NCBI RefSeq assembly: GCF_009914755.1
Contig: NC_060925.1
DNA: 64,000 nucleotides
DNA from: the human T2T-CHM13v2.0 reference genome, Homo sapiens
Direction: 5' to 3' (one strand)
Shown here: in pieces, positions 1 to 64,000 of the stretch
How the letters are laid out: every line of letters starts with the position of its first letter
How positions within the stretch are numbered: the first letter of the stretch is position 1
The notes under the pieces: generated by a model
The model's database searches: none
The model's input: the letters and a program-made list of their open reading frames with translations, nothing else
Told to the model about the DNA's origin: nothing
Position numbers and translations under genes: made by a program

Positions 1-639
1 CAGCCATGTATTAAGCAATTGTTTTCAGTACCAACAGTTTACCAAAGTGTTGGAATAAAAACGACATCTAAAACTTGAATATTTTATATGGCCAAACTAT
101 GGCTATTTAACTATACAGTTGAATATATTTGGATTATAACATATTTATCTCTTAAAGGGACAGATCTTCCATCCTCCTAACATATAGTTAGCTTCCACTC
201 TCCAAATATTCCACCAGCAACATTGATGAATATTGAAGACTATGGACTGTGAGGTACTGTGAAAGACCCACTCTAGGACCTGCTTGCTGCTATTTGCCTT
301 ACTTGAACCAGTAATCAAGTGCTGGATAAATAATATGATTTCTATTCAACTTTTTGTTTTTAGCCCTTAGGGAACAATCTACTGAATATGCAATGCAATT
401 GTCGGGGGATAGTTACTTTTCATTACCTAGGTTTCTGTTCCTTCTTTTAAGTGTAATTTAAATCTGGCTGTCATGAAGGTTTGGCGCTCAAACAGATTTT
501 AGCATCTGTTTAATGTAGAAGTGGACTGGAACTAGCATTCTGAAAATGTAGTCTGAACCCAAAGAAATCCCATGACTCTCCTTTTCTGTCCTATCATAGA
601 AACAGATAATTACATTTTTAAAGTTTTTGTGTGTGGGTG

Positions 640-771
640 TGTGTGTTGTCATTTTGAGGTGGGGTTTCACCATGTTGCCCAGGCTAGACTCAAACTCCTA
701 GGCTGAAGCAGTCCTCCCACCTCAGCCTCCCAAGTAGCAGGGATTACAGGTGTGCACTACTGCACCCAGCT
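640..771 (-). mobile_element. Alu monomer (FLAM-like / partial Alu)
   Basis: Antisense Alu left-arm sequence ggggtttcaccatgttgcccaggct...gggattacaggtgtg. Confidence 0.8.
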
Positions 772-883
772 TAAGTTTTACTTTGTTTCTAATAGATATA
801 TAATATTGGATATATTTATGAGATACAGTGTGATGTTTTAGTACGTATATACATTGTGTAATGAGCAAGAGGATTGCGTTTAT

Positions 884-1190
<307 letters not shown>

Positions 1191-2626
1191 TTACTTCCCT
1201 CTAGGCTCTTTAATTTCTCCATTGAGCATTGTGTGAGCTCCGCTGAGCATTGTATGGAGGGTCAGCTGCCCTGGCTGGAGATGGTTTTGAGGCTTGTTCC
1301 TTCGTGGAAACATCTGGATGCAGAAGTTAGGCTGTACAACTATCCAGGGGAGCTTTAAGTGAGCCAAGTGGACCCTCAGCACCACCTCAGAGTGTTCTAA
1401 GCTACCGTCTGGTGTTTGGGACTCAGGGAAGTCCTTTTGGTATGATCAGACTAGCCCTTTATGTGACTATCCTTGTGTGTTACTCTCATTAAAATATTGA
1501 TTTTTGCCATGTAAGGAAGATTGGAATAGCACAGGCAGCCGAATAAGGATTTTAATGAAACATTGGAGAATGGCTTCAAGTTAATCTGTGAATGCTTTGT
1601 CATTGTCCCATCCCTGGACACATTAAAAAGAAAAAAAAGAGCAGTTGAGAAATTGCAGTACAATTTGAGGAGAGCAATATCATACACAGAAGTAGGGACT
1701 ACTTTTGTCAAAGCTGGATTTTATTTATTTGGGAGCAAAGAGAGAGAGCTGAAAGACATAATCTTCTCTCCCTTAAGAATCTCATTGTCATTTAGTAAAA
1801 TAAAAGGTAGTGTCACTTCATGGCTCAGAAGTGGTAAATTATTTGAGGCAGGTACCCAAATCCATAAAGCCTGCCTTTTGCTTTGTTTGTGGAATGCTGA
1901 TTGTGTGCTGGGGAATTTCTGATGGGCAGCCAAGAGGAATTTGGGAAGTAGTGAAGGAGACCTTTACCCCAGGAGTGTTCTATTGGATGTAGTTCAGGAA
2001 GCTTTCTGGGTAAGCCTTGCAACCAAAGGAACCCTGCCCCAGTAAGATACGTCAAATGGTGGCAGAAGCAAGAATTAGAGGAAAGGTTGAGCAACATTTT
2101 GGTATTTGAATAGCTGTGTTCCCAGGAAACTCTGTCAGTAAAATTTCTAGAGGTTAAGTACCTTAGCCAGATGTCATAATGAACCCCTGTGTTGCTAACT
2201 CAAATGCTGGAATGGAGCATGTGTTTTAGGAGTTAGACCAACACTGCCTCATCTTAAGCCCAAGTCTGATCACTCCTAAACTGAAACTTTGCAAATGTGT
2301 GTGTTGTAGCTTACTTAAAACCCATTGGGTGTCTGCTAACTCTGGCTACACTGAAAAGTTTTTGCTATTCTACCACCCACGGACGTCAGAGCCCTGCTGC
2401 TTACCAGGGCATGTTAGTCTCCTAATCTACCCCTGAAAACCTACCATGGCCCGGGGCTTTTCTGCTACCCCCCACGTCCTATACCCTGCTTGCTTCAAAA
2501 TACTGTTCCTAGTTTTCTTCCCCTAACTTGATAATGTACTCCAAAACAATCATGTTTGGCAAGTAATACACTGATAAATGTAAAAGTTACAAATAGAAGT
2601 GCTGCTGTGTTTTTAAAACATTATAG

Positions 2627-3239
2627 GGCCAGGAGCAGTGGTTCATGCCTCTTATCCCAGCACTTTGGGAGGCTGAGAGAGGCAAATTGCTTGAGCTCAG
2701 GAGTTCGAGACCAGCCTGGCCAACATAGCGAAACCCCGTCTGTACTAAAAATACAAAAAATTAGCTGGGCATGGTGGCACACACCTGTAATATCAGCTAC
2801 TTTGAGGCAGAAGGATTGCTTGAGTCCAGAGGTCAAGCCTGCAGTGAGCCCTGATTGTGCCACTTCCACTCCAGCCCGGATGACAGAGGGGGACCCTGTC
2901 TCAAAACAAAAACAAAACAAAACAAAAACCCAGCCAGGTACGGTGGCTCACACCTGTAATCCCAGCACTTTCGGAGGCCAAGGAGGGTGGATCACTTGAG
3001 GTCAGGAGTTCAAGACCAGCCTGGCCAACATGGCGAAACCCTGTCTCTACTAAAATACAACAATTAGCTGGGCATGGTGGTGCATGTCTGTAATCTCAGC
3101 TACTTAGGAGGCTGAGGCAGGAGAATCACTTGAACCCAGGAGGTGGAGGTTGCAGTGAGCCAAGATCGTGCCACTGCACTCTGCCACTCACTCTAGCCTG
3201 TGGGACAGAGAGAGACTCCGTCTTAAAAAAAAAAAAAAA
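2627..3239 (+). mobile_element. Two tandem Alu elements (~2627-2927 and ~2931-3239)
   Basis: Two consecutive dimeric Alu bodies, each with an A-rich tail. Confidence 0.9.
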
Positions 3240-3299
3240 CCCACATTCTAGAAATAATTAGGTTTCTAAAGTATTCTTAAAAGGGGCATCTGTGGAAAC

Positions 3300-3520
3300 C
3301 AGCCACTAATAACATATTTAAAGGAGAGAGACTGAATGCTTCCCCCTAAGATGAGGAAAGAGGCAAGGATGTAGGCACTTGCCACTGGTATTCAACATTG
3401 CATTGCCCCTAACCAGGACAATCAGTCAAGAAAAAAAAAAAAATAAAAGACATCCACATTGGAAAGGAAGAAGTAAAACTGTCTCTCTTTGCAGATGGTA
3501 TGATCCTCTATGTAAAGTAT
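3300..3520 (+). mobile_element. Old L1 (L1M) ORF2 RT fragment
   Basis: ...ggaaaggaagaagtaaaactgtctctctttgcagatggtatgatc resembles the L1 ORF2 'LFADDMI' region. Confidence 0.75.
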
Positions 3521-3714
3521 TCCAACGATCGTGGATCTGTCTCTCCCTCCCCTATGCTCTTGGGCCCTGGCTCTGTTTCTCTCCTGGAGTAGAAGCCTGT
3601 GGTGCAGCAGGATTCAATTGCCTTCAATTGAACGTTGCAGAGGACTTTCCCCTCGGTGCTTCCCGTACTGGGGGAAGAGGTGATTTAACTTCTGAGTAAG
3701 GGACAAACCCAGTA

Positions 3715-4378
<664 letters not shown>

Positions 4379-4929
4379 TCATTAAATAGGCCTTTCATTT
4401 GAAGTCATGTTTCTAATCATTCAGAAGTTGAGGTATGCCTGATCCATGGTATTAGAAGGGATGATCCCAGAGAGGTCATTCTGTAGCATAATGAGCATTA
4501 CTTTTGAAGGATGGAGAACCTAGAACTCTGACTCATTTGACTATGGGAAAATCTGATCTGGTGAGTGACCATGACCATGAAGTGAGATCTGGTAACCCAA
4601 TGGTGGTCACAGGATAGAGACTCTGAAGATACTGAGCTGGCTTACACACTTGCTTTGTTGTCTCGAACCTCTGTTAAAGCTGAAAGAAGAAGTCAGTCTT
4701 CTGCTGGGCACACTGTTAGTGTGTAATTGTGAAGAGCTTAGCTGGAGCTTGCTCTTCACAACAGTCTCTGATCTCATCAGCCCCATTCTGTTTTCAGGGG
4801 TGGTACAGAAGGAGCACCTCAGGAGCCTCCAAAGATAGTAGTAGAATATAACCACCAAGACAAGACTGTGACTGTGGTTTTGAATCAGATAGAATCACCA
4901 CCTCCTGCAAATTTTGTTTTTGCTCAGAA

Positions 4930-5105
4930 CAGTGGTTCTTAAAATGTGGTCCTTGACCAACATCATCAGCATTACCTAGGAACTAGTTAGATATGATAAT
5001 ACTCAGGCCCCACCTAACATGACTGAACCAGAAACTCTGGGACTGAGGTATGTTTTAACAAACTCTCCAGGTGATTTTAATGCCACCAAAGTTTGAGAAC
5101 CACTG
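4930..5105. mobile_element. MER5A-like hAT-Charlie DNA transposon
   Basis: Terminal inverted repeats cagtggttct...agaaccactg with MER5A-like interior. Confidence 0.8.
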
Positions 5106-5342
5106 ATCTAGGATATAGAACAGCAGCATTCTACTGAGTTTCTGTCTTCATGCAAGTTGCTATAAAAAATATAAGCAAGGAGACACGCTCTCTGTCCTCA
5201 AAGAGCACATAGTCCATCTAGAGAGGTATACTATATTCAATGCCACACAAAGGAGGCCTTCCCAGCCGGGATCCTGATGCAACAGCCCTGCCCAGTCTCT
5301 ATGCCATTGCCGTGTGTTTTCCCCAGAAGAGTTCCCATTCTT

Positions 5343-5623
5343 GGCCAGGTGCCTGTAATCCTAGCACTCTGGGAGGCTGAGGCAGGTGGATCACCTGAGG
5401 TCAGGAGTTCGAGACCAGCCTGGCCTACGTGGTGAAACCCCGTCTCTACTAAAAATACAAAAATGAGCCTGGTGTGATGGTGGGCACCTATAATCCCTGC
5501 TACTCGGGAGGCTGAGGAAGGAGAATCACTTGAACCCAGGGGGCGGAGGTTGCAGTGAGCCTAGATCGTGCCACTTCACTCTAGCCTGGGGGGAAGAGCA
5601 AAACTTTGTCTCAAAACAAAAAA
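5343..5623 (+). mobile_element. Alu
   Basis: Dimeric Alu with TSD aagagttccca. Confidence 0.9.
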
Positions 5624-7029
5624 AGAGTTCCCACTCCCTGAAGCTGTTTTTTGTTTGCATGTTTGTTGTCAGTCTCCTGTCATCATTCGAAGGTCAGGGC
5701 CTTGAGGGCAGGACCCTTTCTTGTTCACTGCTGCATCCCCACCCCTCAGCAGTTCCTGGCATAGACAGCAAGTGCTTTATATATTCTGGTTGAATAAATG
5801 AATTAAGTGTTCTTTGATTCATTATGCTGTCTACGGTAGGAAACTCTATTTTGCAATCTAATTAGACCAGCCTTTTGCCAAATTTGAATTATTTTAAACA
5901 AAATCAGAACTATTGTGTAAGAGCATACAACTGATTTGTAGAAAAACCAGTATATCCTCATTTAGGAACTGTTGCATATGTGGACAGACATGTACAGTTA
6001 CCAGTATTTATTTCTTCATATTTGGACCAACATTTATTGTTTATACCAGGTACATATCTAGTTTATCTAATTTAATTCTTCAAACCACACTGTGATATAA
6101 ATGGGTAGTATTTTCCCTGTTTTGTAGAGAAATTAGATACATCCTAAAGCTTGCAGGGGCTATGTATGAATACAGGTCTGTCTGACTCCTCAATTCCTGC
6201 TATCTCTAGTCTTGTAGATTTCCCACAGGAAAAGATGAATCATAAAACAGTATTGAAGTCCACTAGGAGTAAAAACATTTAGGATCTCTACCCTTAAATA
6301 AGTGACAAAAACTTTCTAATTTAAAAAAATAGATAATTCAAATTTCTTTTAAACCTTTAATGTTCTCTTGACTGATCTATTTTGACTTAAGACTGCCAAC
6401 AAACAGTTAACTAGGAGCAGCTACCTCTGCAATTGCTAATAAGGAAAGTAAGAATAGAAACTCTTTCATCCTATTTCTGTCTTTCCCTACCCATTTATTT
6501 TGTTTTTGTTTTATTGTGTTATACCTAGTTTGTGATTATTGCTAGGAAGGGAAAAATCTGGAATTGGGTACTTGTTTACTTATTTGCCTGTGTCCCCTGC
6601 TAGAAAATGAGTTTCATAAAGAACCAACCTCTGGCTGTTCCCTGTTCGTCTCCAGCACTAGCCCAGTGAGTGGCACATAGTGGGCACTCAGTAAGCCTGA
6701 ATAAGTAAATGAATGCACGATCACCCTCATGCAGTGCTGAGCAGTGTCTGGCTGCAGCAAGAGTTTGAATGACTGCAGCTTCCGGATGTCCATAGTCAGT
6801 GCTAAAATCCTGCTTCCTTCTGGCTGCTTCTGCCTTTCACATGATAGCATATATTTTAACATGGCTGGCTGCTGAGAGTTCAGAAAAGGAAGAGGATATA
6901 TGTGGTTCTAAACTTTGCTATTTTAAAATGGCAGTTATAAATTCTAAAATGTATATTCATTATCATTTAGCCAAACATCCCCGTTGAGTCAGGTCAAGGA
7001 CAGTTAACCAAACATTAGCATATGTAACG

Positions 7030-7270
7030 TAACATAATATATAACATTTACTGAGTCCTTCCTATGTGTCAGGCATCATGATGAATGTTTATAGACAGTA
7101 TGTCCATCTAATCCTCTCAACAACCTTCCAAGGTTATATTAGTATCTCCATTTAACAAGTGAGGAAACTGAGGTGCTGAAAGGTGTTAAGTAATATTCCC
7201 AAGGACACTCAACTAGGAAATATGAGAACCAGGTTCTGAATGCAGACAATTTGATTCCAAAACTGCATTC
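7030..7270 (-). mobile_element. MIR
   Basis: Antisense MIR core atctccattt...gaggaaactgagg...ttaagtaa. Confidence 0.7.
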
Positions 7271-7866
7271 AACTGCAAAGCTGTCTCGTGAACTGCACTT
7301 AGCAGATAAGTGGTGGTACTCAAGCCAGAAGTCAGGTCTGATCTTTCGGTTCCATCATTCCATACTGCCTGTTCCTCTGTCTTCTCAATGAATAATGATT
7401 GTCAAGCCACTCTAAGTTTTTTTAGATATGTATTTGCTCATTTTGGAAATTACAGAAAATTACAAAGAAAAATCTATAATCTAGCCATCTAGAAATAACT
7501 ATGCTTATGATTTTAATACTTTCTTAATTTTTTTCTATTATTAAGAAAACCAAGATTATTCTACATATACTTTTATTTTCTTTTTTCCCCACTCAACCTG
7601 CTGTATATTGAGCCTGTTTTAACCTCTTTAATATTTGTACACACCATTTTTAACAGTTGTATAATGTTCTATTTAACGGGTATATTATTTATTTAACTGG
7701 CCCTCTATTATTGGACATATGTAGTATTTCTGGTTTTGCCATCATAAATATTGCTGAAGTAAATATCTTTGAACCAAATTTGTTTGCATTTCTGATTGTT
7801 ACCTCAGGATAGATTTCTAGTAGGATTAATGAGCCAAAGAATATTAATATTAAAAAGAATATTACT

Positions 7867-8500
7867 GGCCAGGTGCTGTGGCTCATGCTTGTATTCCCAG
7901 CATTTTGGGAGGCTGAGATGGGAGGATCACTAGAGCCCAGGAGTTCGAGACCAGCCTAAGAAACATAGGAAGATCCTATCTCTTAAAAAAAAAAAAAGAA
8001 AAAATATACATAGGCTGGGCGTGATGGCTAACACCTGTAATCCCAGTACTTTGAGAGGCTGAGGCAGCCGTATCAGTTGAGGCCAGGAGTTTGAGACCAG
8101 CCTGGCCAACATGGCAAAACCCCCATCTCTACTAAAAAATAAAAAAATTAGCCGGGTGTTGTGGCGGGCGCCTGTGATCCCAGCTATTTGGGAGGATGAG
8201 GCATGAGAATTGATTGAATCTGGGAGGCAGAGGTTGCAGTTAGCTGAGATTGTGCCACTGCAGTCCAGCCTGGGCGACAGAGCGAGACTGTCTCAAAATA
8301 AATAAAATAAAATAAAAAAATTTTAAAAATACAGAAATTAGCTGGGCATGTCAATGTGTGCCTGCAGCCCCAGCTACTTGGGAGGCTGAGTTGGGAGGAT
8401 CACCTGAGCCCAGAAGGTCAAGGCTGCAGTGAGCTGTGATAGCACCACCATACTCCAGCCTTGGCAACAGAGACCCTGTGTTAAAAAAAAAAAAAAAAAA
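7867..8500 (+). mobile_element. AluJ-like element with a second Alu (~8013-8320) nested in its A-rich linker
   Basis: Left arm 7867-8010, complete Alu, then right arm 8330-8500 with poly(A). Confidence 0.85.
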
Positions 8501-8588
8501 TTACCTATTGCCAGGCTGTCCTCTAGATGGTTCTATCTTATACTTCCCTCAACAGTGTAGAAGAGGGAAAACTAGGTACTTTTAACTA

Positions 8589-10232
<1,644 letters not shown>

Positions 10233-12155
10233 TGGTAGAAGGTTTCAATTCATAAATATTAATTTATACTGCTGGTTTATGACTAACCCAGGAAACTGCA
10301 TAATGATTAACAAATGCTACGATATAACCAAGTGAATTGCAAAGTCATCTACACCTGTATTAAAGTTCAGCTCAGAAAGGACTGTTTGGACTGTGTGTAT
10401 CTAGCACTACGTAGAAGAGAAAGTCAAGGGCAAAGTTCCCACTCTCAAGAACTTTATCTTGTTGGGTTCATGAAAGGGTTTCTGGTGACACAGAGTAGGT
10501 ATATAATCAGCAAAATGTGGTCTGCGGTTCAAATGAGTGCTCATGCCAGAGATTGGTTGGGTGCCAGCTATCAGTTCTTCCACCCTGTCCCTGGAAGCTA
10601 TCTGCTACCTCTGGGGCTGGCACAACCCAGGGTGTGGCTGCGACTGCCTAGGGTGTGGCCACTGTGAACTGAGCTGCATCCCCTTCCTGGTGCACACCCG
10701 CACACACAAAAGTCACTCTCTAAGGAGTGGGAATATCTATCTCTTCGCCTTGGAATCTTCAGAAAATAATGATGTAGCAAATGATAGTTTTTTTGAATGT
10801 TGATTTAATTAAGCTGATTCTTTCTTTGAAAGAGAAGATTTAATGATTTTTCACTCCCTATTGCATTTATGTTTTCCACAACTACGACAAGAGTTTTCTC
10901 TGTGTTCTGAATTCTTCTTTCTTAAGATTTCTCTTTCTGGATTAGTCATAAACCAGTCTTTCTTAAATACATTCAGTTTCTTCCCTGGTTTCAATAGATA
11001 TTGAGGGAAGAAACGGAAACCTGAATTGGTTAGATGCATACTTTATACCAGACACTGTGCCAGATGATAGAGATTATTTCAGGTGTGTATTCAGGGGACG
11101 GGGTGCGTGGTGGTGGTCATTCTGAAAGACACCTGCAGTTGCAGCTCAAATCATTTATTCCGTAAGTATCTATGAGCGTGCACACTGTGCTTGACATGGA
11201 AGATGCCAGACAAACGTGGTCCTGCTCTGTTTTAAGTGAAGGTTGTTATGGTGTATAAAGCAGGACACCTCACTTGGTAGGAGTGCAAGGAGGTATCAGG
11301 GAGGGCTGTTCTGCTGCCCTTCTCGCAGGCAGCTTTTCAGGCATTGCTCCTGCACCTATGCAGACGTGTCCATGGCTCGTGCGGGGGACCCTCAGGGAGA
11401 ACAGTCACGCTGCTGCCCCAGGCACTTGCACTGTCCCTATGACTGAGTATGCATCCTCTGCAAACCACTGCTGTAGCATCAGACTCTGGGTACCCTTACT
11501 GTGAATTCACTGCCTTTCCAAGGTCCTAACTGTTGCTGGCTCTGCTTGTCATCATCCAGATTCATAACGCCATACATACCTTAACAAAGTGTGAGGAGAG
11601 TAACTTTCACTAGGGTGCAAATGCCCATCAAGTTTAACCTCACAGATTGCATTTATACTTTAAAAGAGGAGCTCAGTAGTAAATATTAATTTGTAATTAT
11701 AGATTCTAACTGTGGATTGTAGAGCAGTTGCTTTGCTGTGACAGGCATCTATGCAAGAGGCACTTCTCTTATCTTGCCATCTACCTACCCTAGCCTCTTA
11801 AAATTAAGAAAAATAGAAGTCAGTGACTAAGCCACCAAATTTGAATGTGTTACCTGGGCTAGCTGGAGTGTTTTGGGGGAGAATTCTAAAACCTGCTCTG
11901 GTCTTAGCTCTGCCCTCATTTACTGAGCCTCTATTTCCTTTTCTATAAAGTGGAGCTAATAGGAGTTTTGTGAAGAGTAAAAGTGAGCTGAAAAGTGCTG
12001 GGCTGACACAAGGTAGCCCTGCACATAGCCAGGGAGCCCAGCATCCTGTCCAAAGATTAGAGTCTGAAAGCTCACTCTACTGATTTGCAAACTTTAACCT
12101 AAAGCAAATATGCTTAATTTTATTGTCCTTACATTTATTGCTTCTGAGAGACACC

Positions 12156-12390
12156 TTTTTTTTTTTTTAAGGCAAGGTCTTGCTCTGTTGCCCCATGCTG
12201 CAGTGAGGTGGTGCAATCATAGCTCACTACAGCCTCAGCCTCCTGGGCTCAGGTGATCCTCCCACTTCAGCCTCCTGAGTAGACATGAGAGTCTCCCTGT
12301 GTGGCCCAGGCTGCCTGGCCTCAAGTGTTCCTTCCACCTTGGCCTCCCAAATTGTTGGGACTGTAGGTGTGAGCCACCATGCTTAGGTGG
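12156..12390 (-). mobile_element. Alu (AluJ-like, internally deleted)
   Basis: T tract followed by antisense Alu sequence. Confidence 0.8.
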
Positions 12391-12536
12391 CAGCTTTATT
12401 TTAAATGACCTGTTTGCCCCAGATGTGTTGAATTTAAGGATAGGCTGGAGGTTCAGTCATTTTTATTTATTTTCAAAGAGGTGTTCAGAATTCACACTCT
12501 GTTTTTCTTTTAATAACTACTGTGGCTTCCTCCTCA

Positions 12537-13177
<641 letters not shown>

Positions 13178-13751
13178 TTAAGGAAGATGCTCTGACCACA
13201 GTGTCAGTTTGGCTCTAAAGTTTCAAGGGATACTGAAAGGGAATATTGGAACCAAATGAATCTGAATGGGAATCCCAGGTCTGTCACTGTCTGTTTTAGA
13301 CCTTGGAAACATTACTTAACCTCTTTTGAAAATAAGGATTTACCATCTTGTTGGTTGGTTTGTTAGGATGATTAGATACATTCCAGATCAGGGTAACTCT
13401 CCTAGGTTAAAAGCAGGGACTGAAGCCAGGCAATTACCAGGGATGGAAATTTTAAAGCTGACGGCAGAACACACACCAGAGCTGCTGGCTCGTGGAAGCC
13501 TTTGAAGTGATGATTTGATGGGCAATCTGAGTTCCTCAGGAGCTGCCCAAAGCCTCATAGGCTCAGGAGCCATGCTCTGCTTTCAGAGTACTCAACCTGG
13601 GCCTTCCCCTACCTGTGTGAGATGTCTGCTGCTGCACCCGCACGTGCCCCAGGATCGAAGGGAGGCCTCAGAGTCCTGCCCTCACAGTGTCCCCCATGTC
13701 TGAAGGCAAAAAACTTGGAATCACTGTGCATATACTATTTTGGATGCTCGC

Positions 13752-13884
13752 TTTCTTGCTTTCTCACTTTCTTGCTTTCTCTCTCTCTCTCTCTCCCTCT
13801 CCTCCCTCCCCACTCCCTCTCTCTCCCTCTCCATCCCTCTCCCCACCATGTCCTGCTCCTCTCACTCCCTCCCTCCCCCTCCCT
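13752..13884. repeat. CT-rich low-complexity / (CT)n tract
   Basis: ctctctctct...ccctctccc pyrimidine tract. Confidence 0.85.
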
Positions 13885-14276
13885 ATGTAATGTATACTTT
13901 AGCATTTTACCATGTTAAATATTTTTTCAATAATGTGATTTTTGTTGGCTATATTATTCTACAGCAACGACTACTGCAGTGGTGTAGATAAATCTCATAA
14001 TGTTGATCAGAATCTCCCAGGCACAAAAGAGAAAAAAAGATACATGACTGTATACTTTTCTGTGTATAGACTGCATAGTTGAGTAATTTTTAAATTATTT
14101 TATATGGTACTGTCTTTGATGACTTCTCAGAAACATCAGATTGATTCATACCTTTTTTTGGTCTCTATTTACTCATTTGCCAGTAATAAAGCATCTTGCT
14201 CCCTAAGGCTTCACACCATGAAATAGCCACAGTGCTGGGGGCCGTCCCAACGTGTTCTTTCTTCCACAGACGCAAG

Positions 14277-14393
14277 ATGGCTGTCCTCTCTAAGGAATAT
14301 GGTTTTGTGCTTCTAACTGGTGCTGCCAGCTTTATAATGGTGGCCCACCTAGCCATCAATGTTTCCAAGGCCCGCAAGAAGTACAAAGTGGAG
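14277..14393 (+). CDS. MGST3: Microsomal glutathione S-transferase 3, first coding exon (exon starts 14270; ATG at 14277)
   Basis: ttccacAG|acgcaagATG; encodes [39 protein letters not shown]; donor GAG|gtaagt. Confidence 0.97.
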
Positions 14394-15442
14394 GTAAGTG
14401 GGAACACAAGCTGGTGCCCTTGTAGGCTTGTCTGGGGGCCACAGGCTTAGCCAAGAACTTATTTTCAGCCATGGAGGGAGAGGCAAGGAGCTAGTTGTGA
14501 GAAGTGGCAGTTTCAGGACTGTGTTAGCGATTCTGCTTCTTCATGGTAGGAAAGAGGCAAGAAATACAGGGCCCTGCTAGGGAGTAGTTTCCATCTTGTT
14601 TGACTTTGTCTCTTCTGTAGAAAGACCAGGAATGCTGGGATTCCAATAGTACACTTCTGCTTGGAGCTATTTGCTAGGAAGAGAGTTACTGTATTTTCCA
14701 CAGAGGGTTAAATAGCAATATTGTTTCATGGTGTGCCACTTTAAAAATGATGTCTTATGGTGATTTTCCTGTTTTCCAAGTAGAAAAGAGGTATGTGGTG
14801 TTGAGATTAGCCTGGACTTAGACATAGGAAGGTGGTCTATTAAACACTTCCTTTAGTTTTAGGTGATCTAGAAGGGATAATTACCAAAGTTGTCCCTGGT
14901 GAGTGGTTTTAAATGTCTGTTTCTGTTTAGCAACTTAATAATTAAACTCCCTTACTAGAGCTTCTTTTAAGTTTTTATATTTAGTTTCTTCTTTTTTTTC
15001 CCTTCCAGTGGACACTTCCATTAAGATTCTCACACACTCAATTTCTGTTCTTCTATTAAGGGAAATCTTAAAAGGATGTGGTATTTGATGACTCTTAGGA
15101 AGGCTCTATTTCCCTACAGTATCTTTGTAATGCATCTGAAATCCACCATTGATGCTTAACGTCAATGAAAAGCACGGAGTTTGGCGCAAAGCTGCCTCTT
15201 TCCCTTGTGCAACTACAGCGCAGACATACATTCTTATTCCTGGATATTTAATAGAAACATTGACTCTGCTTCTGAGAATTGAGACCCTTGTCACCATAAA
15301 TATTTAAGCAGAAATTGAATGGTCATCTATCAAGGGTGTGAAAGAAGATACTTTGGAATATATTGTTTTTAAGGTTCATTTTAACTTTCAACACTGAATG
15401 CTCCTCTTGACCATCTGATCAGTATGTGCTTTGTTGTGACAG

Positions 15443-15516
15443 TATCCTATCATGTACAGCACGGACCCTGAAAATGGGCACATCTTCAACTGCATTCAGC
15501 GAGCCCACCAGAACAC
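15443..15516 (+). CDS. MGST3: MGST3 coding exon 2
   Basis: gacAG|TATCCT...; encodes YPIMYSTDPENGHIFNCIQRAHQN (MAPEG F-N-C-x-Q-R-A-H-x-N motif); donor gtgagt. Confidence 0.97.
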
Positions 15517-16049
15517 GTGAGTGTCGGCCCTGCCGGGCACCAAAGACATCTGCAGAGTGGGTGTTTTCTGTCTAACACCTCAGCCCTTAGTGCGCTGTAT
15601 TTGCTGAGTCATAGTGATGGTGACAATCATGGGCACCTCATTAAAAGTATTCAAAAATTATGTATGTGAACACATTGACTATTAAGCAAACTTAAGAGTG
15701 GTTGGAATGGTGGGATTTCGGGATATTCTTTTCAAAAAATGTCTTCATGGTTGCATTACCTACTACAGTTTTGCAGCATGACCCATCTAAACCCATGTTG
15801 ACTCTCCCAGGCCTAGGGAGTGAAGAGGTTTTGAATGCTGTAAGGAAACCCACTCTGACTCACCAGGACCTTCCACTTCCATTTGTTAGATGTGAGGTCC
15901 TTTTACTCAGCATGTTCCAAGTGACCTCTAATCCCATGCAGAGCAAAGGAGGGTGGATGATAGTGACCAGGTCTTCTCCCTGCGGTGAATGTTTATTTTT
16001 ACCCCCAAGCTTCTAACTTGGCAAGGAAGATGTAAAGATTCATAGTGCT

Positions 16050-16347
16050 GGCTGGGTGAGGTGGGCTCACACCTGTAATCCCAGCACTTTGGGAGGCCGA
16101 GGTGGGTGGATCACTTGAGGTCAGGAGTTGGAGACAAGCTTGGTCAACATGGCAAAACCCCATCTCTACAAAACTTAGCCAGGCATGGTGGCACGCACCT
16201 GTAATCCCAGCTACTCAGGAAGCTGAGGCATGAGAATTACTTGAACCCGGGAGGCGGAGGTTGCAGTGAGCTGAGATCATGCCACTGCATTCCAGCCTGG
16301 GTGACAGAGACACTCCGTCTCAAAAAAAAAAAAAAAAAAAAAAAAAA
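16050..16347 (+). mobile_element. Alu
   Basis: Dimeric Alu with long poly(A), ending about 65 nt upstream of the next exon. Confidence 0.92.
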
Positions 16348-16414
16348 ATTCATAATTCTACACAGGCATACTTAAAAAGGGCACTTTTTAAAAGTTTCTT
16401 TCTGTCAATTCCAG

Positions 16415-16472
16415 GTTGGAAGTGTATCCTCCCTTCTTATTTTTTCTAGCTGTTGGAGGTGTTTACCACCCG
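16415..16472 (+). CDS. MGST3: MGST3 coding exon 3
   Basis: ccAG|G TTG GAA GTG...; encodes (T)LEVYPPFLFFLAVGGVYHP; donor gtaagt. Confidence 0.97.
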
Positions 16473-16789
16473 GTAAGTTTTCCAGGAGGTGTTCATCTAT
16501 TTGGATAGTAGTTCACTGAGCTATTATCAGGGACAGAAGAAGGAAATAAACATTTAATGAATATCTTCAGTGTCTAGGCACTGCATATTTAAAAGGATTT
16601 TATTCAATTATTTCTTACAGAGTTCTTTAAAGGAGATGGGATTTTCCTCATATTTTACAGATAAGGAAAAGCCTCTCATATACTATTTAAACTTCACAAG
16701 GTCAAATAGCTACAGAGTAGAAGGATTAGAATTTGAACTCAGGTCTGTCTGGTTCTAAGTTTCATGTCTATAAGAGTTCATTTGTTATA

Positions 16790-17270
16790 GTAATTCATTC
16801 ACACAACAAACTTTCACTCACCACCTGGGGTAAAGCAGTGATCAAAGCAGACAAAGACCCCTGGTTTCATAGAGCTTGCCTTTTTGTTGTGGGGTGTGGG
16901 GTGGTCACAGAGAAGAAGCAACCTAAGTAAATTACATCATGTGTTAGGAGGTGGTGAGTGCAGAGAAGAAAACAAAGTGGGGAAGGTGGAAAGGGGATGT
17001 GGAGTGGGATAATTTTGAATAGGGTGGTCAGGGAGGGGGGCTTTGCTGAGATGATAGTTAAGCAAGTATAAAAGGAGGTGAGGGAGCAGGTGCTGCACGA
17101 GTTTCCCCAACCTCCAGCCAGAAGACAAGCAAGGCCTGAGGCAGGCACCTGTCTGGTTTGTTTGGTGAGCAGTGAGAAGCCAATGGAGCCAGGAGAGGGG
17201 CAGCAACAGAGGGCAGAGGGGTGATGAGGCAGGTCACTGGGGACTTGCAGGCCTCTGCAGTATAGATAGC
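16790..17270 (-). mobile_element. L2 fragment
   Basis: tcattcacacaac..., gatcaaagcagacaaagaccc, agggtggtcagggagggg, gaggcagg...gtttg blocks typical of the L2 3' region. Confidence 0.6.
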
Positions 17271-18715
17271 CCTGTGGGATGGAGATTTAGTCTGCACTTA
17301 AACATATCTAAATAAAGCAAGTTTATCAGCCTCTAATTAATTGCCATTTGGGTCTTGTCTTAGACAGAAGTGTTCCCCTTTTCTGAGGACAGATTATCTC
17401 CTGAAACCAAGTTCTGACCAGAGTGGCCCTTCAGACTTCTGGTTCTAAGCCTTTCCTAACCATCTGGTTCATCCTGAATGCCTTGTACTTTTGTTAAAAA
17501 GCTGCCAGAATGGCATATCTACTGCTTATGACCTTGAAGGCCTGCATTTTTTTCAAAGAAACATCTACTGCTCTTGTATCTCTTAGAAAATGTATCTTTC
17601 TGGTGCCTCTAAAGATCCCCATTCCTAGCAAGTGACTAGACTAGCTGATCTGAATAGCTCAGGTCTCTAGATTAGTCCTCATTTGGTGTCCCCACTCCAT
17701 CCCCATTCCTATCACACATCCCTGGATCCCATTCCTTATGGGTAGTTCTGAAAAATAAGAGCTAGTTTGGGGACAAGCACCTAACAATTGTTCCTAGGTT
17801 GCCAGTCATTAGGCAACATTATAGTAAAGAAGGGCCTGGCAGAGACTAGAGCTGCTATATCGTGACTTGAGGGACTGGTGTTATTTTCATTTGTTTCACC
17901 CTCCTGTTGACATTTAATGTTACCCAAAATCAACTCAAACAAACAAAAACCCTGATGCAGTAACCTTATCCCTAACAGTAGCACTGCTGAGTGGGAAAGA
18001 CACTGGGGAAGGCGGCCTTCTCACATGCTGTCTTCTGTGTTCTCTCCTTGCTTATTTTAACCAAGGAAGTCACCCCAGCATGACAGCCAAAGGGATGGAT
18101 TTTTCATCTAAGTTTTTATTCTCTCTTCTCAAGGACATTGGGAACAGGGAGACTTTTCCCTCGAAGACCATGTATTCTGGGAGAAGCGCTCCCCTTCTTT
18201 CTAGTGGAGCTACACCCCCAGTGTAGCCTGCAGAACCACCTGAGCCCAGCCCTGCCAGTGACTGACTTCACATAGAACAGCAGCTGAGTCTTCAGTCAAT
18301 CTCATGCTCAGAGGCCCATTTGAGAAAACGGCATTTCCCCTAGTCCTGACTTTGGGGCAGTTCTCTTTTCTGGCCTGCCCTGAGACCGGCTGGCCCACAT
18401 GTCCTTCTCTTGAGCTCTGACACAAGTTCCCCAAGATGCCCAGGGCAAGTGGGGGGATTCCTTCTATCCCACCTGTCTAGGAGAAGGCCAATACTCATCT
18501 CCCAGGTCCACAAGCCAAGCCATTCATAGAAGAATCACAGATATTTTATTTTCCCGCTGAAACTAACTTAATTCTACCTAATTTGCGTGGGGAGTAGTTG
18601 GCCAAATCATCAAATTGTTAACTTTTTGCTAACATATTGTGTAATCAACCCTAGGTGTTAAAAAAGGTTTGCTTGTTTCTTTCATGCAAATACTAATGTA
18701 GCCCTTTTTTCTTAG

Positions 18716-18788
18716 CGTATAGCTTCTGGCCTGGGCTTGGCCTGGATTGTTGGACGAGTTCTTTATGCTTATGGCTATTACACGGGAG
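18716..18788 (+). CDS. MGST3: MGST3 coding exon 4
   Basis: ttcttAG|CGT ATA...; encodes [24 protein letters not shown]; donor G|gttagt. Confidence 0.97.
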
Positions 18789-18845
18789 GTTAGTATATAT
18801 TGACATTTGCCAAGGAAACAACTTTAAAATTTTAAATCCTATGCT

Positions 18846-19140
18846 GGCCAGGCACAGTGGCTTACACCTGTAATCCCAGCACTTTGGGAGGCGAAGGCAG
18901 GCAGATTGCTTGAGCTCAGGAGTTGGATACCAGCCTGGGCAACATGGTGAAACCCTGTCTCTACAAAAAATACAAAAATTAGCCGGATGTGGTGGTGCAC
19001 ACCTGTAGTCCCAGCTACTTGGGAGGCTGAGGCGGGAGGATTGCTTCAGCCCAGAAGTTTCAGGCTGCTGTGAACCATGATTACACTACTACACTCCAGC
19101 CTGGGAGACAGAGCAAGATCCTATCTCAAAAAAAAATAAA
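18846..19140 (+). mobile_element. Alu (AluJ-like)
   Basis: Dimeric Alu with TSD aaatc(c/t)tatgct. Confidence 0.9.
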
Positions 19141-19254
19141 ATCTTATGCTACTATATTTTTTTTCTTGGGAATTTGAGAAAAGGGGAAGTCACCTGATAT
19201 TTAGGTGAAAGGTCTGTTTTCTTTTTATTAATCTTTCAATTGTAACGAAACTTA

Positions 19255-19470
19255 TTTTTATTGAGCATTTTCTATGTGCCAACCACTACTCTAAGAACTT
19301 TGCATATGTTATTTAACCTTACAACAATTCTGTAATACAGATATTATTGCATTTTACAAATTAGGAAACTGGGACTCAGCATGATTAAAGCTGTAGGTCA
19401 CAGAGCTACTAAGCGTAAACTAGTAAACTAGGAATCAAACCCATGCAGTCCGACTCCAGAGCCTCACCAT
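19255..19470 (-). mobile_element. MIR
   Basis: tttattgagcattttctatgtgccaa...attttacaaattaggaaactggg...gactccagagcc. Confidence 0.7.
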
Positions 19471-19804
19471 TACTATACCTCCTATATCTGAGTAAGGAGG
19501 AGGAAAAGCCATTTTTAGCTGTACTTCTTTGAAACAGAGGGAACTCCTTCCAAAGGTCCTAGAGCAAAGTTGCTGTAATTATTATCCCATAATTTTCTAA
19601 GATCCAAGCAATACTACTGTGGCACGTTACTTGGCATGTGGTATCTGACTTGCCAACAGCTTCAGGCTAAAGAGTTAGTTAACCTCCTAAGGCCAGTTTG
19701 TCTAATGTACAACCTCAGATGCGATGATAGAATGGCTTGCGAATGTTGAAAGCATCATAATTCTGGAGCACTCCTGGTAACTTCTGTTCTTTCTTCTTTT
19801 TCAG

Positions 19805-19941
19805 AACCCAGCAAGCGTAGTCGAGGAGCCCTGGGGTCCATCGCCCTCCTGGGCTTGGTGGGCACAACTGTGTGCTCTGCTTTCCAGCATCTTGGTTGGG
19901 TTAAAAGTGGCTTGGGCAGTGGACCCAAATGCTGCCATTAA
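19805..19941 (+). CDS. MGST3: MGST3 last coding exon (stop TAA 19939-19941); total CDS 459 nt = 152 aa
   Basis: tttcAG|AA CCC AGC...; encodes EPSKRSRGALGSIALLGLVGTTVCSAFQHLGWVKSGLGSGPKCCH*; exon lengths 117+74+58+73+137=459. Confidence 0.97.
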
Positions 19942-20020
19942 AGAATTATAGGGGTTTAAAAACTCTCATTCATTTTAAATGACTTACCTTTATTTCCAGT
20001 TACATTTTTTTTCTAAATAT

Positions 20021-20026
20021 AATAAA
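20021..20026 (+). terminator. MGST3: MGST3 proximal polyadenylation signal AATAAA
   Basis: AATAAA 80 nt after the stop codon. Confidence 0.7.
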
Positions 20027-20308
20027 AACTTACCTGGCATCAGCCTCATACCTAAAACTCCTGACTCTTACCACTCATTTCCGTTTGAGTCTGTATCTGA
20101 AATCAGTAGCCTAGTCCTACTAGATGAGAAAGGAGCCACAAGTATTGTGCCCTCTCCTCACCCTTCCAGCAGATGCTTCTGTAGTATGTGAGGTTGAGAA
20201 AAAGTCTGATTGTGGTGATGTAGGTATAGTCATGCCACAGTGATGAAAAATTAAAGAAAAATCTTCTAGCTCTCAGGATATGCATTATCACTTGCTACAG
20301 ATACTCCA

Positions 20309-20557
20309 AGGCCAAAGGAATGCTTGAGCCTAAAAGTTCAAGACCAGCCTGGGCAACATAGCAAAACCCCATCTCTACAAAAAAATATACAACAGTTAGC
20401 CAGGCATGATGGCACATGTCTGCAGTCCCAGCTACTTGGGAGGCTAAGGTGGGAGGATCACTTGAGCCCAGGGTGTCAAGGCTGCAGTGAGTTATGATCA
20501 CACTGCTGCACTCCAGCGTGGGTGACAGAGCAAGACCCTGTCTCAAATAAATAAAAA
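20309..20557 (+). mobile_element. Alu (5'-truncated, AluJ-like)
   Basis: Alu body with A-rich tail. Confidence 0.85.
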
Positions 20558-21491
20558 TTAAGTTTCTATTAAAGATTGTTTCTGTTGCTTAAAAACTGAA
20601 GCAATAGACTAAATGTAAGATGAAGGTTAACAGAGATGAATGTAACTTGCTACATTTAGAAACAAAGATCTGATTGCCTACGTACAAATGAGGAAGACTT
20701 AGAAGATTTCAGTTGGTTTAGAGAACACTGCCAAGTTGGCAGAATGAGATAGTTACTCCAAAACACTGATGTGGCCATAAACTACCTTAATAGGAAATAT
20801 AGTGTCTAGACCTGCGCTGCCCAATTGGCCACATGTGGCCATCTAAATTTAAATTAATTTAAATAAAAAAGCAGTTCTTCAGTTGCACTACCCATTTTTC
20901 AAATGCTCAATAGCCTGTGAGGATGAGAGACAGTATTTGAACCCAGTCCTGACTCTAAAATCCATGCATTTTCCATTGTACCAGTTTATTGCTTAAGCTC
21001 CGAAGATGAAGCATTTAAGGATAGAATGCCATGGCCAGCCATTGAAGATGGTCAGCCTTGGCCAAATGGCCACCTGGAGCCCTTGGGGCATTTGATGAGG
21101 AGGCTGGACCAGTTTAGCACACACTCCAGTGTTAGTTCATGAGAAAGTTTCACCAGTGGAGAGCAAAATAAGGAAAATGAGGGACTGTTTTTCATAAAGC
21201 TTTGACTTGTACTTTTTACATTAAAATGTTCTTTATGAAATGATGGTGACGATGAATGGTAGGGATTTTTGGTCCTGGCTTGAAAAAATGATATAATTGA
21301 GAATTTACAATAAGACAGGGTTTTGGTTTTTGCTTCATAAGAAACACATCTAGAGAGGCCAGAGAACTTGCCGAGGTTTCCTTTCTCACTGCAGAGAACA
21401 GCAGGCATCAGTGAAGCAGGGCAGGGAAGACCTGGAGATGAAGCTGGCTTTTCACCTTTAAAAGTCTTAACAGGGTGTACTTTTCAAACTA

Positions 21492-22159
21492 CAGATGGTC
21501 CCCAACTTATGACAGTTCAACTTAACAATTTTTCAACATTACGATGGTGCAAAAGCAAGACTCAGGCTGGGCATGGTGGCTCATGGCTGTAATCCCAGCT
21601 CTTTGGGAGGCTGAGGCGGGCAGATCACCTGAGGTCAGGAGTTCGAGACTAACCTGGCCAAAATGATGAAACCCCATCTCTACTAAAGATACAAAAATTA
21701 GCTGGGTATGGTGGTGCATGCCTGTAATCCCAGCTACTTGGGAGGCTGAGTCAGGGGAATCGCTTGAACCCAGGAGGCGGAACATGTAGTGAGCCGAGAT
21801 CACACCACTGCACTCCAGTGTGAGTGACAGAGCAAGACTGTCTCAAAAAAAAAAAAAAAAAAAAGCAATATTCATTCAGTAGAAATCGTACTTTGAGTAC
21901 CAATACAATCATTCTGTTTTTGACTTTCAGTATTCAATAAGTCATATGAGATATTCAACACTTCATTATAAAAGAGGCTTTGTGTCAGATGGTTTTGCTC
22001 AACTGTCGGCTAATGTAAGTGTTCGGAGCATGTTTAAGGTCACTAGGCTAAGCTATGATGTTCAGTAGGTTAGGTGTATGAAATGCAATTTCAACTTACA
22101 ATATTTTCAACGTGTGCTGGGTTTCTCAGGATGTAGCCCCATCATAAGTTGAGCATCCG
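21492..22159 (-). mobile_element. MER47A-like (Tigger family) DNA transposon interrupted by an Alu (~21565-21863, +)
   Basis: TA flanks; cagatggtccccaactta...aagttgagcatccg termini; Alu TSD aaaagcaa. Confidence 0.8.
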
Positions 22160-22939
22160 TAATGTGATCCCAGTTTGTCATTTTGCTATTGCGCACTGGG
22201 TTCAGATGGAGTTTTGTAAGGAAGCTCGGTACATAAAGGGCGCTGTGGTTGAAGTGCAGAACCGAGAGCTCTGCCTTTCAGTGCCCTACTTCCCCACTCA
22301 CTGCACTTCCAGGGAACCCTAGGGCTTGGCAGAATCCAGTTGGTAAAGACTGCTTAGAGAATAACTCTTACAAGCTAGTCCCTTGTCTTGTGGAGAAAAA
22401 CTTGGCATAAGTATTTCTACCATTAACTATTTAATACTAATCTGTTGGCAGTGTACATTCCAAAGAGTCCATTTATTTGTATAAGGGAAACACATTCTGA
22501 ATTTTGCTAGATGAAAATCAGACAGCCATACCAGCCTATAAATGCCTAATTGATCCATAGTGAACCTTAAGTATTCCCACCTTCAGGTGCCTGTGTGCCC
22601 TTGGGCAAGCTTATTAGCCTCCCTAAGCCTCAGCTTACACAGCTGTAAGTTGGGAATATGAAAATACTTTTATCATATAAAGTTCATGAGGATCAAACAA
22701 TAATGCATGCACAGTGCCTACCAGGGGTCTTGTAGCCACACAAATTGTGGTAGGAAGCACGAGAGCCAACTGCTGATGTAGCTTGTTCAGCAAAAGTCAG
22801 CAACCGGGTTATCTTCTTTATGTTCTAAGGACCCACAGAGTTTGCCCAGCTTTCTATTTCATCCCTAATAGCACTCGCCTCCAAAGGTGCTCTCCTAACT
22901 TAATAAAAAACTGAGTAGTCTCAGTTCCTTCCCTCTTAA

Positions 22940-23125
22940 GCAGCACTATCCAACAGAACCTTCTGACATGATGGAAATATTCTGTCTGCACTGTCCAATA
23001 AAGTATAACCCCTACCCATGTGTGGCTGAGCTGAATGTGGCTACAGCAACTGATGAGTTGAATTTTTAATTAATTTAAATGTAAGTATATACATATGGCT
23101 AAGGCTACTATACTTGGATAGCACA
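22940..23125. mobile_element. MER3-like hAT-Charlie element
   Basis: cagcactatccaacagaaccttctg..atgatggaaatattct...tggatagcacag. Confidence 0.65.
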
Positions 23126-23135
23126 GCTCTTAAAG

Positions 23136-23720
<585 letters not shown>

Positions 23721-23721
23721 T

Positions 23722-23982
23722 GTTTTTGGAGACAAGGTCTCACCCTGTTGCCCAAGCTGAGTGCAGTGGCATGATCCTAGCTCACTACAACTCAAACTCC
23801 TGGGCTCAAGTGTTCCTCCTGCCTCAGCCTCCCGAGTAGCTGGGACTACACATGGGCCGCCACACTCCTTTTTTTTTATTTGTAGAGATGGGGTCTTACT
23901 ATGTTGCCCAGGCTGGTCTCAAACTCCTAGCCTCAAGCAATTCTCCCACCTTGGCCTCCCAAACTGCTGAGATTATAGGTGT
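23722..23982 (-). mobile_element. Alu (AluJ-like)
   Basis: Antisense Alu body. Confidence 0.85.
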
Positions 23983-24332
23983 GGGCCCTAAATGTCCTTT
24001 AAGTGTTCTTCTAAGAGGGAGGCAAAGGGAAGTTTGACTACACAGAGAAGAAGGCAGCAGGGCAGGGAGAGATTCTGAAGATGCTAAGCTGCTGGCATCT
24101 AAGAGGAAGGGGACACGAGCGAAAGAATGCAAGGAATGCCGCTCTAGAAGCTGGAAAAGGATTCTCTCCTACAGCCTCTTCAAGGAGTGTGGCCCTGACA
24201 ACTTCTTGGTTTTGGCCAAGTGAAACCATTTTGGGACTTCTGACTTCCAGAACTGTAAGATAATAAGTTTGTGTTGTTTTAAGCTGCTAAGTTGGTGGTA
24301 ATTTGTTACAGCAAGCATAGGAAACTAATATA
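23983..24332 (+). mobile_element. MLT1-family MaLR LTR
   Basis: ctagaagctggaaaagg..., cttccagaactgtaagataataagtttgtgttgttttaagc...tttgttacagcaagcataggaaactaata. Confidence 0.8.
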
Positions 24333-24434
24333 CTGGGTTCAGTTCTAGGAAACAGAGAGGGTAGCAGAAAGCACAGGAATTGGAGACTCACACCTGGCTT
24401 GAAGTTGCCAGTCAACTTATAGACTTGCTGATGT

Positions 24435-25710
<1,276 letters not shown>

Positions 25711-25862
25711 CCTGGGACCAAGATGTCTCCAAATCTGTTTCTTCATTTGAAAATCAGAGATAATCCCTTTCTTAGGCTTAGTGTATTAAATGAGAAGGAA
25801 TGTAGCAGTAGGAACAGTGAGTACTTAAATGTTGCTTCCCTTTCCCCTGCTGTTTTCTCTTG

Positions 25863-26094
25863 CAGAGGTGTCCAATCGTTTGGCTTCCCTGGGCCACACT
25901 GGAAGAAGAAGAATTGTCTTGGGCCACACATAAAATACACTAACATTAACGACAGTCGATGAGCTAAAAGAAAAAAATATTGCCAAAAAAAAAAAAAACC
26001 CACGTTTTAAGAAAGTTTACAAATTTGTGTTTGGCTGCATTCAAAGCTGTCCTGGGCTGCATATGGACTGTGGGCTGCGGATTGGACAAGCTTG
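25863..26094 (+). mobile_element. MER30 hAT-Charlie element
   Basis: cagaggtgtccaatcgtttggcttccctgggccacactggaagaagaagaattgtcttgggccacac...ttggacaagcttg matches the recalled MER30 consensus end to end. Confidence 0.88.
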
Positions 26095-26669
26095 CTTTAG
26101 AGGGACTATCAGAAACTTATCTTCTCCCAGGCAGCTCCTACTGCTTAAGGTGCATAGGATCCCCTTGGACACAGGGTAACGCTATTGGCTTTGTCCAGTA
26201 TCACATATGTGTCCTCTGTGCAAAGAAATACCAAGAAAGGCTGATTTGGTTGTTCTTATGCTCTAAAACTACAGTACTTGCTCATCATAATACATAATTA
26301 GATCCAGGCCCAGTGACAACAAACATCCCTTATCTCTGACTACTAAATTAGCTATGATTTATAAACTCTTCTCCTGAAAGGAAGAGAAGGAGGCAGAGTG
26401 AGGCATGACTGCAATAGTCTGAAAAGCCACAGTGACCTGACAACTCTTCAGGGACAGGCACTGCTTATCCGGGTGAGAATGAACATGGAGCCTAAATGCT
26501 TACCTGGACCATAAAGTTCATCACTGCAACCAAACCTGTTCTTTTGTTCTTACTACAAGATCAAATCCCCCTGCTTTGTGCTTCTAACATCAGCCCTATC
26601 CTCTGTCCTCCCATAACCTCAAGATACGTTTAGTTTCAAAACACGATAGGAAAACAATTAACAGTGTGA

Positions 26670-26675
26670 TTTATT
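26670..26675 (-). terminator. ALDH9A1: ALDH9A1 polyadenylation signal (AATAAA on -, with an adjacent ATTAAA)
   Basis: tttatt on +, about 810 nt downstream of the stop codon. Confidence 0.7.
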
Positions 26676-27023
26676 TTAATTTCACCATATTACATTAGCA
26701 TACAAATAATTTGTACATTTAAAGGGTAGCTCCACTGGTGTAAGACAGCAGGCTGTAGTTCAAGGACCCAAGATAGGGAGATAGATTTCCTCTATCGCAG
26801 TAGTGAACAGAGACAAAGTGCTTACTAGGCAAGTTCACATTCACACAGAATTTGACCCCATCTATTATCTAATCCCCTCCCTATCCCAGTTGTCAGCTTT
26901 CTCAATGGAATGACAAGGGGATATAGCTTAAAAAAATGTCAATGAGCTGAAATCATCTCTACTGATTCTACCAGGAACCTATAAAGGAACAAGGTTTTTT
27001 TTTGTTTTTTGTTTTTTTTCTTC

Positions 27024-27124
27024 AAGACTAGGCAAGTGAAGCAGTGGGAATGGAGAAGGAACAAAGAAATCTACAAACTGGTTGTGATCAATTAGTTGTA
27101 AATACCACTGCACTTGGATCAGCC
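27024..27124 (-). pseudogene. Y3 RNA (RNY3) retropseudogene inside the ALDH9A1 3'UTR, with A tail (~26995-27020)
   Basis: - strand reads GGCTGATCCAAGTGCAGTGGTATTTACAACTAATTGATCACAACCAG...CCCACTGCTTCACTTGCCTAGTCTT, matching hY3; flanking direct repeat aggaacaag at 26985-26993 and 27125-27133. Confidence 0.93.
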
Positions 27125-27486
27125 AGGAACAAGTTCTTTGAAATACGCCAGAGAATTAACATTATCAGTGGGCCAAATGTGTGGAAGATGTATTATCCTA
27201 GTCTCTTTTCCTGTTCTCTAGAAGTATGTTACTGGCTCTTAAAAGATTTCACAAAAATACGCTTTGAGGAGAATCACAGCTTTCTTGATTAGTATCTACA
27301 AGGCACTTAATGCACATTTTCAGTGAGGAAGCTGATGGAGAGAGAAAGAGTAACATGAACCATTCTCTTATACTGAACGCCAAAATTCTGGATGTAAAAT
27401 AACATTCAGTTGTACTGCCTCTGTAAACAGGGCCAATTCACATCATTCCACAGCGTGGCCATGTCAATAGGTTTCACTGCAGGTTT

Positions 27487-27600
<114 letters not shown>

Positions 27601-29425
27601 TCAGGTTGAGCCATCACTACAATAGTCTGAAAAGTCACAATGATCTTCAAAGATGAGCACTGCTAATCAGGGCTAGGGAAGAATATAGAACCTAAATGTT
27701 TTGGAATAAAGCCTCAATCCACATATTAGCTGTGAATGGAGCTAGGCATGGGGAAAATGACCCACTGGCATTTGGGGATAGGGATAGGGAAATATACAGA
27801 TCTTGTTTCTCACCAATAGGAATCTTAATTTCAGGTATCTACTATTCTGGGTTGAGGTCTGAAAAATGCTTGGATTTTATATCAAGTGTTAAAGGCAATC
27901 TCTACAATAATCAACCTGACACCCTTGAAAGCTGATGCTAATTTAAAACTTTACACAATAGGCTTATTCACCATTTCTTAAACACCTATAAGAGCAACCT
28001 AGTAACTTAACCTACCCACTCATGTTGGTGAGGGGTCACTGAAGGTCCCTCTGATTACTCAGAGTTCAAGACACTGCCCAATTACTAGTGGGTGAGGTTA
28101 CTGTGCTAAAAGGGTAGTATCCCACCCTTGGCCCTGCCTGTACACCCTGTGCTAGACTTAGGTAGGCTCTGCCTTCCAAGGGCAAGGCCGAGGTCCCAAA
28201 TATGTGCATTTCCAGGGAGCACCACTCAAATGGTATCACACACAAAGGTCCTGGGAAAACCTCACTCTGTCTTTTGTTCCTTTCCAAATCCCCTAAGCAC
28301 ACAGCTGGTCAGGCCTGTTAGGCCAGGTGTTGCTCTGCACGTCTGGCCATCTTTCTCGCTCTCTCATTCCACATAGCATGGTCTGGTCCAAAGGAAAGGG
28401 AAAGTTAGGAGGCCCTCCAAAGGCCTAAGCTGCTGATTCCAAACAAATAATTCCCTGCACTGAGGGACTATCAGAAACTTAACATGTAATGTTATATGTT
28501 ACATGTTAATAAGATGGCACCTTGGTTCCCACCTGCACTTGTGTCTGTGTGTACGACTCCTCTGAGTACCCCACCGGGACAAATAAGACTGTCAAATTAA
28601 CACCCACCATCTCATCAGTGTTCATCAGAGTTTATATATTTGCCAACACTGTGATGGCTGTAAATATTTGCCACAGAAACTAGAGGTCAGACTCTTAGAA
28701 TGGTGCCTCGACAAAGTCCAAACCAATTTTCACTCTAGAAGAACAGCATGAGAAATATGTAAATGAATATTTACAGGCAACAAACTCCAAAGAAAGAACC
28801 TCAAGGTTCTGGCTATACTCCTGATGCCTCAAACCTTCTCCTGATATACCAGACTTACAAATTTATATGTTGTGGTAACATATGTCTGACTATAAAATGA
28901 ATGAAATGAATGAGCAGTGGCTAAGGAAACACACTCCTATATGCCATCAAGGGTAATGAAAACGATTATAATTGATTGCTTAATGATAAATTTAAAGATT
29001 TTGTTAATTTGACATAACAGAGGAAACAAAGTTACTGAGCTATTACTTGAAAGACACTTTACCTAAATGGAATCTAAAAACTCCACAGTGGATGATGATG
29101 GACATCCCTGATACAGAACCCCTAAGGGAGTGATTTTATGCTTACAGAAGTCACAGGCTGTGAAGAAAAAGTATTCTACCCACAAGATAAACCTTTTTGA
29201 GATATCTATCAGCAGTTCACAAGCCAGGCTATACATCAGAACCCTCCAGAAAGATTTAGGGAGTGTTGGGTAGGGGAAGATGCTTGACTTCCATTCCCAG
29301 AGACTGCTACAGTGGATCTGGGGAAGGACCAGGAACCTGTATTTCCCCAGGTAATTCAGATATGCAGACAGGTTTAGGAATACTGGTTTATAAGGTCTGA
29401 ATTACGACCTAGCTCTAGAGACCTA

Positions 29426-29593
<168 letters not shown>

Positions 29594-29779
29594 TTATTGA
29601 GAGTTTCTTAGGCTACTACTTTAACAGGAAAAGTTACACTGCCAGTTCTAGGGTTCTCAAATCTTACTAAATTCTCATTTCTTCAAAATGTTTTAAAATC
29701 TTTTATCATCCAGGCAAAACAGATATGGATTGGGTTTTATAGTCCCATGCACATGGTATCTTTAAAATAAGTAACAGCA

Positions 29780-30880
29780 ATAAGGGTACCAAAATTCAAT
29801 GGAGGAAAAACAGTCTTTTTAACAAATGGTGCTGAAACAAGTGGATATCTACATGCAAAAAATAAAGGTGGAGCCCTTTCTTACACCATACACAAAAATT
29901 AACTTAAACGCATCACAGACCTAAAAATGTCAGACTGAGAACTATAAAACTCTTTGAAGAAAACAGAGGAATAAATCTTCATGACCGTGGGTCAGGGAAA
30001 GATTTCTTAGACTATGACACCAAAAGTAACAGATAAAAAAAACAGAATTAGAATTGGTCAAAATTTAAAATTTTGTGCTACAAATAAGACTATCAAGAAA
30101 GTGAAAAGAAAACCCACAGAAATGCAAATAAAAACCACAATGAGATACTACTTCACACCCACAAGGATGGCTAAAACCAGAAGGACAGACAATAACAAGG
30201 GCTGGTGAGGATGTGGACAAATTAGAAACTTCATACGTTGTTCGGAGGAATGTAAAATGGTGCTGCGAATTTGGAAGAGTTTAGCAGTTCCTCAAAAAGT
30301 TAAACATAAAGTTACCATGTTACCCAGCAATTCACTACTAGATATACACCCAACAGAAACGAAAATATATGTCCACACAAAGGCCTGTACACATATGTTC
30401 ATAGCATCATTATTCATAATAGCCAAAAATGAAAACAACCCAAATGCCTGTAACAGATGAATGGACGAACAAAAAGTGGTACATATCCATACCACGGAAT
30501 ATTATTTGGGAATAAAGTACTGATAAATGCCACAACACAAATGAACCTTGAAAACATTATGCTAAGTGAAAGAAGCCAGTCACAAAAGAATATATACTGT
30601 ATGATTCCATTTATATAAAATGTTCAGAATGGGCAAATCCATGGAGATAGAAAGTAGTTTAGTGGATGCCAGGGGCTGGGGGTGGGGAGTGGGAATGAAG
30701 AGCAACAGTTAATGGGCACAAGGTTTCTTCTTGAGATGATGAAAGTGTCCTAAAAATAGATTATGGTGATGGTTGCACAACTCCATGAATAAACTAAAAC
30801 CACTGAATTGTACACTTTAAGTGGGTGAATTGTACAGTATGTGCATTATCCCAGTAAAGCTGGTAAGAAAAAAAGAATAG
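29780..30880 (+). mobile_element. L1MB-type 3' fragment
   Basis: aacaaatggtgctg..., aaaccacaatgagatac, tgctaagtgaaagaagccagtcacaaaag, gatggttgcacaact...tgaattgtacacttt. Confidence 0.8.
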
Positions 30881-31657
30881 CACATTGGAGTTACCCGCCT
30901 TTGTAACCGGACTTTGTCTGTACGAGGGTGGCAAAGTAAAGTAAGAGCACTTAACCTGCTCACTCCCCAAATCAAAAGAGCAGCTCCTCAATCTTTTCTT
31001 CGGAGCTCAAAGAGAAGCAATTACATCAGGTCCTCAAGTGAGACTTGGGCTTTCTTCCCAAGCTCTTGACCATGAAGTTATAAAAAAAAAAATGTGAACT
31101 TTATGTATCACCAAAGAAACAGCATAATCCCAAGTGTAAAGCCGCTTTAGCAAACTGCCTTCCACTGCCAAAGACTAATCAAAGTTTGTATAAAACCAAG
31201 CAATCTGCAATTGGTTTCAAAGAAATTGTACTCCCAAATCATTTTTACTTGTAATAGTAAAGTTTATGCACAAAGATATTAATCATATTACTATAATATT
31301 TAAAATAGAAACAATATCCCAAATATCCAACCACAGAAAAAATGGCTACATGAGTTATAATGCATTCCAATTAGGAACTACTATAATGCCACTAAAAATC
31401 ATGTTTTTGAAGAATACTGCCCACAATTTATATACTTACAGGTTTCTAAATTCCTTGACATGTGTGTTTTCAAAAGACATCTAACCCAATGCTTTACATA
31501 GATCAGAATCTTAAGTGTTTATTAAACGAGCTCAATTTAAAACTCAATAGCAGGGTTCTCTGGCCATTTACAGCAAACTGCAAAATGCTGCTTTGGTGTC
31601 TTCTGACTTAACCTGAAGCAAACAGAAAGTGCTGATGGCTCCTATGAGGGCAAACTA

Positions 31658-32070
<413 letters not shown>

Positions 32071-32624
32071 CAATATTTTTAATTTAACAATGTATTGTAA
32101 GCTTTTCCTATTTATTAAATATTCATGTAATAACTGCAACCTAATTCATGGGGGATGGACATTAGGTTTTCAGCTTTTAAATGTCAATGGTTCTTTCTAG
32201 TGAGGATTAAAGGTTATATACTGCATCAAATATGAAGTTGTTAAAAACTGACACCACTATTAACCTTAGGGGCAAAAACCAGCTTAATTTATCTCCAAAT
32301 AAGATGTAAGGAATTATACAACATGGTTCAACCTACATATAATTGTTTAAAGCCTACAAAACTATCAACATTTTTGTAGGGGATACTAACATACACTATA
32401 AAATGATAGAGAAAAGCATAAGAATGATAAAAACAACACTGAGAATAGTAGTTACCTCTGAAGTAGGAGGGAAGTAGATGGGTGGGAGTAGGATGCCCAT
32501 ATACACCTTGACTGTCAAAACTAGATTTTTAAGACTGAATGGAGGTGCTAAAAATTATTAAATTATGTAATTTCTAAAAAGATTAGTATATTATCTGACA
32601 TACTGGTTTTATTATATTGATGAC

Positions 32625-33025
32625 TGATATGGTCTGGATGCCTTTCTCCTCCAAATCTCATGTTGAAGTATGATCCCCATTGTTGGAGGTAGAGCCTAGT
32701 GGGAGGTGTTTGGGTCACGGGGCAAATCCCTCATGAACGGTTTGATGTCCTCCCCATGGTAATGAGTGCATTCTCACTCTGTGAGTTCACACAGAGCTGG
32801 CTGTTTAAAAGAGCCTGGTGCCTCTCTTGCTCTCTCTTTCACCATGTGACTCGTCTGCTCCCCTTTCACCTTCCACCATGACTGAAATCTTCCTGAGGCC
32901 TCAACAGGAGGAGATGATGGTGCCATGCTTCCTGTACAGTCTGCAGAACCATGAGCCAAATAAACATCTTTTCTACTTACCCAGTCTTAGATATTCCTTC
33001 ATAGCAATGCAAAATGTCTAATACA
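32625..33025 (+). mobile_element. MST-family (MSTB-like) MaLR solo LTR
   Basis: TG...CA termini (tgatatggtctggatg...gtctaataca); 5-bp TSD atgac/atgat. Confidence 0.85.
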
Positions 33026-33324
33026 ATGATCTACAGGTCACATGAAAAACATTCTTTATTTTCTCAAGGAATTAAATTTATTAATTTTTTTAATCAAATA
33101 TGCACTTTCATATTTTTGAGCTCCTTGCTTCCAGAACAATAGTTGTGGTCCTGGATAAACTAATACATATGGGTGCCCTAAAGGAGGGGCACACAGAAGG
33201 CTTCAAAGATAATGGAGCAGTTCTACTTCTTAAACTTGGGTAGTAGGACCACATAATTTGCCAGCCCTTGCTTTATATCATGTACATATTTTATAAATAT
33301 TCATCTCTATCTATTCAGTATTTA

Positions 33325-33582
<258 letters not shown>

Positions 33583-33680
33583 CTAATAGTCCAATGAATA
33601 ATAGTCATACGAATATTAACATGAAAAGGGCACAAAGCATGTGATTTAGGAGTAGTATAATCTTCCCCAACCCCACCCTA

Positions 33681-33887
<207 letters not shown>

Positions 33888-34588
33888 CTAAAGGACAAAC
33901 ACAAGACATCAATTTCTATGTGTGTAAGGAGAAAAAAGGGAAAAGGAAAAATGAACACAATCTAAAAACTTTAAACTGAAAAGAGACACTATACATTTTT
34001 TAAAAGGATATTTCCATTTCTAAAAATTGTCTCCATACTGAATAAGAAGGATCACACACGTAATTGTGGACATACCACTCCACAAGCAAAATCTGCCCTT
34101 TGAGGTAAAAGTTAGTTCTTATTTTGCTTGTTTAAATTTTTTAAAGGCCATTACTAGATCCATATAACCCACAGCACCTCTCCTACTTCCTCATATCAGG
34201 GCTCAATCTGGCTGTATATTTTAAGAATGGAAGGGAACTTAACAGTAAACCTATATCAAGAACTGTGGTCTTAAATCTAATTGTTAAAAAATTTGTCTCT
34301 GAAATCACTAATAATCACTATTTAGACCCTCCTATAGAAAGGAACATAAAAACTGTTCAAATGCTGTAAGAACACAGAACAGAAAAGTCCAAAAACACAG
34401 CCAAGTGCTCATGGAAATCTAGTCTATGATAAAAGTGAAAGCTAAACTATTAGGACAGAGATGAACTAAATAAATGGTGCTAGAACAAATCATCAGTAAT
34501 GTGGAAAACATAAAATAAGATACATATCTTACATCACATATAAAAATAAACTCCAAATGTATCAGGAATCAAAATATAAAATAAGAAA

Positions 34589-34870
34589 TCAGGGCGCAGT
34601 GGCTCACATCTGTAATCCCAGCACTTTGGGAGGACAAGGTGGGCGGATCACTTGAGCTCAGGAGTCCAAAATCAGCTGGGGCAACATGATGAAACCCCAT
34701 CTCTACAAAAAACATAAAAATTAGTTGGGTGTGGTGACACGCACCTGTAGTCCCAGCTACTTGGGAGGCTAAGGTGGGAGGGTCACTTGAGCCTAAGAGG
34801 TCAAGGATACACACAGTGAACCCTGACTGCGTCACTGCACTCCAGCCTGCATGAGAGAGCGAGACTTTTT
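34589..34870 (+). mobile_element. Alu (AluJ-like)
   Basis: Dimeric Alu body. Confidence 0.85.
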
Positions 34871-35226
34871 TTTTTTTAAAAAAAGAGACAATACTGGTAA
34901 TTCCTCTAAAACCTAGGTGTAGAAAAAGGTTTTCTATTACCCAAAATCTAGACACAATTAAAGAAAAAAAATTGATAAATTTGACTATAGAAAAATAAAA
35001 ATTTTATGCATGGCAAATACCTTAAACTAAGCCAAGACCATTAAAAAATTGGAATAAAATTATTTGCAACATTTACCTCAGATAAAAGGCTATCATCACT
35101 AATTTTAAAAAACTCTTAACAATTAATGGAAAATCATATCTCATAATATAACATACCAAAAATGTGAATTTTATTATATGTGAGTTTTGAAAAAGACGTT
35201 CAATGTCATTCATAATTGTAAAACAA

Positions 35227-35540
35227 GGTTGGGCATAGTGGCTCAGGCCTGTAATCCCAGCACCTTGGGAGGCTGAGGCAGGTGGATCACTAGAGGTCAG
35301 TAGTTCAAAACCAACCTGGCCAACATGGCAAGACGTCATCTCTACTAAAAATACAAAAAATTGGCTGGGTGTGGTGGTGCACACCTATAGTCCCAGCTAT
35401 AGGAGGCTAAGGTGGGAGAACTAGTTCAACGTGGGAGATGGAGGTTGCAGTGAGCCGAGATCGTCCCATTGCACCCCAGCCTGGGCGACAGAGCGAGACT
35501 CCGTCTCAAAGATAATAAATAAATAAACAAACAAACAAAC
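35227..35540 (+). mobile_element. Alu
   Basis: Dimeric Alu with (taaa)/(caaa) tail. Confidence 0.88.
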
Positions 35541-35665
35541 TGAAATTAAAACTATACTGAAATACCACTTCTCATCTATCTGATAAAAATTTAAAATTGT
35601 GACTATATATGCTGTTAAGAAAGGCTATGAAGAAATAGGTACTCATGCATCGTTAGTAAGAATGT

Positions 35666-36225
<560 letters not shown>

Positions 36226-36239
36226 GAATGCAACATTTC

Positions 36240-37090
36240 CTTTTAGAGAGGGATTTGGCAATATCTTATAAAATTACATATGCAGTCAATATCACTAATA
36301 ATCAGGGAAATGCAAATCAAAACCACAATGAGATACCACTTCATACCCAATAGGATGACTATTATCAAAAACAGAGAAAGCAAGAAAATAAGAAAATAAC
36401 ATGTGTTGGCAAGGATGTAGAGAAATTGGAAACTTTGTGCATTGCTTGTAGAAATGTAAAATGGTGCTGCCATTGTAGGGCACAGTACAGTGGTTCCTCA
36501 AAAAATTAAACACTGAATTATCATATGATCCACTTATTCCACTTCTGGATATATACCCAAAAGAACTGAAAGCAGATACTTCTACTATAGATATCTGTAC
36601 ATCAATGTTCATAGCAACATTATTCACAACAGCCAAAAGTGGAAACCACCTAAGTGTTCACAAATAAAAAAATGGATAAACAAAATGTGGTATGTGTGTG
36701 CTGTGTGTGTGTGTATGTGTGCTGTGTGTGTATACATACATACAATGGAATATTATTTAGCCTTAAAAAGGAAAGAAATTTTGACACATGCTACAACATG
36801 GATGAACCTGAAGATATTATACTAAGTGAAACGAGCCAGACATAAAATAATAAATATTGTATGATTGCATTTATAAAAGGTACGTAGAATAGTCAAATTC
36901 ATAGAGACGGGAATTAGACTAGTGGTTACCAGAGGCTGAGGGGAGAGAGAAACAGAGTTATTATTTAATGGGGTACACAGTTTTCAATGTGGGGTGATGA
37001 AAAAGTTCTAGAGATGAATAATGATGATAGTTGTACACAACGTGAATGTATTAAATGTCACTGAACTCTACACTTAAAAATGGTTCAAAA
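36240..37090 (+). mobile_element. L1M (L1MA/MB) 3' fragment
   Basis: gaaatgcaaatcaaaaccacaatgagataccac, tatgatccac..attccacttctgg, acaacatggatgaacctg. Confidence 0.8.
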
Positions 37091-37091
37091 A

Positions 37092-37406
37092 GGCCAGGTG
37101 TGGTGGCTCACGCCTGTAGTTCCAGCACCTTGGGAGGCTGAAGCAGGAGAATTGCTTGAGCTCAGGAGTTCAAGACCAGCATGGGCAACATGGCGAAATC
37201 TCATCTCTACAAAAAATACAAAAATTAGCCAGGCATGGTGCCGCATGCCTATAGTCCCAGCTACCCAGGAGGCTGAAGTGGGAATATCACTTGAGCTTGG
37301 GAGGTTGAGGCTGCAGTGAGCTGGGATGATGTCACTGTACTCCAGCCTGAGCAACAGAGTAAGATCCTGTCTCCAAAAAATAAAAAAATAAAAAATAAAA
37401 AAAATA

Positions 37407-37449
<43 letters not shown>
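37092..37449 (+). mobile_element. Alu (AluJ-like) followed by a (CA)~19 microsatellite
   Basis: Alu body, A tail, then a cacaca run at ~37410-37449. Confidence 0.9.
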
Positions 37450-37451
<2 letters not shown>

Positions 37452-37805
37452 TTAAATTGGTAAATTTTACATTAGGCTTTACCATACACACAAAAAAATC
37501 ATCACAATATATAAGGAACTCACACTATTCAATTGCAAAAAAAAAAAAAAAAAACCTCTGATTACGAATGGGCAAAAGACCTGGATAGACATATTTCCAG
37601 AAACATACAAATGGCCAACAAGTTTATGAAAAGATGCTCCACATCACTAATCATCAGGAAAATGCAAATCAAAATCACAATGAGGTATCACTTCATATCT
37701 GTTAGCATGGTTATTATCAAAAAGATAAAAGATAACAAGTGTTGGTGAGGATGCGGAGAAAAGGAAATCTTGGTATACTGCTGGTGAGAATATAAATTAG
37801 TATAG

Positions 37806-38773
37806 GCTGCTCTGCCTATGGAGTAGCCATTCTTTATTCCTTTACTTTCTTAATAAACTTACTTTCACTTTATGGACTTGTCCTGAATTCTTTCTTGCAC
37901 AAGATCCAAGAACCCTCTCTTGGGGTCTGGATCAGGGCCCCTTTGCAGTAACATCTTTCTGGCAAACCATGGAAGGGACAATACTGAGGAGATCCTCCCG
38001 ACCCAAAAGAAATAGACTGCAGCACTGATTGGCCAACTCTGGATATCACCTTTTGTCGGAACTCGGAGTTATAAGCGACCCTCACCCTGACGCTTTCTGA
38101 CTGAGCTCCTCTCTATCCTGAATACAAGAGACCCTAATAATTAGACAGGAATATCATTGCCCCTATTCAGCATGAAAAAGTTTACAGAAGATGGATCTTT
38201 GTCCCTCTGCAACCCTTAGGATTAAGGGTTCTTTTATAAAAGGGAGAGGGGAAATGTCACAGGTGTTTGAACTAGAGCAACTTCATCTTAAGTAGGGGCT
38301 GGGTAAAATAAGGCTGGGACGTACTGGACTGCATTCCCAAGAAGTTAGACATTCTAAGTCACAGGATAAGATAGGAGATCAGCACAAGATACAGGTCATA
38401 AAGACCTTGCTGATAAAACAAGCTGTGGTAAAGAAGCCAGCTAAGACCCACCAAAACCAAGATGGTGATGAGTGACCGCTGGTCGTCATTGCTGCTCATT
38501 ATATGCTAATTATAATGCATCAACATGCTAAAAGACATACCCATCAGCACCATGACAGTTTACAAATGCCATGGCAACGTCATTTTACCCTATATGGTCT
38601 AAAATGAGGAGGCATGAATAACCCACCCCTTGTTTAGCATACGATCAAGAAATAACCACAAAAAGGGGCAACCAGCAGCCCCTGGGGCAGCTCTGCCTAT
38701 GGAGTAGGCATTCTTTATTCCTTTACTTTCTTAATAAACTTCCTTTCACTAAAAAAAAAAAAAAAAAAAAAAA
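37806..38773 (+). mobile_element. Processed (L1-retroposed) MER41A-type ERV1 transcript: R-U5-PBS-leader/3' internal-PPT-U3-R-poly(A)
   Basis: R sequence ctctgcctatggagtag.cattctttattcctttactttcttaataaactt.ctttcact at both ends; LTR CA end at 37953; polypurine tract 38238-38254 then TG at 38255; A24 tail; 19-bp TSD with 17/19 identity. Confidence 0.88.
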
Positions 38774-38837
38774 AGAATGTAAGTTAGTATAGCCATGAAG
38801 GAAAACAGGATAGGGGCTCTTTAAAAAATTAAAAATT

Positions 38838-39138
38838 GGCAGGGAACAGCGGCTCATGCCTGCAATCCCAGCACTTTGGGAGGCCGAGGTGGGCAGATCA
38901 CCTGAGGTCAGGAGTTCGAGACCAGCCTGGCCAACATGGAGAAACCCCGTCTCTACTAAAAATACAAAATTAGTCAGGCGTGGTGGCACATGCCTGTAAT
39001 CCCAGCTACTCAGGAGGCTAAGGCAGGAAAATCACTTGAACCCAGGAGGCGGAAGTTGCAGTGAGCTGAGATCGTGCCATTGCACTCCAGCCTGGGCAAC
39101 TAAGTGAGACTCCGAATTAAAAAAAAAAAAAAAAAAAA
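38838..39138 (+). mobile_element. Alu (AluS-like)
   Basis: Dimeric Alu with TSD aaaaattaaaaat. Confidence 0.9.
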
Positions 39139-39326
39139 TTAAAAATAGAACCATCCTATGATTCAGCAATTCCTCTTCTGGGTATATACCAAAGGAAATG
39201 AAATCAGTAGCTTAAAGACATATCTGCACTCCCATGCTCAGTGCAGCATTATTCACAATAACCAAGATAAGGAAATAACCCCATTGCCAGATGAACGGAT
39301 AAATTGTGATACATATTTAAAATCAC

Positions 39327-39650
39327 ACTGGGCATGGTGGCTCATGCCAGGCGTGGTGGCTCACGCCTATAATCCCACACTTTGGAAGGCTGAGGCGGGT
39401 GGATCGCCTGAGCTCAGGAGTTCAAGACCAGCCTGGCCAACATGGTGAAACCCTGTCTCTACTAAAAATACAAAAAAATTAACTGGGTGTGGTAGCGCAT
39501 GCCTCTAGTCCCAGCTACTTGGGAGGGTGAGGCAGGAGAATCGCTTGAGCTCCAGGGGCGAAGGTTGCAGTGAACCAAGATCGTGTCACTGCACTCCAAC
39601 TTGGGCTACAGAGTGAGACTCCATCTCGAAAAAATAATAATAATAAAATA
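39327..39650 (+). mobile_element. Alu with a short 5' duplication
   Basis: gggcatggtggctcatgcc-aggcgtggtggctcacgcc followed by a full Alu. Confidence 0.88.
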
Positions 39651-40714
39651 AATTCACATTACGTCACAATTATTTTTAGTGCTCTCTCTCTCTATATATA
39701 TATATATAAAGTATACATAGTACAGATTATGTAGAATATTCTATATATTTATTCTATATATTCTATACTATATGTATTCTTTGTGTGTGTATATTCATCC
39801 ACACACACACATAGCAAAGAAAGCAAAGTACAAAAGAGTACCTCTAATGTGCTACCTTTTGTGTATGAAAGAAGAATAAGAAATATACAAGTACCTATTC
39901 ATTTGTGGAAAAAGAAACACAGGAAGCAAAAACCAGAAACAAATCAGACTGGCTACCCACAGGAGATGGACAAAACTGGGTGGGAAGGAGGCACTGGAAA
40001 CAGAGTACACAGGATGGGGAGCAGTAACACTTCTGAGTATCTGTTTTTGTAAAATTCTGATGTTTAGAACCATGTTTGTGTTTTGCCTAATCAAAATAAA
40101 ATTTTAAAATCAGCAAGGATGGGGGAAATAAAACCCAAATGAATACAAACACAAACAAATGAATCTGTTATTTTAAATGAGTATCATAACCACACTGAAG
40201 GAGGGTGAAGGAAAGGTAGAACTGACCCAAGTAACTTTTGAACACAGTATTCTGACTATACTCTCACGCTGAATATAAAAACAACTGTAAAAAAATTCTG
40301 AGCTCTAATTAGAAGGTTTATTTTCCACAGAGGTATGGATTTACAAATCTGAAACTACTATTATTAGAATACTAAGTGTATTCTATGATGAGCAATTAGA
40401 TAAACATTGTGGATAATGGGAGTCAAATTTCTTACTGTCAGAGAACAAATACAAATATGGAAAGGGAGAAGGCAGAAATGAACCCTGTGGTATTAGACTA
40501 TAATTAAAGTATCTGGATGAACTTATTATTATGTAGACAGACAGATACAGAACTAGATATGTGCACAGACATATATACAAACATGTATTTCCCAGCACTG
40601 GCCTCTGAGAGGGCCTAGAAGCAATGATACACCAGTAGCAACAAGCACACCTGGCACTCAGATCTTGGTTTCTAAATACCATTTACCACTAAATGGAACC
40701 AGGGCTTTTGGTTG

Positions 40715-41520
40715 GTACTGCCGTCTTCCAGTAATTCACCAAAACGACAAACACAGGGAAAGAGAAGAATTACCCAATATATGTTCTCTAGGCCTTTTAG
40801 AAAACATGGAGTTGTTCCTTGGGCCACGTGCATGCAAATCTATAAGAAAGGCAATACTGTAGACATCAAGCGAACGGGTACTATTCAAAAAGGAATGCCC
40901 AAAAGCATTACCTGGGAAAAACTGGAAGAGTCTACAATGTTACCCAGCATGTTGTTGGCACTGCTGTAAACAAATTAAGGGCAAAATTCTTGCCAAGAGA
41001 ATTAACGTGCACATTGAGCACATTAAGCGCTCTAAGACCCAAGATAGCTTCTGAAATGCATGAAAGAAGATGATCAGAAAAAGAAGGAAGCCAAAGAGAA
41101 AGGTACCTGGTTTCAGCTGAAGCACCAGCCTACTCCACCCAGGGAATCCCACTGTGTGAGAACCAACGGGAAGGAGCCTGAGCTGCTGGAACCTATTCCC
41201 TATGAATTCATGGCATGATAGGTATAAAAAAATAAAAGACCTCTGGACTGCAAAATTGTTTCTCTTTATTTAGTAGAGAAGTGTGGTGTCCTCTCCCCCA
41301 AAAAAATATTTAAAGCAGATTTTAATTGTGTCCTAACTCATTGTGTAATGTCTTTACTGTTCAGACTTAGTATTTTTCTTGCTGAAAGATGTGAGGTGGC
41401 TTATCGTGCAACAAATTACTCAACTGGTTAGAAAACAATCAGATATTATTTATGAAATACTTGTACTGGTTTGAAGATAGTCCTTCTAAATCATAAAAAA
41501 AAATTTACAAAAAATAAAAA
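40715..41520 (+). pseudogene. Processed pseudogene of ribosomal protein L21 with an extended 3' tail (start codon mutated to ACG at 40744; stop 41216-41218)
   Basis: Intronless [14 protein letters not shown]...[17 protein letters not shown]...[14 protein letters not shown]...[16 protein letters not shown] with frameshifts; TSD aatggaaccagg at 40692-40703 and 41820-41831. Confidence 0.95.
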
Positions 41521-41523
41521 ACA

Positions 41524-41819
41524 GGCCGGGCACGGTGGCACATGCCTGCAATCCCAGCACTTTGGGAGGCCGAGGCATTTGGATCACTTGAGCCCAGGAG
41601 TTCAAGACCAGCCTGGCCAACACAGTGAAACCCCGTCTCTACAAAAAATACAAAAATTAGCTGAATGTGGTGGTGTGCTACACTGGAGACTGAGGTGGGA
41701 GGATTGTTTGACCTTGGAGGGGCCGAGATTGCAGTGAGCCAAGAAAGCACCACTGCACTCCGGCCTGGGCAACAGAGCAGGACCCTGTCTCAAAAATTAA
41801 TAATAAACAGATAAACAAT
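41524..41819 (+). mobile_element. Alu inserted in the poly(A) tail of the RPL21 retrocopy
   Basis: Alu body lies inside the pseudogene TSD. Confidence 0.88.
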
Positions 41820-42009
41820 AATGGAACCAGGCCTCCTTCAGAGAAATGGCTGGTTCCAGAGCACAGCCAGGGGAAGTATGAGTCTGGAACACTTTGCTAT
41901 GCCAGAAAGTAATGAAGTATTCAAAGAATAATGAGGGCATATCAAAAGGTCACGGAAAGGGATTCCCACCAGCCATCTGCAATTATTTTAGCATCAAAAT
42001 AAATAATGA

Positions 42010-43011
<1,002 letters not shown>

Positions 43012-43732
43012 TCAGTGGTGATAGAAGTATTTACTGCATGAAAGTTTGATGAGGAACAGGATAGTCTCAAAATACCTCCTACAAGATCTTATTAACCACA
43101 AAGTAAAAAACAGTAACTTTACAGTGAAGACTTACCTTAAAGCAAGTGATCAAAGTTAAATCACCACTGAGTAGGATATGACATCATGTTTGTGGTATTT
43201 TTGCCAAAAATTCATAATATGAATCTAACAGAAAACATCAGACAGACCCAAACTAAGGAACATTCTACAAAATGAATGGCCTGTTCTCCCAAAATGTCAA
43301 TGTCCTGAAAGACAAGAATAACTGAAGAACTGTTCTCAGCTAAAGGAGATTAAAGACAAGACAACTAAAGGCAATGCATCATCCTTGACTGGATCCTAGA
43401 CCGGAAAAAAAACCATTTTTGTTCTATTTTACTATGAGGACATTAGTCAAACAAGTGGCAAAATTTGAATAAGGGCTATAGATTGAGTAAGGGCTATAGA
43501 TTCAGTAACAGTACTATATCAATGTTAATTTTTTAATTTTACTAAGTGTACCGTGCTTATGTAAAAGAATGCACTTGTTTTTAGGAACTTTATATTTAGA
43601 GGTTAGGGGCCTTATGTCTACAATTTACTCTCAAGGTTCAGAAAAACTTAATATGCCTACGTATGTACAGGCAGATAAAGAAGATGATAAAGTGAATCTG
43701 TTAAAATGTTAATATTTGAGAAATCTGGTTCA

Positions 43733-44089
<357 letters not shown>

Positions 44090-44245
44090 CTACAAAATCA
44101 TCTTGAACTGTTTGTGACCTGTAGCCTTATTCTTGTCAATATCCTTTGCCTTTTGGCTATTAAAATATTCTATTCCAGAAAACTGAAGAGAATCCACAGA
44201 GTTGCACTGACATTAGAAGAGGGAGTTCATTTAAAAAATATTGTC

Positions 44246-44465
44246 CCAGCCTGGGCAACATAGCAAGACCCTATCTCTACAGAAAAATAAGAAACTTAGC
44301 CAGGCACAGTGGCACATGACTGTAGTCTCAGCTTCTTAGGAGGCTGAAGCAGGAGGACTGCCTGAGCCCAGGAGTTGAAGGCTGCAGTAAGCTGTGACTA
44401 CACCACTATAATCCAGCCTGGGCAACAGGGTGAGACCCTGTCTCAAAAAAATAAAAATAAAAAAT
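44246..44465 (+). mobile_element. 5'-truncated Alu
   Basis: Alu 3' part with TSD aaaaatattgtc. Confidence 0.85.
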
Positions 44466-44714
44466 ATTGTCAATTCACAGGATTGTCATAGCCAGAAATT
44501 CTTTTGTGTTATTGTTACTGTGTTTAAGGCTGACAGAGTTCAGAACACAAATTAATGTCAAAATAATGGATCTGAAATAGCCTGAGTAAAAATCCTTTCT
44601 TCTATACAAGAAATTAAGTCACTAAACAATACAAGTGGCAGCCCAGGCCCCTGTCCACTAAGACACATCCTCTCCTTAGGCTGGGGCTGTTAATTTCCAC
44701 CCCTACCTGGCCTA

Positions 44715-45233
<519 letters not shown>

Positions 45234-45258
45234 CTACATCAAAAATGTTATTAATAAC

Positions 45259-45611
45259 CATATTAGTTTGTTTTCATGCTGCTGATAAAGACATACCCGA
45301 AACTGGGAACAGAAAGAGGCTTAATTGGATTTACAGTTCCACATGGCTAGGGAGGCCTCAGAATCATGGCGGGAGGTGAAAGTCACTTCTTACATTGGCG
45401 GCAGGAGAAAAATGAAGCAGCAGCAAAAGCGGAAACCCCTGATAAACCCATCAGATCTCATGAGACTTATTCACTATCAGGAGAATAGCATGAGAAAGAC
45501 CAGCCCCCATGATTCAATTACCTCCCCCTGGGTCCCTCCCACAACACATGGGAATTCTGGGTGATACAATTCAAGTTGAGATTTGGGTGGGGACACAGCC
45601 AAACCATATCA
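45259..45611 (-). mobile_element. THE1-family MaLR solo LTR
   Basis: tattagtttgttttcatgctgctgataaagacatacc...ggggacacagccaaaccatatca. Confidence 0.88.
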
Positions 45612-46452
45612 ATAAGTAAACAACTCTTGTCCTTTTCATCTTGGTTTCTCTCATTAAACAGATCCCAAACCCTACAGTTGCCCAGTCTCACATTTGCATA
45701 TCTAGGCCTTTTCACATATATTATCTCATTTAACACTTTCAACAGCAGTATGAAGTAGGTATCATTAGCTCCATTTTATAAAAGTTGACATTGAAGACCA
45801 GAATGGTTCACTTGATGAGAGTCCCCAAAGCTAGTGACTTAATTCTGGTGACTATTAAAGCTAGTGACTATTTTTCCTCTTTCACAGCTGTATCTCAAAG
45901 AGAAATAGGCTAAAACAAGAACATGCAATGGCAACAGGACAAAAGCTGCATTTCAATATAATGTCCTAACAGTAATGCTTTCTAACATTACAATTTTTTC
46001 TAAGATAAAATTAGTCTTCTTTCCTCAAAGATTCTTCTCTTTAAATACTGTAAGAAAACTATTTTATGTCAATCAGCCAAAGCTCCTCTTTGATAAGAAG
46101 CTTATCAAAGCCTTGCTTATCATTTCTCTTAAGACCCAAATGAAGAAAGGAGTTTATCTTCTGCTTCGTAAATGAAGTCAAACTCCTAAGTGCTAACTCC
46201 TACCTTAAAATTCTTGTCCAGAAAGGAAGAGAACTTATAAGTAGCACAAATCTAATTCAATTTAATAAGAAAAAATTAAATTTCTTTTCATATACAAAAT
46301 TAAATAAATAAAACCTGAGAATATCTAGACATGATTGTGTACAACCTTAACTATAAGCTCCTTGAGGGGCAAGACAGGGCAGGAACGAGCCATGTCCTCT
46401 GAGGCTTTGAATATCCCAGAGCAGGCCCCTTCCGATTTAAAGTGTGTGTTTA

Positions 46453-46725
<273 letters not shown>

Positions 46726-47356
46726 TCACCAACATCTGTACCAGTCTGACTTGTACTCCAGTCAACGCAGCCTCCCCACTTCTCCCAATACACCAGGCTC
46801 ACCCTGTCTCCATTCTTCTATTTGTTCCAGGCAGTCTTCCACTGGCTTCCACGTATTCTCTCCACATAGAGAACCCTGCCTATCCTTCAAACACATGTTC
46901 ATCTAACTTGATTTTACAACTCTCTAAGAATTTACTGAGCCTCTATTAGATAGCTTAGATGAAACAAAATGGAAATGAGAGGAACACTCAACAGCAGGGG
47001 AAGCATGTAAGTTCCTTGCAACCTTCCTAGGCCCTACCAACCTTCCAATATCAATTGTTGAAAACTTTATACACTGTCAAAAAAAAGTTTGCTAAATAGA
47101 TAAAACTGGTAAATATGACAAACCGATTCTTATGAAAACTGGTTTTTCAGCAATTTGGTCTAAAGCTCAGGTATCATGCTAGGTGCTTTACATGCACTAT
47201 CTCATTTAATCCTTAACCCAAGAAGGTAGGAATTATTATCTCCAGTTTAGATTAGGAAAGATAAAGTAATTCCCAGGCCACCCAGGTAGAAAGTGACAAA
47301 CCCAAGACTTTCACCCAGGTTTGTCTTAATTCCAAAATCTTTGCCCTTCACCACTA

Positions 47357-47605
<249 letters not shown>

Positions 47606-50514
47606 TTAAATAGAACACACTGCTCAATTTTTAAAACTAAAAATAGCTTTCACTTTAAATGAAAAGAAATGGCAGTGTTACATTTAGAAGAGAGATAAAG
47701 GCTTATAGCTGAACAGCAGCCCTGTTCTTCCCTCGTTAATTAATCGACAAAGATTTAAGACCACTACTTTATTTCAAGATCAGTTAGTAAAAGAAGGGGC
47801 AAGACCGGGCAGGAATGAACCCATGCCCTCTGAGGCTCTGAAAGTCACAGGGCAGGCCCATTCTGATTTGAAGTGTATATTTATTGAAGAGGTGAGGGGT
47901 AGAGAATGGAGAGAAAATGGATGGCTCACAAGTGGAAGAATAATTCATTTTGGAAAATGAATGTAATACGTACATGTACGTAAATATGTATGTTTGCTCA
48001 TATATGGTAAGAGAAAACAGTTCTTAGGGAAATTATACAAAATATTCTAACACACAATTGCATTTAAGAGGTTGTAATATGCGTCACTTTAAGTCACCCA
48101 AAGAATTGCAGCATATTCTCTTCTAATATTTTCTAATACTTAGCATTCAATCAATACTATTTTCAAATACTGTTTCTAGTTCTGGGCTCCACAACTTACT
48201 AAGGATAAAGAAATTCAATAGATGGTCCAGTGATGAGCTTAAAGGTTTAGGAAATTAGACCTAAGAAAGAAAGCTAAATAATGCCTTTCTTTGGTCTAAA
48301 GGACATAAAAGAATTGAATATGTAAGAAGTAGGCAGTTGCTATTATGGGTCCAATTTAAAATAAATAATAGGGTGACTATCAGAACATACATAAAAGATT
48401 AAGCAACTGACAAGAAGGAACATTCTGTTTATAAAACTGATAAGCAGTAAGGCTGGCCAGAAGCAAAATGGAGTGCAACAGAAACTAACTCAAGCATCTA
48501 TCCACAGTACAAAGCTCAGAAAAGATGAAAGTAGGAATATGAAAACCAATATGAAATACAAGAAAGGACAGTTGGATAGTGAGATTTGGACACGCTGTAT
48601 TTCTTATAAAGGCCAGAGGTATAAAGTGCTTTGACTCATTCATTCTACATTCATTACTAGGGAAAAGAGTATCAGTCCTGTCTACCCCTTTAAGAGCTTA
48701 CTTCTAAAAGGGCAAGTCAGCACATTTTAAATCAATATTGCAATTTTTGAATAGACATTTTCCTTCAGAAAGGATAATCTGTTCACATTCAAACCTGGTC
48801 TAAATTAAACTCTCTTTTAAACCAACAATTTACCTTCTCCCTTCCTGACTCTACACTCAACAAAACAACCTTTTGACAATTAACTTGTTTCCCAGTATGC
48901 TGACCCTAGAAAGAGGGTACCCTAAGAGGAAAACATACATCAATTCTTACACCAAGCATAAATTATTCCCCATTCTTAAGTTTGTTGAGTATAATTAACA
49001 CAAAATAGTTTTCCAAAGGTATAATCAACCATAAGTAGCTTAAATTTTGTTTCTTGAATTCAAGAGGAAACTAGGCCCTAGAGAGGCTAGTGCATTAATC
49101 GGTTGAATAAAGTGATGAATCAGTACAGAACATTTCAAATACAGGGAAGAGATATTACACTGGCAATAGTGAAACACGGTTCTGCTTACACTTTAGTGTA
49201 AGAGTGAACAAATAGGAAGTAATCTGTGATTCTATCGCTGCTAAGCCCTGGAACATTTACTAAGAGAATAGAAACTTTTACTCTGGAGATTTTTTTCTCT
49301 TTTAAAATAATGGATAGGCAAGTGGTTTTGGGGGCTGTTTTGGGGTTTCAACTCTCAGAGAAAATTCAGTTAATTAGATGGCCTTGGGAAATTTTTTCTG
49401 TGTTATTCTATTATTCTCCATCCTTACAAAAAAAAAGTTATCTACTAAGAGCATTAGGAGATCTTCTGATATAGTACGTAAGGATCATCAAAGATGTCTC
49501 TGACAAAAATTTCTGCCTGCTACTATTGCAAGAGTAACCATAAGATAAAATTGTTCACCATAACAACATACTGCTACAAGTATTTCTTAGGAAATACATG
49601 TGTTGTTCCCAACCCTGTTCCTCCTCTATATCACCCTGCTTTACAATATGACTTGACCAGGTGTTCACTGGGATGAAAGATTAGAAGCCAAGAGTAGGTC
49701 CCTCACTTCTCCCTTTCACTTCGAACCCCTCAGCAGGGCTTAATGTCTAGCTTTGAAGCCCAACAGACTAGCTCTTATACTTACTAGTTATATGATCTAA
49801 GACAAGCTATTTAACCTTTTTGAGCATTTTCTCATTTCTCAAATAGGTAAAATAGCTATATACATCTCAAGATGCTTTTGCTAATACAATTATGTACAAC
49901 AATCACCTTGTCCAGAAGGAAAAAATGGAGGGAGGGAGGGATAAATTACAGTACAGACCACTAAATGCTAAACATGTAAGCACAAGAGGCAAGAAAAACA
50001 AAAGAACAGCACCAAACTCAGCGTCATGGCATTGTAAAAGCATGATGTGTGACAGTATACACATGGTAAACGAGGAAGGACCAGTAGTGCAGGAGAGCTG
50101 GGTCTTATGGTGTGTGAAGAGAAAAGACGAGGCTGGAGAAACAGGGCCTGAGGGCCATGTTAAGGAGGGGGACCATGGCCAGTTTTACCCAAGGATGTAC
50201 CATGATCAAATGTGCTTCTGTAGGAGGACCACTCTGGTGGCACTGTACAAGACAAACCAACCTGGGCCAGGGCTGGAGGCAAGAAGATAACCTACATACA
50301 CAATCTCTTCTTTATTTAGATAGTTTTGTCATTGTTTTAAGTAACATTCTCCCTCCCCTTTTAATCCAAATGATAGCTACTTCACAAGGGGTCTCCAACT
50401 GAAAAATGACTGGGTCTCACAGACAAGATCTATACAATCTGGTATAAGTACCAAAGGATTCAAAGTAAAAATGAGAAAATATGGAAAAAAATGTTCATTT
50501 CCACTAGGAATCAA

Positions 50515-52130
50515 TGAGCTTCTAGCCAAGATGGATTAACAGGGACCAGATTCATTCTCCCACCTTAAACAACTAAAAACACCAGATAAAATACATGAAC
50601 CATTTTCAGACATCAGACATTAAGCAACTCAAGGCAGTGGTCCCTGGAGGAGGGAACCAATGAGGTGAGCCCTACAATTGCTGGAGTCTACTGCCTAGAG
50701 AAAGTTTTCAGGCCACAGAGCAGGGAGGAGGAAGCTAGGTGGCGCCCAGCAGACACATGAGTTGAGAAGATAGGGTGGGAGTTTAGGGAACTTTGAGTGG
50801 CTACAGTTCTTCAAGACTGAGTGTGGAAGGGAAAAGAGCTGCACAGATAGAGAACCCCAGAAATCTGCAGATTCCCCTTTGAGTACCAGTGTGAGAAAAC
50901 TACCCAAGACTGGGAAAAGGACTACCCAAGAAGAAAATGTTTTTTTTTTAAAAAAAAAAAGCCCCAGAACTCACACAGGGCCAGGTATAGTTCATGTTCC
51001 CACCAGCCATGGTGAGAAAACCTCATTAACACCCGGATCACAGGGTTAAGCAGTCAGAAGGGTATTGAATAACATGGCGAAATTTGCTGATCTAAAAGCA
51101 AATCTTCCAAGGATCAAACTGATTCCAAGTAACTTCACTGTGTCCCAGAACAAAGCTTAAGAATATTTTTTAAAGTACAAGACTATCCAGCACCCAGCAA
51201 TATAATGTGCCCTAGTGATTCACTAGAGATCATATGTCTAGTGATCAAAAACTACCAGGCATGCAAAAAGTAGAAAACCGTAACATTTAACCAGGAAGCG
51301 AAACTAACCAATAAAAACACATTCAGAAATAACACAACAGAACTAGTAGACAAGAACATTAAGTTATGATAGCTATACTCCGTATGTTCAAGAAGGCACA
51401 GAAAAACATAAGCATGTTAAGGAGAGCCACAGAACACATATATAAAAGACCCAAATTAATCTAGAGATGAAAATACACTAGATGAGATTAACAGCAGATA
51501 AAACACTATAGAAGACCGATGAACTTGAGTCATAACAATAGAAATTACCTGAAAACAAAACACACACACACAGGGGGTGGGAGGGAAGGCTCAGAAGGAG
51601 AAAAAAACCCATAAACACACCCAAAAACTGGAAAATGAACTGAGCATCAGTGACGTGGGATAGCTTCAGGCAGCCCAATATATGTGTAATTGGAGGCCCT
51701 GAAGGAGAAGTGATGGAAGAGGGGGCAAAAAAAAAAACTAAAGAAATCATGGCCAAATTTTTTTTCCAAATGAAACAAATTTACAGATCCAAGAAGATCA
51801 ATAAACCTCAGGAAAAATACATATGAAGAAAACTGCACCAAAAGACATCATAATCAAATTGCTTAAAACCAGTGATAAGGAGAAAAATATTAAAACAGCC
51901 AGGGGTGGGGGGTAGAGGGAGTACATTACATACAAAGATACAAAAATAAAAATGACAGTAAATTTCTCTTCTGAAACAATACAAATCAGAAGACAGTGGA
52001 GCAACATCTTTAAAGTACTGAAAGAAAAAACTATTTACCTACAATTCATTCAAAAATTAATGCAAAAGAAAGACTTTTTTAGACATACAGAATCTGAAAG
52101 AGTACCAACAGACCTGCACTATAAGAAATG
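50515..52130 (+). mobile_element. Ancient L1M 5'UTR/ORF1 region
   Basis: cttctagccaagatgg start-like motif, ORF1-like aaagacatcataatcaaattgcttaaaacc and agaagacagtggagcaacatctttaaagtactg. Confidence 0.6.
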
Positions 52131-52133
52131 CTA

Positions 52134-53166
<1,033 letters not shown>

Positions 53167-53669
53167 TTAACTAGAAAAATCACTTAAAAGAAAACTGAGG
53201 GCTAATATGATTGTAGGTGTGGTCACAGAGTGGGATCTATTCAGTTATGGAATAAATTGGGGTGAAGGCAGGTTCAGAGCACGATCATCAGACAAGTGTT
53301 TCTGATTAATAAACACTTAATAATAAGCAGTGGGTTTTTGATTAATAAAACACCACACAGGTATCAAAGGAAAAGTAAAGGGGAGGGTAAAGTAAAAAGA
53401 AATGAAATTTAGTATCAGACAACAGATTTCAGAGCAAAAAATATTATTAGATATTACCCAGGATCAATAAAAGTCATTTCCTAACAATAAAGGAGCCAAT
53501 TCTTAACAGCCCTACAATGCTGCTCATTCACAGGAAAAAAAATGGGCAAATGAAAATAATAAATTATCTGCTTTGAGTTATCTTTGGTTTATCGAATTAA
53601 AAATAAATTTTTAATAACGGGGAAAATACTTCGTTGGGAGAAAATTCTATATGAATATTTTGATATTTC

Positions 53670-54727
<1,058 letters not shown>

Positions 54728-54871
54728 TAACATACTTATGACAAAAAGTCACCACAGACCTACCACTCAGCTATCCATGATTCTTATTTTGATGTATTCT
54801 CTTCTGAATTTTCTTTCTATAATGAACATCTGGTACTTCTGATCTTTAAGACTATAAAAAGTTTAACTATC

Positions 54872-58657
<3,786 letters not shown>

Positions 58658-58745
58658 GGAGGCAGGATTATCACTTGTTCCTCGCAGCTCTGGACTCCCA
58701 GGAAGAGGCAGCCTGGTCAGATTCTGGGAAACAAAAGAAACCTTT

Positions 58746-58818
58746 TGTTTCCGTCAAGTTTCAAACAGAGGACCTTCCGTGTGTTAGGCCAGCGTGGTAA
58801 CTACTACACCACAGAAAC
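58746..58818 (-). pseudogene. tRNA-Val(AAC) pseudogene
   Basis: - strand reads GTTTCTGTGGTGTAGTAGTTACCACGCTGGCCTAACACACGGAAGGTCCTCTGTTTGAAACTTGACGGAAACA; 73 nt, 14 mismatches to recalled tRNA-Val-AAC; anticodon 58783-58785; B box degraded. Confidence 0.9.
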
Positions 58819-59001
58819 CCTTTGCATTGCAGGCTTTTTATGTTTTGCGATGAGTATTAAATACTTGTTTTTACAATTTTTTTTAGTTGACAAATAAAAA
58901 TTGTATATATTTATGATGTAAAAAAAAAGTTTAACTCTCTTTTTTTTAAAGGGAACATCTACAAATCTATGAAATCTTCCCAATTAAAGTAACGATACTT
59001 A

Positions 59002-59460
<459 letters not shown>

Positions 59461-59683
59461 TTACAAACATGAAAACCTGCCAAAGGAGATGTCCAAGAGC
59501 CAACATCCAGATGGGAAGTATTGAACAAAAACTTGTTTTATATACTAAGGTGAGCATGTGGAAATGTTTTTCCATTTTATAAAAACGTTACGGCCTAATG
59601 TTGCAACAAAGTCGAACTGCAAACATCACAAAGAAACCTCAGAGCAATGTCTGAGTTCTGGAAGGAAATAAATTGGAACATAC

Positions 59684-59829
59684 CCTTATTATCCTGGCAG
59701 CCTCCAAAAGGATTCGGCAACGCTCCATGCCAGATTTTTGACTCCATATTTTAAAAGCAGCCTTTGCATTTTGAACAGCCAAATTTACTTCCTTTTCTCC
59801 TGAACATGTGAAAGTAGCTATCACTCGGC
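59684..59829 (-). CDS. ALDH9A1: ALDH9A1 exon 2
   Basis: Encodes (G)RVIATFTCSGEKEVNLAVQNAKAAFKIWSQKSGMERCRILLEAARIIR. Confidence 0.97.
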
Positions 59830-59885
59830 CTATAAAGAGCGGAAACATCAGTTTTAACTCAAATTGTTGCCACATATTTAAATAA

Positions 59886-60590
<705 letters not shown>

Positions 60591-61659
60591 TAACTGTATT
60601 TTGCGGTCATTGACATTAGGAGTCTGATAAAAGTTGCAGACCTCTCTCCAGAAAAATCTACTTAAACATATAACAGAATTACAGGAATGTCATGTCCCCT
60701 GCCCTAAACTCATCAAGGATTTAGAGTTAAGAACCCCTGCCCTCTACTATTTTACAGTTGAGTTTACTAACATTAACTTCTGATTAAGTTTTGCAACACT
60801 CCTAAACATTATCTCAGAATCTCAGGGGTCTTGTAAAATGAAAGTCAAAAGTAATCAGTCTATTGGGTTATAAACTCTGACTGTAAATCCCTTGTCTATA
60901 TTCTATGTAGGTTATATCATACTACTTGATACTTGATAAATATAGTTAATAAGCAGTAATATCAGGATAAGGCAACCCTAAAGGAACATTTTTTTTTTCT
61001 CAAAAATTCCCAGATTTCCTTTTCTTATTCCACCTTTATTCCCTCTCCCTATTCTGGTGCAAATTATGAAACAATCAGTTTTTCTAGGCCCATAGCCCAA
61101 GGACTGTACTGCCTCTACCAACAAGAATTCTTTAAGTTTGCCAACTCAGCAAATCCTCTTCACAAGAACTCCTGGGACTCTTTCCAGGGAGATTTCACAA
61201 ATCTGCAATTTCTGTTACAAACTTGAATAGCCAGCTGGTAAAGGCGGTGGCTGAGGATCACACACACTGTAGGCAATTAAAGCAAAGAGCAATTTTTCTT
61301 TCTTTTGTATCAGGATTAAGTCGGGGTAGAGAAGCTGTTTCCTCCTATATAAAGAAGAGATGTGATAATGCCTTCTGGCTCTGCCAAGTCACTGCTCTGT
61401 GGTTTAGTGTGGATGGTCAAATACTAAATTCTCCAGTCCCCTGCAAATCAGTTTTATTGCTCTGGCTACATTTTACACAAAATATTTACATTTTTCTCCC
61501 CACATATATTCCATAAAACCCAGCAAAATAAACACAACACAAAACCAAAACAAAAAGCCCCTTCTTCCTTATCTCTGTGACCTTCAGAGTTCCCAGAGTA
61601 AATCCAGTGCCTAGCACAGTGCTTAGCACACATTAAGCACTGGATTAAAAAGTTTTATT

Positions 61660-61925
61660 TCAGCAAGATGAATAAATTGTGGAGAGCTCACGTAGACCAT
61701 GGTGACTATGGTTACCAATACTGCATCATATACTTGAAATTTGCTAAAAGAATAGATCTTAAATATTTCACTATCCAAAAAAAGCCATTAACTATGCAGA
61801 AGCAATGGATAATTAGATTGACCGTGGTAACCATTTTGCAAGGTATACATACATTACAACACGTTTTACACCTTAAGTATATACAATTTTTATTTGTTAA
61901 TTATACTTCAATAAAGCTGGGGAAG
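61660..61925 (+). mobile_element. L1MA-type 3' end fragment
   Basis: catggtgactat...tacttgaaatttgctaa.agaatagatcttaaat...ttatacttcaataaagctgg. Confidence 0.75.
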
Positions 61926-62175
61926 AAAGTACTGAATAAAGGTGGGGTTTTTTCCTTTCCCAATTCTGATTAATGTGCAGAAATATTTTAATATTAGAAT
62001 GTGGAGACAAAGTCCTCATTCGTAGTCATTAGAAACTATCTGTGAGCGTTCCTTCATTCCCAGCACAAATGATTATCTTCCCCACAACCCCGCCCCGTTC
62101 TTTTAGAATTCCTCTCCTATGCACACATTTGAAGACAATAATACATCAGTCCTGGTTTTAAAAGGGGGAACAGTT

Positions 62176-62502
<327 letters not shown>

Positions 62503-62729
62503 GGAAGTTAACAGAGGCACGACTTCCCCCACCAGTACTTTGCGAACTCTGTTCTGGCCCGGGTAAAACAACTCACGATCCTACCACGCAACTCATCAGC
62601 TTTTCTTTTCCTCCCTACCCATCCCTGCCCGGAGGCACTCGCGTTGCCCCAGAATCGCTAGTTGCCTACACACACAACCTTAGACTCTCCACTGTCACTG
62701 TCTTGTGCTCAAGTCAACGCTGCAGAACA

Positions 62730-63135
62730 CAGGAAACGGGGGCTGGCCGGGAAATCCGCGCATCCGGCCCCAGGGCGCCCCAGCCTCCCCGGCTCGTTGC
62801 AGTTACCGGTTGCTGGCTCGAAAGCTTTCTCGGTACCGGAGGCGTCCGCCGGCTCCACGCGGGCCCCGCCGCGGTAATTGAGCGGCTGCGACACGACGAA
62901 GGTGCCAGTGCTCATGGCGGCGACAGGAGAGGGCCGAAGACTGCGAAGAAGCGGGGAGAGCGCGGCCAGGCCTGCTCGGAGAAACATGAGTGGCGGACGC
63001 AGCTCCGCGGCAGAGGCTGACGGGCCGCGGGAGGGGCGGGGCCGCGGGAGGGGCGGGGCCGCGGGATCGGTTCTAGGAGATTTTAGGGGCAGTCACTCGA
63101 TTCCTCTGCGGTCCAGGCCAGGCCCTCCCCTCGCC
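62730..63135. promoter_or_regulatory. ALDH9A1: CpG-island promoter of ALDH9A1 with tandem GC boxes
   Basis: High GC and CpG density over exon 1; GGGGCGGGG repeated within 63022-63066. Confidence 0.85.
62807..62987 (-). CDS. ALDH9A1: ALDH9A1 (4-trimethylaminobutyraldehyde dehydrogenase) exon 1; total CDS 1557 nt = 518 aa
   Basis: Encodes MFLRAGLAALSPLLRSLRPSPVAAMSTGTFVVSQPLNYRGGARVEPADASGTEKAFEPATG; donor G|gtaact; exon lengths 181+146+130+135+197+141+189+88+142+113+95=1557. Confidence 0.97.
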
Positions 63136-63486
63136 AGGAGGGTGGAGCAAGACACCACATTCTCCCCACCATCCCGCCATACCCCACACAGTCTCCAGGC
63201 GGGAAGAGGACTTCCTTCTTCGTGATCAATATTTGCGTAGCACTTTGCAAGTGTTTTCGGGTTCATCATTGCATGTAAGCATCCTAGGATCCCATTCTTA
63301 ATCCTATCGCCTGAAGAAGGCAGAGGATTGGAGTGCCAAGAGTCTTTGGTGGTTACTTCACTGCTAAACCACCGTTTCTGTAATTGTATAATGCTTTTTA
63401 AAGGGTGACAGTAAAAAGCAAGGGGACTGTGAACGAGATAGATGATATTGTGATCTGAAACTGCTTTTTAAATTCTTAAAGAGATA

Positions 63487-64000
<514 letters not shown>

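What the first reader, a model, noticed from the sequence alone, without database searches (positions are those of the whole stretch)
37787..38792. L1-retroposed, apparently spliced MER41 endogenous-retrovirus RNA (ERV processed pseudogene)
Seen: the element has the layout of viral RNA, not of a provirus. It starts at R (37806), then U5 ending in CA (37953), a PBS-like tggcaaaccatggaagggac, only ~280 nt of internal sequence, PPT aaaagggagaggggaaa, U3 from TG (38255), R with AATAAA (38733), and A24. A 19-bp TSD (37787-37805 / 38774-38792) flanks it instead of a 4-6-bp integrase TSD. Established: this architecture is the hallmark of L1-mobilised ERV transcripts, best known for HERV-W. Inference: the junction near 38042/38043 (actctgg|atatcacc) is a donor-to-acceptor splice that removed the whole coding interior. 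The copy would then record the TSS, splice sites and poly(A) site of a ~0.95-kb non-coding MER41 RNA once expressed in the germline or early embryo. U3 resembles MER41A, the form lacking the tandem STAT1 sites.
Basis: partly seen in the sequence, partly recalled or inferred. Interest (0 to 1): 0.8.

Follow-up and report, generated by a model that had tools for sequence, protein, structure and literature searches.

The report
L1-retroposed spliced MER41 retrovirus RNA
This is a dead DNA copy of a short, spliced RNA from the ancient MER41 retrovirus that the L1 element's machinery pasted into an ALDH9A1 intron, and several sister copies elsewhere in the genome show that L1 copied this virus's RNAs repeatedly.

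Summary

**The copy.** Window 37806-38750 reads R-U5-PBS-leader | 3' interior-PPT-U3-R, followed by A24 and a 19-nt target-site duplication (17/19). It sits in an old L1. Three uninterrupted L1 paralogs carry the duplicated segment once.

**The splice.** The junction 38042|38043 is a real splice.
- In unspliced genomic paralogs the leader continues into GT in 19 of 22 loci, mostly GTAAGT.
- The 3' block is preceded by a pyrimidine tract and AG in 18 of 22 loci.
- The interval removed is 3.5 kb in one paralog.

**Sister copies.** Seven other loci carry the same junction, and all start at the same first base of R. Five of them have A-tails and their own duplications in unrelated flanks.

**Other isoforms.** The same donor also appears joined to three other AG acceptors, and one copy is doubly spliced. 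Three of these loci show L1 hallmarks.

**Family scale.** Of 30 leader-bearing loci sampled, 15 start at R with no U3.

**Subfamily.** The U3 lacks exactly the 43-nt tandem-GAS block, which is the published difference between MER41A and MER41B.

**Novelty.** The kind is known (HERV-W; one spliced HML-2 locus). MER41 appears to be a new family for it. I found no function.

The parts
37539..37786 (+). Left flank: fragment of an old L1 (ORF2 3' region), the target of the insertion
   Evidence: Aligns to L1 paralogs in the window (57799-58063) and at C11:86.91 Mb and C5:77.21 Mb (83% identity).
37787..37805 (+). 5' copy of the target-site duplication (AGAATATAAATTAGTATAG)
   Evidence: Direct repeat with 38774-38792, 17 of 19 identical. 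Present once in 3 of 3 uninterrupted L1 paralogs.
37806..37869 (+). R, 5' copy; its first base is the inferred transcription start of the source LTR
   Evidence: 95% identical to 38686-38750. 15 of 30 leader-bearing loci start at this same base with unrelated upstream DNA.
37870..37953 (+). U5, ending in ...GTAACA
   Evidence: In proviral-type copies this sequence follows R in the 3' LTR (16 of 30 loci). It ends 6 nt before the PBS-like TGG.
37960..37979 (+). Primer-binding-site-like sequence TGGCAAACCATGGAAGGGAC
   Evidence: Same place and similar sequence in the leader-bearing loci listed. The matching tRNA was not tested.
37954..38042 (+). Leader exon downstream of U5, ending at splice donor SD1 (...CTCTGG|)
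   Evidence: In unspliced paralogs the next bases are GT in 19 of 22 loci, and GTAAGT in 16 of them.
38043..38254 (+). Last 212 nt of the viral interior, starting at splice acceptor SA1 (|ATATCACC), with the polypurine tract at 38238-38254
   Evidence: In unspliced paralogs it is preceded by ...cttattaatcttccAG (AG in 18 of 22 loci). The purine tract is conserved over the copies listed.
38255..38685 (+). U3 of MER41A type. It starts with TG, has a TATA-like CACAAAAA about 30 nt before R, and lacks the 43-nt tandem-GAS block between 38612 and 38613
   Evidence: The 43-column gap against the C15 copy. Block present in 8 and absent in 18 of 33 loci. The printed MER41B-derived 26-nt motif matches 38622-38647 with 3 mismatches, 0 expected by chance.
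38686..38750 (+). R, 3' copy, with AATAAA at 38733-38738 and the cleavage site after ...TTTCACT
   Evidence: Ten of 30 loci end at this same point and continue with an A-rich tail.
38751..38774 (+). Poly(A) tail, 24 A (the last A may belong to the TSD)
   Evidence: 24 A in the first 25 bases after R.
38774..38792 (+). 3' copy of the target-site duplication (AGAATGTAAGTTAGTATAG)
38793..38837 (+). Right flank: continuation of the same L1 fragment, soon interrupted by an Alu
   Evidence: Aligns to the L1 paralogs directly after the single TSD segment. Alu-like matches begin at about 38838-38851.

Best explanation
A MER41A-type provirus elsewhere in the genome was transcribed from its 5' LTR. Transcription started at the first base of R, about 30 nt after a TATA-like box. 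The RNA was spliced from the leader donor SD1 (GG|GTAAGT) to an acceptor SA1 that lies 212 nt before the 3' LTR. It was then polyadenylated 12 nt after the AATAAA in R.

The resulting RNA of about 945 nt has no long open frame. The L1 machinery reverse-transcribed it by target-primed reverse transcription at a nick in an older L1 fragment, in what is now an ALDH9A1 intron. The result is an insert R-U5-leader|3' interior-U3-R-A24 between 19-nt duplications, antisense to the gene.

The copy lacks an upstream U3, so it was promoterless on arrival and is a fossil. The same RNA species was retroposed at least seven more times, and other splice isoforms and unspliced RNA of the same virus were retroposed too. 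The divergence of the copies puts these events roughly 45-60 million years ago.

Shown: the anatomy, the TSD and its single copy in paralogs, the GT-AG signals, and the sister copies. Inferred: that L1 was the enzyme (from these hallmarks), that the RNA was present in germline cells, and the age.
For: **Anatomy and TSD.**

**Paralogous empty site.** Single copy in 3 of 3 L1 paralogs.

**Splice signals in unspliced paralogs.**
- GT in 19 of 22 loci.
- AG in 18 of 22 loci.
- The interval between them is 3528 nt in the C7:140.31 Mb copy and about 4.65 kb, with Alus, in the C1:244.23 Mb copy.

**Same junction in 8 loci including the window**.
- 8 of 8 start at the first base of R without U3.
- 6 of 8 end in an A-rich tail after R.
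- TSDs differ and lie in unrelated flanks: 17 nt at C20:47.07 Mb and 19 nt at C14:65.77 Mb. Shorter ones were read by eye at C4, C10 and C20:45.5 Mb.
- These copies carry both LTR types: 43-nt block absent in the window and C4; present in C15, C20:47.07 Mb, C20:45.5 Mb and C10. More than one source provirus therefore made the same splice.

**Other isoforms using SD1**.
- SA2: ttttttcAG|AGTCAAGG.
- SA3: caatttAG|.
- SA3': tttttcAG|.
- One SD1-SA2/SD2-SA1 doubly spliced copy.
- Poly(A) plus TSD at X:48.09 Mb (11/11), C20:5.22 Mb (13/14) and C6:112.13 Mb.

**Unspliced full-length R-to-poly(A) copy** with a 15-nt TSD at C14:97.09 Mb.

**No long ORF.** The longest ORF on the + strand of the element is 34 aa.

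**Age.** Pairwise K2P among 6 of the 8 same-junction copies is 0.18-0.24.
Against: - The bases at the nick read TG|AGAA rather than the textbook TT|AAAA. The TSD has 2 mismatches.
- One same-junction copy (C15:56.15 Mb) shows no A-run and no recognisable TSD. One (C12:98.32 Mb) is cut off inside U3.
- 4 of 22 acceptor-side and 3 of 22 donor-side paralogs lack AG or GT today. I read this as decay.
- In the doubly spliced C6 copy, the second junction is about 4 nt away from the GTGAGT seen in the C7 copy.
- I cannot exclude that a re-integrated 'spliced provirus' (LTR-0.3 kb-LTR) was the immediate template. None was seen among the 8 junction copies, but each search scores only the 40 best candidates.
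- No orthologous empty site and no expression data could be examined.
- The family name rests on a 26-nt printed motif, the 43-nt indel and my recall of the consensus, not on a Dfam alignment.
Confidence: 0.92

Rival explanations
1. The short interior is a plain deletion, not a splice. It could have arisen in the source provirus, during L1 reverse transcription by template jumping, or at this locus after a full-length retrocopy had inserted.
For: Large recurrent internal deletions are common in HERV-W copies (PMC5016936 passages). One locus (C15:48.47 Mb, L032) has sequence after the donor that I could not place cleanly.
Against: Both break points fall to the base on GT (19 of 22) and AG (18 of 22) of unspliced paralogs, with a pyrimidine tract before the AG. 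The identical junction occurs in 8 loci with different TSDs and in both LTR subtypes. The same donor is joined to three other AG acceptors elsewhere.
Confidence: 0.03
2. A spliced RNA was first packaged and re-integrated by the retrovirus's own enzymes, as described for spliced HERV-H. This would give a short LTR-0.3 kb-LTR element. That element, not full-length proviruses, was the transcription unit that fed L1.
For: Retrotransposed spliced HERV-H elements are cited in PMC3590776 (passage; the Goodchild 1995 paper itself was not seen). Such a short master would explain why this isoform is the commonest retrocopy (8 loci).
Against: 0 of 8 junction-bearing loci have a 5' U3 or a 3' U5. The copies carry two LTR subtypes, so at least two such masters would be needed.
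Confidence: 0.05
3. An ordinary MER41 provirus or recombined LTR pair inserted by retroviral integrase, with the A-run and the 19-mer repeat being chance features of A-rich L1 sequence.
For: The target is A/T-rich L1 DNA, in which short repeats are easy to find.
Against: There is no U3 before the 5' R and no U5 after the 3' R. The A24 run starts exactly at the shared cleavage point used by 10 of 30 loci. The 19-mer is single-copy at the homologous place in 3 of 3 L1 paralogs. Published TSDs for MER41-type ERVs are 4 bp (PMC11905727, Table 1 passage).
Confidence: 0.01

Closest known systems
HERV-W processed pseudogenes (L1-mobilised HERV-W RNA; Pavlicek 2002 and Costas 2002 as cited, Grandi 2016 PMC5016936, Grandi and Tramontano 2017 PMC5537654)
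   Same: R-U5 ... U3-R layout, poly(A) tail, long TSD and many copies per family. The families are related: both are placed in the HERVW9 supergroup (PMC4724089 and PMC5753468 passages).
   Different: A different LTR and interior family, and older: copies here differ pairwise by about 0.2 (K2P). HERV-W pseudogenes are described as copies of genomic-length RNA with recurrent deletions. Here the copy, and at least four isoforms in the family, are spliced at GT-AG sites. The reviews state that HERV-W is the only HERV group mobilised by L1, which these loci contradict.
HERV-K(HML-2) locus 2q32.1, a retrotransposed rec-like spliced mRNA (Schmitt et al. 2013, PMC3590776; passages read)
   Same: An L1-type retrocopy (poly(A), 13-nt TSD) of a spliced retroviral RNA.
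   Different: It is a betaretrovirus-like group and a single locus, and the RNA encodes an accessory-protein-like ORF. The MER41 RNA here has no ORF above 34 aa on its own strand and occurs as 8 copies plus other isoforms.
Spliced HERV-H elements in genomic DNA (Goodchild 1995; known to me only through the citation in PMC3590776 and from recall)
   Same: Genomic copies that lack an intron of the viral RNA.
   Different: By recall, those retain two LTRs and were made by retroviral reverse transcription. The copies here run R to poly(A) and have L1-type TSDs.
Cellular processed pseudogenes such as RPS13P1 and RPL21P27 in the same intron
   Same: Same mechanism and the same hallmarks: intron loss, poly(A) and TSD. 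They are neighbours within 3 kb on either side, on the same strand (hub annotation).
   Different: The template is a retroviral LTR-initiated RNA, so the copy carries a complete U3 promoter/enhancer at its 3' end.

Membership tests
L1-mediated processed pseudogene (retrocopy) | Colinear with a mature RNA from transcription start to poly(A) site | tested here: met
   Starts at the first base of R and ends 12 nt after AATAAA. 15 of 30 leader-bearing loci share this start. 10 of 30 loci share this end.
L1-mediated processed pseudogene (retrocopy) | Intron removed precisely at GT-AG | tested here: met
   GT after the leader in 19 of 22 unspliced paralogs. AG before the 3' block in 18 of 22.
L1-mediated processed pseudogene (retrocopy) | Untemplated poly(A) tail | tested here: met
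   A24 at 38751-38774. Proviral copies read TTACTCTATGGACTC... (U5) at that point instead.
L1-mediated processed pseudogene (retrocopy) | Target-site duplication of about 7-20 bp, single-copy in the empty site | tested here: met
   19 nt, 17/19. Single-copy in 3 of 3 paralogous L1 elements. The orthologous empty site is not testable with these tools.
L1-mediated processed pseudogene (retrocopy) | Nick site resembling TT|AAAA | tested here: inconclusive
   The window reads TG|AGAA. Sister copies read GT|AAAA, AC|AAAA, TT|AATA and TT|AAGA (read by eye).
MER41 (MER41A LTR with MER41-int) | Alignment to the Dfam/Repbase consensus | not testable with these tools
   No repeat library is on hand. My own recognition of the LTR is recall.
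MER41 (MER41A LTR with MER41-int) | Sequence printed in the literature as MER41B-derived | tested here: met
   The 26-nt MEME motif of PMC2897888 matches 38622-38647 with 3 mismatches and 0 matches in 100 shuffles. It had no exact match in the 94 loci held at that point.
MER41 (MER41A LTR with MER41-int) | A and B subtypes nearly identical except for a 43-bp block with two STAT1 sites 21 bp apart | tested here: met
   The window lacks exactly 43 nt that 8 loci carry. In X:48.09 Mb the two TTCNNNGAA motifs start 21 nt apart (string). Published description: PMC9963469 and PMC2897888.
MER41 (MER41A LTR with MER41-int) | Close similarity to the 'MER41.AIM2' enhancer LTR | tested here: not met
   The LTR upstream of AIM2 (located via the HIN and PYRIN exons) gives only a weak local alignment with the window LTR: score 25.5 against a shuffle maximum of 19. 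Against a B-type copy it gives about 240 nt: 56.5 against 18. This does not count against membership. Frith 2025 (PMC11905727) reassigns that enhancer to ERV-Saru, which is 59% like MER41G.
MER41 (MER41A LTR with MER41-int) | PBS for tRNA-Arg/Trp type | not tested
   The PBS-like string is present and conserved. No tRNA sequence was compared. Published types: 'W' (supplement of PMC4724089) and Arg for the MER41E interior (PMC11905727).
Provirus or solo LTR inserted by integrase | Complete LTRs (U3-R-U5) at the ends and a 4-6-bp TSD | tested here: not met
   No U3 upstream of the 5' R (score 17-19 against 136-162 in proviral copies). No U5 after the 3' R. The TSD is 19 nt.

The most novel reading that the evidence does not exclude
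MER41 is a second human ERV group, besides HERV-W, whose RNAs were copied by L1 on a family-wide scale. About half of the leader-bearing copies sampled start at R with no promoter.

These retrocopies fossilise the transcriptome of a gamma-type retrovirus that was active about 45-60 million years ago. They record one start site, one poly(A) site, a leader donor, at least four acceptors and an internal donor. One doubly spliced, apparently non-coding RNA is among them, with a layout otherwise associated with complex retroviruses.

The abundance of the 0.95-kb SD1-SA1 RNA among the retrocopies (8 loci) would then mean either that it was a major viral transcript in the germline or that it was an unusually good L1 template.
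Probability: 0.6. Interest if true: 0.7.

Novelty: new member of a known kind. Interest (0 to 1): 0.6.

Why it matters
Reviews of the field state that HERV-W is the only HERV group mobilised by L1 (PMC5537654). This locus and its relatives show that statement is too narrow.

For annotation, many 'MER41 proviruses' would really be promoterless retrocopies. That changes copy counts, LTR-divergence dating (the two R segments of a retrocopy come from one RNA), and which loci can be expected to be transcribed.

Each retrocopy also deposits a complete U3 enhancer/promoter at its 3' end. L1 may therefore have helped spread MER41 regulatory sequence, including the STAT1-binding B type: 8 of the loci scored carry the block.

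The retrocopies also give base-exact start, splice and poly(A) sites of an extinct virus without any RNA data.

For ALDH9A1 itself I see no evidence of an effect. The insert is intronic, antisense and of the subtype without STAT1 sites.

Tried and rejected
- **Papers not held:** Pavlicek 2002 (PMC155283) and Chuong 2016 (PMC4887275). What I say about them comes from other papers' passages or from recall.
- **Empty literature search:** one search returned nothing because its terms were too narrow.
- **Pfam scan of the removed interval:** I scanned 18 stop-to-stop pieces of at least 35 aa from the SD1-SA1 interval of the C7:140.31 Mb copy. No family came below E = 0.01. I therefore cannot say which genes the intron once held. 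Frameshifted remnants shorter than 35 aa were not scanned.
- **Rfam:** at gathering thresholds it finds nothing in 37500-39100.
- **Tying the family name to the AIM2 enhancer:** this gave only distant similarity. Frith 2025 explains why.
- **Vargiu 2016 tables:** the main locus tables are old .xls files and could not be read, so no published MER41 locus list was compared with my loci.
- **Loci left unexplained:** C15:48.47 Mb (L032) and C13:44.86 Mb (L021) have sequence after the donor that I could not resolve into clean splices. I left them out of the isoform list.
- **3' ends not fetched:** the SD1-SA2 copies (C14:83.9 Mb; X:150.95 and 151.05 Mb) were not completed, so their poly(A) and TSD are unknown.
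- **Segmental duplication considered and rejected:** it does not explain the eight copies, because their flanks and TSDs differ.
Full report
**1. What is in the window**

The features are:
- A 65-nt segment at 37805-37869 recurs at 38686-38750 with 95% identity. This is R at both ends.
- After the 5' R comes an 84-nt U5 ending in CA at 37953.
- Six bases later comes a TGG-initiated primer-binding-site-like 20-mer.
- Then come 89 nt of leader and 212 nt that end in the purine tract AAAAGGGAGAGGGGAAA.
- These are followed by a U3 that starts with TG at 38255, and the second R with AATAAA at 38733.
- Twelve bases after that signal the sequence turns into 24 A.
- The whole is framed by AGAATATAAATTAGTATAG / AGAATGTAAGTTAGTATAG, 17 of 19 identical.
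- There is no U3 before the first R and no U5 after the second.
- The rest of the window holds no other copy of the element.

**2. The 19-mer is duplicated target DNA**

Both flanks belong to one old L1 fragment from the ORF2 3' region. I aligned 'left flank plus 19-mer' and '19-mer plus right flank' separately to uninterrupted L1 paralogs. In each case the two alignments overlap on one and the same stretch, which is then followed by the right-flank sequence. The paralogs were window 57888-58109, and C11:86.91 Mb and C5:77.21 Mb, which are 83% identical to the flank.

That is 3 of 3 paralogs with a single copy. It stands in for the empty site, but an orthologous empty site in another primate could not be examined with these tools.

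**3. The junction is a splice**

The assembly that holds the window can be searched. The 301-nt interior matched 7 other loci over its whole length. More than 30 loci matched only from query position 89 onward, which corresponds to window 38042/38043.

- **Acceptor side.** In the 22 loci of that sample that lack the junction, the bases before the 3' block read ...cttactgaatgttttcttaaactgaacacttattaatcttccAG|ATATCACC. AG is present in 18 of 22. The other four read AT, AT, GG and TG.
- **Donor side.** A second search with the leader gave 22 loci in which the leader runs on into different sequence. GT follows the junction point in 19 of them, and GTAAGT in 16. The exceptions are ATAAGT, GCAAGT and one copy shifted by a base.
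- **Size of the intron.** In the C7:140.31 Mb copy, donor and acceptor are 3528 nt apart. In the C1:244.23 Mb copy they are about 4.65 kb apart, with several Alu-like insertions.

**4. It is one of a set**

Eight loci including the window share the SD1-SA1 junction: C15:56.15, C20:47.07, C4:81.10, C12:98.32, C14:65.77, C20:45.52 and C10:17.11 Mb. A junction-centred search found no further ones among its 40 scored candidates, so eight is a lower bound.

- All eight begin at the same base, GCTGCTCTG..., with unrelated upstream DNA and no U3.
- Six end in an A-rich tail right after ...TTTCACT(T). One (C15) ends there without an A-run. One (C12) is cut off in U3.
- TSDs differ from locus to locus. 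A 17-mer (16/17) lies at C20:47.07 Mb and a 19-mer (17/19) at C14:65.77 Mb. I read shorter ones by eye at C4, C10 and C20:45.52 Mb.
- Pairwise K2P distances among six of the copies are 0.18-0.24 with no close pairs.

These are therefore independent insertions, not segmental duplicates.

**5. Two LTR subtypes made the same splice**

The window's U3, aligned to that of the C15 copy, shows one gap of exactly 43 columns, between 38612 and 38613. I scored 33 loci for this block:
- 8 carry it.
- 18 lack it (0-2 nt at the site).
- 7 could not be scored.

Among the SD1-SA1 copies, the window and C4 lack it. C15, C20:47.07, C20:45.52 and C10 carry it. The block holds two TTCNNNGAA motifs whose starts are 21 nt apart in the X:48.09 Mb copy.

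This matches the published descriptions:
- The MER41B consensus has two GAS sites 21 bp apart (PMC2897888 passages).
- MER41A is nearly identical to MER41B except for a 43-bp deletion that removes them (PMC9963469 passage).

The same paper prints a 26-nt motif derived from MER41B. It matches window 38622-38647 with 3 mismatches, and none of 100 shuffles gave a match.

This is my basis for the name. No repeat library was available, and my own recognition of the LTR is recall.

As a second tie I located the LTR upstream of AIM2, using the HIN and PYRIN exons. It is only distantly similar. Frith 2025 reports that this enhancer is an ERV-Saru LTR, about 59% like MER41G, and not a typical MER41 (PMC11905727 passages). 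The weak match therefore says nothing against the assignment.

**6. Other isoforms and unspliced RNA were retroposed too**

The same donor is joined elsewhere to other downstream points. Each of these is preceded by a pyrimidine tract and AG in the unspliced C7 copy.

| Join | Context in the C7 copy | Loci |
|---|---|---|
| SA2, 1.05 kb upstream of SA1 | ttttttcAG\|AGTCAAGG | C14:83.9 Mb; a duplicated pair at X:150.95 and 151.05 Mb |
| SA3 | caatttAG\| | X:48.09 Mb |
| SA3', 18 nt upstream of SA3 | tttttcAG\| | C20:5.22 Mb |

The C6:112.13 Mb copy joins SD1 to SA2. It then leaves that exon after about 125 nt, at or within about 4 nt of a GTGAGT, and resumes at SA1. It is a copy of a doubly spliced RNA.

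Evidence for L1 hallmarks in these copies:
- X:48.09 Mb has a TSD of 11/11, and C20:5.22 Mb one of 13/14. Both start at R and end in A-tails.
- The C6 copy has about 19 A and a TSD of about 13 nt (read by eye).
- I did not fetch the 3' ends of the SD1-SA2 copies.

The C14:97.09 Mb copy is unspliced. It runs from the first base of R through 4.6 kb to R-poly(A) and has a 15-nt TSD.

In the two samples:
- 15 of 30 leader-bearing loci start at R without U3. Six of these are spliced, eight unspliced and one unclear. A further 12 have a proviral 5' LTR and 3 are unclear.
- 10 of 30 loci with the 3' interior end in poly(A). Sixteen continue into U5 and four are unclear.

Both samples were ranked by similarity to this retrocopy, so these fractions are biased upward.

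**7. Mechanism**

The shared 5' end lies about 30 nt after a TATA-like box. That box reads CATAAAAA in proviral copies and CACAAAAA in the window's own 3' U3. The shared 3' end lies 12-14 nt after AATAAA.

The copies are therefore full-length cDNAs of LTR-initiated, spliced, polyadenylated RNA. The A-tail, the TSDs of 8-19 nt that begin with A-rich sequence, and the absence of LTR regeneration are the marks of L1 target-primed reverse transcription. L1 itself is inferred from these hallmarks, not shown.

The RNA has no ORF above 34 aa on its own strand and no Rfam match. Pfam found nothing in the removed interval of the one copy scanned. 'Whole interior' is therefore shown, and 'coding interior' is not.

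The mean K2P of 0.21 gives about 48 My at 2.2e-9 per site per year, assuming a star-like history. At 1.3e-9 it gives 82 My, which is too old for a simian-only family and probably reflects CpG decay. The published age of MER41 is 45-60 My, with entry in a simian ancestor.

**8. Comparison with what is known**

L1-made retrocopies of retroviral RNA are well known for HERV-W. Grandi 2016 classified 135 of 213 loci this way, as quoted in PMC5537654. One HML-2 locus is a retrocopy of a rec-like spliced mRNA, and the same passage cites retrotransposed HERV-H elements (PMC3590776). The kind is therefore known.

For MER41 I found no report. The searches were:
- 'MER41' with 'processed pseudogene': 14 papers. 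I read passages of three of them and saw only the listing for the rest.
- 'MER41-int': 7 papers, listing only, plus passages of one.
- 'MER41' with 'L1-mediated': 6 papers, listing only.

Two reviews state that HERV-W is the sole group mobilised by L1. Subscription papers and the unreadable supplements of Vargiu 2016 may hold something I could not see.

**9. Verdict**

The locus itself is an inert fossil in an intron, antisense to ALDH9A1, beside two ribosomal-protein retrocopies.

Its value lies in what it reveals about the family. MER41 RNAs, in several splice forms, were repeatedly copied by L1. This extends a phenomenon thought to be peculiar to HERV-W and preserves the splice map of an extinct virus.

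Noticed in passing
window 35693-36168, 37787-38792, 40705-41249: Three L1-type retrocopies lie on the + strand within 5.6 kb of one ALDH9A1 intron: RPS13P1, the MER41 RNA copy and RPL21P27 (the two pseudogenes per the hub annotation). This may be a local hot spot for L1 endonuclease in A/T-rich old L1 sequence, or it may be chance.
   Followed up: no
window 38838-39140 (approx.): An Alu-like element sits in the same L1 fragment about 45 nt downstream of the 3' TSD. It matches many Alu-like stretches in the fetched loci.
   Followed up: no
L094 (G000:C1:158213300-158215800), LTR at about 158213900-158214630, minus strand: The LTR upstream of AIM2 carries the tandem GAS pair. Otherwise it is only distantly similar to the MER41A/B-type LTRs studied here. 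This agrees with Frith 2025, who reassigns it to ERV-Saru.
   Followed up: yes
L093 + L098 (G000:C6:112131800-112133800): This is a retrocopy of a doubly spliced RNA (SD1-SA2, exon of about 125 nt, SD2-SA1) with poly(A) and a TSD of about 13 nt. Its 3' R is split by a later Alu. The small exon has no ATG in this copy.
   Followed up: partly
L054 / L055 (G000:C23:150.95 Mb and 151.05 Mb): Two identical SD1-SA2 retrocopies lie in opposite orientation about 100 kb apart on the X chromosome, with identical flanks in the parts held. This looks like an inverted segmental duplication of one insertion.
   Followed up: no
L027 / L028 (G000:C21:11.88 Mb and C18:14.78 Mb): Two proviral-type 3' ends have the same sequence at every point I printed. 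They are probably a pericentromeric duplication shared by two chromosomes.
   Followed up: no
L050 + L019 (G000:C14:97.09 Mb): An unspliced, full-length R-to-poly(A) copy with a 15-nt TSD has also landed in L1-like sequence (flank ...aaaatacaaatcaaaaccacagtgag), close to the homologous L1 region hit in the window.
   Followed up: no
L035-L058, leader-bearing loci with U3: Proviral-type copies mostly have 244-439 nt between the start of R and the leader probe, against 153-171 nt in the retrocopies and in three proviral copies (L051, L057, L060). The retrocopies may therefore stem from a subset of proviruses with a short R-U5. Later insertions were not excluded as the cause.
   Followed up: no
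L058/L091/L024 (G000:C7:140314900-140318427): The 3.5-kb interval between SD1 and SA1 of this copy has no Pfam-detectable gag, pol or env in pieces of at least 35 aa. This fits a non-autonomous, heavily deleted interior.
   Followed up: partly
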